64,000 bases of DNA, from IMG/VR virus record IMGVR_UViG_3300032214_000715, positions 1-64,000 of that record; one strand, given 5' to 3'. The position numbers and the translations under genes are program-made. Positions 1-64,000 of this stretch are shown here, one piece after another. Within the stretch, counting starts at the first letter, position 1. Every line of letters begins with the position of its first letter. The notes beneath the pieces were generated by a model. It was not told the DNA's origin. It worked only from the letters and a program-made list of their open reading frames with translations, and made no database searches.

Positions 1-1
1 A

Positions 2-304
2 ACGGTAATCGATGATCGTAAGGATAGTAAGATTGTGGTGGTAAGTCACATGGCTCCATCTTACCAAAGTATCCACGAAAATTATCGTAATGATAAAATA
101 ATGAATGGCGCCTATTACACTGAACTAAGTGAATTCATTTTGGATCGTCCACAAATCAAAATATGGATCCATGGGCATGTCCATACTGATTTTGACTACC
201 AAGTTGGTGATTGTCGTGTGGTATGTAATCCTCGTGGTTATGTGGGATTTGAGCGTGACACACAGGAAAATGATCCATATCAACCATTATTGATAGAAGT
301 TTAA
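2..304 (+). CDS. Calcineurin-like metallophosphoesterase, C-terminal part (5' truncated by window edge)
   Basis: Frame open from base 2; VSHMAP and WIHGHVH motifs, VVCNPRGY tail. Confidence 0.85.
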   Translation, partial: TVIDDRKDSKIVVVSHMAPSYQSIHENYRNDKIMNGAYYTELSEFILDRPQIKIWIHGHVHTDFDYQVGDCRVVCNPRGYVGFERDTQENDPYQPLLIEV

Positions 305-314
305 CCAATTGACG

Positions 315-343
315 TTGACACTGTGTTACAACTATGTCATAAT
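315..343 (+). promoter_or_regulatory. Sigma70-type early promoter
   Basis: TTGACA-17 nt-CATAAT upstream of ORF 389. Confidence 0.7.
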
Positions 344-388
344 CAGTACACGTTGAGCAAACAACGATTTAATAAGAAGGAAATAAAA

Positions 389-655
389 ATGCAAACAACA
401 AAGACCAAGCAAGCTCGTCTACTAGAAACTCTAAAGAGCGGAGAGCAACTAACCGCAAAGCAAATCTCTTCACGATTTGGAATCGGCAACCCAACTGCCA
501 CCATTAGCGACCTTCGTTTGCGTAGCGGATATGCTATCTATGCTAATCCATATACCAACAGCGAAGGGCGTCGTGGCTTCAAGTATCGTCTTGGCACTCC
601 AAGTCGCGAGGTCGTGGCTGCTGGCTATCGTGCTCTTGCCAGTGAGCAAGTTTAA
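389..655 (+). CDS. Small winged-HTH DNA-binding protein
   Basis: LTAKQISSRFGIGNPTATISDLR helix-turn-helix pattern; AAGG SD before ATG 389. Confidence 0.6.
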   Translation: MQTTKTKQARLLETLKSGEQLTAKQISSRFGIGNPTATISDLRLRSGYAIYANPYTNSEGRRGFKYRLGTPSREVVAAGYRALASEQV

Positions 656-671
656 TATAGTGTAATACAAT

Positions 672-701
672 AAAAGGCAAGGCGTGGCTTTGCCTTTTTT
701 T
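672..701 (+). terminator. Rho-independent terminator
   Basis: AAAAGGCAAGGC-GTG-GCTTTGCC followed by T7. Confidence 0.8.
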
Positions 702-707
702 CTTATC

Positions 708-992
708 ATGAACAACGAACTATTATTGATCTTATCTGAAGAATGCGCCGAAGTGATTCAGGCTATTTCTAAATGCCAGCGATTTGGATTAGAAGGCAGT
801 AAGCCTGGAAAGCCTCTGACTAATCTTGAACATCTAGAAGAAGAACTGGGCGATCTACTATGTATGATTGATCTACTGCGCGATAGTGGTGTCGTATCAT
901 GGGGCAACATGGAAGTTGCCCGTCGTGCCAAGCGTGAAAAGCTAAGGTGCTGGAGTACGATTGATCAATCTATTCTAAATAATAATGCTTGA
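708..992 (+). CDS. mazG: MazG-like nucleotide pyrophosphohydrolase
   Basis: EECAEVIQA...EEELGDLL acidic motif. Confidence 0.75.
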   Translation: MNNELLLILSEECAEVIQAISKCQRFGLEGSKPGKPLTNLEHLEEELGDLLCMIDLLRDSGVVSWGNMEVARRAKREKLRCWSTIDQSILNNNA

Positions 993-1368
993 AGTATTCA
1001 TCTTTATTGTTGTAATGGTCGTCTGTTGGGTTGGCGGATACTTTTACGCACACTACGCAATCATTCAAGATATCAACAAGGTATCATCCACTCTGAAAAA
1101 TAAAATTCAACCGCATGAAAACGACAATGATGTCATTACTCGTGATGGAATGATGCTTGTTCATGAAATCATCAATGATGTACACTACTTCTTTGATAAG
1201 AAAGATAATAGTTTTATTTGTCAGGGTAGTAGTTTAGAAGATGCTGCTACGTCATTTAATTCTCGTATTAATGGACTCGTCGCGTGTTTCAAACACGTTG
1301 CTGATAATCAGTATTACTGTTTTATTGACGGGAATGTAGTTCCCGCTGATCAGGCGATTGAAGCATGA
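985..1368 (+). CDS. Membrane-anchored hypothetical protein
   Basis: Hydrophobic N-terminal helix; overlaps neighbours. Confidence 0.6.
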   Translation: MLEVFIFIVVMVVCWVGGYFYAHYAIIQDINKVSSTLKNKIQPHENDNDVITRDGMMLVHEIINDVHYFFDKKDNSFICQGSSLEDAATSFNSRINGLVACFKHVADNQYYCFIDGNVVPADQAIEA

Positions 1369-1583
1369 TTAACACTCCATGGGATCAATTGTTGCCTCGT
1401 GATAATTTCAAAATCTCACTAGATGAATATGAGCAGTTTAAGCGAGAATATGTTATATACGCTCTGGCTGATAAAAGATTTGGACAAGCGTTTTGTGAAA
1501 AATTTAATTTGAGCGGCACACTGTACTTCTTCAAAGATCAAAAAATTAGTGATCGTTGGATAAAAGATAATTACTTAGAATGA
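1365..1583 (+). CDS. Hypothetical protein
   Basis: ATGA-coupled ORF in operon. Confidence 0.6.
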   Translation: MINTPWDQLLPRDNFKISLDEYEQFKREYVIYALADKRFGQAFCEKFNLSGTLYFFKDQKISDRWIKDNYLE

Positions 1584-2098
1584 AGAAAAAGTTTATTGAC
1601 TACTACATGCGAATAGCGGAAGAAACTGCTAAACTAAGCAGTGCGATTAAACTTCAAGTTGGCAGCGTTATTGTTCGTCAGAATCAAATATTGGCCACTG
1701 GATATAATGGCATGCCCGCAGGTTGGGATAACAACTGCGAAGATAAAGTATGGGACAAAGGTGCAGGTGGTTGGCTAAGTCCCGAAGAGATTGAGGAACA
1801 GTATCCTTACGAAGGATGGCACGAAGGCGCAGGCCGCAATGTTCGATACGGATTAAAAACCAAACCAGAGGTGCTTCATTCAGAATCTAACGCTTTGATG
1901 AAGGTAGCACGTAGTACTGAAAGTAGTCAAGGTGCCACTTTATTCTGCACACATGCGCCGTGTTTACAATGTGCCAAGTTAATATATCAGAGCGGTATTA
2001 GCAAACTATACTATCGTGATACGTATCGTGAGTCTGACGGCGTTGAGTTTTTGAAACGGAGCGGCGTAGATGTTGAACAGTACACAAATCAGAGTTAA
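1580..2098 (+). CDS. dCMP deaminase
   Basis: GYNG, HSESNAL and PCLQC zinc-binding motifs. Confidence 0.92.
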   Translation: MKKKFIDYYMRIAEETAKLSSAIKLQVGSVIVRQNQILATGYNGMPAGWDNNCEDKVWDKGAGGWLSPEEIEEQYPYEGWHEGAGRNVRYGLKTKPEVLHSESNALMKVARSTESSQGATLFCTHAPCLQCAKLIYQSGISKLYYRDTYRESDGVEFLKRSGVDVEQYTNQS

Positions 2099-2288
2099 CG
2101 TAAATGTAAAATTTGGTAGTTTAAAATACGTCATGAATTGGTGTCGAGAAAACTGCAGTGGTGATTGGACTATAACAAATTACACACCCGATTTATTTTC
2201 TGGAGATTATAATCTCAACGATGATGTGTATGAGTTTACGTTTGAGAACGAACATGATGTACTAGCGTTTACTTTAAAATGGACATGA
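2070..2288 (+). CDS. Small hypothetical, FxLRW family
   Basis: WCRENC...FTFENEHDVLAFTLKWT. Confidence 0.65.
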   Translation: MLNSTQIRVNVNVKFGSLKYVMNWCRENCSGDWTITNYTPDLFSGDYNLNDDVYEFTFENEHDVLAFTLKWT

Positions 2289-2581
2289 AAACACTAAAAC
2301 TAACAAAAATGGATCGCAGACATAAGGGATACGGCAAATTTAACTATTTTGTTTCTGTTCCCTTTTCACACTCTCCGTTGTTAGCTGATCGTGAAGAGAT
2401 TTTTTGTAATTGGAGAATTTGGTGTTGGAATACCTGGGGTCCTAGTTGTGAGTTAGCGTATCATGATGGATATAAAACGTACAGTAGTAAAAATTGGTGT
2501 TGGGAAACAAGTGAATACGGAATGAGATTATATTTGGCTGACGAACTAGAAGCAAGTGCGTTTTCTCTACAATGGCTATGA
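2285..2581 (+). CDS. Small hypothetical, FxLRW family
   Basis: WCWNTWG...EASAFSLQWL; ATGA overlap. Confidence 0.65.
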   Translation: MKTLKLTKMDRRHKGYGKFNYFVSVPFSHSPLLADREEIFCNWRIWCWNTWGPSCELAYHDGYKTYSSKNWCWETSEYGMRLYLADELEASAFSLQWL

Positions 2582-2826
2582 TTACATACAGCATATCTCC
2601 CATCACCATTAATCAAGCACTTGAATTGATTGCTGTGTTACGAATTGATGGATTTAAACAAAGTGTAGACTGGGACTTTTCTTATATTCACGCAAGTGAA
2701 GAGTTTAGGGTTAGAACACCTCCAAAACTACATATCATGATTTACAATGAAAGCATGGCAATCTATTTCATGTTGAAACATGGCGATCTTCGCCCAACAG
2801 AAGTAAACGAAATTTTGGAAGAATAA
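2578..2826 (+). CDS. Small hypothetical, divergent FxLRW family
   Basis: IYNESMAIYFMLKHG; ATGA overlap. Confidence 0.55.
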   Translation: MITYSISPITINQALELIAVLRIDGFKQSVDWDFSYIHASEEFRVRTPPKLHIMIYNESMAIYFMLKHGDLRPTEVNEILEE

Positions 2827-2866
2827 GTCTTTTACTTTTATCTAAACTCGGAGTATAATTACTATT

Positions 2867-3730
2867 ATGGCACAAAGATCACATTATTGGAGTTGCAGCA
2901 AGTTCGCTGACTGGCTGCGTGGTACAGCAAAACCCGGCGCTCAAACTGGCAAAGGATGGAATGATTGGCACAAGATTGCTAAAAAGTCTCATCCTATTCG
3001 CTATTGGATCGCAGAAGAAGGGTTAGACAAAGTTCAAAACTTTATTTGGTATCCTGTGGATAAACTATATGATGTAAAATACTATATCAACAATCGTTGG
3101 GTGACCAAGACGCATCAACTTACCGCGCATTCACGTGATATCAAACCAGGCGAATGGCGTGATGTTGGCAACCGTTTTCTGCCCTGCTTGATGAATGAAC
3201 TAGTTGACTTCGTTGAGGTAGAAACTGCCTGGAGCAACGTTGCTTGGAGCAAGGAAGCACGACAAAAATACAACGCACCATTCTACTCATGGGGATGGTT
3301 CCGTTGGCGTACATGGCGTTGTCCAGAAGCAGGCATTGAACACCTCAAGTGGGCTATGACTTTGACCAACGAAGATTGGTTAGAAGACGATAAAAAACAC
3401 GAAGCAGTTCTTACTGGACAAGCTCTAGCCGCTAAAGAAATCTTTGAACTTTATACATGGTGGAAAGAAGTTTATCCAACTCGTAAGGATCCACATGATC
3501 TAAGTGGCTGGACTGCGTGGTGTAATCGTCGTCGCGAAAAACTCAAAGAAGAAGACGGCGAAGATTATCGTTGGACTGCTATGTTAAGTGGAGAAGATGA
3601 AACAGAAGAGGAACAAACAGAAACACGCCGCATTCTTGATCTTTGTCGTGAGATTGAAAAGCAACAAGAAGACGAGGATACAGAAATGATGATTAGATTG
3701 ATCAAGGTAAGGAATCATTTATGGACTTGA
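2867..3730 (+). CDS. Trp-rich hypothetical phage protein
   Basis: 287 aa ORF with upstream GGAG. Confidence 0.7.
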   Translation: MAQRSHYWSCSKFADWLRGTAKPGAQTGKGWNDWHKIAKKSHPIRYWIAEEGLDKVQNFIWYPVDKLYDVKYYINNRWVTKTHQLTAHSRDIKPGEWRDVGNRFLPCLMNELVDFVEVETAWSNVAWSKEARQKYNAPFYSWGWFRWRTWRCPEAGIEHLKWAMTLTNEDWLEDDKKHEAVLTGQALAAKEIFELYTWWKEVYPTRKDPHDLSGWTAWCNRRREKLKEEDGEDYRWTAMLSGEDETEEEQTETRRILDLCREIEKQQEDEDTEMMIRLIKVRNHLWT

Positions 3731-4053
3731 ACTATGAAAAACCAGCAGAAGGTATCCTAAAAACCAATGATTGGGGTAACTCAAAAGTATACAAAGTAGT
3801 TTGTCATTGCGGTAGTGACGGTCATGATCATGATGTTTGGGTAGAAGCAGACCGGTATGATGTAACTGTTACTATATACACTAACGTAAAAAGCAATTGG
3901 CGAGTAAATCGGTTCCGTCAAATTTGGGACTTGTTGACTAAAGGTTATTCACAACACAGTGTAGACATTTCTCTAACTCAACAACAGGCGTTTAATTATT
4001 CTCTGACTCTACAGGAAGCAATTAAAGACGTTGAGTCTTTTAGAAAACAATGA
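3721..4053 (+). CDS. Hypothetical protein
   Basis: 110 aa coupled ORF. Confidence 0.6.
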   Translation: MDLNYEKPAEGILKTNDWGNSKVYKVVCHCGSDGHDHDVWVEADRYDVTVTIYTNVKSNWRVNRFRQIWDLLTKGYSQHSVDISLTQQQAFNYSLTLQEAIKDVESFRKQ

Positions 4054-4062
4054 CTCTTCATA

Positions 4063-4284
4063 ATGGTCATCCGATCACCAGAACACGAAGTTATTTTTGG
4101 TAAGAAAAATCATCAGAGACAAATTGACTGGTGTACTGAAAAGTTTGGCAAACGATGGAGTGTAATAGATAATCGTGAAGGGACTTGGACCTGCTTTTGG
4201 GCAGGTGTAGATTCTCCTAGAAACTATCGTTGGTTATTTAAAGACGAAAAAGATTTGGTAATGTTTGTATTGAGGTGGATGTGA
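4063..4284 (+). CDS. Small hypothetical, FxLRW family
   Basis: WCTEKFG...FKDEKDLVMFVLRWM. Confidence 0.7.
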   Translation: MVIRSPEHEVIFGKKNHQRQIDWCTEKFGKRWSVIDNREGTWTCFWAGVDSPRNYRWLFKDEKDLVMFVLRWM

Positions 4285-4472
4285 TTACGATACGATATCC
4301 GGACGAACACGATTTTTTGATTGTGTATAAGTGGTGTCAAGATAACTGCCGCGGCAAATTCTATAGTGGAACAGATTGGGATATTCAACGCTGGCAATCA
4401 GACAACCAAAATCGTATATATCAATTTGATTCTGAAGAGGATGCAGCACTATTTGTATTGAGGTGGTCATGA
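4281..4472 (+). CDS. Small hypothetical, FxLRW family (GTG start)
   Basis: WCQDNC...FDSEEDAALFVLRWS; GTGA overlap. Confidence 0.7.
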   Translation: MITIRYPDEHDFLIVYKWCQDNCRGKFYSGTDWDIQRWQSDNQNRIYQFDSEEDAALFVLRWS

Positions 4473-4678
4473 ATAAATTAGAACGTGATTTGGATGACTT
4501 GATGTGGTTTGAACGTGGCACAGCACCATTTACAAAAGCGTTGACTCCTATGGAGTGGAATGATTTGGAAGACTGGTGTGATTCTAACTTCGGCGTCAAT
4601 AATTGGTTCATCGAAAAGAACAAGATTCATACCAGAAAAGCAGAGCACCTGACACTATTCTTGTTGAGGTGGTCATGA
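4469..4678 (+). CDS. Small hypothetical, FxLRW family
   Basis: WCDSNFG...HLTLFLLRWS. Confidence 0.7.
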   Translation: MNKLERDLDDLMWFERGTAPFTKALTPMEWNDLEDWCDSNFGVNNWFIEKNKIHTRKAEHLTLFLLRWS

Positions 4679-4983
4679 AAGCGAATTTTAGTTTTCTATA
4701 TCCTGGTGATCACCGTGATCCAGACACGGTTGCGGATGCTCATGCTGCGTGGATTGGAAGTCATGGAGAGGTAATATCCCTACCTCCAGAAATTCATCCG
4801 GTAAGAGCACCGGATGTACCTCCCGGATTCGAAAACTACTATCTTGTAGATGTAATTGGTAAAGAGTTTGTATGGTTGAACAAAACATTTCCTAAGGAGC
4901 GTTTCAAGTGGTATTGTTGGTATGAGTCAGTGTTTTTGGTACCACCAGAGATGGCTACATTTTTACGGTTGAAATGGTCATGA
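4675..4983 (+). CDS. Small hypothetical, FxLRW family
   Basis: Ends MATFLRLKWS; ATGA overlaps both sides. Confidence 0.65.
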   Translation: MKANFSFLYPGDHRDPDTVADAHAAWIGSHGEVISLPPEIHPVRAPDVPPGFENYYLVDVIGKEFVWLNKTFPKERFKWYCWYESVFLVPPEMATFLRLKWS

Positions 4984-5168
4984 AACTTAATCTAAAAAAC
5001 TTGCCAGCAATAAAATCTATGGAGATTGTTCAGTATTGTTGGGACAATCAAATTGAACCAAAAAAGTGTATGGATTTTGTATATTGGCGTGGAGACCTCG
5101 ATTTTGAATTTGATATTCCAGATGAACACATAACTTGGATGACATTGAAGGGATACTTCAATGAATAA
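4980..5168 (+). CDS. Small hypothetical, divergent FxLRW family
   Basis: YCWDN...IPDEHITWMTLKG. Confidence 0.55.
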   Translation: MKLNLKNLPAIKSMEIVQYCWDNQIEPKKCMDFVYWRGDLDFEFDIPDEHITWMTLKGYFNE

Positions 5169-5415
5169 GATTACCGTATATTGCGGCAATGGTGGCGACT
5201 ATGAATACGAGCGTGATCGTGTTCGGTGGAATATATGGATTGCTGAACATATTCCTGGATGCGGGAGAGTTGGTTATTATACCACAGAAGGATTTACGAT
5301 AACTCCACATAAAGAAGCCGATAAAGCCATCATTGAATTCGACAATCCACATAATGCTACCTTGTTTGCTCTCAAGGCGCCAGAATATATACATACAGAA
5401 TATGAATATGTTTGA
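5161..5415 (+). CDS. Small hypothetical, divergent FxLRW family
   Basis: IEFDNPHNATLFALK. Confidence 0.6.
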   Translation: MNKITVYCGNGGDYEYERDRVRWNIWIAEHIPGCGRVGYYTTEGFTITPHKEADKAIIEFDNPHNATLFALKAPEYIHTEYEYV

Positions 5416-5800
5416 CTACATCAAAGACAAATGGTTGACTTGGCGTACTGGTCTTAAGAAACAGGATCGAGAATTTAGCAAGTGGGTTGAAGAAACCGTT
5501 GTTCAAAATGCCCCGACGATTGAAAATATGTTTATGAACTTTAAGTTCATACTGCCAGTCTCTACACAGATATTTGATCACAATGAACCATTTGGTTGGG
5601 TGCCTAACGAAGAATTTCGCCAGTATATGTATCCTAATAGAGCAATAGGCGATTGTGCGGTCTATTATTTTGCCCGTGGTTATAGAGATCGTTGGGACGG
5701 TAGGTTTTATAAAGATGATATAAGTTGCGATCAAGACCAAGTGTTTGTAGCGACAAATAATGAACGAGATGCTATAATGATAGCGTTGAGGTGGGTATGA
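5408..5800 (+). CDS. Hypothetical, FxLRW family
   Basis: Ends NERDAIMIALRWV; start could be 5402. Confidence 0.65.
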   Translation: MFDYIKDKWLTWRTGLKKQDREFSKWVEETVVQNAPTIENMFMNFKFILPVSTQIFDHNEPFGWVPNEEFRQYMYPNRAIGDCAVYYFARGYRDRWDGRFYKDDISCDQDQVFVATNNERDAIMIALRWV

Positions 5801-5994
5801 AGTTATATGTAACTGATCCTCCAGTTCGCCGTGCTGCTAACGCATTGTTTGGCTCGGGTGCTATTGTCAATAGTGACACTATTTTTAAGTTTGAACAAGC
5901 CTACAACTGCCGTATAGAACAATTCGGAATACCCCTCAAAGTCTTCTTCAACAGTGAAAAGGACTTTACATTTTTTGTATTGAGGTGGTCATGA
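5797..5994 (+). CDS. Small hypothetical, FxLRW family
   Basis: Ends FNSEKDFTFFVLRWS. Confidence 0.7.
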   Translation: MKLYVTDPPVRRAANALFGSGAIVNSDTIFKFEQAYNCRIEQFGIPLKVFFNSEKDFTFFVLRWS

Positions 5995-6263
5995 TTAACT
6001 ACGATCCATGGGCCTCAACAAATTATAAGGCAAACATTCTAGGTATGTTAGCCGTACCTTCTAAGGTTTATCATGGCCGCAACGAATGCTTCTTCTATGG
6101 CCGAAATGGGCAAGAAATAAAGTATTGGATAAGAAGTATGTTTGGTGATACTGATGATTTAGTGTATGCTAATGGGGATATAGACGGAAGCAATGTTCAT
6201 GCAGATTGCGGAGCATTGATCACAGATGGGCAACTCACTATGACATTATTGAGGTGGTCATGA
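5991..6263 (+). CDS. Small hypothetical, FxLRW family
   Basis: Ends QLTMTLLRWS. Confidence 0.65.
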   Translation: MINYDPWASTNYKANILGMLAVPSKVYHGRNECFFYGRNGQEIKYWIRSMFGDTDDLVYANGDIDGSNVHADCGALITDGQLTMTLLRWS

Positions 6264-6508
6264 CTGTTACATATAAGGCTAACAGCATAGGAATCCAGTG
6301 TCCTGTATTACATAAAGTAGTGTACTACAAGGGTACCGACGGCATACAATCACAGTATTATCATAGTTATAAAGACTGTCTTGTTGATGAATGGTTGAAG
6401 GCAAACTGTAAGCATCCTTATTATCATGGACCAGGATACTTACCAGAAAAGTCAATTCAGTTTGAATGTGACGAAGAGGCCATGTTGTTTGCGTTGAGAT
6501 GGATATGA
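6260..6508 (+). CDS. Small hypothetical, FxLRW family
   Basis: WLKANC...FECDEEAMLFALRWI. Confidence 0.7.
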   Translation: MTVTYKANSIGIQCPVLHKVVYYKGTDGIQSQYYHSYKDCLVDEWLKANCKHPYYHGPGYLPEKSIQFECDEEAMLFALRWI

Positions 6509-6702
6509 AAAAGATTTACGAGTATAATACTAAGAATAGTAATGAAGCGGTGAACATTCTGAGATGGTTACGAACTAATGGCGTTCATGATGTTACTTAC
6601 AAAGTTCGTCAGGCAAATTATCATAAGTTATCAATTGAGTTTTTTGACGATAAGCTAGAACTAGCTTACACCATTCAATATGATTGGACCAAGCGTGAAT
6701 AA
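6505..6702 (+). CDS. Small hypothetical, divergent FxLRW family
   Basis: IEFFDDKLELAYTIQY; ATGA overlap. Confidence 0.55.
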   Translation: MKKIYEYNTKNSNEAVNILRWLRTNGVHDVTYKVRQANYHKLSIEFFDDKLELAYTIQYDWTKRE

Positions 6703-6720
6703 ATACAAAAAGGAAACACT

Positions 6721-6966
6721 ATGGCCCTACCATCAGTACCAGCATCATATCAATCATGGAACGATTACATCAAAACTAATGCTCCAGCGTTGGCAGCAGC
6801 ACAGAGCATAACATTACAACAGGCAAAAGCAAGCTTGAAACTATTGTATGTAGCAAAGCCAATTCGTGAGACAGCAGGACAGCCCTACTATAGAGCGTAC
6901 AATAAATTCACAACATGGGCTGCGAGAGCGTTATCACCTGATTCAGGCAGACCCTGGAAGCTTTAA
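6721..6966 (+). CDS. Late hypothetical protein (possible virion component)
   Basis: ATAAATA at 6699-6705, AAGG SD. Confidence 0.65.
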   Translation: MALPSVPASYQSWNDYIKTNAPALAAAQSITLQQAKASLKLLYVAKPIRETAGQPYYRAYNKFTTWAARALSPDSGRPWKL

Positions 6967-7050
6967 GCAGTACTGCCGATTATGAAGTACGGTGTGTAGT
7001 ATAGCTGTAGAAACATCGCTACATAACAATCGTAGTACAGTTCGTAGATA

Positions 7051-7407
7051 TTAATCATCGTGTCTTCTACGCATGTTCATACTGCTTACATCTTTTCTAA
7101 CTGTATGTAGTAACATAATAAAACCAGTAACAGCTAAGAAGAAATTAATCATTGTTTCTCCAATAATCCCAAATCTACTGTAAGAAAAAATAAATTGAGG
7201 CCCTAGTGTCCATTCGCAAGCTATTGACATAGCAACCAAGAAACACGAAACTCCCAAATACCATAGAGGAGTTCTAATCCAAATTGGTATCATTCTAGAA
7301 TGAATGGCTACATACAAGCTACTTACGAACGCTATTAGCAAACATACAAAGTTAATTTTTGTTGCCATTCCCTGTAGTGTAAAAAAGAAAATTATTAGCT
7401 CGCTCAT
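7051..7407 (-). CDS. Multi-pass membrane protein (possible holin partner)
   Basis: 3-4 hydrophobic segments, basic C-tail. Confidence 0.55.
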   Translation of the reverse strand: MSELIIFFFTLQGMATKINFVCLLIAFVSSLYVAIHSRMIPIWIRTPLWYLGVSCFLVAMSIACEWTLGPQFIFSYSRFGIIGETMINFFLAVTGFIMLLHTVRKDVSSMNMRRRHDD

Positions 7408-7775
7408 TTATTTTGCTCCGTTTTGGATTTTCCTTGTCTCAAATCATCAACTGCTGTTTTAAGATCACTGACTACTTCAACTATATCTTTATTTTGTCTG
7501 GCGGCAAAAAAATTAGCAACCATGCCCAATACACTGTAGGAAACGAATCCAATGATAAACCCTGCCATTAATTGTGTTTCCCAGTCAAGCGGCCACTCAA
7601 GTAGATGTAATAGCGGAGTACTAAAAATAAGAGCGCTACCGACGCTAGTTCCTCCACGAGTAAACGCTTCGCCTATTGTTTTTGGTCTAATAAAGGTCAA
7701 TATAACCGATCCGCCAATGAATCCGCCTATCATTGATGCTATTTTTGTTCCGATGTAGCTAGCTGGGTCAGCCAT
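7404..7775 (-). CDS. Holin-like membrane protein
   Basis: 3 TM segments (GGFIGGSVIL, ALIFSTPLL, AGFIIGFVSY) and charged C-terminus; start moved to MADP. Confidence 0.45.
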   Translation of the reverse strand: MADPASYIGTKIASMIGGFIGGSVILTFIRPKTIGEAFTRGGTSVGSALIFSTPLLHLLEWPLDWETQLMAGFIIGFVSYSVLGMVANFFAARQNKDIVEVVSDLKTAVDDLRQGKSKTEQNK

Positions 7776-7892
7776 AATAGTCCTATACTTTAGTATAGTA
7801 TTTAATAGTAGACTTTTATTAATAAAAGCAGCATATATTATAAGCAATATATTGAAAGTTATTGTGATAAATAGTACAGGAGAATGGTCATC

Positions 7893-8651
7893 ATGATAAT
7901 TAGAGACATTACAAATTATGAGCCCGCAATAGGAGACATACTTCAACTAGAGTGCGGTGATACGCTCGTTGAAGCTAGCATCAGTGACATAACTGATGAT
8001 GGTTATGTTGTTGAGATTATGAACGAAGGCGTGTTTGATAAACTTAAACAAAGAGTACAGAATATTGCCGGTGATCTTACACAACGAGTAGAGAAGCATG
8101 CTGGCAATACAGCAATGAAGTCTCTAGGTTATATATTTGGAATAGCAGCCTCACATCCAGACGGCTGGAATGTAGTTACAAAAGCACTAAAAGATGAAGA
8201 CAAATTAAAACTTCAAAGAGCAATTGATCAATTACAAACCGATCCAGAATGGGTTAATAATGAGCAACTTAAAAACGGAATGCGAGACGGAATCAGTGAT
8301 GCTCGTTCAGAGATGTCTAATCTAGACAGCAATATCAAAAACAAATTCTTCAATATTTCAAATTCAATGGAGTTTCTCAATATCAAAGAATCAACAGACG
8401 TAACGGAAGCTGAGTATCAGGGTCGTAAAGTGTCATTGGGCAAACCATTCTTAACACCAGATGGGCCCAAGAAGCGTAGTGTCTATGTTAAGAATCCCAA
8501 GGGCAATATAGTCAAGGTTAACTTTGGTGACAAGAACATGAAGATCAAGAAGAGCAACCCAAATCGTCGCAAGAGTTTTCGTGCCAGACATAATTGCGCG
8601 AATCCTGGGCCAAAGCACAAAGCTAGGTATTGGAGCTGTAAAGCTTGGTAA
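7893..8651 (+). CDS. Late protein with conserved basic C-terminal domain (RRKSFRARHNC...ARYWSC)
   Basis: Late promoter 7867-7873; internal xxE sites; C-terminal domain recalled from T4-like phages. Confidence 0.7.
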   Translation: MIIRDITNYEPAIGDILQLECGDTLVEASISDITDDGYVVEIMNEGVFDKLKQRVQNIAGDLTQRVEKHAGNTAMKSLGYIFGIAASHPDGWNVVTKALKDEDKLKLQRAIDQLQTDPEWVNNEQLKNGMRDGISDARSEMSNLDSNIKNKFFNISNSMEFLNIKESTDVTEAEYQGRKVSLGKPFLTPDGPKKRSVYVKNPKGNIVKVNFGDKNMKIKKSNPNRRKSFRARHNCANPGPKHKARYWSCKAW

Positions 8652-8654
8652 TAT

Positions 8655-9371
8655 ATGCGTATAAGCGAAATTCAACGACAACAGTCTGACACTCAACCGC
8701 TACACATGGAAGTTGATTATGAATCAGTGACTGGACTCAAGCCTGTGCCGCAGAATCCCGAGTACGCTTATACGATTGTCAACGTCAGTGATCAATTAAG
8801 TTTAGTTCAAGCCGACACTAGCGTTGAATTTTATCATGTAAAGAACGACGGCGCTCGATTCATAGGGTTTCTAAATCTTAGAAGAATCGCTCATCGCGGA
8901 TTGAAGAACCCAGTACAAGTTAGCAATGTCGCTTTAGATAGTGACTTTCGTAATCGCGGCGTAGGGTTGATGATGTATGGTGTGATATTGGGTCTTGGTC
9001 ACACTATAGTCGCTGATGATTCTCAAACATCCGAATCGCGCAAGCTGTGGGTACGTCTGTGGAACATGCCCGGAGTTACTGTACGTGGCATGATAGATGT
9101 GTTGAGTAGTTATGTTGACCCAGAGAAAGACAACTCATGGAACAATGAGGCTAAACAAATCAAGTCGCAACTCAAGCGCATAAAAGCACAACCACTTCAA
9201 GATTTTAATCGTAGGCGTGATCGTTATGGTGATGAATGGGAACGATACTCTTTTGAAGTCATGCCAAAGACCGACGGTAGTGAGTTGACTGCTCCCGGAA
9301 TATCAATCTACAGTCGCAATAGTTCATACGATGACTACGATCCTGTTGGTCTGTATGCTACTATGAATTGA
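8655..9371 (+). CDS. GNAT-fold acetyltransferase, capsid-targeting-like N-terminus
   Basis: VALDSDFRNRGVG acetyl-CoA motif A, SQT..SRKLW; MRISEI start. Confidence 0.7.
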   Translation: MRISEIQRQQSDTQPLHMEVDYESVTGLKPVPQNPEYAYTIVNVSDQLSLVQADTSVEFYHVKNDGARFIGFLNLRRIAHRGLKNPVQVSNVALDSDFRNRGVGLMMYGVILGLGHTIVADDSQTSESRKLWVRLWNMPGVTVRGMIDVLSSYVDPEKDNSWNNEAKQIKSQLKRIKAQPLQDFNRRRDRYGDEWERYSFEVMPKTDGSELTAPGISIYSRNSSYDDYDPVGLYATMN

Positions 9372-9426
9372 CTACTTGATTGCGTTAATAAATCTATACA
9401 GATAAATACTCATAGTACTATACACT

Positions 9427-10146
9427 ATGAGAGCCGATCAATTTATTACCGAAATAGAAGCACTGAGCAAGGACGAGTTTAATCCTCGGGCCGAACAGTT
9501 CAGAATTCAACATATATCCACTCAGTGGTTTGCTGATGCCAAGCCTCTAAAGTCACTGCCTGGGTACACTTACTATCTCAAGCCTGACTTCACTGGGTCT
9601 ATAGCAGTGTATATTTTTGATCCCAAGAATCCCGACATTTTCGTTGGAGAGTTAACCGCACACCCATACTGGGCTATGGATAACGCAGAGCGTAAATCAG
9701 TGTATGGGACTCCCACACTAATGGTACATCCGGATTATAAAAACCAGGGTATAGCAACAGAGCTTTATAAGTTAGTATTGCTGCCACCACCAGAGGGCGC
9801 GGGCATCACTCTACTATCAGACTCAGCGCAAACAAGTGGTGGCGCAGGAGTATGGGCATCATTAGCTAAAAAGATTCCAGGCGTGTCAGTAATTGGGTTG
9901 TTGAGAATGAGGAAACGAGACGAATACAGTGATACTGAACTAAAATTATATAATCATCTGTTTGGTGATTTGGGCGCCACCTATTATGCTCAGACCTTAC
10001 ACTATTACTTTTACTGGATTCCAGTTAGGAAAATGGGCCGTCGTTTAGAGAACGCCGTTAAAGACTCACTTGTAAAAATTTATCCCAAGGCTCATCACAG
10101 AATGTACGATAGCTTTTTAATGGCGCGATGGATGAGTGAACAATGA
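9427..10146 (+). CDS. GNAT-fold acetyltransferase, capsid-targeting-like N-terminus
   Basis: VHPDYKNQGIAT motif A, SDSAQTSGGAGVW; MRADQFITE; late promoter 9402-9408. Confidence 0.72.
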   Translation: MRADQFITEIEALSKDEFNPRAEQFRIQHISTQWFADAKPLKSLPGYTYYLKPDFTGSIAVYIFDPKNPDIFVGELTAHPYWAMDNAERKSVYGTPTLMVHPDYKNQGIATELYKLVLLPPPEGAGITLLSDSAQTSGGAGVWASLAKKIPGVSVIGLLRMRKRDEYSDTELKLYNHLFGDLGATYYAQTLHYYFYWIPVRKMGRRLENAVKDSLVKIYPKAHHRMYDSFLMARWMSEQ

Positions 10147-10793
10147 AAATACACGACATAATCAACGAAATACGTTGGACAAAAACTAATGAGCCATATA
10201 GTTCTATGGTCAGTAGAATGGCCAACATTAACAAATATGAAACACTTGGAAGCGGTGAATACGGACATGTGTTTAAGCATCCTAGCATGGATCGCGCAGT
10301 CATCAAATTGTTTGCCAATGATCGTGGGTACGCTGAGTACTTGCGTTGGATGGCTCAAAATCAACAAAACAGTTATGTGCCAAAAATTATTCCCTACGAA
10401 GACGGTAGCATTATAAAACCATATAAGCAAGTTATGAAAACCGCTGATGGTATTTTAAGTTCTCGCATAGGTATGATTCAATTGCGTAAATTAGAACCTA
10501 TATCTACTGCTCAATTATTTGAATTAAAAAAATACATATTCAATTTTTTGAATCCAGACAACAAAACTCGTATAAGCGTTCGCACACATTTCTTGTTTGA
10601 TATACGAGAAAATGATTTAGAACAGATTCAACAAAATAGTCGCGAAGCAGATCCTGATTTAAGTAATCTATTCACGGAGTTACTTCGCATGTATCGTCGT
10701 TGGGGTGGTCTAGATATACACAATCAAAATTTGATGTGGGATCCAGAAACAAATCATGTAGTATTCATTGATGTATTGAGCGTAAGCAAATGA
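10143..10793 (+). CDS. Ser/Thr protein kinase-like
   Basis: LGSGEYG P-loop, VIK, DIHNQN catalytic loop, FID; MKIHDIINE. Confidence 0.75.
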   Translation: MKIHDIINEIRWTKTNEPYSSMVSRMANINKYETLGSGEYGHVFKHPSMDRAVIKLFANDRGYAEYLRWMAQNQQNSYVPKIIPYEDGSIIKPYKQVMKTADGILSSRIGMIQLRKLEPISTAQLFELKKYIFNFLNPDNKTRISVRTHFLFDIRENDLEQIQQNSREADPDLSNLFTELLRMYRRWGGLDIHNQNLMWDPETNHVVFIDVLSVSK

Positions 10794-11419
10794 AAATTCT
10801 AGACATTATTACCTACGAGACTGACATAGATCCACTATTCATTACTAAAAATGTATTAGACGAGAGCACCGATATATCTTCAGAATTACAGCAATTAATT
10901 GATACCTCAATAATGAATGGTAACAAAATGGCAAGTTCAAGAACTCTCAAGTATCAATTATATGTTCCTCGTGTTGCTAAAGTAAATGAAGATATTAAAC
11001 CCAATGCTGAATTATGGACCAGTACTGCTGAGTTTCGTGGCGACAATGATTATACCAGTGCCTGGGCAGAATGGTGTTACTATAATATGCCCCAGTGGTT
11101 AGCTAAACGTGGTAAATTATATCAGGTTCAACCTGGCGCACGAGTATTATATATAGGTAGCGATGCGGTTGCTAAAAAGGTAGCACGAATACTAGGACAC
11201 GAATTTGCTGGCAGTAAATATACTATTCTACAATATCCTTGGGAAAAATTATCGGAACATTTTGATGCTATCAGATATCCAGCAAGATTAAAAAATCGAT
11301 TTACCAGTAGAATGAATAATATACTAATGAGTTTATGGGACGTAGAGTCTACTGCTTGGTTCAGAACTGATAAATTAAAACTGTTAAATGAAGTAGATAT
11401 AAAAACAAGAGAGTGGTAA
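10790..11419 (+). CDS. Hypothetical internal-head-like protein
   Basis: MKILDIITYE...VLDE N-terminus. Confidence 0.6.
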   Translation: MKILDIITYETDIDPLFITKNVLDESTDISSELQQLIDTSIMNGNKMASSRTLKYQLYVPRVAKVNEDIKPNAELWTSTAEFRGDNDYTSAWAEWCYYNMPQWLAKRGKLYQVQPGARVLYIGSDAVAKKVARILGHEFAGSKYTILQYPWEKLSEHFDAIRYPARLKNRFTSRMNNILMSLWDVESTAWFRTDKLKLLNEVDIKTREW

Positions 11420-12892
11420 ATGAGAGCAAATCAATTTTTGTTAGAATATAGTAGACAGATAACTGCTCAACAGTTAGGCAACAAGATATTGAATGCCATG
11501 GTCAATACCGTTGAGGGAGATATTCCCGATAATGACGTTGGTCTGGCTAGAGCTGCGTGGATATTAGGTGCCGCAAATAATCCAAGCGCGTATCGAGCTT
11601 ATAATTCGCGACTTTCAAAAGGCACTGCTATGTATCTGTTTGGCAAAATTTATATTATAAACAACGTTAATGATGCTATTCCATTAGCAGAAGAAATAAA
11701 ACCAAAAGTCATTGATTACATACTGAACTATATAGAAAGCAATGATCCCACACCAAATCATCAATACACACAATGGATGGCACGTGCGTGGGCCAATGAA
11801 AATGGCGATTGGAGATTAGAAGATTTAAATCGTAATGACATATTAACTGCCTTTCATGTCGGTAAAAGCAGTAGAAAGATTAAAGCGGAACATCTTGACA
11901 TTAACAAATTTAAAACTTATCGCGAGCTTGAGAAAACAATGCGCGAAAATTATGATATTAATGAGTTGCTAGGTAATAAAGCAACTCCAAATCAAATGGG
12001 TAAATTTGAAATCATACATAAAGATTCAGATGTCACACTAGTAAAATTAATAGATTTTCGTTCCAGCGAATACTGGGGCGAAAAATACGGTCCAAAAGAA
12101 AGACGAGCAGTATGGTGTACGCTACAGCCAAATAAATTCAATGAATATAACAGTAAGGGTCCGCTGTATGTTATAAAACCCAATCAAGAAGAATATGTGG
12201 GTGAAAAATATCAACTACATTTTCCAACTAGTCAGTTTATGGATGTAGAAGACGAGCCAGTTGATTTAGTAGTACTGCTAAAACAAAAATACCCACAACT
12301 TGAAGAAGTATTTAAAAAAATAGAGCCGGAAATAAAAGATTATGTATTTTTTGCTCCAGATGATGTTCTACTGGAATTATGGAGCAAGATATACAATATA
12401 GCAGACATGTATTATGATAAGATACTAGATGAGTGGATAGAAACAGATTATGATTATCAGAATTTAGTAGAGCCACGAGCAAAACAATTGGGATATGTTA
12501 CCGATAGTGGTGAAGTTGATTGGAATAAAATACCAAGAACTAGCAAACTTCATTATTCTAAGCATGAAAGACAGGCTGCGACGATGTTGGATGATCTTAA
12601 GACTATAAAAATCACTCGTGCTTCAGCTATAAGAAACATGGCAGCACGACTTCTTGAAACTGTTGATTATGAAGAAGAATTAACATTAAGTATATTACCT
12701 AGATTGGCCTCTGACACAATTACTTATAGTAATGTATATGGATCACGAATATCCAGTTTCTTGGGTGATTATGTGTATGTTGAGAAAATGCCAAAAGATG
12801 ATTCTTCCAAACGAAGTCAAGAAATAAAACGATCAATAAATCCCGATATGATTGTTGGCGATTGGTTTGTTAAATCAACTAGAGATTTATAA
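11420..12892 (+). CDS. WCT-domain family protein 1
   Basis: MRANQFLLEY; DPTPN..Y..W, WCT, GPLY, EKYQLHF, QFMD. Confidence 0.75.
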   Translation: MRANQFLLEYSRQITAQQLGNKILNAMVNTVEGDIPDNDVGLARAAWILGAANNPSAYRAYNSRLSKGTAMYLFGKIYIINNVNDAIPLAEEIKPKVIDYILNYIESNDPTPNHQYTQWMARAWANENGDWRLEDLNRNDILTAFHVGKSSRKIKAEHLDINKFKTYRELEKTMRENYDINELLGNKATPNQMGKFEIIHKDSDVTLVKLIDFRSSEYWGEKYGPKERRAVWCTLQPNKFNEYNSKGPLYVIKPNQEEYVGEKYQLHFPTSQFMDVEDEPVDLVVLLKQKYPQLEEVFKKIEPEIKDYVFFAPDDVLLELWSKIYNIADMYYDKILDEWIETDYDYQNLVEPRAKQLGYVTDSGEVDWNKIPRTSKLHYSKHERQAATMLDDLKTIKITRASAIRNMAARLLETVDYEEELTLSILPRLASDTITYSNVYGSRISSFLGDYVYVEKMPKDDSSKRSQEIKRSINPDMIVGDWFVKSTRDL

Positions 12893-12893
12893 T

Positions 12894-13931
12894 ATGAGAG
12901 CTACACAGTTTATAACAGAAGCCGCCACTGATATTGTGTATCATTATATGAATACATACGATGCCATTAGAACTCTGCGTGATAATCATTATTCATTAGA
13001 AAGTAGTACTGGTTTAGATGTTGAAGAAAAAATGATGCCAAAGAATAAGCACTGGTATCTAGCAACTACACGCAGCAAAGTAGGTGATTATCATATACAA
13101 AAAGCAGGTACCAGTGGAGCAATATTTGTATTGAATGGTCGTTGGTTAAATCAAAATTACGAAACTAGACCAGTAGATTATTGGTCACCAGTCTGGAATT
13201 ATAAATCATTTCTAAAGAAGGGAGTATGGAGTAAAGAAATATCAGCGTCTAGTAAACGAAGTATGTGGCAAGATAAACCCTATAGTGGTAGTGAAGCCGA
13301 AGATCGCGTATTCAGCGATACTCACGCTATACCGCTGCGTGGTAGTACACTAGAAATACACGTATTTGTAATATCTACGGTACATAAACCATTTTCTGAT
13401 ACTACAAAAAAGTCATTACAATTATCTACCTATTATGATAAAGAATCATTAGGCGCAAGAGCGGCCGAAGTTAGAGAAATATTGAGGTGGGGGCAAAAAC
13501 GAGATATACCCGTGTATCTGTATGATAATAAACAGGATTGGATAACACAGCGACCCAATAATCGTATTGACCCCAACAGTGAATATGGGCGCAAATTATT
13601 ATCTGGTAAACCCGCAAAATCTTATATTAGAACGCCATACGTATCAGATTATTATAATAATGCCCCATATTGGATTGAATTGATTGAAAAGAATCCTGCT
13701 ACTGATAAATTAAGTGAACCTGCTGATAAACTGCGATACAATATACTATATTATTGGGATACCTTTAAATCATTTCAAACAAATGTTATGGGTAATGCTG
13801 CTCGTAATCCTGAATCACCAGATTATCCTGGTGTAATAGAAATCAATAAATTTTTATCACAAAAGCGACTACCAGATATTAAATCACTACAAGAATTCTT
13901 AAAGCGTAAATGGTCCAGCTATAAACACTAA
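12894..13931 (+). CDS. Possible ADP-ribosyltransferase-fold protein
   Basis: MRATQFITE; VYHY, YLATTRS, EAEDRV spacing resembles ART catalytic strands (function tentative). Confidence 0.45.
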   Translation: MRATQFITEAATDIVYHYMNTYDAIRTLRDNHYSLESSTGLDVEEKMMPKNKHWYLATTRSKVGDYHIQKAGTSGAIFVLNGRWLNQNYETRPVDYWSPVWNYKSFLKKGVWSKEISASSKRSMWQDKPYSGSEAEDRVFSDTHAIPLRGSTLEIHVFVISTVHKPFSDTTKKSLQLSTYYDKESLGARAAEVREILRWGQKRDIPVYLYDNKQDWITQRPNNRIDPNSEYGRKLLSGKPAKSYIRTPYVSDYYNNAPYWIELIEKNPATDKLSEPADKLRYNILYYWDTFKSFQTNVMGNAARNPESPDYPGVIEINKFLSQKRLPDIKSLQEFLKRKWSSYKH

Positions 13932-13949
13932 GATGATAAATACTAAATT

Positions 13950-16103
13950 ATGCGTGTAAAAGAATACTATTCAAATAAATCAGTACTACTTGAGTACAAT
14001 CGCTCAATTACGGCAAGACATTATGGTGCCAAATTAATTAGAGCACTATTAAATACTGAGTATGGTAAGAAAACATTAGCCTCATACGGTACAAATGAAA
14101 AAGAATTACTTGATAAATTAAGCACAGATCAGAATTTACAAACGGCAGTATTGGCTCCGTTTGAAGAAATGGACCCTACCAGCAATAAAGAATTTACACC
14201 TTGGATAATCAATAAGTTTGTAAATAATGAATTACCCAGTATTGATGGGACTGATATTGCGACTTATATTAAAAAATTATTAACTAACTTTGCTTGGGCT
14301 CGGGGTAAAAAACTATTATCACAAACAGATATTAATCGTTATTCATACGCAGAATTAGTAAGTAAATGTGATTTCTATCCTGAGATAGCGGATACCAAAG
14401 TATTGTATAACGGTCCGGAAGGTCAATTTGTAATACCAAATACCGTAAAGGCAAGTATGGAATTACAAAAGATTGGAACTGTAACTAGTTGGTGTACTGC
14501 TGACAGTCGTGCTCCTAGACATTATCCTGGATACACCAGTCGTGGTCCCTTATATGTTTGGATTGATCATACTGGCGACAAAGTTCAATTTCATTTTCCC
14601 GATGGTCAGTTTCAAAAAGAAAATAATATGAGTATTAGGCCCGAAGAACTTGAAACTCTATTAAATAGCAGACCGCAATTTGCTAAAGTGTTTATGCCAA
14701 TACTAACACGAGAGTTTGTTAATCGCCCAGAACTTTCTAGATTATTACCACAGAGCATAATTAAGAAAATTAGTGAGCGAGTAAATCTAGATTGGGCTAG
14801 AGTTATTAAAGGCAATCCAGAAATAATTCTGACCCTACCATCATATGTAATTACTCGTGAAATGCTTGAAGTAGCAATTGATTCTGACGCAATGCTTTTA
14901 TTAAGAGTTCCATCACAATTAGTAGATCGTGAATTATTAGAATTAGCTATTCTACACAAAGCATATAAAGTAGATTTATTCGTAGAGAGATTTCCAAAAC
15001 TTGTAGACAATAAATTATTATTTGATCTGATGAAGGAGGATTATACTGTAGCTAAAGCCTTATCTCCACTATATTGGAATCAAGAGTTGGTAACTGCTGC
15101 TGTAAATGCTGTGCCAGAATATATTAAATATGTTCCGATACAGTATGTTAATAAAGAACTGTTATTAAAAGCCGGGCATTATGATCCAAATTTATTTTTA
15201 ATATCAGAATTTAAAGAATATATGACACCCGCGGTTGCCATGGGTATTGTGAAGGAAAACGGTCTAAGACATTTTGACAAAATACCAGAACGATTAGTAA
15301 ATAAGACGTTATTGGCAACTGCGTTAAAGTATTCTGAATCAAGATTAGATAGAGATGGACAACCAAGTGCTTATGTAAATCGTGAATTTCTCACTAAAGC
15401 ATATCAAGCATATCCCGACTTATTTACTGATGATGTAATTAAAATTGGTATCAAATATAACTCGGCTATGCTTAGAATAATGCCCGATGATAGAAAAACT
15501 TTAGAGGTATGTACCACGGCAGTTAAAAAGAATCCTACAAATATTGCTTATGTGCCGGAAGAATTTAGACCTAAATTATGGGTGTTGGCATTGACAATGG
15601 AGCCAGATTTGATAGTTCATAACGAGTCACATCAATATATTACCAAAGAAGTAGCACACGCTATGATAAAACGAGATGGCGGTCAAATTCTGAATCCAGT
15701 GATACCAAAAGAGTTTAAAACTCTACCGATGTATAGATTGGCTGCTATTAGTACGCCCAGTATAAACTCTCAAGTAAGAATATCAGATGCTATAAAAGAA
15801 CAAAGAAAATCAGCAAATATATTTGCTGATGTTGATTCAGAAAAATACCCAACACTAAGTGCGGTATATCAAAAGTACGGTAATAAAAACTGGCCACACG
15901 GCGAAAACTCATTATTAACCCGAGTACCAATTAATTTATTTGATAGTCTCAGAGCAGATTTAAGTAAATTCTCTCGTGATATTGGCGGTCGTTATAAAGT
16001 AATGTGGCGTGGTAAACGTGCCGAAAGAAGAGCACATACTAAACGAGAGGAAGCAGTGGCATTCTCAATTTATGCCTCTATGAGTCACCTTTACAAAAGA
16101 TAA
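13950..16103 (+). CDS. WCT-domain family protein 2 with DUF4116-like repeats
   Basis: VLLEY; DPTSNKEF..W, WCTA, GPLY; repeats like TAVKKNPTNIAYVP; late promoter 13936-13942. Confidence 0.75.
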   Translation: MRVKEYYSNKSVLLEYNRSITARHYGAKLIRALLNTEYGKKTLASYGTNEKELLDKLSTDQNLQTAVLAPFEEMDPTSNKEFTPWIINKFVNNELPSIDGTDIATYIKKLLTNFAWARGKKLLSQTDINRYSYAELVSKCDFYPEIADTKVLYNGPEGQFVIPNTVKASMELQKIGTVTSWCTADSRAPRHYPGYTSRGPLYVWIDHTGDKVQFHFPDGQFQKENNMSIRPEELETLLNSRPQFAKVFMPILTREFVNRPELSRLLPQSIIKKISERVNLDWARVIKGNPEIILTLPSYVITREMLEVAIDSDAMLLLRVPSQLVDRELLELAILHKAYKVDLFVERFPKLVDNKLLFDLMKEDYTVAKALSPLYWNQELVTAAVNAVPEYIKYVPIQYVNKELLLKAGHYDPNLFLISEFKEYMTPAVAMGIVKENGLRHFDKIPERLVNKTLLATALKYSESRLDRDGQPSAYVNREFLTKAYQAYPDLFTDDVIKIGIKYNSAMLRIMPDDRKTLEVCTTAVKKNPTNIAYVPEEFRPKLWVLALTMEPDLIVHNESHQYITKEVAHAMIKRDGGQILNPVIPKEFKTLPMYRLAAISTPSINSQVRISDAIKEQRKSANIFADVDSEKYPTLSAVYQKYGNKNWPHGENSLLTRVPINLFDSLRADLSKFSRDIGGRYKVMWRGKRAERRAHTKREEAVAFSIYASMSHLYKR

Positions 16104-16105
16104 TT

Positions 16106-17461
16106 ATGAGATACAGTGAATTATTACTTGAATATCAGCAGACAGTTACTGTGCGTAATTATGGAGATGCTCTATTTGATAAATTCTTACGGCACGAATC
16201 TGATACTACAAAAATCAATATATTGAAACACGTACATAGCGATGCTCAATTTGAATTAATACTAAATCGTACAAAACTTAATCAAGAATTAATTGCTCGT
16301 AAAACTGAAATTGTTGGCGCGATTGTAGGAATAATTGAAGATGCTGATCCTACACCAAATAAACAATATGTAGTATGGTTAATCAGAATGTATATCAAAG
16401 ATAATCATACAGAAAAATTAGAAGATGTAGCTAGTACTATCAGTGATTATCTTAAAGATTTTGTTAATTTAAATAGTCGTGGTATTATACCCAGCCCACA
16501 AAATGATATTAATAGATATCGGAGTTTTGATGAGTTTTCTTTTGAAGTAGTATCATTACGCACAGAGTATAAAGACAAATTAAAAATACAAACTGATTTG
16601 AAAAATAGTCAAAGTCGTGTGTATTACGAAGATGAATTACTTAAAGTAATTGTGCCGTTTAATATGGAAGCCGCGATTAAGTATGGACAATATGTAAATG
16701 GTGCTACTGGTCGCTCTGAGCCAAATCAACATACTAAATGGTGTACGGCTGCCACCAAGGCTAATAATTATTTTCAAGACTATCATGATAGTGGTCCACT
16801 GTATATAGTATTCCCTAAACAACCCGAATATGAGGGAGAAAAATATCAGATACATCCTGCTACTGGTGAGTTTATGGATCCAACAAATAAACCGGCTGAT
16901 TCAAGAAAAGTATTTGATAGATTTCCCGAGTTTGCTGATACTATAATAGATGATGAGCCCGATCTAAAAAATATGATAGGGTTAACTGACGATAAAACAT
17001 TAATTGAAATATTTGACGCTTGTGTGCGAATGGCTCAGGTATCTATTGAAAATATACATAGCAATGATTCTGATGCTGAAGAGTATGGTTCTCAGTATGA
17101 TGTGTTGTACAGAGCGTTATTCTATCTATACAGTGATAAAGTTCCACACAGTACCGTACTCAATCAAATAAAACAAAAAACTGCTGATTCTAGAATTTAC
17201 AGTGTACTTCAAATGTCAGTCATAGTCAGAGACATGATTACTATTATAATAATGAAATCCACTGGTAATACCAGTAAAGATATTCAATCTCAATTCGGTG
17301 ATCTATTAGATTTAATAGAAATGGATGTCAAGGTATTAGTTAATAATCCAGACGATGATTCACAAATTCGCAAAATAACACCGATTGATAGTGAAGAAGT
17401 GGGTAATTATATAGTAGCAGCAATTGTTGGTATGGGTAATTACTTGAATCGTGACTATTAA
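16106..17461 (+). CDS. WCT-domain family protein 3
   Basis: MRYSELLLEY; DPTPNKQY..W, WCTA, GPLY, EKYQIH, EFMD. Confidence 0.75.
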   Translation: MRYSELLLEYQQTVTVRNYGDALFDKFLRHESDTTKINILKHVHSDAQFELILNRTKLNQELIARKTEIVGAIVGIIEDADPTPNKQYVVWLIRMYIKDNHTEKLEDVASTISDYLKDFVNLNSRGIIPSPQNDINRYRSFDEFSFEVVSLRTEYKDKLKIQTDLKNSQSRVYYEDELLKVIVPFNMEAAIKYGQYVNGATGRSEPNQHTKWCTAATKANNYFQDYHDSGPLYIVFPKQPEYEGEKYQIHPATGEFMDPTNKPADSRKVFDRFPEFADTIIDDEPDLKNMIGLTDDKTLIEIFDACVRMAQVSIENIHSNDSDAEEYGSQYDVLYRALFYLYSDKVPHSTVLNQIKQKTADSRIYSVLQMSVIVRDMITIIIMKSTGNTSKDIQSQFGDLLDLIEMDVKVLVNNPDDDSQIRKITPIDSEEVGNYIVAAIVGMGNYLNRDY

Positions 17462-17478
17462 AATTACTAAATACTAAT

Positions 17479-19770
17479 ATGCGTGCGTCGGAATTTTATA
17501 GATCAGTATTACTTGAATATAATCGTGATGTTACCAAGCGTCAATTTGGTAATAAATTATTGGCGGCGTGGGAGCGTGGTGCTGATTTAGGCAATGATTC
17601 ACATGCTGCTGGACATATTCTGAAACTATACGGACCAGATGAAACTCCCGAGAATATAGTAAATAAAATACTGTCAATAATAGAGCGCAGTGACCCTACA
17701 TATACTCAAGGAGGCGGAGGGTTATATGTGCCCTGGTTAGCTCGCGAATATGCTGCTGGTAATATCAAAAGATTAGAAGACTTATTTGGTTGGAAACAAT
17801 TATTAGCCGATTTTCATCGCTATAAAGTGCGTGGTAATTTCCCACAACAATATAAAGATATTGGTAAATTAACTGCTACAAGTGGTATCAGTGAGTATGG
17901 ATTGGCTGATGTGTTGGAGAAATATTCAGGTAATGTCACAACTGAATTCAGTAATACCTATCGCAGTACAGTAACCGAATTAGTTAAGCGTGGCGAAGCA
18001 ACAGAATTATATAGCGACAATAATGTCATATTGGTGAGACCATTAACAGAATCAGCCTCTAAACAATTAGGCTCGCCAAGATGGTGTACTGCGTGGGAGA
18101 AAAATAATCGTTTTCATTTCTACAATAACGCAGGTCCACTTTACATACTATTACCCTTACACCCAACTCATCGCACTGAAAGATATCAGATACATTTTGA
18201 ATCTAGACAAATAATGAATGAGCACGATAATGAGGTGTCACTCAGTATTATTTTCAAACGATTCCCAGAATTACAGAAGGTATTTAATCAAATAGTACCA
18301 GATCAGATAGACTATATTTCTACAATTCCGCACGCCACGGTAATGAAATTATTTCAGGCATGCTGTAAATTAATTACAACGCCCGAGGCAACAAATGTAA
18401 TTGAATTAGGTATAGACGATGATTCAAATACTCCAGTCAAATATTATATAGATGATATTGAAAATTTGTTATCAGATTTTGCCGATAATTTTGATGAAGA
18501 GTATATGGAAGCAATGATAACTGAAGGATTAGGAATAGATACTCATATATCTGATTTACCAAGATTAATTGGTGCTATGTTAGCTAACAACTTCTATGCC
18601 GATAGAGCTATCAATGGAAGAGAATCTCTATTAACAGGAGAATTACTAGAGCCATATATTAAGTGGATCAATGAACATATTGAAATCAGTAGAAAAGATG
18701 CCAATTTATCAGCCGAGATTCGCAGCACTATTCGCAAATCTATTAATGTTGATCGTTGGATGGCATATATGTCTATTCCGAAAAAAACATATAAATTACG
18801 AGAATCAATATTAACAGAAGATCCAGAACGAAGAAGAGAATATGTATATACCAAATACTTTGACAAGTTATTTAATAAAGCGACTAATGACGACACTGAT
18901 TTATATATGTTCTTCAATGAGCGTGGGGATGATGTCAGTGACGAATATTTTGATTTCTTCACTCGCGAGTGGTACAAACCAGGAGTAGTAGAGAAAATAA
19001 TTCAGATACTGGTAGATAGTGATCCAACTCGTGAGTTAATATATATTGACTGGTTAGCTCGTCAATACTTAAATGAAACTATTCCTAGTCTAGAAGATGT
19101 TTATTCTTATGAGAATCCTCTTAGACAGTATCAACGATATAAGAACTCACCCGATTTCCCACAAGAATACAAAGATATCAATCGTTTAAATGGTTCCAAC
19201 TTCATGGAGTTAATGACAAAATGGTATAAACCTCCAGAAAACAAAAACCCAGGAAAAACTTTAGTCGTAGACGATAACGAACTATATACTGCTATGGTAC
19301 CATTAGATGAACCGGGTTCTCAAAAACTAGGGTTGGGTACTAACTGGTGTACGGCATATACTCAAGCACCGTGTAGATATGTTGATTACAGTGAGCGCGG
19401 TGAATTAATAGTATTGATACCTAAGAAACCAGCACAAGCCGGAGAAAAGTATCAGATACATTTAAGACTAAGACTAAGAAAATCAGATTCTGGTATTCGT
19501 GGATGGCAAGTTATTACAGACATGGGAGATTTTAACGAATATTTCGGTAAAGATAGTGAAATTGCTTTGGGCGAGTGTAGCACTCAAACAAATCATGATA
19601 TCAGATTTCGTGGAATAGTTAATAGATTTGGTGCTGGTCCAGTACTTAATACTCTAAACAAACTAGGTGCTCTACAAGCCACTGGAAAATATAAGTCTCA
19701 TGCTAATCAAAATATCTCAGATATTGCTGAGTTATATGGTCAATTATATGAATATGATTGGAAAGACTGA
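17479..19770 (+). CDS. WCT-domain family protein 4 (two domain copies)
   Basis: VLLEY; WCTA twice, EKYQIH/ERYQIH; internal LRESILTE; CTAAATA 17467-17473. Confidence 0.75.
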   Translation: MRASEFYRSVLLEYNRDVTKRQFGNKLLAAWERGADLGNDSHAAGHILKLYGPDETPENIVNKILSIIERSDPTYTQGGGGLYVPWLAREYAAGNIKRLEDLFGWKQLLADFHRYKVRGNFPQQYKDIGKLTATSGISEYGLADVLEKYSGNVTTEFSNTYRSTVTELVKRGEATELYSDNNVILVRPLTESASKQLGSPRWCTAWEKNNRFHFYNNAGPLYILLPLHPTHRTERYQIHFESRQIMNEHDNEVSLSIIFKRFPELQKVFNQIVPDQIDYISTIPHATVMKLFQACCKLITTPEATNVIELGIDDDSNTPVKYYIDDIENLLSDFADNFDEEYMEAMITEGLGIDTHISDLPRLIGAMLANNFYADRAINGRESLLTGELLEPYIKWINEHIEISRKDANLSAEIRSTIRKSINVDRWMAYMSIPKKTYKLRESILTEDPERRREYVYTKYFDKLFNKATNDDTDLYMFFNERGDDVSDEYFDFFTREWYKPGVVEKIIQILVDSDPTRELIYIDWLARQYLNETIPSLEDVYSYENPLRQYQRYKNSPDFPQEYKDINRLNGSNFMELMTKWYKPPENKNPGKTLVVDDNELYTAMVPLDEPGSQKLGLGTNWCTAYTQAPCRYVDYSERGELIVLIPKKPAQAGEKYQIHLRLRLRKSDSGIRGWQVITDMGDFNEYFGKDSEIALGECSTQTNHDIRFRGIVNRFGAGPVLNTLNKLGALQATGKYKSHANQNISDIAELYGQLYEYDWKD

Positions 19771-19772
19771 CA

Positions 19773-20447
19773 ATGAGAGTCAAAGACTTATTAGAATATG
19801 ACAGTGATAGTCCAGCCGGCAAACAGATAATGGACATATTGTCTGATAACGGATATGAATTATTAGGCAGCGGTGTAGATAAATCAGTATGGGCAAAAAC
19901 TGAAGACAATGTTGTTGGTATATTGATGCCGTCATCAAAAAAGATAGATGATGCTATGAAGAGCTTTTTAGTTCTGTATAACTTGGCAAAAGAATTTCCC
20001 AATAATAAACATTTGCCACGATATGTTAAGTTTAGAGATGAATCGGGTAAAGAATCGCACTATAGTGAATTTACTGTAGCGGGACGAAAATTCATACAAT
20101 TTGGTATGGAACGATTAATATCAATTGACTGGAATAGCGATCTTATGAATGTTTTATATCAAGTAAGAAACTTTGCTCAATTTCGTCATCATATGCGTTG
20201 GCCCGAAATATGGACTAGATTATGTGGTATGTCTAAGTATTTAAAATCTAAAGAGATTAAATCTCGTTTAGAAGATGTAGAGATATCATTCAAAGAGTTA
20301 TACGATACTATGAAATTAATTATTGATCGTGGTATGGCGGCTGACTTATATATTGATAGATTTGAAAATAATATAATGATGCGTAAAGATGGTACTCCAG
20401 TAATAGTTGACCCATATTACTACACTTCAGTTAATAGACCCAAGTAA
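19773..20447 (+). CDS. Ser/Thr protein kinase-like
   Basis: MRVKDLLEY; LGSG, DRFENNIM, VIVDPY. Confidence 0.7.
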   Translation: MRVKDLLEYDSDSPAGKQIMDILSDNGYELLGSGVDKSVWAKTEDNVVGILMPSSKKIDDAMKSFLVLYNLAKEFPNNKHLPRYVKFRDESGKESHYSEFTVAGRKFIQFGMERLISIDWNSDLMNVLYQVRNFAQFRHHMRWPEIWTRLCGMSKYLKSKEIKSRLEDVEISFKELYDTMKLIIDRGMAADLYIDRFENNIMMRKDGTPVIVDPYYYTSVNRPK

Positions 20448-20450
20448 ATT

Positions 20451-21914
20451 ATGAGAGCAGATCAGTTTATATTATTAGAGTATGATGCCAAGAAAACGAT
20501 ACAGGCACTGGGCAATAAATTATTAATTGCTCTGGCTAAAACTCACCCATTTTTTATACCTGATCATCTATATGGCGCAAGTGTATTAGCAGCAACGGCA
20601 TTTTTTCCAGCAAAATATGATCAGGGTCGTGATATTGTGATGGATATTGTTGGTAAAATGGCGGCATTTAGTTCATTAAATGCTCCCGAAGTACTTGAAA
20701 AATTCAAAGAGCCAATATTAATCGCATTGTTGAAAGAGATAGAAGAAAAAGATCCAACCGCACACAAAGAATATACTCCGTGGTTAGCCCGGGTATGGGC
20801 CGCGGCTGGTCAGCCGAACTCTACTGAGGGAAGTCTTAAACTTGAAGATTTAAATCGTGGTAATGTCTTGGGCGCTTTTGATATAGGTAAGCGTAAAAGA
20901 AAGATTAAACCAGAACACAGTGATATTGGTAGATATCGCAGTTACGCGGAGTTTGAAAACACAATTAAATCAAATTACAATATATATAATTTACTGGGCG
21001 TGGAAGACCCAGATGAAGATCCAGGTAATTATGAGGTTGTTTATAATGACGGCAGTATTGTGCGTGTAATTGTTCCGCTAGATAAACAAGCTGCTTGTTA
21101 TTGGGGGAAAAATACTGAGTGGTGTACTGCTACTCGCACTGGAAAAAATTATTATGACTACTATAGTAGTCGTGGCAAACTATACATAATACTACCATAT
21201 AACCCAAAATATCCCGAAGAAAAATATCAATTACATTTTGAAACTGAACAATTCAAAGATGAAAATGATGATGATGTAGATTTGTCAGCAATACTACGCA
21301 AGTATCCTGGATTAGAAGAATTCTTTGTCAGACAAATCCCCCAATTAAAAAAATACATGGCGTTTATTAAAGATGACACACTGACTGAAATTATAAAAGT
21401 AATACTACCAGTGGCACTTGATACGGCATGGGAGATTGTAAATGAGTGGGAATCAAATGATGAGTACTGGTATTCATGGCGAGCAGAACAAGCAATTGAA
21501 TTGGGATATGTCACTGATGATGGAGATATAGATTGGGATCGTGTAAATGAAGATGATCGTCTAAATGATTATACTAGATATAGTGATGAAGCTCGTAGAT
21601 TTATTAATGATGTAAAAAGTATCGGCAACTTAACTGGTAAAACAATTAAAAAATTAACCACCGAGTATGTAGAAAGCGGGCATGCTGAAGAATCTATGCC
21701 AACGATAAGTTTATTACCATATATATTAATCTATTACGTAAATGGATTCAAGAATGGTGATAATGGTGATTCTTTACGCTCAGTGTTTTTTAAGTTTTCT
21801 TTCTATGAGTCTGATTACTATAATACTGTCAGTGTTAATCGTGAATTAAAAAAATATATTCAAAAAATAGGCGAAGTTGATGATATTTCCATTATGGCAA
21901 GAACCAACATATAA
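20451..21914 (+). CDS. WCT-domain family protein 5 (closest to 11420)
   Basis: MRADQFILLEY; LEDLNR, KIKPEH.DI, WCTA, EKYQLHF. Confidence 0.75.
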   Translation: MRADQFILLEYDAKKTIQALGNKLLIALAKTHPFFIPDHLYGASVLAATAFFPAKYDQGRDIVMDIVGKMAAFSSLNAPEVLEKFKEPILIALLKEIEEKDPTAHKEYTPWLARVWAAAGQPNSTEGSLKLEDLNRGNVLGAFDIGKRKRKIKPEHSDIGRYRSYAEFENTIKSNYNIYNLLGVEDPDEDPGNYEVVYNDGSIVRVIVPLDKQAACYWGKNTEWCTATRTGKNYYDYYSSRGKLYIILPYNPKYPEEKYQLHFETEQFKDENDDDVDLSAILRKYPGLEEFFVRQIPQLKKYMAFIKDDTLTEIIKVILPVALDTAWEIVNEWESNDEYWYSWRAEQAIELGYVTDDGDIDWDRVNEDDRLNDYTRYSDEARRFINDVKSIGNLTGKTIKKLTTEYVESGHAEESMPTISLLPYILIYYVNGFKNGDNGDSLRSVFFKFSFYESDYYNTVSVNRELKKYIQKIGEVDDISIMARTNI

Positions 21915-21928
21915 CGATAAATATTACT

Positions 21929-22360
21929 ATGAAAATACTACTATCACTATTACTAGCAATATCTGTTTTATCAGCAACTGCCGCAGAAAAATCCGGCGTG
22001 GCATATAACTATAAAGTCACTAGAGTCGTTGATGGTGACACCGTTGGATTTGAAGCATCGTTTTTACCTGTCCCTCTCAAAAAAGAGTTAAGCGTCAGAG
22101 TGTATGGTGTTGATACTCCAGAAAAGGGACATCGTGCTAAGTGTGACGCAGAAAACAAGCGTGGATTAGAAGCAACTGCGTTTACTAAAAAAATGATAAC
22201 CTCGGCCAAAAGAACACAGATTGTTATCATTGATTGGGACAAATACGGTGGGCGTGTATTGGGCGATGTTCTAATAGATGGAATCAGTTTGCGTTCTATG
22301 TTGATTAGCAGCGGATATGCTAGACCGTATTTTGGCGAAGCAAAACAAAGCTGGTGTTAA
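21929..22360 (+). CDS. Secreted thermonuclease (SNase-like)
   Basis: Signal peptide; VVDGDT, RVYGVDTPE, DKYGGRVL; late promoter 21917-21923. Confidence 0.9.
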   Translation: MKILLSLLLAISVLSATAAEKSGVAYNYKVTRVVDGDTVGFEASFLPVPLKKELSVRVYGVDTPEKGHRAKCDAENKRGLEATAFTKKMITSAKRTQIVIIDWDKYGGRVLGDVLIDGISLRSMLISSGYARPYFGEAKQSWC

Positions 22361-22380
22361 TATACTAGGAAAAATATATC

Positions 22381-22890
22381 ATGAAGAAAAAATTAGATGA
22401 GAATAAAATTGTTGGTAGTTTTTTTGGAATACCAGTTTCAAAAAAACAACTGAATGAATTTGCTAATCTATCTAAGTCAGCGATCACAGATGACGATGTT
22501 GTTATTGACAGACCGGATCAAGTCACCGATGTAAGTTCAGCCAGAAATGAACTACTAAGAATAATGAAGTTGGCTGGGCAAGGCGGTTCTCAAAATAAAC
22601 CCGCTGGTTGGAATCTAGTATTATACAACGATGATATTACTCCGGGAGAAGCAGTTATTGACGGGCTTAAAAGTGTCATGAACATGAGTGGGGCTGCGAT
22701 ATCAAGAGTTATACATGACTGTACTCTTAAGGGTCACGCAGTTCTTGGAACATATGCAATAGAAGACAAAGCACTCAGATTAAGAGATTCACTGAAACAA
22801 GCAATAGACAGTAATCGTGAACATGTCGGTGGAAATAATACTAACGGGCCCTGGGATGTAAAGATAGAAGTGCTTAAAGCAGGCGACTAA
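22381..22890 (+). CDS. ClpS-like domain protein with N-terminal extension
   Basis: LVLYNDDITPGEAVI..L...H..G.AV matches ClpS core. Confidence 0.6.
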   Translation: MKKKLDENKIVGSFFGIPVSKKQLNEFANLSKSAITDDDVVIDRPDQVTDVSSARNELLRIMKLAGQGGSQNKPAGWNLVLYNDDITPGEAVIDGLKSVMNMSGAAISRVIHDCTLKGHAVLGTYAIEDKALRLRDSLKQAIDSNREHVGGNNTNGPWDVKIEVLKAGD

Positions 22891-22891
22891 T

Positions 22892-23356
22892 GTGAAAATT
22901 TTTGATATTCTCAATGAGATAGCCAATAATCCTTATCCAGTTGAGTTGGCAAAAGATACTGGTGACACTATCAATTACAAATTTGTCACTGACAGTGGTG
23001 TAGATTATTGGGTTAGTTTTAGAACAGAAAAAAATAAAGATAAGCGTGGTGCTTGGTTGGTGGTAACAGCGGGCAAACCAACAGGGCTAAAAGACAAAAA
23101 CTATAAAAACAAAACAGGAATTACTGGTACTGGCGATCAATTTCGTGTATTCGCATCTATAGGAAATGCCATCAATCAATATGTTAATTCCTCTCATCAA
23201 CCAGACTTTATTACATTTACAGCAAGAGAAGAATCACGCGTCAAATTGTACAATTTGATTACTAGAAATATCAGTGATTATGTCAGTGGATGGACTCGCG
23301 GAAAAGTAATAAGAACTCCCAAATACACTTTATACACTGTAGTAAAGCAAAAATAG
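22892..23356 (+). CDS. Hypothetical internal-head-like protein (GTG start)
   Basis: MKIFDILNE N-terminus. Confidence 0.6.
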   Translation: MKIFDILNEIANNPYPVELAKDTGDTINYKFVTDSGVDYWVSFRTEKNKDKRGAWLVVTAGKPTGLKDKNYKNKTGITGTGDQFRVFASIGNAINQYVNSSHQPDFITFTAREESRVKLYNLITRNISDYVSGWTRGKVIRTPKYTLYTVVKQK

Positions 23357-23476
23357 ATAAATACTAATAGCACACTACCTTGGGACTTTTTAGTCACGGT
23401 GTGTTCAGAGCGGCTGCTGCTATTTCTACTCTTATCGCCATTCGTGTAGAATAAAGTGAGCACTAATTTATGTATT

Positions 23477-24112
23477 ATGCTGTCAAAAGAAATTATAAAT
23501 GAGATGGATAGAAGAAATTTTCTAGGGGCAACTTTAGGAACAGTCGCCGGTGTCGGACAAGCACAGGCAGCACCCTATGTGAATTTTGATAATATGACTA
23601 CTCAACAGCATAACTTTTATAGAGAAAAAATCTCTGATCTTCAATGGAGAGCATCAAGAATATTAGGAAATCTTAAAGAGACATTAGCCTCCAAAAATGC
23701 AGCAGCCTATAAAAAAATAGAAAATAAAAAAGTGACGGTGTTTTACTATAAGTGGCTAGCAGGCGTTACAGAAAAGGGTTTAGAACTGGACGTTACTGTT
23801 TTTTGGGATTTGCCAGACGATAGTATTGCTTGTACACTCGGGCATGAATTGGCACACATTGTGCTAGGGCACAATTCAAATGTAAATAATAAGCAGGAAG
23901 AACACGCCGCCGATTTATGGGGAGCAAAATTGGCGCAACAAGCAGGATACTCAGTAGAAGAGGCATTACGAGGTGTTTATGAGGCCGGGGGACAGTATGG
24001 CAAGGGAAGCGCTAGTCATCCGAGTTATACTGAAAGAGTATTACATCTTAGAAAAAATGGATATCCATTAAAAATCAATGGAACATTTCATCCAGAAACA
24101 ATAAAAAAATAA
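23477..24112 (+). CDS. M48-family zinc metallopeptidase with Tat-like signal
   Basis: HELAH, E..AD..G, SHP..R motifs; IINE then MDRRNFLG...AQAA. Confidence 0.78.
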   Translation: MLSKEIINEMDRRNFLGATLGTVAGVGQAQAAPYVNFDNMTTQQHNFYREKISDLQWRASRILGNLKETLASKNAAAYKKIENKKVTVFYYKWLAGVTEKGLELDVTVFWDLPDDSIACTLGHELAHIVLGHNSNVNNKQEEHAADLWGAKLAQQAGYSVEEALRGVYEAGGQYGKGSASHPSYTERVLHLRKNGYPLKINGTFHPETIKK

Positions 24113-24144
24113 CGAACATAAAGTGAGTACTAATATCAAGTATT

Positions 24145-25509
24145 ATGCGTGTAAATGAAATAGAACGATATCCGGCCGATTCTGATAACAACGATATACA
24201 AGCTAATCGTGAGTCTATGGTATCCGAAGCAGAAACTAGAACCAAAGCCGCAGATATAAAATCAAATCGTGTTCATCTAATCGTGTTTGATATAGATGAC
24301 ACCTTATTTCATACCACGGCAAAGATCAATGTTATAAAGCCAGACGGTACTAAACTTAGTTTAACTAATCAACAATACAACAACTACGTTTCTGAACCCG
24401 GTGATAAATTTGACTTTGAAGAGTTTAAGGACGCGGAAAAGTTTAGTCGCGAAAGTGATCCTATCCGTCCAATGATAGCAAAGCTAAAAGCAATACTAAA
24501 CAACTCACGAACTAGCAAAATCATTATGCTTACCGCACGTAGTGATTTTGACGATAGAGATAAATTTCTAGAAACGTTTGCCAGATACGGCATAGATATG
24601 AGTCGCGTACACGTACATCGTGCTGGTAACTTGAATCACCCAAATAGTCCAGCAGAAAAAAAGGCAGTGTTTATTAGAAACTATCTGAATACTAATAAGT
24701 ATGATCGCGTTACAATGTACGATGATAGTATGAAGAATCTACGTGTATTCTCTGAATTAAAGAGTGAGTATCCGAACGTACAATTTTCTCCCTACTTCGT
24801 AGATCATCACGGAAGAATTAAGTTAATTCGTGAGTCTATGGTATCCGAAGCAGAAACTAGAACCAAAGCCGCAAAAGAAATCAACAAGACTTTCAAAGAA
24901 AGTGGCTACAAAAAATTAGGTAGTGGCGCAGAAGCAACTGTATGGGCAAAAGATGAGCATAGCGTTATAAAAATAATTATGCCAGAAGATCGCTCAAGTA
25001 TGGATTCTGCTGTGCGTACATTTAAGAAGTTCTATGAATTTTGTATTAAAAATGCGGAGCAGTCAAATTTGCCACGATTCGTACAAGTTACCAAAAACGG
25101 ACACGTGGAAACATTTACTGCTGCCAATCGTGAATTTACTATGATCGGCATGGAACGTCTAAAGCCTCTAAAAGAGGGTAGCTTCAGTCAAGCGCTAATA
25201 TGGATGATGAGCGATCTTGTCACTCACGGAAAAAGATGGAACGAAGCACACAAATTAATGACTAAGCCATCAACATGGAAACACTGGGACGGTCCACCAA
25301 CCGTAAAAGAGTTAGTAGCTAAAATAAAAAATCTTGATGATCTAACTTATGCCAAGTTTGATGTGCTATATACTCTAATGCTGCTATTGTACAAGCGAGG
25401 CAAGCTAGACAAAGTTGGTTGGGATTTACACACAGAGAATGTCATGCAGCGTTCTGACGGAACACTGGTTATAGTTGATCCATGGTTTGCCAGTGAGATG
25501 AAAGATTAA
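24145..25509 (+). CDS. HAD phosphatase / protein kinase fusion
   Basis: FDIDDTL, LTAR, YDD (HAD); LGSGAE, VIK, DLHTEN, IVDPW (kinase). Confidence 0.8.
   Translation: MRVNEIERYPADSDNNDIQANRESMVSEAETRTKAADIKSNRVHLIVFDIDDTLFHTTAKINVIKPDGTKLSLTNQQYNNYVSEPGDKFDFEEFKDAEKFSRESDPIRPMIAKLKAILNNSRTSKIIMLTARSDFDDRDKFLETFARYGIDMSRVHVHRAGNLNHPNSPAEKKAVFIRNYLNTNKYDRVTMYDDSMKNLRVFSELKSEYPNVQFSPYFVDHHGRIKLIRESMVSEAETRTKAAKEINKTFKESGYKKLGSGAEATVWAKDEHSVIKIIMPEDRSSMDSAVRTFKKFYEFCIKNAEQSNLPRFVQVTKNGHVETFTAANREFTMIGMERLKPLKEGSFSQALIWMMSDLVTHGKRWNEAHKLMTKPSTWKHWDGPPTVKELVAKIKNLDDLTYAKFDVLYTLMLLLYKRGKLDKVGWDLHTENVMQRSDGTLVIVDPWFASEMKD
24207..24873 (+). repeat. 46-bp perfect direct repeat flanking the HAD domain
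   Basis: TCGTGAGTCTATGGTATCCGAAGCAGAAACTAGAACCAAAGCCGCA at 24207-24252 and 24828-24873. Confidence 0.92.
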
Positions 25510-25835
25510 CTCTTTGGCACAAAACTGCTGCCACACCCGCAACTAGTTTCTGCGTTTGGATTATCAACGACGAATTTCTTTTCCCACAATTCATCTACAT
25601 AATCAACTTTGGCGCCCTCTAAGTACTGAGCACTTATGGGATCAATTACCACTCTAGCAGAGTCAGCATTCAATAGAAAATCATCTTCACTGAAATCTTC
25701 GTCCAACACGAATTGATAACTTAAACCAGCACATCCTCCACCACGCACTGCTATGCGTATGCGAGTATCGTTGTTGTTGGTTTCTAACAATACATCAGTT
25801 ATCTTTGCTCGGGCACTGTCTGTAAAATTTATCAT
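25506..25835 (-). CDS. iscA: A-type Fe-S carrier (IscA/ErpA/HesB family)
   Basis: GGGCAG and CGCGSSF motifs. Confidence 0.9.
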   Translation of the reverse strand: MINFTDSARAKITDVLLETNNNDTRIRIAVRGGGCAGLSYQFVLDEDFSEDDFLLNADSARVVIDPISAQYLEGAKVDYVDELWEKKFVVDNPNAETSCGCGSSFVPKS

Positions 25836-26392
25836 TTGTATCCCTGACCCCATCTTGTGTTCAGTACATTCCAATCCATTATTCGCCAGATGTTGTCAAG
25901 ATATCGTTGCTTATTAGAACCATAATCATGTTGATAGGCATGCTCCCATAAATCTATCAGAATTAGAATGTCATTTCTAACTTGATGATTATTTATGATT
26001 TTAATAGAACCATCACGTGATAGATATATCCATCCGCTACCGTGTAGCTTCATTGCTTCTGTTTCTATAGCATCTTTGAACCCATCAAAACTTTTGAATT
26101 TAGTTTTTATCAGATTTCCAATTGGACCGTTGGGCACATTATTCATTCTAGCTGGTCTAAATTGCTGAAAATACACATTGTGTAACCAGGCACCAGCATA
26201 GTTGAATACGGAATCGCCCTGTCTGTTATTGAAGCGATCAGCATAGCCATGAGCAAGTTTCTCGTAGTGTAGCTTCATCAATGATGAAGATAACACCGGA
26301 GCAAATTGACTGATGCTATGTGCCAACTTAACAATCTCAACTTTGTCTTGAGAGTTAAGTTTTGATTCAACTAAATCTATAATATCACGCAT
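25832..26392 (-). CDS. sod: Fe/Mn superoxide dismutase
   Basis: LHY, LHN, DLWEHAY ligands; GSGW; start moved to MRDIIDLVE, late promoter 26398-26404. Confidence 0.88.
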   Translation of the reverse strand: MRDIIDLVESKLNSQDKVEIVKLAHSISQFAPVLSSSLMKLHYEKLAHGYADRFNNRQGDSVFNYAGAWLHNVYFQQFRPARMNNVPNGPIGNLIKTKFKSFDGFKDAIETEAMKLHGSGWIYLSRDGSIKIINNHQVRNDILILIDLWEHAYQHDYGSNKQRYLDNIWRIMDWNVLNTRWGQGYK

Positions 26393-26420
26393 AAATGTAT
26401 TTATCATGCGTGATCACGAA

Positions 26421-26639
26421 TCACAGTCGTTTCACAATTCGTCCCTTGCTCAAATCGTAGGGTGAAAATTCTAGTTCTACTGCGTCTCCGAGTAGAATTC
26501 TAATTTCATGCTGTCTCATACGCCCGCTAATATGCCCAATAACTATTTGATTATTGTTTCCTAGCTTAACGCGAAACATTGCGTTAGGTAGTACATCTGT
26601 TACTGTACCTTCAAGTTTGATTACATCTGTTTTTGCCAT
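26421..26639 (-). CDS. infA: Translation initiation factor IF-1
   Basis: [26 protein letters not shown]...[10 protein letters not shown]. Confidence 0.95.
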
Positions 26640-26641
26640 AA

Positions 26642-27016
26642 TTAATTCCGTCGCATAGTTGCGATTTCCAATGCCTCCTGATCCGAAAAAATTGGAACTG
26701 CGTTACTCTTGTGCATGGTTCCAATGCCAACGAGTTTTGTGCCCGTATACTGTTGTGTGATTTTTGACGATACTGCCCCGACAGTCCAAGAATTAAGACT
26801 CGTGGGACGTTCTGTAGTACGAATTGATGATTTTGCCACAGTGGGTAGTTCCACCACTGTAGATGATTGCTTAGACTTATCAGTTACACCCCACTTGGAC
26901 TTGAGAGATTCCCAGTCACGCTGTAGTTGTTCGTGATTGCGCTTAGCCTCAGCACTTGCGAATTTTACTTTGCGCTTGGTTCTGCCAGTGGTCGTAAGAC
27001 CTCGTACTAGACTCAT
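26642..27016 (-). CDS. Hypothetical phage protein
   Basis: [19 protein letters not shown] tail; early promoter upstream. Confidence 0.65.
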
Positions 27017-27047
27017 AGAGTTGACACCGTTTTGCTACGATTTATAC

Positions 27048-27076
27048 AGTATAATACAAAGATCATTATTTGTCAA
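27048..27076 (-). promoter_or_regulatory. Sigma70-type early promoter
   Basis: TTGACA-17-TATACT. Confidence 0.8.
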
Positions 27077-27465
27077 GTTTTGAGTATGTTGTAGATTTTT
27101 TCTTTTTCAATAATTTCAGCCTCTAGTTCCATATACATTTTACGCAATCCACGAAGATTTTCCCATTTTTCTTCTAGTTCTTTGTTCGGGTGTAGTATCG
27201 CTAGACGATCTTCTATTTTTTTCAAAGACTCTGCGATATCTTTTCCGCCCACTTTGAGACTTCCTGATATTTCAGCATTACCGCTAACTGAAAGCTCAGA
27301 ATGATTGGGGCTAGTAAAAGTATCCCATGTATTATTGGTCACATAGACACGATTGGAATAAATTCCTGTATTCACACTGTGATTGTAATAATCCGCGGGT
27401 GAGCCAGTAGTTGTAGTTCCTAAAGTTATAGTGTCAGTGTAATTGGTTGACATATTATCGTTCAT
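27073..27465 (-). CDS. Hypothetical protein
   Basis: Thr-rich N-terminus, coiled C-terminus. Confidence 0.6.
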   Translation of the reverse strand: MNDNMSTNYTDTITLGTTTTGSPADYYNHSVNTGIYSNRVYVTNNTWDTFTSPNHSELSVSGNAEISGSLKVGGKDIAESLKKIEDRLAILHPNKELEEKWENLRGLRKMYMELEAEIIEKEKIYNILKT

Positions 27466-27648
27466 TTATGAATTCGTTTTTGAAAGATACCAGGCCCCGT
27501 TTTCTCCTGGTTGCCAATCTAGAGTGTCGCCCTCTTTCCAGTTCAGCTTTTCAAGTAACTCTGGTGGAAGAGGTAGAATAACGTCTCCAGTCTCAGTGTC
27601 TTCCTGAGCAGTTACTTCATAGGTAATTTTTTCGTTGTGTGTAGTCAT
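27466..27648 (-). CDS. AbrB/MazE-like DNA-binding protein
   Basis: LPLPPELLEKLNWKEGDTL swapped-hairpin signature. Confidence 0.7.
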   Translation of the reverse strand: MTTHNEKITYEVTAQEDTETGDVILPLPPELLEKLNWKEGDTLDWQPGENGAWYLSKTNS

Positions 27649-27938
27649 TTTTTCGTTGATTTTTGTCGCATTTGTTTTTCAAGCAAATTGAGTTCTCGTT
27701 CACGAATAGCAAGCTCGGCTTGTTTTGTCTTTATTCCCTCGGCATATGCTAATCCTAATAGTCGTCCAAGTTCAAACAAGTTATCGTAATTACTACTTCT
27801 GACCGAATTGCCCGAATTTGCTGAATACACCGATCTAGAAGATTCTCGCACAGTTCTTTGGATTCTACACGTGTTACAGTGAATTTGTCCTCCAGCCGGC
27901 ATTTCGGAATTACAACTAGAGCATCTATATTTGTACAT
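27645..27938 (-). CDS. Hypothetical protein with CxxC pairs
   Basis: CSSC and CNTC; promoter upstream. Confidence 0.55.
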   Translation of the reverse strand: MYKYRCSSCNSEMPAGGQIHCNTCRIQRTVRESSRSVYSANSGNSVRSSNYDNLFELGRLLGLAYAEGIKTKQAELAIRERELNLLEKQMRQKSTKK

Positions 27939-27968
27939 AATTAATATAAAATTGTTACTATAATCTAT

Positions 27969-27997
27969 AGTATATTATATAAAAAACTAAATGTCAA
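27969..27997 (-). promoter_or_regulatory. Sigma70-type early promoter
   Basis: TTGACA-17-TATACT. Confidence 0.75.
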
Positions 27998-27999
27998 GT

Positions 28000-29553
28000 T
28001 TATCGGCGTTCTCTTCCAGCGCCCCCACGAGCACGAGCACCCTTGGTGACTTCAAGTTCCTCTCCTGGTGCTCTAATATCTGGCTCTACATCGTTAGAGT
28101 TTGGTACTTCATCCGTATCATCTTCTGGAGCGACTTTAGCATTTCCGCGTAAAATCTTGAATGTAAAGTTTCCTTTTATTCCCTTGCTAGCGTAGTTTTT
28201 TTGAGCACTTAAAACAACTCCGCTAATACTGGTACCAGGATAAACAGTATCAAATCTTTCAAGAATCCACTTTCCATTTTTTTCTTTTGCTTTAGTGTAC
28301 ACTTGAACCAGCGCACCGTTATTTAGAATGTCGGACGCGGCGTCACTGAAATTTGTCTTTTCGTTAACTTGATCTGCTGCTTTATGAGCTACCGCAGCAA
28401 TCAAGTGATAAAACATACTAGTACTTTCAGGTGTTTTTGTTCCGCGACTCTGCGCCAGTGTTATAAGAGATGCGGTTAATCCAGCTTTCTTCAGTTGTTC
28501 TTTGCTATTAATATCAACCGGGCCTGAATTTTTTAGTCCTCGTATGATATCAGCCTCTTCTTTTGTAATGACGTCAAATTTAACACCAAGATAAAGAGGG
28601 GCATTACTCTGACCCTGCTTTTGAAGCTCCTTGATCATTTCAATTACGTCTTTGTACTTGCTAAGTAGTTTTTTACCACGATCAGTTTCTGCCAATTCGT
28701 TAACACTATCAACCAGATTCTTGGCACTGGCCTCAGCGCCCTTGTCGCCTTTACTACTGACCTTGACGTACTTACCATCAGCGGTATCTAGAATACTATC
28801 ACTTAGACCGGCATTTTTTGCCGCATCAAAATTTATTCTAGTTGATGCGAATCCAGCGCCACCAAGAAAAATTTCCGCCGCTTCCCCGGCATTGCCTTCG
28901 TATAGACCCTTGTGTAGTGCTATTGGTTGTAGTATCTCACAAAAGTAATCACGAAACGCAGTAAAACTTTGACCTTCAGGAGCATCAAATTCAAACGGAA
29001 GCGGTTGACCAAGAGCAACATGATGCGCAGCATGATATAGCGGGCTATCAGTTCCTAACTTTTTGGCAAGTTGATTCATTATCTCAGAAATAGATAGACC
29101 ATCTCTTTTTTCTAACAAATCCTGCGGAGTCAACCCAGCCTGGGTTTTTGCGGCTGCTTTCCCGGCAAATTGATATCGTCCTAACACTGTGTTGGATATA
29201 TAATTTTCTGATGAGATTGGTTTAATTTCTTGTAGATAGGTTCCAACTGCCAACTGAGTGCCGTCGTCTTTACTGAACGTGGCAATACCAAAACCACCAG
29301 ATTTTGGTCCACGCTTATTTTCCCACTGTACTGGAATCTCTAGTTCAGCTTCAATTTTTGTCACAGCATTGAGTAAATCTTCTGGTGAAAATTTACCGCC
29401 CTCTTGTGGATAAAACTGTAGATCATTAAATATCAGAGTTTCGTTCGTTTGCGCATCAGTAAACACAGCGCCAGACTTGCGTCCAGCAAGCCCTGTGCTT
29501 TCAGTAAGCATATTTACTTTGTTAAGTATATTTCGTATTGCTATTGGATCCAA
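28000..29553 (-). CDS. Late hypothetical, probable virion protein (TTG start)
   Basis: Late promoter 29575-29581, GAGG SD, NMLTES cleavage-like motif. Confidence 0.65.
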   Translation of the reverse strand: MDPIAIRNILNKVNMLTESTGLAGRKSGAVFTDAQTNETLIFNDLQFYPQEGGKFSPEDLLNAVTKIEAELEIPVQWENKRGPKSGGFGIATFSKDDGTQLAVGTYLQEIKPISSENYISNTVLGRYQFAGKAAAKTQAGLTPQDLLEKRDGLSISEIMNQLAKKLGTDSPLYHAAHHVALGQPLPFEFDAPEGQSFTAFRDYFCEILQPIALHKGLYEGNAGEAAEIFLGGAGFASTRINFDAAKNAGLSDSILDTADGKYVKVSSKGDKGAEASAKNLVDSVNELAETDRGKKLLSKYKDVIEMIKELQKQGQSNAPLYLGVKFDVITKEEADIIRGLKNSGPVDINSKEQLKKAGLTASLITLAQSRGTKTPESTSMFYHLIAAVAHKAADQVNEKTNFSDAASDILNNGALVQVYTKAKEKNGKWILERFDTVYPGTSISGVVLSAQKNYASKGIKGNFTFKILRGNAKVAPEDDTDEVPNSNDVEPDIRAPGEELEVTKGARARGGAGRERR

Positions 29554-29582
29554 GATAGTTACCTCTGTATCTAATATTTATC

Positions 29583-29652
29583 ATAAATAAAGTGTAGTTC
29601 GCGAATGTTGGAATTCCAACTACTCTATAACTGATAGGAGTCACAGCAAATG
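29583..29652 (+). promoter_or_regulatory. Late promoter plus structured leader of GIY-YIG gene (copy 1)
   Basis: ATAAATA; GTAGTT/AACTAC stem; GAAT/ATTC inner stem; GGAG; CAGCAAATG. Confidence 0.7.
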
Positions 29653-30462
29653 TATTTAGCATACGTGTATAGACTTACACACAAAATTAATGGGCATTTT
29701 TATATAGGATATCGATGTAGAAACATAAAACTCAAACTTCTTCCAGAAGATGATTTGGGAGTAGTATACTTTACTTCGTCAAAATATATTAATAAAACCA
29801 ATTTTTCTGAATATCACGCTGAGATATTATTTAAATCAACTTCTTCAAATGAAGCATATGATTTTGAAAATAAACTCATACAGGAATCTTGGAATAATCC
29901 CTTATTACTGAATAGAAGTTTTCAACAAAACGGAAATCTTAGATTCAAAATAACAGAGGACGGGTCTAACAAGCTGAGTAAACTAAATAAAAATAAAAAA
30001 TGGTATAACAACGGCGTCAAAGAAATTTATTCTCACTATAAACCAGATAATTTTGAAGAAGGGAGACTTAAAAATCCATTTCCAAAAAATAAAGGGTGGA
30101 CAAAAAATTATAATTGGTATAATAACGGGAACAAAGAAATACTTCTCGAAAAAGACAAAGTTCCTCCTTTCGGATTTATTAAAGGAAAATTACCTGCCAC
30201 AGAAGATACTAATAAAAAAATTAGTATCACTATGAAACAAATTGCCCCAGCAAAAGGAAAAAAATGGTATACTAACGGAAAACAGTCTGTTTTGACACAC
30301 AAGTGCCCACATGGGTGGAATCCAGGACACTCGCATGGATCAGGAAATTCTCATTTAAATAGAGATTACAGCGGCTATCATTGGTATACAGACGGAAAGA
30401 ACACTATAAGGGCACGAGAGTGCCCAGAAGGATTTTCATTAGGAAGAAAAGTTAAATTCTAG
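29650..30462 (+). CDS. GIY-YIG homing endonuclease-like with KWYxxG repeats
   Basis: [18 protein letters not shown]; five KWYNNG/WYTDG repeats; antisense to neighbours. Confidence 0.8.
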
Positions 30463-31036
30463 AATTAATTACTTTGTCGGCTAATCCAAAATTAACTGAT
30501 GACTGAGCGTCCATATAGTTATCTCTAGTCATTGCTTGCTTTAATTCTTCTACACTTTTTCCGGTATTTTTTGAATATATATCTATAAGTGTATTATTCA
30601 GTCTAATCATTTCTTCCATTTGAATTTCTGCATCCCACACTGTTCCACGCGACCCGCCAGAAACAGAATGAATCATGTGTCTTGCTCGCGGCAATATAAA
30701 TCTTTTACTTTTGACGCCAGCACTCGCAAGTAAACTACCCATTGAGCAAACGCTTCCGATAGCTATGGTACTTACGTCGCAACTTATAAAATCCATAGTG
30801 TCCAATATAGCCAATCCAGCTGTAACAGACCCACCGGGACTATTAATATAGAGATGAATATCCTTATTGGAATCTTCGCTTTCTAGAAACAATAATTGAG
30901 CTACAATTAAATTTGCCATTTGATCATTAACTTCGCCTTCTAATAAAATAACTCTGTCTTTTAGAAGACGACTATAGATATCCATAGCCCTTTCGCCTTT
31001 TGAAGTGTTCTCAATTACCATTGGTACTAGTGCCAT
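30452..31036 (-). CDS. clpP: ATP-dependent Clp protease proteolytic subunit
   Basis: [21 protein letters not shown] (Ser), MIH, RDNY. Confidence 0.95.
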
Positions 31037-31641
31037 TATTTAACCTTTCTTGTTGTTGAGTTTGTAATCATTTGTGTGGGTGTGGATATCATATCGCACA
31101 CTTTAAATTTTAGTGCCTCTTCGGCGCTAAGCCAACGATCTTGCGCCGGCAATAAGTATTCTTTTATCACATCATCGTCCGCTTCAGTACAAAGACGATA
31201 ATTTTCTATCATCCTTGTGTGAGTCAACTCATATTCACGCATAGTAGCAAAAAGCTCGTGTAGTTTTCCTTCGTTATACCAACTAAATTGATGAGATAGT
31301 ATGCTTGTATTTGGAGTTAGTGTTCTACGACCCTTTGTACCGTTCATAAAAATAAGTAATCCACAACTAGCAATCTGCCCTAGACCTACTGTTTTAATCG
31401 GTATGTTGCTGTTTCTCATTACATCAATCAGAGCAAAAGTAGTTTGTAATTCTCCGCCCTCGCTACAGATCAGTAACTGTAACTCAGTCTTTTTTTTCTT
31501 AGAAACGTAGTTTTCGTACAGAATCCATTCAATAACCGGCTTTATTGACTCGTCATTTACTTCGCCCATAAACACGTATATTCCGGAATTATTCAATGCT
31601 TCAGAATGCGTGCTATCAGTGTCTTCTTGTTCAGTTGCCAT
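31036..31641 (-). CDS. clpP: Second, divergent ClpP paralog
   Basis: ICSEGG, IASCG (Ser), [13 protein letters not shown]. Confidence 0.85.
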
Positions 31642-31745
31642 AGTGTAATCCTTTGTGTATACTACATTAAAAATTTATCACGGTCAAGCGATAAGGAAAA
31701 TTTTTACTTACAGTCGTACCAATAAATATTACTGAGGAGAACATT

Positions 31746-31994
31746 ATGTTTAAGAAAATAAAAGAATTCTTTTTTGGGAAAGCAGAGCAAAAACCAGAAC
31801 AAGAGAAGATAGTACCGCCTATGATCAACGATCAAATCACCGATTCTGTTACTCAAGCAAATCCAAAGAGACCGCGTAGACCAAGAGCATTAAAAAATTC
31901 AGAAGTAAAATCTTCTCAATCAAAAAGTACCGCTCCAGCTATAAAAGCAGTTGCTTCAAAGACAGCAAAGAAAACTACAACGAATAAAAAATAA
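31746..31994 (+). CDS. Late basic hypothetical protein
   Basis: ATAAATA 31722-31728, GAGGAG SD; Lys/Ala-rich tail. Confidence 0.6.
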   Translation: MFKKIKEFFFGKAEQKPEQEKIVPPMINDQITDSVTQANPKRPRRPRALKNSEVKSSQSKSTAPAIKAVASKTAKKTTTNKK

Positions 31995-32695
31995 TGAAAA
32001 CTTCACTGGCAATAGACTTTATAAGTGATTTGAACTTGGATCACGATGATGTGTTTGACTGGTCCGACAAGCCTACTAGCTTATTTTGTGTTGTTGCCGG
32101 CGGAATAAGTTACAGTATTGAAAAAGTAAAAGAAGTACTAGATCATTTAAGTAAGCATTATCGTGGTATATTTTACATTGATGGAGCGCTAGAACACGAG
32201 TTGATTCCGGAATATGAAAGTAACATAGAGCAAATTAAGACTATCTGCGATAACATCAACAATGTGGTATTCTTACACAATCACGTTGTTGTTCTAAATG
32301 GGGTCGCGTTTGTTGCGTGTAATGGATGGTTTAGAAACAATCCTAATATTCAAACATCCGATGACATCGCGCTAGTATCAAGTCTAAAAATAGAAGATAT
32401 TGGCTATTTAACTAACACTATAAAAAATCTACAAAGTCACAGTGAGACCAAGCAAATAGTTGTTATTACAAGTTCAATACCGTCAGAGGAATTTTTATAC
32501 AAGTCCGAACACGAACTACAGGATAAAGTTGATCCAATAATAGCATTGCTAAACGATACCTCAAGTAAAGTAAAAACTTGGCTATTTGGCGGATCAAATT
32601 TATCGGTAGACGTTAAATTGAATAGCAGACGTTATGTTAATAACTCATTTAATTCTGCTCAGCCGTACTGGCCAAAAAGAATTGAAATAGATTAA
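31994..32695 (+). CDS. Degenerate metallophosphoesterase-fold protein
   Basis: ISDLNL (SDLH variant), AGGI, GALEHE in place of GNHE, WLFG. Confidence 0.6.
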   Translation: MKTSLAIDFISDLNLDHDDVFDWSDKPTSLFCVVAGGISYSIEKVKEVLDHLSKHYRGIFYIDGALEHELIPEYESNIEQIKTICDNINNVVFLHNHVVVLNGVAFVACNGWFRNNPNIQTSDDIALVSSLKIEDIGYLTNTIKNLQSHSETKQIVVITSSIPSEEFLYKSEHELQDKVDPIIALLNDTSSKVKTWLFGGSNLSVDVKLNSRRYVNNSFNSAQPYWPKRIEID

Positions 32696-32997
32696 GCTTC
32701 GCTTTCTATTTTAATTTGTAATGGATACCCTTGATTTCTTGCTTCAACTGTAACTTCTATTCCTTTTTGCTCGGCAATTTCGTAAGGAAGTACAGCCACT
32801 ACGGCACTACCACTGGTATGAATGTTTTCTGTTACTTTAATCGCCGAGTCACTAGTGTAATCAAAGTGAGACATTAAACTTTCTACTACAAATTCCATAG
32901 TAGTTATATCATCATTTACATAGATAATCTTAAACAGAGAAGGCTCTGAAATTTTTAGATTGGGTTTAATTTTTGTTTTGGTTTCTGTGTTTGCCAT
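32692..32997 (-). CDS. clpS: ClpS adaptor protein
   Basis: YVNDDITTMEFVV...IHTSGSAVV...AEQK. Confidence 0.88.
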   Translation of the reverse strand: MANTETKTKIKPNLKISEPSLFKIIYVNDDITTMEFVVESLMSHFDYTSDSAIKVTENIHTSGSAVVAVLPYEIAEQKGIEVTVEARNQGYPLQIKIESEA

Positions 32998-33044
32998 ATT
33001 GTGTTCCTATACACAGTGAGATATCTCACTGTGTATTTATTATA

Positions 33045-33479
33045 TTACTTAACGTAAGTTATAGCAATAGATTTTGGTCGGCTTTCTTCTGGAATTACAC
33101 GCTCCAAATGAATACTAAGAATTCCATTCTCTTGTGTGGCATCACGCACTTCTACGTGATCAGCAAGAGTCCAACTACGTACAAAATCACGACTGCTCAA
33201 ACCACGATGTACATAATCATAATGATCGTTACCAGTTTGTTTTCCTTCAATAGTTAGTTGCTGCTGCTTCACAGTAATGTTAATATCCCCCTGCTTAAAA
33301 CCAGCCACTGCTAATTCAATGAGCCAATTGTTTTCATCGGTTTTGATGATGTTAAAAGGGGGATAATTAGTTTGATTCGCACGTACAGCTTCTTCAAAGT
33401 GATCAAACATACGATCAAAGCCTACACCAAAGCGATGTAGTTGTGGAATATCAATAGAACGAACTTGTAGATTTGTCAT
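33045..33479 (-). CDS. Small heat shock protein Hsp20 (IbpA-like)
   Basis: GVGFDRMF, NYPPFNI, LAVAGF, HRGLSSRDF, NGILSI. Confidence 0.92.
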   Translation of the reverse strand: MTNLQVRSIDIPQLHRFGVGFDRMFDHFEEAVRANQTNYPPFNIIKTDENNWLIELAVAGFKQGDINITVKQQQLTIEGKQTGNDHYDYVHRGLSSRDFVRSWTLADHVEVRDATQENGILSIHLERVIPEESRPKSIAITYVK

Positions 33480-33614
33480 TTTATTTCTCCTATAAGCAAG
33501 AATGACTTTTGAACCGTAACCCTCTAGGGCGTTACTAATGTAGTGTGACTCATTCACACTACATTCTTATTTATCTTAACATACACTACGCAAAATAGTA
33601 TACTATTTTGGTAA

Positions 33615-33821
33615 TTAGTACATCTTTTTTGGAAGTTCCTGACTATCTAGATATTTTTTCCAGCGATTACGAGCTTTGCTCTTTGCTACTTTTTTATCTA
33701 TGCTGGGCTTTACATAAAATTCACGTTCTCGTAGTGTTTGTAGCAAACCACTATCGGCTACTTTCTTTTTGAACTTACGCATCGCAATTTCGAAATTGTC
33801 TTTTGTATTAACTACCTTCAT
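33615..33821 (-). CDS. rpsU: Ribosomal protein S21
   Basis: FEIAMRKFKKKV..SG....REFYVKPS. Confidence 0.88.
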   Translation of the reverse strand: MKVVNTKDNFEIAMRKFKKKVADSGLLQTLREREFYVKPSIDKKVAKSKARNRWKKYLDSQELPKKMY

Positions 33822-35032
33822 TGTTTCTCCAACAAAAACTTAGCGTCTTGTACTAATTCCGCTGTTATATTTATACTCTTTATCTTTTCTTTAAGATAAC
33901 TCTGTATATTGTACATATGAGGCAAAAGCACTCTTTCTATTTCACTGTGTAAGCCTCTTGCCCCAGTTTTTAGAGATAAACAATTTTCTGCTATAAGTTC
34001 TATAGCATTGTTATCAAATGAAAGTGATATTCCATCTAACTGAAATAGATACTTGTATTGATCAATATAGCTATTTTTTACATTTAACAAAATTTGAATC
34101 AATTGTTCTTTTGTCAATTCTCCAATAGACACTCTGCTGGTAAATCTTCCAGTAAATTCCGGTATCATTCCAAATTTAGTCAAGTCATCAGGAGTAACTA
34201 GTGGTAAATAATCCTGTTCTTTTACGTCAGCTTTTATTTTTGCTCCAAAGCCAATACTGTTTCCATCTACTCGTTTAGCTATGATTTCATTTAATCCAAC
34301 GAATGCTCCTCCGGCAATAAAGAGAATATTAGTAGTATCCACTTCTATCATATCGCTATTTGGGTTTTTTCGCTTGCTGCCCTGTGGCACTCTACACATA
34401 GTGCCTTCTACTAATTTAAGCAGTGCTTGTTGAACACCCTCACCGCTAACGTCACGTGTGATACTGGCACTTTCACTTTTACGAGCAACTTTGTCGATTT
34501 CGTCTATAAATACTATACCACGTTGAGCCTTGTCAACGTCTCCATCGGCGGCAGCCAATAGTCTAACAATCATACTTTCAACATCGTCGCCAACATAGCC
34601 AGCTTCAGTTAAGCTAGTAGCATCGGCCACGACAAATGGAACATCCAGATACTCGGCAACCGTTTTTGCTAACAATGTTTTTCCACTGCCAGTGGGTCCC
34701 AATACAAGAACATTACTTTTTTGTATTTTGATGTTTGAATCTTTATTGTTGATTCTCTTGTAATGATTGCTCACGGCAACACTTAGTATCATTTTGGCGT
34801 GTTCTTGCCCAATAACATAACGATCCAAGAACGATTTGATATCATCTGGATACAAACTCGTCTTTACATTTTGTAAATCGTTGATGCTATCGGACTCATC
34901 CAATAGTAACTCATTACATAGTTCAACGCAGTCATTACATATGGCTGTTTTTTCACCTACGATTAGCTTTTTTACTACACTCTTGTGTTTACCACAAAAG
35001 GAGCATTCTTGGAAATAAAGTACTTCGCTCAT
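33818..35032 (-). CDS. clpX: ClpX ATPase
   Basis: CSFC zinc domain, [23 protein letters not shown] loop, GARGL. Confidence 0.97.
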
Positions 35033-35057
35033 TAATTTAGTTGTAATATACAGATAT

Positions 35058-36566
35058 TTAGTTATTTTTTAAGTAATTTGATATTTCAGCTTGTTCGCCA
35101 TCGGTCAAGTACTCTAGCTTGTATTTGTTTGCTTCTAACTGAGAAATCAAGTACATAATGTATTTTACACTATGTGTGTAATCAGTCACTACTTTTTTAT
35201 CAATGCTTACCCATTTTTTAGAATCAAACACGTACACCTTATTTGGAACACTATCTGTTCTTATATAAAACTCTCCATTAAACGCTTCCTTAGGAAACTC
35301 AGTTCCAAAATTTACAATAGTCGTATTTTTGCTTGAGTTCTTAAATACCAAATCAGGTCTAATAGCTTTCAGCGCGTTTATACTGGTTAATTTTCCATTA
35401 TAGTGAACATAGGACTGATCTTCATAAAATTTAATTTTTTCAACAGTATTACTAGTATCCTCACTGTTAGTCTCGATTACTATTGTAGTTGGTAGCAGAT
35501 TGTAACGAGTACTGTAATTATCAGCACGATAATCGGCGACGTTATGCGGAACATCATCTTCATTCGATGAGTGCTTAAACACTTGTGGACCTACTGGTTC
35601 AACACCCGGTGGATGTCTAGTGTCTGGAGTTTTAAATAAATATTTGTGTTTACTCAAATCAAACTGATCTTTTATCGCATCTGATAAATTTTCTGCTGTG
35701 ACTGGCTCAACACCGTCATTTAACGCTTTTTGCTCTATATCATCTGTCGTTTCAGTCACCTCATCAGTCATCACAGCTTGTTGTGGTTTCTTTTCTTCTC
35801 GTTCCCATTTTAGACTGTTATTTGCGGCCAAAATTAATATGATGGCAAGCGGATCAAACACAATAACTATCATAATAATTACCCAGCGAACCGCTCTTTC
35901 AAGTAAATTTGTATCGGGATTATCACCGTATATCAGCGCTGCGATATATTTAATTGGCCCAACTTCTGCCTCTACTTTGCGCTGACTTGCTGATATTGGT
36001 GCTCGTTCCTCGTTGAGTTTAGCAATTATTGTTTGTGCCTCGCCAATTTCCTTTTGTAGCTTTGTTCTTTCTGCTGACTGTTGACGGCGAATTTGTACAG
36101 AACGTTCAGCACTCTGCTCACTATCACTGCGAGACATTCTTTGATTTACTTGCTCGTCCATCTGCTGTAATGCGCGACGAGCAGTATCTATATTATCACG
36201 CTGTGTTTTAATTTTTTCATCAATCAACGCAACTTTTGCCGCTACATCTCCGCTAACTAATCCGGTGTCACTGTGTGCTTTTGAAAGTAATCCAAAAATT
36301 CCCATACTGGTTAAAAATGCCAGCGCAATAACCGCTGCGGTAAGATAAAGCTTGATGCTCCAAGCGGCACGATTCCAATATTTGTGTAGCCATACTGTAG
36401 TAGTAATTTTGGCTATCTCTAAAATTGCTCCCATTACTATGATTGGGATAACTGCTCCGGCAAATATCGCAGTCAAACCAATTACACTGTAATAAGCGGC
36501 AATAGCACTGATACACAGTGCTATAAATAGTACAAATCTACTAAAGGTAAAAAAATTATTAAGCAT
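35058..36566 (-). CDS. Membrane protein with long coiled coil
   Basis: 3 N-terminal TM, coiled coil, TM pair; CTAAATA 36573-36579. Confidence 0.7.
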   Translation of the reverse strand: MLNNFFTFSRFVLFIALCISAIAAYYSVIGLTAIFAGAVIPIIVMGAILEIAKITTTVWLHKYWNRAAWSIKLYLTAAVIALAFLTSMGIFGLLSKAHSDTGLVSGDVAAKVALIDEKIKTQRDNIDTARRALQQMDEQVNQRMSRSDSEQSAERSVQIRRQQSAERTKLQKEIGEAQTIIAKLNEERAPISASQRKVEAEVGPIKYIAALIYGDNPDTNLLERAVRWVIIMIVIVFDPLAIILILAANNSLKWEREEKKPQQAVMTDEVTETTDDIEQKALNDGVEPVTAENLSDAIKDQFDLSKHKYLFKTPDTRHPPGVEPVGPQVFKHSSNEDDVPHNVADYRADNYSTRYNLLPTTIVIETNSEDTSNTVEKIKFYEDQSYVHYNGKLTSINALKAIRPDLVFKNSSKNTTIVNFGTEFPKEAFNGEFYIRTDSVPNKVYVFDSKKWVSIDKKVVTDYTHSVKYIMYLISQLEANKYKLEYLTDGEQAEISNYLKNN

Positions 36567-36606
36567 AGATAGTATTTAGCGACAAGATGTCGCTCAAAAC
36601 ACTAGA

Positions 36607-37056
36607 CTACTTTACTAGACTATACACAAGCATGAATTGCTCATATGCTTTCTTTACTTCAGGATGTTGTAGCTTTTTATTGGCCTCAACGATTAAAGCA
36701 TCTACTCCAGCTTCGGCTGCTTCTCTGGCACTTGGCCATTCTAATTGTTTTGCGCTTTTTCCGAATACTTCAACTAAATTATCCCACGCTTGTTTTTGTT
36801 CGGGCGTGAGTAGTGTTTTAGATTCACGATGTCTTAGAGAAGTAGCTTGAACTAATACTCCACTAATAGCATCAGTGGCAAACGTTCCAGCCGCAATTAA
36901 TGGAGCAAATTCTGGATCAATATTATAGCGTGTGATCTTATGCCCAGGCTCACTTACAACAATGTGTGTGCCCTTTTGATAGGCATCCATCAACTGATCG
37001 TCATACTCCTTGACCGGAATATATTTACGACCTTCTTTTCTGTAAAAAGTAGTCAT
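36607..37056 (-). CDS. Hypothetical protein
   Basis: 149 aa ORF in coupled operon. Confidence 0.65.
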   Translation of the reverse strand: MTTFYRKEGRKYIPVKEYDDQLMDAYQKGTHIVVSEPGHKITRYNIDPEFAPLIAAGTFATDAISGVLVQATSLRHRESKTLLTPEQKQAWDNLVEVFGKSAKQLEWPSAREAAEAGVDALIVEANKKLQHPEVKKAYEQFMLVYSLVK

Positions 37057-37277
37057 ACAACTTTGCCTAATACTTCGTAAATGTAACTATCTAACTCAGC
37101 ATCAAAGGACTTGCCTATACGGCGCAGTTCATAAATTCTCATTAGCAGTTCATTATCACCGTCAACGTTTTGTCCACGATTTTCTAATTCTTCAACTAAA
37201 TCAGCAGTATCGATATCCGCCAAATCAATGTCTACAGTGACATAGGTTTCAACAGGTATGGTTCGTTTGTATCTCAT
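37053..37277 (-). CDS. Hypothetical protein
   Basis: Coupled ORF. Confidence 0.6.
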   Translation of the reverse strand: MRYKRTIPVETYVTVDIDLADIDTADLVEELENRGQNVDGDNELLMRIYELRRIGKSFDAELDSYIYEVLGKVV

Positions 37278-37279
37278 GA

Positions 37280-37558
37280 TTACCTCGCCAGAATTTCTAC
37301 AATTTTCTTTGAATCAACAACATCAATTACTTCTTTGGTATCCTTGACTACCATTTCTAGTTCAACGATTTCCCATTCACCTAAGTCTACGTGTCTGCTG
37401 TACCGACCGTACTGACAATTCATAACACCAGTTAAGAATGCCCTAAGTCGTCCCATTTTTTGAAAGATACGCCCAGTGCCATCATATGAAAGATAGTGTG
37501 GGGTACCCTTCACAAAAAGGCCTGTTTCTTTATGCCGAATTTTGTAGTAAACAGTCAT
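37280..37558 (-). CDS. Hypothetical protein
   Basis: Coupled ORF. Confidence 0.6.
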   Translation of the reverse strand: MTVYYKIRHKETGLFVKGTPHYLSYDGTGRIFQKMGRLRAFLTGVMNCQYGRYSRHVDLGEWEIVELEMVVKDTKEVIDVVDSKKIVEILAR

Positions 37559-37842
37559 CAGTCATACTCAACATGATGAATCATCTTTTCGCCCATCCAA
37601 GGGCTACCACTCTCTGGACGATAGTGTGTACCATCTCCGTGTTCTTCTAATGACTTACTCATGCGAGTGAATTCCTCACGGGTGATTTCATGACCAGTGA
37701 TAATCTGTTCACCTAAACTCATTTGACTGAATTCTTCGGCTTCTTCCATAGCTACAGTATCATAAGCATGATCTAGACTCTTACAGTCAATCACGTACTT
37801 GTGACGAAATGTGTGAATAGTTTCAACTACAAATAATGGCAT
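37558..37842 (-). CDS. Hypothetical protein
   Basis: Coupled ORF. Confidence 0.6.
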   Translation of the reverse strand: MPLFVVETIHTFRHKYVIDCKSLDHAYDTVAMEEAEEFSQMSLGEQIITGHEITREEFTRMSKSLEEHGDGTHYRPESGSPWMGEKMIHHVEYD

Positions 37843-37844
37843 GG

Positions 37845-38438
37845 TTATTCCTCTTCTGTTTCTTCAATATGATGTAGTGAGAAGTCACCGTACTTGCCAG
37901 ACCAGTCACCGCCGTAGTTTTCAATGTCTACGCCATTATATTCTACACTGGTGATAACTTCGCAGTTCTCGACTTCTGTTACTTTAAACTTTAGTAATTT
38001 AGGATCAAACTTTTCAATTTCAATTTCACCATGGAAGTATAGTCCCTTACCTCCTTGTTCCCAGTATACGTAGTATCCAGGCTTTAGATCATCAATGAAC
38101 GTTGACTCAATACACTCCATATTTTCATCGGTGCCATCTTCCTCATTCAGGAACGCTGAGATTTCATCATTGAAAATTTCAGTTTCGCCTTCCTTGATAA
38201 CTAGCGTACTATAGTTGGCGTCAGCTCCATATGCTTCTGCTTCACTAGAATAGTCATTGTAATACCATTCAAACCGCGCATCTTCGGGAACTTCTTCTGA
38301 ATCATAGTCAATATTTTGATTTAGCGCTTCGCCCAAATCAGCTTCACGCTCAGACCAATATTCGTATTGTTCTTTGGTAATCTCACCAATACCGACTTCG
38401 TATCCGCGACTATAAATTTCAATTTTATACTTATTCAT
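37845..38438 (-). CDS. Acidic hypothetical protein
   Basis: 197 aa, Glu/Asp rich. Confidence 0.65.
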   Translation of the reverse strand: MNKYKIEIYSRGYEVGIGEITKEQYEYWSEREADLGEALNQNIDYDSEEVPEDARFEWYYNDYSSEAEAYGADANYSTLVIKEGETEIFNDEISAFLNEEDGTDENMECIESTFIDDLKPGYYVYWEQGGKGLYFHGEIEIEKFDPKLLKFKVTEVENCEVITSVEYNGVDIENYGGDWSGKYGDFSLHHIEETEEE

Positions 38439-38712
38439 CGTTATCTCCTAGTTCGTAAGTTACATCAAACCCGCCCTTACGACTTGTCCACCAGTCATCA
38501 TAGACAGGATTCCATTCTAGATCAACATCGTTATTAATAGCGTCAGTTACGATATCATCAATGTCTGCTTCACCGTTTTCAAGAGCAACGAGAAATTTCT
38601 CTAGTTCTTCTTCTGGTAGATCAGGATAAATCTCTGACAATAAATCAATATCAAAATTTAGTTCAAACTGACTATCCACTTGGTGCCATTCGTGCTTTAC
38701 TACAGTTACCAT
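38431..38712 (-). CDS. Acidic hypothetical protein
   Basis: Coupled ORF. Confidence 0.6.
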   Translation of the reverse strand: MVTVVKHEWHQVDSQFELNFDIDLLSEIYPDLPEEELEKFLVALENGEADIDDIVTDAINNDVDLEWNPVYDDWWTSRKGGFDVTYELGDNDE

Positions 38713-38713
38713 T

Positions 38714-38953
38714 TTACTTCTCCAGTTTGTTGCGTAGTGCTTCTAGATTATTGTTGATGTTGATCATTAGAGCGATATAGCCACATGTTAGAATGCCTAC
38801 ACCAATAATTGTAAGAGACTCAAATACTGCGCCTAGAAAGTTCTCAGTAAGAAGATCAACGAATTTAAAAATTGCCAGGAAAGCAAAGATGCCAGCTAAA
38901 ACCTTGTTTAAGTGATCCAAGCTTTCTACGATTGTTGTATTGAATTTGCCCAA
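38714..38953 (-). CDS. Two-TM membrane protein (TTG start)
   Basis: Two hydrophobic helices; GGAG SD. Confidence 0.55.
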   Translation of the reverse strand: MGKFNTTIVESLDHLNKVLAGIFAFLAIFKFVDLLTENFLGAVFESLTIIGVGILTCGYIALMININNNLEALRNKLEK

Positions 38954-39044
38954 GATGTACTCCTGATGTTAAGTTGTTATTATATGATCTTGTTGATATA
39001 GAAGCAATAATTTTGGATTAATGACAGCATTCAAACATCAATCA

Positions 39045-39245
39045 TTATTTTAACCCAAAGTGTTCTTTAATTTCTTTAGCAGTTGCTGTATCACCTTTGA
39101 ACACAGCAATCTTTACGCATTCAAACAGAATTAAGTCGGCGAACTTTTCAATATTCTCATAACCAACCAATGCTCGTTCCCTCGGTGCACCACCAATAGG
39201 AACTGCCCTAGCCTGTTCGGCAAGTTCTCTAACTAGTCCGTTCAT
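39045..39245 (-). CDS. MNERIKE-family paralog
   Basis: ELAEQA, KFADLILFEC, IKEHFGLK. Confidence 0.75.
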   Translation of the reverse strand: MNGLVRELAEQARAVPIGGAPRERALVGYENIEKFADLILFECVKIAVFKGDTATAKEIKEHFGLK

Positions 39246-39619
39246 CGTGGATCCATTCCGCCATCACTGACCACATCGCTATAAGTAGCACCGCCGCCTT
39301 CTTGAAGTTTCTTCTTTAGACGACGGATTTCAGCCTTGAGATTACGATTCTCATAGTCTGCCCAACCGGCACGTTCCTGCATCTCTGTCATTTGCTTGAC
39401 GAAGTCTCGATCACTTGGTGTTAGGTCTTCTTCAGGTGTGATGATGAATTTACCATGATCCCAATCAAAGCCCATCTGGATATTTTTTACCTTAACAGTA
39501 GGTAGTCCACCAACAGTAGAGTATGGCAGTTTGATCTTAATCACCACTTCGGGGTCTTCGTAGTGACCATCACGGTGGTGGCAATCAACAATGTGCTTTA
39601 GTTCACTTAGTTTCATCAT
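39242..39619 (-). CDS. Hypothetical protein
   Basis: 125 aa coupled ORF after GGGAGTTGA junction. Confidence 0.6.
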   Translation of the reverse strand: MMKLSELKHIVDCHHRDGHYEDPEVVIKIKLPYSTVGGLPTVKVKNIQMGFDWDHGKFIITPEEDLTPSDRDFVKQMTEMQERAGWADYENRNLKAEIRRLKKKLQEGGGATYSDVVSDGGMDPR

Positions 39620-39921
39620 TCAACTCCCGTTCTTCTTACGTTGTTGGATATAGTATTCATCCATCTTCTTTTTCCATTCTTCGGGTGTAGGATCACGAAA
39701 GTATCCTTGTGGCTTACTTGAACCACGCCCGCTTTTGAAACTATTGTATGCTGTTCTAAAACTCACGATTCAACTCCTATTCAACACTGCCTGTAGAGCA
39801 TAGACAGCATCGTGTGTAGTAAAGAGTATAACATCATTTTCAATTACTGTATAGAGGTTAGGTTCTACCTCATTGGCTTCATTTACCCGCTTTTCAACTT
39901 TTAGAACTATAGTTTCAGTTT

Positions 39922-40155
39922 TCACGATTCAACTCCAAAAAATGTTTTATGTAAGGCTTCGAGATAATCGTCTGTGCCCATATGCGAATTGCCATTGTCA
40001 ATCTTACTATAGATGCCAGCACATTCTTTCACAATCAACTCGGCGAGTTTTTCCGCAAACGCATATAATTCAGGGTTGGCAGAAATTTTCCTGTTGACTG
40101 TTTCTTCTGCCATAAACTTTGCCTGATTCGCAAGTTCCTTAATTCGTTCGTTCAT
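39922..40155 (-). CDS. MNERIKE-family paralog
   Basis: MNERIKELA, LAELIVKEC, FFGVES. Confidence 0.8.
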   Translation of the reverse strand: MNERIKELANQAKFMAEETVNRKISANPELYAFAEKLAELIVKECAGIYSKIDNGNSHMGTDDYLEALHKTFFGVES

Positions 40156-40273
40156 TTTGTTATCCTATATCCTACATACCAGAGATCAATACGGAAAAAC
40201 CAATTGCCTTTATTTTTACCAAAGCCGATTCGTAGCATACGGTCATCTTTGTCTAGTAAGATTTTTGTCAACA

Positions 40274-40492
40274 TTATAAGAACAGACCTTTTCTGTCTAC
40301 GCCAGTTTCATAGTATTCTTTTGCGGCCCCACTGTAATACATTACCTCTCCACATTGAGCACACTTATAGCGATGTAGGTCCAAGTCCACTGTGGTACTA
40401 ACAGTTTCAGACTCCCACTCACCTTCAGTTTCTTCACCAAAGCAATTTGTGGTTACCCATGTCTGTTTGGTTCTACTATGTGAGCAAGTCAT
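40274..40492 (-). CDS. Zn-ribbon hypothetical protein
   Basis: CAQC motif. Confidence 0.55.
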   Translation of the reverse strand: MTCSHSRTKQTWVTTNCFGEETEGEWESETVSTTVDLDLHRYKCAQCGEVMYYSGAAKEYYETGVDRKGLFL

Positions 40493-40770
40493 TCTTTAAC
40501 TCCGAAATGTTGTTTCAATCGTTCTACACACACATCCTGTCCATCAATAAAGGCCTTGTCTATTGCGCTGGCCTGCTCATACAGAATATCCGATTCTCCG
40601 CCTGGCCAACAAACCATAATACATTCCCGAACAATCAACTCGGCGAACTTTTCAATTCTGTCATCCCATAGTTCCACAGTTTCAACATGCTGTGGAGGAT
40701 TTGACATTAGATTTCTAGTGCTAATATGAGCACCGGCCTCTTTAGCAAGTTTCCTAATTCGTTCGTTCAT
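40489..40770 (-). CDS. MNERIKE-family paralog
   Basis: MNERIRKLA, KFAELIVREC, HFGVKE. Confidence 0.8.
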   Translation of the reverse strand: MNERIRKLAKEAGAHISTRNLMSNPPQHVETVELWDDRIEKFAELIVRECIMVCWPGGESDILYEQASAIDKAFIDGQDVCVERLKQHFGVKE

Positions 40771-40872
40771 TTGCAATCTCTTTTAATCTAAGGACAAAAT
40801 CTGTTTGTTCGTATTCACCATAAACATTAACGAGCCTTGAGGCTAACCATAGTAGAAATTCTTTATCACTCA

Positions 40873-41061
40873 TTATTCAACTCCAAAGTATTCCTTGATC
40901 ATTGGTCCAGGATATTCACCACCGTCGTGGGCATAGTTGCCAATCATAACACACTTTTTGATAATCAACTCGGCGAATTTATCCTGCCACTTGTCTCGGT
41001 CAAACGCTGGACTAAATTCCTGAGTAGCCTGTTTAGCCAGTTCTTTAATTCGTTCGTTCAT
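40873..41061 (-). CDS. MNERIKE-family paralog
   Basis: MNERIKELA, KFAELII, YFGVE. Confidence 0.8.
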   Translation of the reverse strand: MNERIKELAKQATQEFSPAFDRDKWQDKFAELIIKKCVMIGNYAHDGGEYPGPMIKEYFGVE

Positions 41062-41062
41062 A

Positions 41063-41257
41063 TCAATCATCCCTACAATTACAATCACCAGTGCCGAAAC
41101 GAAGTTCTCCGCAATATGGACAACCTATACGATAATGTGGATCTAACTCGTTGAGAACACGATAGTATTCTGTTGTGCCAACAGGGCCGCCGCAATCCAT
41201 AGCAATTGCTACATGTGAGTAGCCTTTACTCAACAGTTCCTTAATTCGTTCGTTCAT
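41063..41257 (-). CDS. Chimeric ORF: MNERIKEL N-terminus plus Zn-finger
   Basis: MNERIKELL then CPYC...CNC. Confidence 0.65.
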   Translation of the reverse strand: MNERIKELLSKGYSHVAIAMDCGGPVGTTEYYRVLNELDPHYRIGCPYCGELRFGTGDCNCRDD

Positions 41258-41430
41258 AATGTTAGACCGCCCTTCTTTTCAAGACTTGCTTGATGCTCTT
41301 GTGGACTACGATTTACACACAACCCACCATCGTAAAGCAGGGGTTGTCCACACCAAGCTAACCATTCTAACCCACTCGGAGTAAATTTAGTTCCTGTGAC
41401 ATTCCAAGCCCGCCTGAATTGTTCGTTCAT
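41254..41430 (-). CDS. 58-aa ORF starting MNEQ (below ORF-track cutoff)
   Basis: Own translation MNEQFRRAWNV...KGGLTL; ATGA overlaps both ends. Confidence 0.55.
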   Translation of the reverse strand: MNEQFRRAWNVTGTKFTPSGLEWLAWCGQPLLYDGGLCVNRSPQEHQASLEKKGGLTL

Positions 41431-41750
41431 ACCATACTCCTTCCAATCTCAGCCGCAGCCCTGACGATGGCGCGGCGTGTGGCGGCATATCCATCTTCGC
41501 CGCACTTTTCCCAGTCCTCTCTTGAGTAGCGCAGGGTGTAGAAGGGTAGGCATTTCACCGCCAGCCTGAAAGCATCGCCGTCGTCGGTGAGGGGGTTCCA
41601 AAGCGTTGGGTAGTCACTTGTTCTAGTCGGATGCCTTGACCTAAGATAGAACTCGAAAGCCGAAGGGAACAAAGGAAATCGTTTTTCAATGAAATCGTAC
41701 TTAGCCGCCTTCGCAGCGTATTCCAGCAGTTCTCTATCTGTATCAATCAT
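41427..41750 (-). CDS. Hypothetical protein, higher GC
   Basis: WNPLTDDGDAFRLAV; ends RAAAEIGRSMV. Confidence 0.65.
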   Translation of the reverse strand: MIDTDRELLEYAAKAAKYDFIEKRFPLFPSAFEFYLRSRHPTRTSDYPTLWNPLTDDGDAFRLAVKCLPFYTLRYSREDWEKCGEDGYAATRRAIVRAAAEIGRSMV

Positions 41751-41751
41751 T

Positions 41752-41946
41752 TTACTTACTCTGAATACAACGGTATTCGTTAGTTTTGAGACTCAATTGC
41801 CTAGCAGCATCATCGCACATTTCTCGTGCTGTCTTTTTGCCCATACGACCCTCTTCCATATGGAACTCCCCAATAGGTCGCCAATCGTACTTACAGACAG
41901 CAGGCACACAGGCAATCACGGTCCAAATTACAAGAATGTAGGTCAT
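41752..41946 (-). CDS. Small secreted/membrane hypothetical
   Basis: Hydrophobic N-terminus, Cys pairs. Confidence 0.55.
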   Translation of the reverse strand: MTYILVIWTVIACVPAVCKYDWRPIGEFHMEEGRMGKKTAREMCDDAARQLSLKTNEYRCIQSK

Positions 41947-42186
41947 GGTTCAATTACCTTTCCACTTACTATAGATCCAACTTGTTAATAAAGTCACGCC
42001 GGATGCTACCATAATAATACCAACAATTCCAACGGTTGCTATTAAAATGTCTATTAGAGCGCCAGCCACTTCACTCACCTCTCCACGCACTATAAATCAT
42101 CTGATAAGCACAATAGGGAATCATAAGTGTGACTCCAGTAATGGCCAATAGCCAAACGGTTATAAACACATCCATCAAAATGTTAA

Positions 42187-42321
42187 TCATTTCAGTGATC
42201 TCCTAAATTCTCTGTAAGCATCATATAGCAAGGGAATTACCAGTGACAGGAACATAGCCATAGAACCCAGCAATATAATTATCATGACTAATTGTACCAC
42301 AAAAATAAAAATGCTTTCCAT
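42187..42321 (-). CDS. Small single-TM peptide
   Basis: MESIFIFVVQLVMIIILL; coupled to upstream stop. Confidence 0.45.
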   Translation of the reverse strand: MESIFIFVVQLVMIIILLGSMAMFLSLVIPLLYDAYREFRRSLK

Positions 42322-42545
42322 TATTTTACTCCAAAATGTTCCCGAATCGCACCTTCTGCAATTCGCAATCCATCTTCCCATTCATCTTTAGAATTCATAG
42401 ATTCGTTTTGAATTGCTTGAATACATTCCTGAATAATTAGTTCAGCAAACATTTTATGATCGACCAAACGCTGGCTGTCACCACGATACCAGTAATCATG
42501 GACTTCTGAAGCCTGCTCTAATAGTTCTTGGAGTCTTTCGTTCAT
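42321..42545 (-). CDS. MNERIKE-family paralog
   Basis: MNERLQELL, MFAELIIQEC, HFGVK. Confidence 0.8.
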   Translation of the reverse strand: MNERLQELLEQASEVHDYWYRGDSQRLVDHKMFAELIIQECIQAIQNESMNSKDEWEDGLRIAEGAIREHFGVK

Positions 42546-42790
42546 AGTCCCAGTACCTTTCGTTCTTGCTCAGTAAGTTTAGCAAGGGCACGTTTACGGA
42601 GTTCACCGTTTTTGTATTCTTCCAGTTCTGTCAGATCATCCAAGATAACAATCTCTCGCTCGTAGATTTCGTCAAACTTGTTTTTGGCTTTCCAAGCATC
42701 CGCAGCTTCCTTAGTTGCCACATAGTACAGATGGTTGTGACGTTCGCCGCCGTCCCACACTTGAATGTCCCAGCATTTGATGATTTTCAT
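42542..42790 (-). CDS. Hypothetical protein
   Basis: MKIIKCWDIQ; ends ALAKLTEQERKVLGL. Confidence 0.6.
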   Translation of the reverse strand: MKIIKCWDIQVWDGGERHNHLYYVATKEAADAWKAKNKFDEIYEREIVILDDLTELEEYKNGELRKRALAKLTEQERKVLGL

Positions 42791-43044
42791 TCCGAAACTC
42801 CGAAACGCCACTTGATCATTTGACTGAATGTTAGTTGAGCATTAGTCCAAATCTTACCCTCATTATCGGTCTTTGCCTTTGTTAGATTAACCACGAGGTC
42901 TTTTTCAACAATATCAATACATTCCCTAACAATCAACTCGGCGAACTTTCTTTGTGCTTTAGTAAGGCCAGTGGGATCAAATCCGTTATATTCTGCTGAA
43001 ATGATTCCAGCCTCAACAGCAAGTTCTTTAATTCGTTCGTTCAT
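42787..43044 (-). CDS. MNERIKE-family paralog
   Basis: MNERIKELA, KFAELIVREC, RFGVSE. Confidence 0.8.
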   Translation of the reverse strand: MNERIKELAVEAGIISAEYNGFDPTGLTKAQRKFAELIVRECIDIVEKDLVVNLTKAKTDNEGKIWTNAQLTFSQMIKWRFGVSE

Positions 43045-43049
43045 CGTCT

Positions 43050-43105
43050 GCTCCTGATTTCTAACTTAGTGAATATAGTATAACAGGAAACGAAATTATT
43101 GTCAA
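43050..43105 (-). promoter_or_regulatory. Early promoter/RBS cassette copy 1
   Basis: TTGACA-17-TATACT...GGAG; 50/56 identical to 48230-48285. Confidence 0.85.
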
Positions 43106-43112
43106 GTGCTGG

Positions 43113-43583
43113 TCATTTATTACCCTGGGATACGCTACTAGCAGAACTAGAACTACTTGAACCAGAACCTGACGAAACCAATTGTAGTAGTCTAGCAGTT
43201 CCACTAGCATCGCTTTGTTGAAAGATTGCGACAAGTTTTGATTGTAGTGTTTGACCAGTATTGTCACGCCAACTGACAACCACTTGAATGTTCTTGTGTT
43301 GAGCGTTTGGTTGTGACACTGTATATCTTACACTATAAGTAGCAGATTTTCCCAGTGTGTCGGGCAAAGTTTTTTCACCTACTCCAAGTTCTGGGTCAGT
43401 CCAAGACCGTGTTCGTAGATTTTCAATAACACCTTGAGCAATGAATCCTGCTTCAGATTGTTGTTTAGCCGCTGAACTTGCGGTAAATTGAATACCCTGT
43501 AGTCTAGTCAGAGCCAACAGCCCGCCGCCGATTATGATCGTTGCGATCATAATATCAATTAGTCCTACTCCACGCTGATTCAT
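43113..43583 (-). CDS. Type IV pilin-like protein (PilV-like minor pilin)
   Basis: MNQRG/VGLIDIMIATIIIGGGLLAL prepilin class III signal; A...A...IENLR helix. Confidence 0.75.
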   Translation of the reverse strand: MNQRGVGLIDIMIATIIIGGGLLALTRLQGIQFTASSAAKQQSEAGFIAQGVIENLRTRSWTDPELGVGEKTLPDTLGKSATYSVRYTVSQPNAQHKNIQVVVSWRDNTGQTLQSKLVAIFQQSDASGTARLLQLVSSGSGSSSSSSASSVSQGNK

Positions 43584-43777
43584 TCTGAAACTCCGAAATG
43601 TTTTTTAGCAGCATTCCAACCATAGCAGAAGGCTTCCCATTCTGCTTCGTCATACCCTAGTGCTTCATGGTTTCTGGGCCTATCTCTGAGGTCTGCGGTT
43701 TCTTTAACATATTCTTCGAACATGTCTACTTGTTCTTTAGTATCCCATTCCCAACCTGGTTCGCCGTATCCCATCAC
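43580..43777 (-). CDS. Chimeric ORF with family C-terminus only
   Basis: Unrelated N-terminus, ends KKHFGVSE. Confidence 0.65.
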   Translation of the reverse strand: MMGYGEPGWEWDTKEQVDMFEEYVKETADLRDRPRNHEALGYDEAEWEAFCYGWNAAKKHFGVSE

Positions 43778-44019
43778 TTGACTCCGAAATGTTCTTTAAT
43801 CAATTGCGCCGTTTCCCATAGTGGGTCTGCTTCATGATATGAATATTCTTTGCGATTGACAATAGCCAAACATTCCCTAATAATCAAGTTAGCGAATCGT
43901 TGGGCACTGGCTTCACCTTGCCAATATACGGTAGGAGGATTACCATCAAGTGCAGGATCACCATCGTAGTGGCGAGTTCCGTGGGCTTGGCGATATAGTT
44001 CTTTCAATCTTTCGTTCAT
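43774..44019 (-). CDS. MNERIKE-family paralog
   Basis: MNERLKELY, RFANLIIREC, IKEHFGVK. Confidence 0.8.
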   Translation of the reverse strand: MNERLKELYRQAHGTRHYDGDPALDGNPPTVYWQGEASAQRFANLIIRECLAIVNRKEYSYHEADPLWETAQLIKEHFGVK

Positions 44020-44396
44020 ACTGTCTCCAATTCATCAATTTTTTCGTATGCGACAACCGCTGGTAGTAGTAAAATTGCGGCTGGGTCTTCACTTAGAACT
44101 GCCCATACTCGCAATTTATCACTAGACATATCTAGGTATTTGGCAGCATCATCATATGCGATTAGTGCTAGGATCGCATCCCGAGCCGCATTCCAAACCG
44201 CAGCCCTCGCCGCAGCCCGCCCCGTCAGCGCCAGAGCCGCATCCCAAGCCGCAATCCGAGCCGCATCATAAGCCGCATCATAAGCCGCATCATAAGCCGC
44301 ATCCCAAGCCGCATCCCAAACTTCGGGATGTGATTTTGAAGACTCCAACACGCGATCAATATGTGTCGCATTTGGCAAATGACTCCAGGCGTTCAT
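44016..44396 (-). CDS. Ala-rich protein with (W/Y)DAA tandem repeats
   Basis: 12-bp tandem units GCGGCTT(GG/AT)GAT, about 44236-44318. Confidence 0.7.
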   Translation of the reverse strand: MNAWSHLPNATHIDRVLESSKSHPEVWDAAWDAAYDAAYDAAYDAARIAAWDAALALTGRAAARAAVWNAARDAILALIAYDDAAKYLDMSSDKLRVWAVLSEDPAAILLLPAVVAYEKIDELETV

Positions 44397-44632
44397 TTTA
44401 CAAACCTACCGTCCTCTTCAATGTAAATATCAAAATGTGATTCAATATTGCTGGCAATAGCAAGTCCTGGTCCAGACAGTTTAGGTTTGTCATACTCGTA
44501 TGCGATATTGATACATTCCCTGATCAACAACTCGGCGAACTTTAGTTGAATGCGTTCATAGTAATCTGCACAGTCGGAATCAACTATTTCGTCCTGCGCC
44601 TGTTCGTAAAGTTTTATAATTCGTTCGTTCAT
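44393..44632 (-). CDS. MNERIKE-family paralog
   Basis: MNERIIKLY, KFAELLIREC; ends GRFVK. Confidence 0.78.
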   Translation of the reverse strand: MNERIIKLYEQAQDEIVDSDCADYYERIQLKFAELLIRECINIAYEYDKPKLSGPGLAIASNIESHFDIYIEEDGRFVK

Positions 44633-44645
44633 TATCAACTTTCTG

Positions 44646-44978
44646 TTAAGTATTCTCAGTTTGGCACTGCCCGTCTGGACCATAGGTACAAGCATAGACA
44701 GCAGAACTATCAGTTAGTGGCTGCTCAAAGATACGGTAGAAACAATATTGCTCCCCTTCTGTGTCAAAGAAGAACATACTACCATTGACCAACCCTGCCA
44801 TGATATTATAGAACTCATCAGTCTCACCGTAAAGGGCTTTGACTTCTGCCATGATAAACTTCCAAATTTCGTCATCTTCGGGTTTATCGTACTCTAACCC
44901 ATTGCCTACATAAACAGCAGGTTTACCCATTTGCTTCACAGCAAGACTTTGAATTTCATTCCATTGACAAACTTTCAT
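44646..44978 (-). CDS. Hypothetical protein
   Basis: Starts in ATGA overlap after FGVEE. Confidence 0.6.
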   Translation of the reverse strand: MKVCQWNEIQSLAVKQMGKPAVYVGNGLEYDKPEDDEIWKFIMAEVKALYGETDEFYNIMAGLVNGSMFFFDTEGEQYCFYRIFEQPLTDSSAVYACTYGPDGQCQTENT

Positions 44979-45232
44979 TCCTCAACTCCGAAATGTTGTT
45001 TAATGTTATCAATACATTTTTTTACGCCCCTATTATGTGCGTTAGAATGCGTACCGACTGTACCGACAAAATTAACATTACATTGCTCAACACATTCTGC
45101 CACAATGAGTTCGGCGAACTTTTTTCGGTCAAATACTGTCCGGATAGTGCTCAATCCACCAGCATTCATATCAAAGTCGCAAGGCACCTTTACCCAACAT
45201 TGGGATTCAAGTTCTTTAATTCGTTCGTTCAT
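44975..45232 (-). CDS. MNERIKE-family paralog
   Basis: MNERIKELE, KFAELIVAEC, IKQHFGVEE. Confidence 0.8.
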   Translation of the reverse strand: MNERIKELESQCWVKVPCDFDMNAGGLSTIRTVFDRKKFAELIVAECVEQCNVNFVGTVGTHSNAHNRGVKKCIDNIKQHFGVEE

Positions 45233-45468
45233 ACCATACCCTTTCCAATCTCTGCTGCGCGGATGTGCCAGGCGCACCATGAGGCTCCGACGCCGCGTTC
45301 GAGTCCAGAGTTCCGATGAGCGATCTTGTCGCACTCCTTCGCGCACTGCTCCCGCTCATCAGCCCGGACAAGGGCGGCGAAGCGTTCAAGTTGCCTGTCG
45401 AAATAGACGTCGGTGTGTTTTGCGGAAAACCCAGCCTGCTTGGCAAGTTGTCGAATTTGTTCGTTCAT
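45229..45468 (-). CDS. MNEQ-start paralog, higher GC
   Basis: FAALVRADEREQCA; ends RAAEIGKGMV like 41427. Confidence 0.72.
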   Translation of the reverse strand: MNEQIRQLAKQAGFSAKHTDVYFDRQLERFAALVRADEREQCAKECDKIAHRNSGLERGVGASWCAWHIRAAEIGKGMV

Positions 45469-45698
45469 TCCGAAACTCCGAAATGTCTGGCAATATGCTC
45501 TGCGGCGGTTAATTTGGTTTGGGGGTGTGGATAATTTACTGTGACTGCCATACATTCACTGATCAACAACTCGGCAAACTTTTCAAATTCTGAATACGAA
45601 ACAAACCGAGCCATTCCTCTCGGATCGCCATCTAATATAGCCATTCTACCGAAACGTATATTAGCCTGTTCGGCAAGTAGTTTAATTCGTTCGTTCAT
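45465..45698 (-). CDS. MNERIKE-family paralog
   Basis: MNERIKLLA, KFAELLISEC, HFGVSE. Confidence 0.8.
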   Translation of the reverse strand: MNERIKLLAEQANIRFGRMAILDGDPRGMARFVSYSEFEKFAELLISECMAVTVNYPHPQTKLTAAEHIARHFGVSE

Positions 45699-45719
45699 TC
45701 TTTAACTCCGAGATGTTGT

Positions 45720-45959
45720 TTAATCAATCCCCACTTGACGAGTACAGCCTTTGCCACATTGTTCTTGCCAACTGGTAGAACCTTGACAGTTGGTAAAGTA
45801 GCGAATGATGCCACCGTCACTGAATCGATAGACAGTACAGCCTTCGTGAGTAAACAGTTTATCCACTACAAACTCTTTGCCTACAGCAGTGCTGGTTTCA
45901 GCAGGCTTGCTACAGCCCGCCAACAGGGTGATAGCGAGGATAGTCAATACAGTTTTCAT
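45720..45959 (-). CDS. Small lipoprotein
   Basis: MKTVLTILAITLLAGC lipobox. Confidence 0.75.
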   Translation of the reverse strand: MKTVLTILAITLLAGCSKPAETSTAVGKEFVVDKLFTHEGCTVYRFSDGGIIRYFTNCQGSTSWQEQCGKGCTRQVGID

Positions 45960-46207
45960 TCTTCAACTCCAAAATGTGTTTTGATCATTGTAGCACAACT
46001 ATCAGCCGTTGCTTTAGTTTTGCGAGCCATTTCACCTGTGTTGGTGATTGTAGCCATATTAGCAACAAACTCACACTTGCCTACGCATTCTGCCACAATC
46101 AACTCAGCGAACTTTTCAAACTGCTGACTATATGAAAAAGTACCATCTTGCTCATAATGAAGTTCAAACCCAGCCTGTTCGGCTAGTTCCTTGATTCGTT
46201 CGTTCAT
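45956..46207 (-). CDS. MNERIKE-family paralog
   Basis: MNERIKELAEQAG, KFAELIVAEC, HFGVEE. Confidence 0.8.
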   Translation of the reverse strand: MNERIKELAEQAGFELHYEQDGTFSYSQQFEKFAELIVAECVGKCEFVANMATITNTGEMARKTKATADSCATMIKTHFGVEE

Positions 46208-46359
46208 TTTACAAACCTTCCCCAAATGAATTTCAGCGATAGACCATCCATAAATGCCTGCTTGAACGGTGTTAGAGGTGCCCAAATAATGTAGCCAATT
46301 ACAAGACCTTCAAGCCAAGCAATGACAACAAAGATAGCAATGGTTAGATCACTCATCAT
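46204..46359 (-). CDS. 51-aa membrane peptide ending GRFVK (below cutoff)
   Basis: Own translation MMSDLTIAIFVVIAW...FIWGRFVK; ATGA overlaps. Confidence 0.5.
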   Translation of the reverse strand: MMSDLTIAIFVVIAWLEGLVIGYIIWAPLTPFKQAFMDGLSLKFIWGRFVK

Positions 46360-46601
46360 TCAACCTCGAACAACAGATGCTCACCTTGACTACGGATGCG
46401 AACAACCTTACGACCTTCGATTCGATAACCAATACCAATAAAAGGTCCACCGCTGGGGTCAACAAACCCTAGATTGTCGTAGTCAATACGCTCTTGACCT
46501 TCTTGACCACCATAACGCCAGTATTGTAGATCACCGATAATGGTGTAAGTGTTGTCACTAATCTTTACGAATTGGTATTCAACACCATTACGATTACGCA
46601 T
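46356..46601 (-). CDS. Hypothetical protein
   Basis: MRNRNGVEYQF; FVDPSGGPFI. Confidence 0.6.
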   Translation of the reverse strand: MRNRNGVEYQFVKISDNTYTIIGDLQYWRYGGQEGQERIDYDNLGFVDPSGGPFIGIGYRIEGRKVVRIRSQGEHLLFEVE

Positions 46602-46842
46602 TTTCAACTCCAAATCTTTCTTGAATTTTCGTAACACAGTCTCTACGGAATGCGTCTTCAATTTGATTCCTGTAATCAATGTAACCAGGAGGCAAGTTTT
46701 CTACAATGTGTGTACATTCACGTACAACGTATTTCGCGAATTTCACTAATTCTGCATTAGTGAAGGTCCAACTTTGTAGCGTAGGTTGATCCTTCAACAC
46801 CTCTAACGCAAGGTCAAAAATAATGTCGTTTTCCTTGTCCAT
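46594..46842 (-). CDS. Divergent MNERIKE-family paralog
   Basis: KFAKYVVREC, RFGVENA. Confidence 0.7.
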   Translation of the reverse strand: MDKENDIIFDLALEVLKDQPTLQSWTFTNAELVKFAKYVVRECTHIVENLPPGYIDYRNQIEDAFRRDCVTKIQERFGVENA

Positions 46843-47213
46843 TATACTTCCTTCATTTCATCAACGTGCTTACACTTGTGCCTAAACTGGTAGCCGGGAC
46901 AAGAACAGGACCAACCCTTGCCAAACTTGCTAAGAAAATACTTCTTACCGTTACTACCTGACACTTCGATAACTTGACCTACAGGCTTTTCTACAGACTT
47001 AGGAAAATATACTTCGTCACTCTCACCCTTCTTGGGGAGGACAACAAACTTGCGACCTTTAGAGTCAAAGTTCATGGGCTTGCTGAACTTGATCAGTGCC
47101 TTAGTACCAGTCTTGATATAACCTACCATCTTACGCTTGTCGTCAGTAAGGTAGTAAACGTGATTAGGGACGTAGCTAGCGTCCCATTCTGTGACTTCTT
47201 GAAAGTATTTCAT
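46842..47213 (-). CDS. SWIM zinc-finger protein
   Basis: WSCSCPGYQFRHKCKH. Confidence 0.75.
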   Translation of the reverse strand: MKYFQEVTEWDASYVPNHVYYLTDDKRKMVGYIKTGTKALIKFSKPMNFDSKGRKFVVLPKKGESDEVYFPKSVEKPVGQVIEVSGSNGKKYFLSKFGKGWSCSCPGYQFRHKCKHVDEMKEV

Positions 47214-47214
47214 C

Positions 47215-47628
47215 TCACGCAGCCTTCTTAAAGTAGTCGAAGGGCAGACCGTTCTTGTAGCAGAGGAACTCATCATCCCCGTCCGTGCCGTCTGCCTCGT
47301 GAATCCAACGCAGTGCGGTCTCGCGAGTCTTTGCCCCCAATGCGATCATCTCTCCAATCCGTGCTTCGAAGTCCACAGCCGCAGCCTTCTCATTCTCACG
47401 GCGCCGTGCCTCCTCGCGCTCAATCACAGTGCCCAAGTAGGTGATCTCACGCTGGAAATCCTCTGCGGTGAAGTGTGACACCTCCTGCCCGCGTGGACGG
47501 AAACCAAACGCATCCTTGTAGGCATCCCACCAGATGGTGTGAAGCTGCTCAACATCGCTCATCTGCTCCCAAGAAGGGAACTCTTCGGTTTGAGTGGCCA
47601 GGGCTTGGGACAGTGTGACTTGAGACAT
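47215..47628 (-). CDS. Early hypothetical protein, higher GC
   Basis: WDAYKDAFGFRPR; promoter cassette upstream. Confidence 0.7.
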   Translation of the reverse strand: MSQVTLSQALATQTEEFPSWEQMSDVEQLHTIWWDAYKDAFGFRPRGQEVSHFTAEDFQREITYLGTVIEREEARRRENEKAAAVDFEARIGEMIALGAKTRETALRWIHEADGTDGDDEFLCYKNGLPFDYFKKAA

Positions 47629-47633
47629 TTCTT

Positions 47634-47686
47634 ACTCCGTTTTCTGACTATGAATACAGTATATCAAATACCGTATTATTTGTCAA
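47634..47686 (-). promoter_or_regulatory. Early promoter/RBS cassette copy 2 (diverged)
   Basis: TTGACA-17-TATACTGTATTCATAGTCAGAAAACGGAG. Confidence 0.8.
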
Positions 47687-47694
47687 ATTTTGGT

Positions 47695-47937
47695 TCAGTA
47701 TTCTGCTACAAGTTCACCATTGGTGTTTTCAGAGACAAATACCTTACAGTAGGTCAATCCCTGCCCGGCAAGATCAATATCTTGATAACCAATTTGATAG
47801 CAGAAATGACCACTATTTGTGATTCCTAGAAATTCACTTCTGATAACATGATCATTAGCGTAGCGTTTACGCAACAGTGATTCCAGTGTAATAGTATCAA
47901 TCCAAGCGCCTTTGCGTATAGATTCTGCGGAAATCAT
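47695..47937 (-). CDS. Hypothetical protein
   Basis: GGAG SD, 80 aa. Confidence 0.55.
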   Translation of the reverse strand: MISAESIRKGAWIDTITLESLLRKRYANDHVIRSEFLGITNSGHFCYQIGYQDIDLAGQGLTYCKVFVSENTNGELVAEY

Positions 47938-47951
47938 AAAACTCTCCTAAA

Positions 47952-48224
47952 TCAGTGAAGATCAATCTGAACTTGACGAAACCCAGCTACATCCTTGACT
48001 AGTCCAGTGGGGATAGGCTTACTCTGACTCTTAGCCATGTAACGATCATACGCCAATCGCTCAAGTGCGGTCCATACGGCCACTCGGGCATCACGTGTAG
48101 CGAACAGATCCGACATTTGCTGAATGGTAATCGTCATACCAACTTCTTCACCGCTGTTGGCAGTCAGAATGAAACGAAACTTTTGTGAATTCTTGAAACC
48201 GTCAACAATAGTCTTAGTACGCAT
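47952..48224 (-). CDS. Early hypothetical protein
   Basis: Downstream of promoter cassette. Confidence 0.6.
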   Translation of the reverse strand: MRTKTIVDGFKNSQKFRFILTANSGEEVGMTITIQQMSDLFATRDARVAVWTALERLAYDRYMAKSQSKPIPTGLVKDVAGFRQVQIDLH

Positions 48225-48229
48225 TTGTC

Positions 48230-48285
48230 GCTCCTGTTTTCTAACTCAGTGAATGCAGTATATCAGGAAACGAATTTATTGTCAA
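48230..48285 (-). promoter_or_regulatory. Early promoter/RBS cassette copy 3
   Basis: TTGACA-17-TATACT...GGAG. Confidence 0.85.
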
Positions 48286-49037
48286 ACTATTTGTAACTCT
48301 TTTGATAAGTCTGGAATATCAAAAATCCATTGTTCAAGCATGTATTCGCTATAGTAGTCAAATGGCATGTAAAAGTAGCCCGCATCGCCCCAGTTTTTCC
48401 CAAAACTGTTCTCAACGATAAACACTTTTTTGGAACTGTCGTATCCAACTAATAACACCGCGTGACCTTCTGATGATCCTACATCTTCGGTTATTATTGA
48501 ACGCTCTTCGGTCAAATCGTAAAATGATTCAAAAACTTCAATGCCAGAAACAACAGGATAATAATTATTTATGGCATCTATTGCGTCCGCGATACTGACC
48601 AATCGTTCATATTTAGTAATTTGTCTATGTTTTGCCTCAGCGTATGCTTCATCGCTTGGTTTAGCAAACAAATTGTTTAATGTATATGGCCAAATAGATT
48701 CTTTACACACTCCGTATGTTTTTAAGCCACGCAGACCACTTTTGATGCTGGCCCCACTGTCCCAAGTTACAGTGTCTTCGTATATTCGTGCGTTGTAATA
48801 TACAAACATTCTACTAAGTTCGGTATAGTGTTCTGGATATAAACGTTGAGTCATTAATTCATACGCACTCACCAACGCATTTCCGGTACAACTGCCAACT
48901 TGTTGTTGATTCTCAATCAACATTCCCCATTGACGCAAATCAATCGCATCGGCGGATTGTTTTCCAGAATTAGAATATATGTAATTGTTAATATCCGGAT
49001 CGCTGCTCTTGTATCTTGAAGTTTTTAAAATATTCAT
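48282..49037 (-). CDS. Papain-like cysteine protease (C1A)
   Basis: NQQQVGSCTG (Cys), GHAVLLVGY (His), ENSFG..WG..GY (Asn). Confidence 0.92.
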   Translation of the reverse strand: MNILKTSRYKSSDPDINNYIYSNSGKQSADAIDLRQWGMLIENQQQVGSCTGNALVSAYELMTQRLYPEHYTELSRMFVYYNARIYEDTVTWDSGASIKSGLRGLKTYGVCKESIWPYTLNNLFAKPSDEAYAEAKHRQITKYERLVSIADAIDAINNYYPVVSGIEVFESFYDLTEERSIITEDVGSSEGHAVLLVGYDSSKKVFIVENSFGKNWGDAGYFYMPFDYYSEYMLEQWIFDIPDLSKELQIV

Positions 49038-49091
49038 CGGTCACTCGCTCTCTATGCTACTTGAATGTGAAAGATATGACATGTTGTCTTC

Positions 49092-49754
49092 CTATGATTT
49101 GTTATTTCTTCTCAACGAATCTAGAATGTTAGTTATTATTCTCGTTGACGTTGGAGTTCTGTTCTCTATCTCATTGGCAACTTTTAGACGAGTGTATGCT
49201 AACAAATTATCAGGAAGATTGAAGTTCTTCATGCCAGGAATTTTTTCACTATCATTTTCAAGTGCTTCAATCTGAGATACATTTGGTTTAACTTCAGCTT
49301 GTTTATTCTCTACTGTTTCTGTTTTATTTTCTGTTGGCGGAAGTTCTTTAACTTCTTCCTTAACTTCTTCCTTAACTTCTTCCTTAACTTCTGTAACTGG
49401 CTCGGCAACTGTATTCGTAGAGATGTCTTCAGTATTTTTAAGTTCTTCTTTCGGTTCTTCTTTTACTGATTCCTTCGGCTCTTCTATGATAGGTTCAATC
49501 ATTGGTTTTAATTTTTCTTCTTTTGATGTTTGAGCATCAACGAATTCCATTAGGCTACGAGCCTTTTCCAAAATTAGCGTTTCTGTTGGGAATGGAGGGA
49601 ATGAAGGATGTTCTAACTTTGTTCTACTAATCATCCATGCCTTCTCACTTTCAATTATCCACCGATTATGATCTTGCGCTTTCTTATCGTGATACTCAAG
49701 CATCAACAGTTCTTTTGCTATTTCTAGCATCTTAACATTAATATCTTTACTCAT
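49092..49754 (-). CDS. Hypothetical protein with EEVK low-complexity repeats
   Basis: 12-bp tandem units around 49346-49392. Confidence 0.6.
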   Translation of the reverse strand: MSKDINVKMLEIAKELLMLEYHDKKAQDHNRWIIESEKAWMISRTKLEHPSFPPFPTETLILEKARSLMEFVDAQTSKEEKLKPMIEPIIEEPKESVKEEPKEELKNTEDISTNTVAEPVTEVKEEVKEEVKEEVKELPPTENKTETVENKQAEVKPNVSQIEALENDSEKIPGMKNFNLPDNLLAYTRLKVANEIENRTPTSTRIITNILDSLRRNNKS

Positions 49755-49999
49755 GGGTATCTACGTCTTTCTGCTCTTAATTGATTTACGATAGAGTTTT
49801 GTTGAACATCATACATATAACCGAAATTGCTTATATTTTGGCTTACATTTGATAATTGACTATCATATATGTAGTTATTGTATGGATATGGATTATAGTA
49901 TGGACGATAGTATGGATATGGATTATAGTATGGACGATAATAATTATCATATCTACGTCTAAACATAACATCAGTATAGTAGTCGCCTAATCTTTTCAT
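49751..49999 (-). CDS. Tyr/Pro/Asn-rich small protein
   Basis: YYRPYYNPYP x2 (30-bp tandem duplication 49880-49939); GGAG SD. Confidence 0.6.
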   Translation of the reverse strand: MKRLGDYYTDVMFRRRYDNYYRPYYNPYPYYRPYYNPYPYNNYIYDSQLSNVSQNISNFGYMYDVQQNSIVNQLRAERRRYP

Positions 50000-50009
50000 A
50001 ATAATTCTC

Positions 50010-50597
50010 CTAGATAATGTGAAATGAGTTGTCGCGATAAAGTAGCGAGGCACTTTCGCATGACGCACTCATTGCGTATTCGTTATGAAATACGAATGTA
50101 ATATTGCGATTGCTTGATGAGTTCTCTTCTTTTACTACAAGAGCTTTACAATCTTTAATATTTCCGGGAAGTGTAAAAGTAACCGATCCATCACTAGTAA
50201 CGCCAATATAATAATCATCCATCGTAGCAGTGCGGTCTTGTGATACCAGAATTGTCTTGCTCCTCCGATTACACTTTCCAGTCGGGCCAATAAATTCTGA
50301 AGACTCTGATTCTCCACGAGTGCCAGTTTTTCCAGATGAGTCACTCTCTTCACTATATCCTTGTGAATCATCATTTCCAGATGGAGTAGCCGATCCTCTA
50401 TATCTCTGTGAACCTGTTGATCTAGTCGGTTCGGTAGGTTCAGTGGGTTCTGAGAGAGATTTGTATCCATTATTATCTCCTTGATTTATTATAACGGTGT
50501 CGTTTTCGAGATCATCGTTAATGCCATTGTCGGCGAGGATGTCGGCTTGAACTACGCCTAAACTTGAAGTAGTTGCTATTAGAAATAAGTATGTCAT
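50010..50597 (-). CDS. Fibre-like paralog with decayed collagen segment
   Basis: ATTSSLGVVQ; xPT triplets; YYIGV...FTLP...VVKEE domain. Confidence 0.55.
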   Translation of the reverse strand: MTYLFLIATTSSLGVVQADILADNGINDDLENDTVIINQGDNNGYKSLSEPTEPTEPTRSTGSQRYRGSATPSGNDDSQGYSEESDSSGKTGTRGESESSEFIGPTGKCNRRSKTILVSQDRTATMDDYYIGVTSDGSVTFTLPGNIKDCKALVVKEENSSSNRNITFVFHNEYAMSASCESASLLYRDNSFHII

Positions 50598-51073
50598 AGT
50601 ATATTCCAACGTGTTCCATCAAACACCACAATCATACCAGACTCGCTACCTAAAGTTTTAAAAGCAGCGCCGTCAAGAGTTTGCCCGCCCGATCCTTGAA
50701 CTTTAATATTTCCACGAGATTGATTTTTTACATAATAAACTCTACCAAGAATACCTGTAGGTAGAGTAATGGTTATGTTATTATTAGTAGCACCTACATA
50801 ATAATCATCATCGGTAATTGTGTAATTTGTGCTAGTTAATTTAACTTTGACCTTTTCACAGCAATCATCGTCTCCACCAGTGGCACTTAATACACCACTT
50901 GGAGTAATAGACAACCCACTACCAACCTGAACTACGCCCAAGCCAGTGGTAGTTGCTATAGCAGCATCCAATGTGACAGGAACAATACCTGCCGGCTGAA
51001 TCACACTTGGTGGGGGATTTTGTTTTAACGCAGTCCCCGCCAAGACGGTCTGTGGTTGTCTATTGTAAGCCAT
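50594..51073 (-). CDS. Fibre-like protein
   Basis: ATTTGLGVVQVGSGLSITPSGVLS; ITLPTG..G.VYYVKN...DGTRW. Confidence 0.65.
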   Translation of the reverse strand: MAYNRQPQTVLAGTALKQNPPPSVIQPAGIVPVTLDAAIATTTGLGVVQVGSGLSITPSGVLSATGGDDDCCEKVKVKLTSTNYTITDDDYYVGATNNNITITLPTGILGRVYYVKNQSRGNIKVQGSGGQTLDGAAFKTLGSESGMIVVFDGTRWNIL

Positions 51074-51074
51074 A

Positions 51075-51476
51075 TTATAAAATCAACCACTGTGTACCGT
51101 TATACACAAATGTCAATGATCCGTATGGTGCGTTGATAACAGCAGTTGCTGCCCCATCGATTGTGCCAGCAGTTGGTGTAATAGTAATAGGAGTTGCCGG
51201 AGCAGCCAATCCTAAACCATCTTTGATTGTGAACTCTTGACCCAGTACACCAGCTGGTAATGTTACTGCTACAGCAACTGGTCCGGGAACTGCTACATCA
51301 ATTATATTATCGGTTGCGGCTACTACTGTAATAGGAGTTGCCACTGCGGTTCTAATATCTACGATTGTAGCGCCACTCGAACTGATGGTAATAGTAGTAG
51401 CACCTGTAGCGGTTGTTGGTGTTACTGAGATGCCTGCTCCCGCGGCGATTGATAATGAGTTATTTGTATATGACAT
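51075..51476 (-). CDS. Fibre-like protein
   Basis: VTLPAGVLGQEFTIKDG...IDG...GSLTFVYNGTQW. Confidence 0.65.
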   Translation of the reverse strand: MSYTNNSLSIAAGAGISVTPTTATGATTITISSSGATIVDIRTAVATPITVVAATDNIIDVAVPGPVAVAVTLPAGVLGQEFTIKDGLGLAAPATPITITPTAGTIDGAATAVINAPYGSLTFVYNGTQWLIL

Positions 51477-51495
51477 TTAGTTTCTCCTTTTATGT

Positions 51496-52059
51496 TTATA
51501 CTTGTAATAGTGTCACTCTGACACTAACTCCCGATGGTATTGCTGGCGGACCTACTTGTGCGGGTACCGCCAGCAATTGAACATTTGTCGAATCGCTTAC
51601 CCAAGCAATTTGTAAATACTGTCCTGCTGTCATTGTCAATGTATAATTTGCTGCCAATAAACTGGTTGGCGTAGCATTGCTTATAAAAGTACTTGCGGTA
51701 CTGTTGGCAACGTCTGCTCCATTTAATCTTACCCAAAGTCGTATTTCAGCATTGGTAGCGCCACCTGTTAATTTTTCCATCTGCATGACATAAGTGAAAG
51801 TATAGTTTCCATTTTTACTCACTGTAAAATCTGTACCACCTACTACTGTCACGCCTTGACTTAATGTTGTGCCGTTTGCGGTTATGATGTTTATAGCATT
51901 GGCAACAGGATTAGTTTGTGTTGTCGTGCTAAAAAAATATCCAACATCTAATGCGGTCGTGGGATCAACGCTGACTATGCCATTTGAGACACTCAGTCCA
52001 GTGCCGGCGCGCATAATGCCCCAGTTGGAACTTGTCGCGAATGGCTCCTTGTAAGCCAT
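51496..52059 (-). CDS. Fibre-like protein with beta-sandwich (BclA/C1q-like) C-terminus
   Basis: GTGLSVSNGIVS; NGNYTFTY..Q...IRLWVRLNG. Confidence 0.55.
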   Translation of the reverse strand: MAYKEPFATSSNWGIMRAGTGLSVSNGIVSVDPTTALDVGYFFSTTTQTNPVANAINIITANGTTLSQGVTVVGGTDFTVSKNGNYTFTYVMQMEKLTGGATNAEIRLWVRLNGADVANSTASTFISNATPTSLLAANYTLTMTAGQYLQIAWVSDSTNVQLLAVPAQVGPPAIPSGVSVRVTLLQV

Positions 52060-52607
52060 CACACTATACTCCAATTAGTTCCGTTGAATACTAATTGTAA
52101 GCTACCAAAATTAGTGTTAATCGTAGCTGCGCCGCCATCAACTAGTTGTCCACCTGTACCTTGTACAGTAATTGGATTATTTGCCGCATCGCCAAAACAA
52201 TCTTTAACTATGTAAACTGTGCCTAATATTCCAGTTGGTAGAGTAATTGTAACTGGAGCATTGGTCAACACACATAAAAAATAATCGGTGCTTAGTGCTG
52301 TATACGTTGCGGTGGCAACATCAGTTACTGTTACTGGGCTAGGATTTCCTGATGGTCCTGGAGGACCTGATGGTCCTGGAGGACCTGATGGTCCCGGAGG
52401 ACCTGGTGGACCTGGTGGACCTGGTGGGCCTGGAGGGCATTCGCAATTTTCTCCTTGTATTACTTGTCTGACGTTAATAATATCATCACCTCCAGTTTGA
52501 AACTGTTCGGCATAATTTATCGCCTGTACGGCATAAGAAACTTCACTGGATCTTAATTGTTCCATTAAAGTTCTTAGTTCTATTAATCGTCTGTCTAATG
52601 AATCCAT
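52059..52607 (-). CDS. Collagen-like (GPP/GPS) fibre protein
   Basis: About 9 perfect G-P-P/S triplets then TITLPTG..G.VYIVKD domain. Confidence 0.75.
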   Translation of the reverse strand: MDSLDRRLIELRTLMEQLRSSEVSYAVQAINYAEQFQTGGDDIINVRQVIQGENCECPPGPPGPPGPPGPPGPSGPPGPSGPPGPSGNPSPVTVTDVATATYTALSTDYFLCVLTNAPVTITLPTGILGTVYIVKDCFGDAANNPITVQGTGGQLVDGGAATINTNFGSLQLVFNGTNWSIV

Positions 52608-52622
52608 TTACGATCTCCAAGC

Positions 52623-52648
52623 AAAAAAGGCGGGCATTTGCCCGCCTT
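52623..52648 (-). terminator. Rho-independent terminator inside the fibre operon
   Basis: AAGGCGGGC-AAAT-GCCCGCC-T6 on minus strand. Confidence 0.85.
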
Positions 52649-52658
52649 GAAGCTCACT

Positions 52659-53348
52659 TTAGCGAACGTTGTTTGATGTTGAAGTTTGTCCAACACCAGC
52701 CATTGTGCCAAAGTTTACCATTCCTTGACGAGTCTCTTGTAGTTGACTCTGGAATGCCTGTAGCTGACTGTTTAGAGCCTGCCACTGACCTTGGTCATAA
52801 CGGCCGCGCCAATGACGACCATCATCGAGAGCGGCAACCAATTCGGTATTACGCTCAATCAGATTACGATTCAACCCATCATCGTTGAGTCTATTGATCA
52901 ACTCGCGTGTTTTTTCTGCTTGTCCGTCAATCTTATCGCTTAGATAAGTTGACTGTCTAGCCAAATCTACTTGCGTCTTGAGTGCGTTGATCTCAGCGTC
53001 CTTAGCTGCGCCCATGAATCCGGCGACCATTGCCTGCTGTGCGGAGATGACTTGAGCACGGATGTCTTGCGTGTCGCGAGCAACGTCAAAGAAACGAGCG
53101 TCTAGACGATCTGCGTTGCGATCTACATCCGCTGTGATTCTTGATGTTGAATCAGTGATGCGACTGTTGATGTCGAAGCGTGCGTCCTTGAGAGAACCCT
53201 GCGTGTTATAGTCGCCTTTTAGACCTTCTTTGACGATTTCGTTTGTGTGCTCAACTGCCTCACGACGAATGTCGCTTAGACTTGCTGCTGTCTGTTCCGG
53301 ATAATTGTTTACAAAACCAGTAACAGTACCTGATACGATGTCTGCCAT
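52659..53348 (-). CDS. Coiled-coil hypothetical protein, higher GC
   Basis: AGGAG SD; helical heptads. Confidence 0.65.
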   Translation of the reverse strand: MADIVSGTVTGFVNNYPEQTAASLSDIRREAVEHTNEIVKEGLKGDYNTQGSLKDARFDINSRITDSTSRITADVDRNADRLDARFFDVARDTQDIRAQVISAQQAMVAGFMGAAKDAEINALKTQVDLARQSTYLSDKIDGQAEKTRELINRLNDDGLNRNLIERNTELVAALDDGRHWRGRYDQGQWQALNSQLQAFQSQLQETRQGMVNFGTMAGVGQTSTSNNVR

Positions 53349-53459
53349 AATTTTTTCTCCTAATAAAAAAATATGAGAGATTTTTACGTCTCTCATAACT
53401 ACTTACTAGAAGAAAAAGGCAGGTAAGTACTACTTGGGTTTATACTGTACTAAATAATT

Positions 53460-54194
53460 TTACATCAGACTGATGTTTTCTTTTTGTGTTTCTTTAGAAA
53501 ATACCGCTAACTGAGTTCTGTTACGAACTTTGTGCTTCTTTAGCAATGCGCTCATGTGTAATTTAACAGTGCTCTCACTTATGTTTAACATCTTGGCAAT
53601 AATCTTGTTACTGACGCCGCGATTGGCCACAAGATTAAAAATCTGACGCTGACGAGGAGTCAGATTAATAGTATTTTTAGATTCGTTGCTTTTTTTCTTT
53701 CGTGACAAAATTTCTTGTACTTGCGAAGGAATCGTAGTATCATTATTAATGATTGCTCGTAAAGACTTTGCGATTTCATCGTCACTAAACCCATCACCTG
53801 TTCTCAGACCAATGAATGAAACCATTGGCAAAGACATTACTTCTTTAATGTACTCGGCGGGTGTTTTTGTTCCCACCAAAATAACAATTTTTGTCTTACG
53901 TTGAACAAAAGCTCCGTTTTCGTCGCGAACTAGCGTACAAGTAAGAAGCGTGTTGATCGTATTAAGTAGAGCAAAAATATCAACATTGTTGACATGATAT
54001 AGCTGCTCCAAGTCAACACTGATATAATCACAGTAAAAATCTTCTTTGCTAAGTAGCGGTAACAGTTCCTTTACTCCGTCTAAAGAAACAAATTCTATTG
54101 GAAATTCTTTTACTAATTTGTCATGTAGACATTGCCCTTGACTAGGATTAATGTCTGGGCAAATTGTAATCATAATTTTGTTATCTTGTGTCAT
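53460..54194 (-). CDS. LuxR-family transcriptional regulator with receiver-like N-domain
   Basis: LTPRQRQIF...SNKIIAKMLNISESTVKLHMS...RNRTQLA. Confidence 0.88.
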   Translation of the reverse strand: MTQDNKIMITICPDINPSQGQCLHDKLVKEFPIEFVSLDGVKELLPLLSKEDFYCDYISVDLEQLYHVNNVDIFALLNTINTLLTCTLVRDENGAFVQRKTKIVILVGTKTPAEYIKEVMSLPMVSFIGLRTGDGFSDDEIAKSLRAIINNDTTIPSQVQEILSRKKKSNESKNTINLTPRQRQIFNLVANRGVSNKIIAKMLNISESTVKLHMSALLKKHKVRNRTQLAVFSKETQKENISLM

Positions 54195-54358
54195 GCTGTA
54201 CTCCCTTGTTTTGTGATGTGCTAAGTATATATGATTATTGTCACTGTGACTAGATATGCCCTGGTACAATATAGACTACAGTAGTAGTACTATTTTTGAC
54301 CAAAAGTAATCTGGTGGCTTATTTTAGTTACGAATAACTGAAGAAAAATTATATAGCG

Positions 54359-55207
54359 TTAGCTAATAGCCAAGCGTTGTTTGATTTCTGGGATTGCGTC
54401 ATCTACGTCAGGTGAATAAATCGCAATGATGTTTAGTAATTCATTTCTGACTTGAACTTGCTGTGATATTGGAATATTTCTGAATGCTTGTGATAGAGTT
54501 GGATTGGATCTAAAGAGTCTCACCAGATCAGGCTCATATTTTTTAAGAGTAGCAGAAGACAGTTTAGTTGAACCCGTGTTCGCTGTAGCAGTCGCTTGAG
54601 TGGGCGTAGAAACGGGATAGCTATCGCGTGGGTTAACTTCAACCGCAACGTTGCTAGTGTCTTCTGGATACACTGAGCGTAAATATTCTGCCAAATTCTT
54701 AAACTCATAGGGCATACTTCTTAAGTTTTTACCGTTTATATACACGTGTACATATCCATAGTCGCGAATCAATCGCTTGATAAGCGTGAATAATCGTTGT
54801 GATAGTGGGCTATTACCTAATCGCTCTACTTGACCATATGGCTCAACCAAATCAATGTTTTCAATACCAGATTTTGACCAATAAGCCCAGACATTTTGTT
54901 CTTTGCTTAGTGGATCTTTTCGCGTAGTGAAGTTAAGATAAACGCCCTGTTCGTCATCGTCAGATACCGCGTATTTTGCTAATTCTGGATCAGCAAGAAA
55001 GCCAGTAGGCTCCTCTTTTTTTGGAACTTCAATCGGTTTTAGCTGCTGTGCTACTTTTTGTTGACGCAGCGTTGCTCTTAACTTGTCCTGATTTACGGTA
55101 CTTGCTCGCGTAGTAGCAGAAGCAAGTTTTCTAGCCGCCAAAACTTCTTTTCGTTGTCTGACTTTTTCTGCCTTGCTTACTTCAACTATAATCTGATTAA
55201 TTTTCAT
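54359..55207 (-). CDS. Late protein with capsid-targeting-like N-terminus
   Basis: MKINQIIVE; ATAAATA 55229-55235. Confidence 0.6.
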   Translation of the reverse strand: MKINQIIVEVSKAEKVRQRKEVLAARKLASATTRASTVNQDKLRATLRQQKVAQQLKPIEVPKKEEPTGFLADPELAKYAVSDDDEQGVYLNFTTRKDPLSKEQNVWAYWSKSGIENIDLVEPYGQVERLGNSPLSQRLFTLIKRLIRDYGYVHVYINGKNLRSMPYEFKNLAEYLRSVYPEDTSNVAVEVNPRDSYPVSTPTQATATANTGSTKLSSATLKKYEPDLVRLFRSNPTLSQAFRNIPISQQVQVRNELLNIIAIYSPDVDDAIPEIKQRLAIS

Positions 55208-55234
55208 AATAAATATCCTGCTATTAGATATTTA

Positions 55235-55456
55235 TTATTTTAATTTATTAATTACTTCGTTGGCCTCTTCTAAAGAACTCGTAGTCACTACTTCATCTAT
55301 GTAATTTACTATCAACAGTTCCTGTAGAGCTACCGCCAGAGTGTGATCGGACTTACTTAATGATAGCTTCCAAAGTTCCAATTCTAGAGCATCGGGTATA
55401 TTCCACATGATGTCTAGCATTTCAATTTGTTTTGTAGTTAATCCAGTTATTATCAT
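55235..55456 (-). CDS. Hypothetical protein
   Basis: MIITGLTTKQIEMLDIMW. Confidence 0.55.
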   Translation of the reverse strand: MIITGLTTKQIEMLDIMWNIPDALELELWKLSLSKSDHTLAVALQELLIVNYIDEVVTTSSLEEANEVINKLK

Positions 55457-55491
55457 TGTTTTCTTACTAGTTGTATACACCACAATCTGAA

Positions 55492-55782
55492 TTAATGTAG
55501 TGTCTCGGTAAGTGGTAGAGCGAAATCATCAACCGCCTTCTTTAAATCTTCTATTTCCCATCCACTATCTACTAGAATTTCTATTAGTCTTGTAAATAAT
55601 GTAAAAGAGGCCATGCCCTGAACATAGTTTTCGTCACGATTATCAAAGTCAAAACTTTGTAATTTTGGCAATACGTCGTCTTCTAAGAATTCATCTACGA
55701 TATTACTGGTATAGTCAAATTCCCAATCTTCGTAAACAGCATCGTCTACATCCGCGCTAACTTCATTTGTTTCGTTTTTCAT
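55492..55782 (-). CDS. Acidic hypothetical protein
   Basis: AGGAG SD; late promoter about 55807. Confidence 0.6.
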   Translation of the reverse strand: MKNETNEVSADVDDAVYEDWEFDYTSNIVDEFLEDDVLPKLQSFDFDNRDENYVQGMASFTLFTRLIEILVDSGWEIEDLKKAVDDFALPLTETLH

Positions 55783-55858
55783 ATTTGCTCCTATAGTAGA
55801 CTTAAGTATTTATCTACTATAGCACAACTAGCAAGCCGAGTCACTATATTTAGTAGTG

Positions 55859-56290
55859 TTATTTGTACCGATAATTTATAGAGTCTACGTTTTCTCTGAA
55901 AATCACCGCGCCGTTTTTTAGATGAAATCTGCGAGCCATCTCTGTTTTTGGACTTAGTGTTACAAAAGTGTTTATGGTATTGAATTTTTCAGTGATGGCA
56001 GACAAACATTCACGCAACAATTGTGCTCCAGCGCCCGGGCAGTAACTCCATATGGTATAGAAAACCGCGGTAGTTGGACACGATGATGTTAGGATTAAAT
56101 CATTTACAGATTCTGGAATAAAATCGTGAAGACTTATACACACCATACTAGTTGGTCGTTGATTCTCAACTAAAGTGGCTATAAATCTATTTTCAGTAAC
56201 ACGAAATTCTCTTGAAATTTCTGGACGAACTGGGTCATCCTTAATGTATTCAATCAATGAGTCGGCGGTAGAGGTAATTAAATGTAGCAT
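55859..56290 (-). CDS. Hypothetical, possible GNAT-like fold
   Basis: FYTIWSY..GAG..LL, TLSP, RFHLKNG. Confidence 0.5.
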   Translation of the reverse strand: MLHLITSTADSLIEYIKDDPVRPEISREFRVTENRFIATLVENQRPTSMVCISLHDFIPESVNDLILTSSCPTTAVFYTIWSYCPGAGAQLLRECLSAITEKFNTINTFVTLSPKTEMARRFHLKNGAVIFRENVDSINYRYK

Positions 56291-56405
56291 AATAACCGTA
56301 TTTATGACGTAAAGTTAAAAATAGCATTTTATATAAAAAAATAGAGACTATATCAACTTAGAATCAATACTGTAACAGGAGTTTGATTTATTGTCAAGTA
56401 ATAAT

Positions 56406-56477
56406 GATAAATAAAGGTGTAGGTCACGGAATTGGCGTTCCCACCTACTCTAATGCTTACAAGGAGCAATCAGCATG
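56406..56477 (+). promoter_or_regulatory. Late promoter plus structured leader of GIY-YIG gene (copy 2)
   Basis: ATAAATA; GTAGGT/ACCTAC stem; GGAAT/GTTCC inner; TGCT/AGCA over GGAG. Confidence 0.7.
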
Positions 56478-57347
56478 TTTATTTATTACGTTTACGCATA
56501 CCTCAGAAAAGATGGCACACCCTACTACATTGGTAAGGGTAAAGGTTACAGGGCGTGGATAGATCACCGTAAAAAGAAGAATGGAAAACTTATTGGAGTA
56601 TCAACACCAACAGACAGAAGTCGAATAGTTCTTCTAGAGACTAATCTGAGTGAAGTTGGAGCATTGGCGTTGGAGCGTAGATACATCATTTGGTATGGAC
56701 GCAAAGACAACAAGACAGGAATCCTTAGAAACCTTACCAATGGTGGTGAAGGATTGTCAGGAATAGTTAGAGATCCTGTAAAATTTATGGGGGAAAAGAA
56801 TGGAATGTATGGTAAAAATCATACAGAGAAAGTTCGCACTGAGCACTCTCAAAGAATGCTTGGGAACAAGAATGGGTGTGGATGGGAACCTACTCCCGAG
56901 CAGCTTGCCAAGATGAGGCATCGTGCAAAAAACAGAGAACAGAAAGTCTGTCCTCATTGTGGAAAGAGTGTCAGCGGATCAAATTACACACGTTGGCATG
57001 GTGACAACTGTAGAGTTATTTTAGATCCAGTATTACTGGAGAAACGTGGATCAAAGTTTAGAAAAGAAAAGATAAAGTGCTTATATTGCGATGGTGAATT
57101 TATACCATGTAGGTATCATGAACTGCACGGGGAAAATTGTTCTAAAAGTCCTTCTAAAATTGCCACGCGAGAAGAGAATAGAAGAAGATCGTTAGACTTG
57201 AGACCAGAGTATACATGTGAATACTGTAGTATAAAGACAAAGACCCGCACCAACTACACGAGATGGCACGGGCCTAATTGCAAGGACAGTATCAGATGTC
57301 GTAGCGAGGAATCATTACTGCCTTCCTCATTACAAATTCTGGGGTGA
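56475..57347 (+). CDS. GIY-YIG-like homing endonuclease with CxxC-NYxRWHGxxC zinc repeats
   Basis: [18 protein letters not shown]; NLTNGGEG; three C-terminal Zn repeats. Confidence 0.8.
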
Positions 57348-58719
57348 ACTGCTCACTGTCTCCACTCAGCACTGCACTAGCGATAGCAGGTGAGAACCCA
57401 CTAACCAGTGCAACACCGCTCTCATCAAACTTGGCAGGTGCATGTCCTGAATGGTTTAGGTTCCAGAAAACGATGCGGGGCACTTGATAACCTGCTTCTT
57501 CGTATTGACGAGCGATCATTTGCATGGCACTCTCGGATACGCTTACAGACTGGTCAAAATTCATGTCACTTAGGATCACCAGAGTTCCTGGCATCTCAGA
57601 CTGACCTACGCCAGCATTGACTGCGGTTCTCAGGATCAACTCCATGGCCGCGTTCAAGTTGGTGTTCATGCCCCAATCACTCCTAGTCATCTGAGCGATC
57701 TTCTCGGTGATAGTGCCCTTCAAACGCAGCAGTTCCGGTTGTGCGCTGAAGGTCAGAAAACAGTCCTTGAATACGCCACTGTTCTTGTCAGCGAAGTACA
57801 GACCAAGACTCACAGCAACATCCATGCAAGACAACTCGCTCTTACTGTTACGACCACCGACCTTACAGGTCATACTGCCACTAACGTCTACTAGAGGCAG
57901 AACACTAGCGTCACCGATGAAGTCGGGCAGTGCAGCCCACTGTGCTTCAATCACCGCGATCTCATCAGCAGAGACTTCACTCTCACGCATCCAAGTGTCG
58001 ATAGGGGTGATGTGACCCTTCAACACATCATAGGGGTATACTGCGCTGGCCGAAATTTTTACACCGTCCTCACCCTTGATCAGAGACTGGACATACTCAC
58101 TGTACTTGGCTGTGTTGCGACCAAAAGCCTTCTTGTAACGTGCGTGAGCAACACTAGGAACATGGCTGAAGTTGATGTTGTCCCAGTCCTTGGCGCACAT
58201 CTGGGACTCCACGACCTTAGTCAGACCGACCAACATCTTGCGGTAAGCCTTAGGGCTCAGACCCATGAAGACGCGCAGTTCCAGTGCCAGCGGACCCTGA
58301 CGAGGCATCCACTTCGCGCACAGTCCGTTTCCAGACTTCAGCGCATCACTGATCATGGTGTATGCTACCTGCTTGAGTTCAGGTGTCATTACGACCAACA
58401 GATCGTCCCAACGGCCCAACTCAGGCAACTTGGTCATAAGACGCATTGCGTCCTGTGGGTAGTACTGCTCCATGTGAAGCAGAATGTCCCGAACCAGTTG
58501 TCGTTCGCCGCTACCACCACGAGCATCACGGATCCACTGTACCACGCGCAGTGTCAGTTCGCTGTCCTGCACGTATGCAGCTACGAACTTAGGCACAATG
58601 CCAACACCACGGGTAGCGCCGTAGAACAGGTCTATCACAGCGTTAGCGGTAGCCACACGTGCTACCATACCGTTCTCGGTAACGGTCAGTTGATTGTCGA
58701 TTGCTTGTGCGAATGTCAT
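57292..58719 (-). CDS. DUF2828-type vWA protein, Ro60/TROVE-related
   Basis: [44 protein letters not shown]. Confidence 0.85.
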
Positions 58720-58734
58720 TTATTTTTTCCTTTC

Positions 58735-58823
58735 AACAGATTAGTTATCATTGGTCCTATCACGGTCTCCAGCCAGATTCGGGCTTTTTTATAGTGATTA
58801 AAATTGGTTGCTGGATCTAATCT
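58735..58823 (-). ncRNA. Y-RNA-like element A
   Basis: AGAUUAG-AUC-CAGCAA...CUAAUCU-GUU. Confidence 0.6.
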
Positions 58824-58872
58824 AAGAACTTATTATATGTTACTTACTATTTTTAGTCTACAAATTCGGATA

Positions 58873-58989
58873 AACTGTATACGTTTCTTGCCTGCTGCTC
58901 TGCCGACTGAGCTACATCTCACATTTGAGAGATGGAAGGACTCGAACCTTCGACACACTGGGTGATTTAATCGTTGCTGTATGTATACA
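58873..58989 (-). ncRNA. YrlA-like Y RNA (circularly permuted tRNA mimic), element B
   Basis: UGUAUAC-AUA-CAGCAA; T arm GAAGG-UUCGAGU-CCUUC; looped acceptor CAUCUC/GAGAUG; D arm GCUC-AGUCGGCA-GAGC; GUAUACA-GUU. Confidence 0.75.
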
Positions 58990-59129
58990 AAAATATAACA
59001 GGATGATCGATACGGGTATTTTATTTCTCTGCTTGCCCCTTACACTAAAGGATTTTGTATCACAAGCACAGTCTAAATCGTTTAGACCCGATCCTAGTAT
59101 CTTGACTAGACACAAAGTTGGCTAACCCC

Positions 59130-59187
59130 AACAGGACGATTAGTTGACTAATCAGTTCAGAGTATTTTAAATTGCCGAAATCATCCT
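59130..59187 (-). ncRNA. Y-RNA-like element C (alternative distal 3' partner at 58997-59007)
   Basis: AGGAUGAU-UU-CGGCAA...AUCGUCCU-GUU. Confidence 0.55.
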
Positions 59188-59195
59188 AATCAAAT

Positions 59196-59348
59196 AACGG
59201 GATAGTTGTTGCCTTCTTTTATTCAAGTGAGAAATGCTAGACTCACCTCGACCGGATAAACATAAAACGCTTCACAGGTTGCCCTCTGCAAGATATGTCT
59301 ACTTTGCCCAGTCCATCCATAATTTTATGAATTTGCTGTACCTATCCC
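59196..59348 (-). ncRNA. Y-RNA-like element D
   Basis: GGGAUAG-GUA-CAGCAA...CUAUCCC-GUU. Confidence 0.6.
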
Positions 59349-59381
59349 AAATCTCTTTGTTGTTACGATAGATGTATTATG

Positions 59382-59594
59382 TCATCGTTTACTATTCATT
59401 TCAAGCATTTTGGATGACTTGCTTTCTTTGACCTTGACCAAATTGGCAAGATTCATCCAAACTAAACGCTGATTGTCCGGGCGATGAACCTCAACGAAGT
59501 CCACGCCATCTACACGCCTACGATTATCAAAATTCTCGCATACCCATACTTCACCGGTACGTGGATTAGATAGAGTCACTGACTTTGCCTTCAT
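59382..59594 (-). CDS. Hypothetical protein
   Basis: AAGGAG SD; MKAKSVTLSNPRTGEVW. Confidence 0.55.
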   Translation of the reverse strand: MKAKSVTLSNPRTGEVWVCENFDNRRRVDGVDFVEVHRPDNQRLVWMNLANLVKVKESKSSKMLEMNSKR

Positions 59595-59604
59595 AGTTTT
59601 CTCC

Positions 59605-60090
59605 TTACGCTGTCTGACGACGAGATTCCAAACTTTTGAATTGATCCGCAGCATACGATGCCGCAAAAGCACGAGGTTTCACAAATGGAATTACTCCACA
59701 CATGCCCTTAACGTAACCAATGGCTTCATTGATAACGAGATTGCTATTGTGAAACTCACTTGGATTTAGGTCCAAGTGAACTTCTACCTCAAATGGCACT
59801 TCCTTGGCTAGTTCTAGATAAAGATTGGCTACACGATATACTTCATTCATTAATCGCATGCGTGGCTTATCCGCACGTTGATCGTAGTCACGTTCACGAT
59901 CCACTGCGCCGAAAATCTTACAACCATTATTGCCGTTTACGTGAATAACTACAGCGGTAATATAATCAGCATACCAGACATTGTTATGCTGTAGGCGTTC
60001 ACTGTCACAGCCAATATAAATTTTAGTGTTGTCGGACAGATTTTCACAAAACGTCACAACTTCATCAATGTCAATATGCTTCTTATACAT
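59605..60090 (-). CDS. RNase H-like YkuK (DUF458) family protein
   Basis: IYIGCDS, RLMNEV, EVHLDLNP, KP.AFAAS.AAD. Confidence 0.8.
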   Translation of the reverse strand: MYKKHIDIDEVVTFCENLSDNTKIYIGCDSERLQHNNVWYADYITAVVIHVNGNNGCKIFGAVDRERDYDQRADKPRMRLMNEVYRVANLYLELAKEVPFEVEVHLDLNPSEFHNSNLVINEAIGYVKGMCGVIPFVKPRAFAASYAADQFKSLESRRQTA

Positions 60091-60101
60091 TTTAGTCTCC
60101 T

Positions 60102-60389
60102 TTAAAAAACATCATGCCTCTTTGGTTTATTTCTTTCACTTCTATCTTTGATTTTACCTAGATACTCTCGCCCAACTGCGCCAGACTCAATATCATCAAA
60201 TACAATCTTAGTGGGAATACTTTTTAGCTTGCGCTGCTCCAAATACGTAGACACGTTCATGTCACTGTACTTCATAGCATCGTCTTCTTGCTTACGCACA
60301 CGATGTATTTCCCTCAATCGCTCACTGGCAACTAGAATCAAATCGAATCTGTTGCCGATGCGATCACACATTTTATCAAAATCATTCAT
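60102..60389 (-). CDS. rpoZ: RNA polymerase omega subunit (RpoZ) homolog
   Basis: IGNRFDLILVASERLREI matches RpoZ N-terminal signature; TTGACA-16-TATAAT promoter 60415-60442. Confidence 0.65.
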   Translation of the reverse strand: MNDFDKMCDRIGNRFDLILVASERLREIHRVRKQEDDAMKYSDMNVSTYLEQRKLKSIPTKIVFDDIESGAVGREYLGKIKDRSERNKPKRHDVF

Positions 60390-60472
60390 TATTAGTCCTA
60401 TCAAAGTTATTATAATTATACACAAGCATCAACCGATGTCAAGCAGTATTTTACTATTTACTAAATAATAGT

Positions 60473-60637
60473 ATGGCATCACGCACTGTATACACGCTAA
60501 ACGGTCTTACTTTTCACGTAAGCATAAGTGATATGAGCACTTATTGTATTATAATACTTGATCGTTACACTGGTGACGTTGATATTAAGTACTTCAGTGA
60601 TTGGTATGAAGCACTAATGTACATTAAAGAATTTTAA
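60473..60637 (+). CDS. 54-aa late ORF (below cutoff)
   Basis: CTAAATA 60461-60467; MASRTVYTLNG...MYIKEF. Confidence 0.4.
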   Translation: MASRTVYTLNGLTFHVSISDMSTYCIIILDRYTGDVDIKYFSDWYEALMYIKEF

Positions 60638-60825
60638 TTAGCAATTAATTCTCTAAGCTTAAGCAATTGTGTCGGCGTCAGCACCATTTCAAACCGCATT
60701 TCTGTATTGTCATTCCATTGAGTGTAAAAACGCAAATGTTGAAATTCGGGACCGACCGAAATTGGCTGAGTCAACTCAGCATATACACGATAATTTCCAT
60801 TTTCACTAATTAGAACTTTGCTCAT
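60634..60825 (-). CDS. Hypothetical protein
   Basis: AAGG SD; downstream of tRNA. Confidence 0.55.
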   Translation of the reverse strand: MSKVLISENGNYRVYAELTQPISVGPEFQHLRFYTQWNDNTEMRFEMVLTPTQLLKLRELIAN

Positions 60826-60841
60826 ATTATACCTTTATGTT

Positions 60842-60931
60842 TGGCGGATAGTGTGAGATTCGAACTCACGATAGAATTTCTCCTATGACGGTTTAGTAGA
60901 CCGTTGGTTTCAGCCGCTCACCCAACTATCC
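60842..60931 (-). tRNA. tRNA-Ser, anticodon ACU, class II
   Basis: GGATAGT/ACTATCC acceptor, G73-CCA, ACGGT-CTACTAA-ACCGT, long variable arm, GTGAG-TTCGAAT-CTCAC. Confidence 0.9.
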
Positions 60932-60974
60932 TTTAGATATATTTACTACGCGAGACAAACGCTAAAATATTTTA

Positions 60975-61577
60975 CTACACAGTTTGTTGACGCTGTTCTA
61001 ACTTTTTGCGAAGCATGGTATGAATGCCAGGATTCACTCTGAGTACATCAGCCATAAGTTTATGCCTAATAAAATTCCTAGTATAACGAGTATCGTTATT
61101 AGAATGATCCTCAATCCACTTAACATTTTTGCGTCTCGCCCAATCTTCTAATTCATACTTTCTATTTAATAGAAATGGTCTGATAACGTTGCCACGACGA
61201 TATGGGATCAAGCTACTGGTTCCATGTAAACTACTCCACACCCAAGTCTCAGCTACATCATCTAAATGATGAGCAGTGACTACAGTATCAAATTGATTTA
61301 GAAAATTATATCGTTCCTCACGCCAATGTTCTTCTGGACTTTGCTCACGATCACGATGAACTTTTGTCATTTCACCAATATGTAATGCTACATTATTTTT
61401 TGAGCAAAAATCAGTTAAAAACTCCTGAGCACGATTACTGTTTTCGGTGTTATGATTAAAGAAAGCAGCATCGACGTTATGATTTCGTTGTAAGAAATCT
61501 AACAATACCATACTGTCAATGCCACCACTAAGTGCCACGGTCAACTTTCTGGGCAATGATCCTAAAACTTTGATCAT
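60975..61577 (-). CDS. tilS: tRNA(Ile)-lysidine synthase, catalytic domain only
   Basis: ALSGGIDS PP-loop, AHHLDD.AET, IRPFL, ED.SN....TRNFIRH. Confidence 0.9.
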   Translation of the reverse strand: MIKVLGSLPRKLTVALSGGIDSMVLLDFLQRNHNVDAAFFNHNTENSNRAQEFLTDFCSKNNVALHIGEMTKVHRDREQSPEEHWREERYNFLNQFDTVVTAHHLDDVAETWVWSSLHGTSSLIPYRRGNVIRPFLLNRKYELEDWARRKNVKWIEDHSNNDTRYTRNFIRHKLMADVLRVNPGIHTMLRKKLEQRQQTV

Positions 61578-61658
61578 ACTACATCACAACACTGTTTCCA
61601 TTACAGAATTTAAGTATAACATAATAAAAGAAAAACGCAAGAACTATCTTGTTCAAAT

Positions 61659-61730
61659 GATAAATAAAAGTGTCAGTCGCGATACGTCAATATCCACTGA
61701 CTCTAACGCTTTTTGGGAGCATCAGCAATG
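61659..61730 (+). promoter_or_regulatory. Late promoter plus structured leader of GIY-YIG gene (copy 3)
   Basis: ATAAATA; GTCAGT/ACTGAC stem; GATA/TATC inner; GCT/AGC over GGAG; CAGCAATG. Confidence 0.7.
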
Positions 61731-62339
61731 TATTTACACTATATCATCTATCGTGTCCAACATAAAAATGGACACTACTATATTGGACGACACGCTACAA
61801 ATAATCTCAACGATGATTATATTGGTAGCGGCACTTGGTCCAGAAGCATAAAAAATCCAAACAATGTTAGCAGAATCATTTTGGAAGTTTGCCAAAATGA
61901 ACAGCACTACATTGAGCGAGAACAATACTATTTGGATTTACATTTTGGCAAGCCTGGATGTATGAACCAAAGTAATAGGGCTACAGGATTTCCCTGCGGT
62001 GAAGCACACCATATGAAACAGCCCAAAAATAGACTCAAACATTCTATTCGCCAAAAGTCTTTAGGTAGTAATCATCATTTTAATACTCCAGAGAATCGCG
62101 AGCGTATGCGTATCAACAACCCCGGATCATTCCCAGAGAATCGTGCTCGTGCCTCTAAACAACTATTAGAAAACAATCCAATGTATGATCCTGTAGCATT
62201 AGCAAAGATAAGCGGTGAAAATCATTGGACAAAAAACAATGCCCACTTAAAAACTTGTGAGCATTGTAGTATTGCCGACATATCCAAATCGAACTACACC
62301 CGATGGCACGGTCCCAAATGTAAGTCTATTACATTGTAG
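61728..62339 (+). CDS. GIY-YIG homing endonuclease-like
   Basis: IIYRVQHKNGHYYIGRH, YIGSG, E.E..Y; C-terminal CEHC...[10 protein letters not shown]. Confidence 0.8.
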   Translation: MYLHYIIYRVQHKNGHYYIGRHATNNLNDDYIGSGTWSRSIKNPNNVSRIILEVCQNEQHYIEREQYYLDLHFGKPGCMNQSNRATGFPCGEAHHMKQPKNRLKHSIRQKSLGSNHHFNTPENRERMRINNPGSFPENRARASKQLLENNPMYDPVALAKISGENHWTKNNAHLKTCEHCSIADISKSNYTRWHGPKCKSITL

Positions 62340-62931
62340 GACCGTTTCCACTCTTAAAGCCCACAGAGCCACCTTGTTCCGTAATCCTCTTTAAGGCATC
62401 CTCAAAAAGGATAGGAGCAAAGTCTGTTTGTTCAACACAGGCACACCAGTATCTTGGATCTATCTCATCGCTGTATAAGATTTCACCAGTTCGGGCATCG
62501 ACACCTCTCGCCTTCATAACTCTGTTGGCGTGTAAGTGTCCGTGTATGTTACACGCCATCCTACCAAGGCTTGCTTCGTGGACAGGAATATGACTTAAAA
62601 TAAGTCCATTCATCACATGGTAGGCACGTAATTCTCTAAAGTACTGCCTGTACTCGTCATCACGAAAGATGTCGTGATTACCACGAATCAATACCTTGTC
62701 GCCGTTTAAGCGGGCTAATGTCTTTAAACTCTTACGATTGATAACCACATCGCCTAGGTGATATACCTTATCACTAGGTTTAACCCGTTCGTTCCAAGCC
62801 TTAACCATGTACTCGTCCATTTCTTCAGCGCAACTAAATGGGCGCAGTGAGCTACCATCTTCGCGCTTAAATACGGTACATGTCTTTTCGTGCCCGAAAT
62901 GCGTATCACTAATTAACCATACTGCTGGCAT
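62329..62931 (-). CDS. Calcineurin-like metallophosphoesterase
   Basis: SDTHFGH, HLGD, GNHD, SHIP, HGHLH. Confidence 0.9.
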   Translation of the reverse strand: MPAVWLISDTHFGHEKTCTVFKREDGSSLRPFSCAEEMDEYMVKAWNERVKPSDKVYHLGDVVINRKSLKTLARLNGDKVLIRGNHDIFRDDEYRQYFRELRAYHVMNGLILSHIPVHEASLGRMACNIHGHLHANRVMKARGVDARTGEILYSDEIDPRYWCACVEQTDFAPILFEDALKRITEQGGSVGFKSGNGPTM

Positions 62932-63096
62932 ATTATTCTCCTAACTTGTTAGAATTCAGTGATATCGGGAATTAATTTATCGTATAAGAAATTGAAACGA
63001 TAGAATCGCAATCATCATTACCACTAGAATATGACCTACATTCTGCCAGAATGTAAAGTCTTTACTATAAAACCACTCTAAAATAGACTTCATATT

Positions 63097-63564
63097 TTAC
63101 CTAAAACTCAGTGCTGTAGTACAAATCTTGTGAAAATTTTCTGTATCCTCTTTATACAGATCATGTGCGAATTGAATAAGTTTAAGTTTTTTCTCAATAT
63201 CTTCCTGTTTCTTGTTCTTAGAACGTTCAACGTATGTAGGACTAAGAGTTTCTTTAAAATGCTTCATGTTTCCGGCGTGATTAGTCCACTCTAGATTAGA
63301 AACATCATTATTTGACTTGTTACCATCAATATGATTGACAACATTATATCCTGGCGGGGGCCCCTTCAAAAATGTCATAGCAACGAGACGATGAACTGAA
63401 ATCGTTACTGTTTTGCCGTTTACTGACAGCCCAACTTTGCGATACCCTTGCCAGTAACTGCCATTAATTTCAACTGGTTCGCCTCCTCGTTTAGAGGAAA
63501 ATACTTTTCCACTATTAGTGACAAAGTAACCTGGAAAATTTTTGATTTCTACTGCGTCTTTCAT
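63097..63564 (-). CDS. NUMOD4-HNH endonuclease
   Basis: YFVTNSGKVFS, VHRLVA, NHIDGNKSNNDVSNLEW. Confidence 0.88.
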   Translation of the reverse strand: MKDAVEIKNFPGYFVTNSGKVFSSKRGGEPVEINGSYWQGYRKVGLSVNGKTVTISVHRLVAMTFLKGPPPGYNVVNHIDGNKSNNDVSNLEWTNHAGNMKHFKETLSPTYVERSKNKKQEDIEKKLKLIQFAHDLYKEDTENFHKICTTALSFR

Positions 63565-63573
63565 TATTGTTCC

Positions 63574-63792
63574 TTAATAAATCCCAAGAATTCGTAGTTC
63601 ATCAGCGGTGAGTAGTGATTGTAGCCTACTTACCAATATCTTACGATTTTCTTTGTATTCTCGCCAATGAGCATCAATTTGAACCCAACGTTTCTTGCTC
63701 ACTGTTTTGTTGTATCGTGCGATCTCCTCATCAATCTCTTGAAGTTTGCGCGTTGCGCCAGACTTTGGAGTGCTTTCGTCATCAGTTGTCAT
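63574..63792 (-). CDS. Hypothetical protein
   Basis: 72 aa ORF. Confidence 0.55.
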   Translation of the reverse strand: MTTDDESTPKSGATRKLQEIDEEIARYNKTVSKKRWVQIDAHWREYKENRKILVSRLQSLLTADELRILGIY

Positions 63793-63804
63793 GATTTTTC
63801 TTGA

Positions 63805-63999
63805 TTATTTTGTAAGAAGATAGGGCTTGTTCCACTTGCCGACCTTTACATCAACGTAGTAAGCAATGTCAAAGTGATCAACCATAGTATCACTGTTGTC
63901 ATACCAACCAGCCGACTTGAGAGCCCGAAAAGCCTCAGCCAGAAAATTCTTGGCACTGCCAGAAAAATGCTCCTGAAACCAATATGGATTCACATCAAT
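63805..63999 (-). CDS. Hypothetical protein, C-terminal part (probably starts beyond window)
   Basis: DHFDIAYYVDVKVGKWNKPY; frame open to window end. Confidence 0.6.
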   Translation of the reverse strand: MDVNPYWFQEHFSGSAKNFLAEAFRALKSAGWYDNSDTMVDHFDIAYYVDVKVGKWNKPYLLTK

Positions 64000-64000
64000 A

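What the first reader, a model, noticed from the sequence alone, without database searches (positions are those of the whole stretch)
58873..58989. Circularly permuted tRNA mimic (YrlA-type) with a sealed acceptor stem
Seen on the minus strand: the T arm (GAAGG-UUCGAGU-CCUUC) comes first, then an acceptor-like helix closed by a loop (CAUCUC-UCAAAUGU-GAGAUG), then the D arm (UA-GCUC-AGUCGGCA-GAGC). An imperfect anticodon-stem equivalent (CCAGU/GCAGG) leads into the Y-like closing stem. There is no CCA and no anticodon loop. Known: this order is the hallmark of YrlA Y RNAs, which mimic the tRNA elbow. Inference: it could decoy host anticodon nucleases, T-box or ribosome sensors, or tRNA-modifying enzymes.
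Basis: partly seen in the sequence, partly recalled or inferred. Interest (0 to 1): 0.75.

Follow-up and report, generated by a model that had tools for sequence, protein, structure and literature searches.

The report
Phage tRNA-mimic Y-like RNA cassette
A 117-base phage RNA gene folds like a circularly permuted tRNA clamped in a Y-RNA-type stem beside a Ro60-like protein gene. It is one cassette of a large family of phage RNAs, undescribed in the papers I could search, that display tRNA parts on a shared scaffold.

Summary
The order is closing stem, T arm, sealed 6-bp acceptor hairpin, U8A9, D arm, imperfect anticodon-stem equivalent. Rfam YrlA matches only the tRNA-like core (34.8 bits, threshold 69). 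In 21 homologous elements, 97% of cells pair and 19 of 23 pairs show compensatory change. The tertiary 15:48 pair covaries (G:C, A:U, U:A).

The gene 154 nt downstream (DUF2828+DUF7788) is Ro60-like by predicted fold only. So this is a YrlA-type tRNA mimic by architecture, but not a member of the YrlA family. The Ro60-binding motif GNCGAA is absent. A different scaffold replaces it: a 7-bp stem, N3, CAGCAA, an A-rich strand, the 3' stem strand and GUU.

That scaffold marks at least four tandem units in this intergenic region. It also marks 216 units around the homologous gene in 80 related phage contigs, against 19 on the antisense strand and 8 in shuffles. Many short units carry only an anticodon-arm mimic. 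The scaffold resembles Dictyostelium Class I RNAs below threshold.

Most likely it is a Y-RNA-like partner of the Ro60-like protein, with a tRNA-like module that engages a tRNA-recognising factor. Binding and function are inferred, not shown.

The parts
58873..58989 (-). tRNA-like scaffold unit (the finding): closing stem, CAGCAA motif, permuted tRNA-like module, 3' GUU
   Evidence: Sequence. Model R1 scores it 117 bits. Covariation. Pattern scan.
58983..58989 (-). closing stem, 5' strand (UGUAUAC); pairs with 58876-58882
   Evidence: Helix 1 of A6: 98% of cells paired, 5 of 8 pairs with compensatory change.
58974..58979 (-). CAGCAA, the conserved single-stranded scaffold motif and the putative protein-binding site
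   Evidence: Invariant in A2. Position profile over 162 units.
58935..58951 (-). T arm GAAGG-UUCGAGU-CCUUC
   Evidence: Rfam YrlA alignment. 100% of cells paired, 4 of 5 pairs compensatory.
58915..58934 (-). sealed acceptor-like hairpin, 6 bp with an 8-nt loop
   Evidence: All 6 pairs show compensatory change across homologues.
58897..58914 (-). U8 A9 and D arm GCUC-AGUCGGCA-GAGC (A14, G15, G18, G19, A21 present)
   Evidence: G15 pairs with C48 (58952), and that pair covaries across the family.
58891..58895 (-). GCAGG, 5' strand of the anticodon-stem equivalent; pairs imperfectly with CCAGU at 58957-58961
   Evidence: 72.7% of cells paired in 7 elements of this subtype; the inner pairs are conserved or compensated.
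58876..58882 (-). closing stem, 3' strand (GUAUACA), followed by GUU at 58873-58875
59196..59348 (-). scaffold unit 1 (153 nt): GGGAUAG-GUA-CAGCAA...CUAUCCC-GUU, with a conserved 150-170-nt insert class
   Evidence: Alignment A7 with 13 homologues.
59130..59187 (-). scaffold unit 2 (58 nt) with the variant motif CGGCAA
   Evidence: Model R2 scores it 28.9 bits, E = 2.5e-4.
58997..59096 (-). possible degenerate unit (AGGAUCG-GGU-CUAAAC ... CGAUCAUCCU-GUU); boundaries uncertain
   Evidence: Reading only. It fails the strict pattern scan.
58735..58823 (-). scaffold unit 5 (89 nt): AGAUUAG-AUC-CAGCAA...CUAAUCU-GUU. It ends 15 nt before the ATG of the Ro60-like gene.
   Evidence: Model R2 scores it 39.5 bits, E = 4.8e-7.
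57292..58719 (-). 475-aa Ro60-like protein (DUF2828 + DUF7788/vWA with a MIDAS motif DxSGS)
   Evidence: Pfam and PHROG matches. Invariant D278/S280/G281/S282. The AF2 model matches phage and bacterial Ro60 structures.
59376..59404 (-). promoter-like site TTGAAA-17-(TG)CATAAT upstream of unit 1
   Evidence: Consensus match only.
58832..58860 (-). promoter-like site TAGACT-17-TATAAT between the tRNA-like unit and unit 5
   Evidence: Consensus match only.

Best explanation
The element is a small non-coding RNA of the Y-RNA kind that partners with the Ro60-like ring protein encoded just downstream. It is modular.

The scaffold is a 7-bp terminal stem, the single-stranded N3-CAGCAA on the 5' side, an A-rich 3' strand and a GUU tail. 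It is the common handle, and it most likely docks on the protein as the stem and 5'-strand motif of Y RNAs dock on Ro60.

The insert is the effector module. Here it is an L-shaped tRNA mimic that shows the D/T-loop elbow and an acceptor-like helix, with no anticodon loop and no CCA end. It most likely engages a factor that recognises the tRNA body, such as RNase P, elbow-binding modification or repair enzymes, or a host tRNA-targeting toxin. It would then tether that factor to the ring protein or titrate it.

Sibling units on the same scaffold display anticodon-arm mimics. As a set, the RNP would therefore address tRNA metabolism during infection, either tRNA quality control and repair or counter-defence against tRNA-cleaving host systems.

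Shown here: the conserved structure, the tRNA-like tertiary signature, the shared scaffold, tight linkage to the gene, and the Ro60-like fold. Inferred: protein binding, trans action, the nature of the recruited factor and the biological role.
For: Structure:
- Covariation in all four helices.
- The 15:48 tertiary pair covaries as G:C x10, A:U x5, U:A x2.
- Rfam YrlA hits the tRNA-like core.

Partner:
- The AF2 model of the adjacent protein matches Thermus phage phiLo Ro60 (9kop, E = 4.5e-10; 9l5y) and D. radiodurans Rsr (2nvo, 7e-8) over its full length.
- It also matches Swiss-Prot Ro60 of Xenopus, Deinococcus, mouse and human, and Tetrahymena p80.
- The MIDAS residues are invariant.

Linkage:
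- 216 scaffold units lie on the gene's strand in 80 related loci, against 19 antisense and 8 in shuffles.
- 69 of 72 loci with enough upstream sequence have a unit ending within 200 nt of the start codon, with a modal gap of 20-29 nt.
- The scaffold persists next to homologues down to 33% identity, and in cultured Mycobacterium phage Rumpelstiltskin and Synechococcus phage BUCT-ZZ01.

Modularity:
- Inserts range from 52 to 240 nt on one scaffold.
- 27 of 61 short units carry a canonical anticodon-loop hairpin, against 1.3 expected.
- A close relative lacks exactly this unit, with the junction at 58989.

Precedent:
- Y RNAs are modular tethers and gates for Ro60, and YrlA is a tRNA mimic (PMC4201824; bioRxiv 10.1101/312249).
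- Phage phiLo Ro60 binds two upstream Y-like RNAs (PMC12135203).

Expression hint:
- Metatranscriptome contigs of a relative cover the array at depth 14-47. They cover the protein gene at depth 0-8 and the upstream genes at 0.
Against: - No binding evidence exists. The complex prediction was not run for RNA.
- The protein is Ro60-like by predicted fold only. There is no Pfam TROVE match and no sequence match to solved Ro60 structures.
- The scaffold lacks the Ro60 motif GNCGAA, so binding cannot be carried over by homology.
- The transcriptome evidence comes from a relative that lacks this very unit, and DNA carry-over is not excluded.
- Two scaffold units lie inside the distant tRNA gene cluster, not next to the protein gene.
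- Felix O1-like phages have the protein but no detectable scaffold. The RNA and the protein are therefore not obligatorily linked.
- The record holds no RtcB or Rnl2-type ligase that would support a repair role. The record is about 68% complete.
Confidence: 0.62

Rival explanations
1. The units are stand-alone decoys or sponges for host tRNA-targeting enzymes. The scaffold is a processing or stability module, for example for excision from tRNA-type polycistrons, and is not a handle for the neighbouring protein.
For: Anticodon-arm mimics dominate the short units, with loops such as UGU, UGA, UCU and UUU. Two units sit between tRNA genes far from the protein gene. In relatives the locus is embedded in large tRNA arrays. 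Units are separated by regular spacers of about 7 nt.
Against: Linkage to the gene is very tight, down to 33% protein identity. An invariant single-stranded motif next to a stem is the typical signature of a protein-binding site. The neighbouring protein has the fold of a dedicated RNA-binding ring.
Confidence: 0.2
2. The units act in cis as a structured leader or operator of the Ro60-like mRNA, for example for autoregulation of translation, and are not trans-acting small RNAs.
For: The last unit ends 20-29 nt before the start codon in most loci, abutting the ribosome-binding site. In the window, unit 5 ends 15 nt before the ATG.
Against: This particular unit is 154 nt from the start codon, with a promoter-like site in between. 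Units also occur downstream of the gene and in tRNA clusters. A tRNA-like tertiary fold is not needed for an operator. This rival could hold for the promoter-proximal unit without excluding trans action by the others.
Confidence: 0.1
3. It is a permuted tRNA gene that is processed into a functional, aminoacylated tRNA through circularisation or cleavage at the acceptor loop.
For: Some family members keep a full cloverleaf with a canonical 7-nt anticodon loop. BUCT-ZZ01 carries open-acceptor, CCA-ended versions. M. smegmatis YrlA is cut by RNase P (bioRxiv 10.1101/312249).
Against: This unit has no anticodon loop, a 6-bp acceptor helix and no CCA or discriminator base. ARAGORN calls no tRNA here. 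From my own knowledge, bacteria lack the splicing endonuclease and ligase pathway used for permuted tRNAs in red algae.
Confidence: 0.04
4. It is a chance juxtaposition or a decayed remnant of two tandem tRNA genes: the T arm of one and the D arm of the next.
For: Tandem tRNAs give weak YrlA-like hits elsewhere in this genome and in related loci. Chen et al. warn of this artefact (PMC4201824).
Against: The segment between the T and D arms forms a hairpin whose six pairs all covary. The closing stem covaries too. There are no flanking anticodon arms or acceptor strands. The element is conserved in 22 loci at the same position relative to the scaffold.
Confidence: 0.02

Closest known systems
YrlA Y RNAs of bacteria and mycobacteriophages (Rfam RF02553; Chen et al. 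2014, PMC4201824; crystal structure 6CU1, bioRxiv 10.1101/312249)
   Same: The order is T arm, closed acceptor-like hairpin, D arm. The anticodon stem is formed by the two flanks and is imperfect or kinked. There is no CCA. The 15:48 pair covaries. The gene lies on the same strand, close to a gene for a Ro60-type ring protein. The design is modular, with a handle and an effector.
   Different: The Rfam score is half the threshold, and only the tRNA-like core aligns. The 5' motif GNCGAAN0-1G is replaced by N3-CAGCAA. The partner is a DUF2828/DUF7788 protein with no TROVE profile match. The RNA is one cassette in a tandem array of up to 8 units with other inserts. Some family members break the cloverleaf at position 26/27 and keep an intact anticodon arm.
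Yrl1/Yrl2 and Ro60 of Thermus phage phiLo (PMC12135203; PDB 9KOP, 9L5Y)
   Same: A phage-encoded Ro60-type ring protein has several Y-like RNAs encoded just upstream. It is the best structural match of the protein model.
   Different: According to the paper, the phiLo RNAs carry the CGAA motif, and it reports no tRNA-like module. Sequence identity of the proteins is about 15-16% over the structural alignment.
Dictyostelium Class I RNAs (Rfam RF01414; Kjellin et al. 2021, PMC7919456)
   Same: A short terminal stem whose structure, not sequence, is conserved. It is followed directly by a conserved unpaired motif ending in ...ACAGCAA, a variable hairpin, an A-rich 3' strand and a ...CUG(U) end. 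Short units are about 55-65 nt. The Rfam model gives full-length hits in the window's genome (35.4 bits, E = 5e-6) and in 5 of 5 related phage records at E <= 0.01. It gives none in 14 control genomes at that E.
   Different: All hits are below the threshold of 41.5 bits. The finding's own unit is not hit. The organisms are a eukaryote and phages. The known partner is an RRM protein (Rnp1A). Whether dictyostelids have a DUF2828 protein was not tested.
Circularly permuted tRNA genes of the red alga Cyanidioschyzon merolae (Soma et al. 2007, as cited in bioRxiv 10.1101/312249)
   Same: The 3' half of the tRNA precedes the 5' half, and the acceptor stem is closed by a loop in the primary transcript.
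   Different: Those genes yield functional tRNAs after circularisation and carry anticodon loops. This unit has no anticodon loop or CCA and lies in a bacteriophage.

Membership tests
YrlA (Rfam RF02553 / Chen et al. 2014) | Score at or above the Rfam gathering threshold (69 bits) over the whole model | tested here: not met
   34.8 bits, model positions 24-84 of 114 only. The homologous unit in Mycobacterium phage Rumpelstiltskin scores 21.4 bits.
YrlA (Rfam RF02553 / Chen et al. 2014) | Near-invariant T and D stem-loops with tRNA-conserved nucleotides, and a closed acceptor-like stem-loop between them | tested here: met
   UUCGAGU T loop, G53:C61, U8 A9, A14, G18 G19, A21. Helices covary.
YrlA (Rfam RF02553 / Chen et al. 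2014) | tRNA tertiary pairs can form, with compensatory change at the 15:48 Levitt pair | tested here: met
   G:C in 10, A:U in 5 and U:A in 2 of 20 distinct elements. 7 of 7 elements pair in A8.
YrlA (Rfam RF02553 / Chen et al. 2014) | GNCGAAN0-1G motif near the 5' end (proposed Ro60 contact) | tested here: not met
   None in the scaffold of any of 21 elements. The single GUCGAA in the window unit is the junction of variable loop and T stem. CAGCAA occupies the equivalent place.
YrlA (Rfam RF02553 / Chen et al. 2014) | Encoded within 4 kb of a TROVE-domain Ro60 orthologue, on the same strand | tested here: inconclusive
   Same strand, 154 nt upstream. The protein has no Pfam TROVE match and no sequence match to solved Ro60. 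Its predicted fold matches Ro60 over its full length.
YrlA (Rfam RF02553 / Chen et al. 2014) | Bound by Ro60/Rsr in vivo; carries pseudouridine 55 and dihydrouridine | not testable with these tools
   Needs immunoprecipitation and modification mapping.
Dictyostelium Class I RNA (Rfam RF01414) | Score at or above the gathering threshold (41.5 bits) | tested here: not met
   The best sibling unit scores 35.4 bits (76605-76660 of the genome). The finding's unit is not hit, and unit 5 scores 14.5 bits.
Dictyostelium Class I RNA (Rfam RF01414) | 6-bp stem joining the 5' and 3' ends, with the 11-nt motif CCUUACAGCAA next to the 5' strand | tested here: inconclusive
   The stem is present (7 bp). The motif shares (U)NCAGCAA, and the window unit reads C-AUACAGCAA. 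The upstream part and the spacing of the invariant U differ.
Dictyostelium Class I RNA (Rfam RF01414) | 42-65 nt long, dictyostelid origin, DUSE promoter element | tested here: not met
   The unit is 117 nt and lies in a phage record. Sibling short units are 52-70 nt.
Canonical or permuted tRNA gene | Anticodon stem with a 7-nt loop; 7-bp acceptor stem with discriminator base and CCA (encoded or addable) | tested here: not met
   No anticodon loop, a 6-bp sealed acceptor hairpin and no CCA. ARAGORN is negative.
Ro60/TROVE proteins (for the partner gene) | HEAT-repeat ring followed by a vWA domain with a MIDAS motif | tested here: met
   The AF2 model (pLDDT 74, pTM 0.66) matches Ro60 structures at TM 0.54 and probability 1.00. 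DxSGS is invariant. This is a predicted structure, not a solved one.
Ro60/TROVE proteins (for the partner gene) | Match to the Pfam TROVE profile PF05731 | tested here: not met
   No match at E <= 1 in the whole record. Pfam assigns DUF2828 and DUF7788 instead.

The most novel reading that the evidence does not exclude
The CAGCAA-scaffold RNAs and DUF2828/DUF7788 proteins form an unrecognised and very widespread ribonucleoprotein class, parallel to Ro60 with Y RNA.

Its RNAs are a cassette library of tRNA parts: anticodon arms, elbow mimics and whole permuted cloverleaves. Phages would use them against tRNA-targeting host defences or for tRNA surveillance.

Dictyostelium Class I RNAs, whose scaffold looks the same and whose function is unknown, would be the eukaryotic counterpart. 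They would pair with eukaryotic DUF2828 proteins.
Probability: 0.3. Interest if true: 0.9.

Novelty: new variant of a known kind. Interest (0 to 1): 0.74.

Why it matters
Y RNAs are understood as modular handles that give Ro60 rings new partners, but few effector modules are known. Here a single conserved handle carries many different inserts, and the recognisable ones are tRNA parts.

The partner protein family is a 'domain of unknown function'. It occurs in 694 cultured phage records and in about 5,900 protein clusters at 50% identity.

If the RNAs bind the protein, four things follow:
- The family gains a function.
- The blocks of unannotated sequence next to phage tRNA arrays are explained.
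- A concrete hypothesis arises for how phages deal with tRNA-cleaving defences.
- A testable lead appears for the Dictyostelium Class I RNAs, which have been reported as unique to social amoebae (PMC7919456).

Cultured systems that carry the units exist: Mycobacterium phage Rumpelstiltskin on M. smegmatis, and Synechococcus phage BUCT-ZZ01 on PCC 7942.

Tried and rejected
- **Complex prediction.** A protein-plus-RNA job was accepted but not folded, so it gives no evidence either way.
- **Sequence-level link to Ro60.** phmmer and a profile search against PDB chains found nothing. There is no Pfam TROVE match. Only the fold comparison connects the two.
- **Single-sequence folding.** The energy is not distinctive (z = -0.64 for 151 nt, -1.56 for the unit).
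- **First regex for a T loop followed by a D arm.** It mostly returned tandem tRNA genes. I replaced it with covariance models.
- **Donor tRNA.** No tRNA in the same genome stands out; only generic T- and D-loop matches appear.
- **RNA repair context.** The record has no RtcB and no Rnl2-type ligase.
- **Transcription of the unit itself.** The only RNA run that holds related sequence comes from a relative lacking this unit.
- **Scan for 'closed' scaffold hairpins inside tRNAs.** Only the two cases in BUCT-ZZ01 stood out from noise.
- **Literature.** No paper in the searchable library links DUF2828 or DUF7788 to RNAs. Burroughs & Aravind 2016, Sim et al. 2020 and Avesson et al. 2011 could not be retrieved, and the supplements of Chen et al. 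2014 are not held. A prior description therefore cannot be excluded. Some phage records already annotate the protein as 'Ro-like RNA binding protein' or 'putative Ro sixty-related protein'.
- **Dictyostelid DUF2828 proteins.** Whether they exist could not be checked with the available collections.

Full report
**1. The observation.**
The window is the first 64 kb of a 239-kb IMG/VR virus record, about 68% complete. On the minus strand, 58989-58873 reads as follows:

- UGUAUAC, AUA, CAGCAA
- a 12-nt linker
- CCAGU, GUGUC
- GAAGG-UUCGAGU-CCUUC
- CAUCUC-UCAAAUGU-GAGAUG
- UA
- GCUC-AGUCGGCA-GAGC
- A, GCAGG
- an 8-nt A-rich linker
- GUAUACA, GUU

ARAGORN finds no tRNA here. At gathering thresholds Rfam finds only an ordinary tRNA-Ser at 60845-60931. 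At relaxed thresholds the only hit in 58500-59400 is YrlA. It scores 34.8 bits against a threshold of 69, with E = 1.1e-5, and covers model positions 24-84 of 114. That is the tRNA-like core without the Ro60-binding stem.

**2. It is a conserved structured RNA.**
The gene 154 nt downstream (57292-58719, minus strand, 475 aa) has 80 relatives in viral contigs at 54-63% identity. Six of them carried an obviously similar element. Their alignment showed compensatory changes in every helix.

A covariance model built from them (R1) found full-length matches of 37-123 bits in 22 of the 80 loci. All lie on the gene's strand.

On the 21 aligned elements (20 distinct):
- 97.4% of cells form standard pairs, against 69.5% in column shuffles and 35-46% with slid partners.
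- 19 of 23 pairs show changes on both sides.
- 0 of 500 shuffles reach the observed values.

This alignment was fitted to the model, which favours the structure. The earlier MAFFT-only alignment gave the same picture, with 14 of 23 pairs compensatory among 6 sequences.

The tertiary Levitt pair covaries as G15:C48 (10), A15:U48 (5) and U15:A48 (2). U8, A9, A14, G18, G19, A21, A26, the UUCGAGU T loop and G53:C61 are all present in the window's copy. The anticodon-stem equivalent is weaker, with 72.7% of cells paired in 7 elements of the window's subtype. That recalls the kinked stem in the YrlA crystal structure (bioRxiv 10.1101/312249).

**3. The neighbour is a Ro60-like protein by fold only.**
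Pfam assigns DUF7788 (1.5e-44) and DUF2828 (6.2e-23). PHROG 850 is labelled 'RNA-binding protein'. There is no TROVE profile match in the record and no sequence match to any solved structure.

An AlphaFold2 model (pLDDT 74, pTM 0.66) matches these over its full length:
- the Ro60 of Thermus phage phiLo (9kop, E = 4.5e-10; 9l5y) and D. radiodurans Rsr (2nvo)
- Swiss-Prot Ro60 of frog, Deinococcus, worm, mouse and human, and telomerase p80

The vWA MIDAS motif DxSGS is invariant. The family is large. It has 5,856 clusters at 50% identity and occurs in 694 cultured phage records. These include Felix O1-like, Listeria, Campylobacter, Staphylococcus and jumbo phages, and mycobacteriophages. Some curators already write 'Ro-like RNA binding protein'.

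**4. The scaffold differs from YrlA and is shared by many other RNAs.**
YrlA, YrlB and the phiLo Yrl RNAs carry a GNCGAA/CGAA motif next to the terminal stem (PMC4201824, PMC12135203). Here that place holds N3-CAGCAA, and no member has GNCGAA in its scaffold.

The same handle recurs in tandem. It consists of a 7-bp stem, three bases, C(A)GCA(A), an insert, an A-rich strand, the 3' stem strand and GU(U). A pattern scan finds four units in the window's 660-nt intergenic region:
- 59348-59196
- 59187-59130
- 58823-58735

There may be a degenerate fifth unit between 59096 and 58997.

In the 80 related loci there are 216 units on the gene's strand, 19 on the other strand and 8 after shuffling. They are 52-240 nt long and form arrays of up to 8. 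In 69 of 72 loci with enough upstream sequence, a unit ends within 200 nt of the start codon, usually 20-29 nt from it.

The unconstrained positions are strongly conserved: UUUU-AGG(A/U)U...(G)U(U)-CAGCAA and A(U/A)CCU-GUU.

The scaffold also accompanies more distant homologues:
- It persists down to 33% identity in MAG-binned contigs.
- It lies directly after gp54 of Mycobacterium phage Rumpelstiltskin. One of the units there is tRNA-like and scores only 21.4 bits on Rfam YrlA.
- It flanks the gene in Synechococcus phage BUCT-ZZ01.

A short-unit model (R2) finds only four places in the whole 239-kb record. Two are next to the gene and two are between tRNA genes at 76.2 and 76.6 kb. Felix O1-like phage wV8 has the protein but no scaffold.

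**5. What the inserts are.**
The tRNA-like inserts come in two topologies.
- In the window's type the anticodon stem is formed by the two flanks, as in YrlA.
- In others (L033, L017, L032, L046, L014) an intact anticodon hairpin precedes the variable loop, so the cloverleaf is opened at position 26/27. Its 7-nt loops include CUGAAAA, CUUGUAA, CUUAUAA and AUUCAAA.

Among 61 distinct short units, 27 contain as their only insert a 4-6-bp hairpin with a loop of the form YU-NNN-RN. Shuffled inserts would give 1.3. The most frequent 'anticodons' are UGU, UGA, UCU and UUU. A third conserved insert class of 150-170 nt includes the window's first unit.

The family therefore displays tRNA parts on one handle.

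**6. Modularity and expression.**
Contigs of close relatives join 58790 to 58989 with 32 other letters between, in one RNA run and one DNA run. Those 32 letters are the 5' part of the relative's unit 5. These relatives therefore lack the tRNA-like unit and its spacer, and the junction falls at the unit's 5' boundary.

In the metatranscriptome, coverage is 14-47 on the array, 0-8 on the protein gene and 0 on the genes upstream. Two DNA runs cover the upstream genes evenly. This suggests transcription of the array in a relative. It does not concern this unit, and DNA carry-over or uneven conservation is not excluded.

Promoter-like sites lie upstream of unit 1 and between the tRNA-like unit and unit 5.

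**7. Mechanism.**
The best-supported reading is a Y-RNA-type ribonucleoprotein. The handle docks on the Ro60-like ring. The tRNA-like module then recruits or titrates a factor that recognises the tRNA body. The sibling units do the same for factors that bind anticodon arms.

The structure, the linkage and the fold are shown. Binding, trans action and biological role are inferred. Rivals are listed with their evidence in the Rival explanations section:
- stand-alone decoys whose scaffold serves processing
- a cis-acting leader
- a permuted tRNA gene that yields a real tRNA
- a remnant of tandem tRNAs

The last is contradicted by covariation.

**8. Comparison and novelty.**
By architecture this is a YrlA-type tRNA mimic. 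It is not a member of the family. It fails the Rfam threshold, the Ro60 motif and the TROVE-profile criterion, and it uses another handle.

That handle resembles Dictyostelium Class I RNAs, which have a short terminal stem...ACAGCAA, a variable hairpin and a CUG end. The Rfam model gives 35.4 bits (E = 5e-6) in this genome. It gives full-length sub-threshold hits in 5 of 5 related records, against 0 of 14 control genomes at E <= 0.01. Those RNAs were reported as unique to dictyostelids (PMC7919456). This is a resemblance, not a membership.

I found no paper that links DUF2828 or DUF7788 to RNAs.

Verdict: a new variant of a known kind, set in a family-level pattern that appears undescribed.

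Noticed in passing
window 58735-59348 (-): The finding is one of at least four tandem RNA units on a common scaffold (7-bp stem, N3, CAGCAA ... stem, GUU). They fill the 660-nt gap between an upstream ORF and the Ro60-like gene. A possible degenerate fifth unit lies at about 58997-59096.
   Followed up: yes
own genome 76603-76661 (-) and 76168-76230 (-), outside the window; related loci L006-L085: Short scaffold units carry only an anticodon-arm mimic. The loop is CUUGUAA between the tRNA-Asp and tRNA-Ala genes, and CUUUUAA (Lys-UUU-like) at the second site. 27 of 61 distinct short units have such a canonical 7-nt loop, against 1.3 expected.
   Followed up: yes
own genome 76605-76660 (-); related records of L019, L021, L023, L045, L082: The Rfam model of Dictyostelium Class I RNAs gives full-length, sub-threshold hits (up to 35.4 bits) to the short units. 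There are none in 14 control genomes at E <= 0.01. Whether dictyostelids have a DUF2828 protein was not checked.
   Followed up: partly
window 59196-59348 (-); e.g. L006:2696-2858, L035:2742-2910, L076:4401-4557: A second conserved insert class of 150-170 nt has shared blocks (CUGGAG...UUGAAGG, GGUGAGUUUCGA...CUCAC, AAAAGUAGACAAC). Its nature is unknown, and Rfam has no match for it.
   Followed up: partly
window 58790/58989 junction: Close relatives in one metatranscriptome and one metagenome lack the tRNA-like unit and its spacer, with the break at the unit's 5' boundary. The RNA run covers the array far more deeply than the neighbouring genes.
   Followed up: partly
L112 about 4075-4320 (Synechococcus phage BUCT-ZZ01, ON615601): Two tandem tRNA-like genes have an open, CCA-ended acceptor stem. 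In them the scaffold appears as a closed hairpin (GCAUUCU-GUAA-AGAAUGA-AUU-CUGCAA) inserted after the D arm. This is the un-permuted counterpart of the finding. ARAGORN does not call them.
   Followed up: partly
L108:2088-2449 (contig binned to a Pacearchaeota MAG; protein 33% identical): Four scaffold units lie upstream of a distant homologue. One of them (2241-2361) encloses a tRNA-like sequence in normal, non-permuted order.
   Followed up: no
L111:3966-4225 (Mycobacterium phage Rumpelstiltskin, NC_023732): Three unannotated scaffold units lie directly after gp54, which is annotated 'RNA-binding protein'. The middle one (4027-4151) is tRNA-like. This is a cultured system for experiments.
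   Followed up: partly
related loci L006-L085; own genome 73.6-87.6 kb: In relatives the Ro60-like gene is embedded in large tRNA gene arrays: 223 Rfam hits in 20 loci, and all 150 listed are tRNA. This genome has 27 ARAGORN calls, two of them with odd anticodon loops, and most lie 15-29 kb from the gene.
   Followed up: partly
window 59605-62931 (-): Upstream neighbours on the same strand are an RNaseH-like protein (PF04308), a tRNA-Ser with anticodon ACU (60842-60931), a PP-loop ATPase of the TilS/QueC type (60975-61577) and a metallophosphoesterase (62329-62931). This may be a tRNA-related neighbourhood.
   Followed up: no
L110 (Escherichia phage wV8, EU877232): A Felix O1-like phage has the DUF2828 protein next to its tRNA array, but no scaffold unit is detectable anywhere in the genome.
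   Followed up: partly
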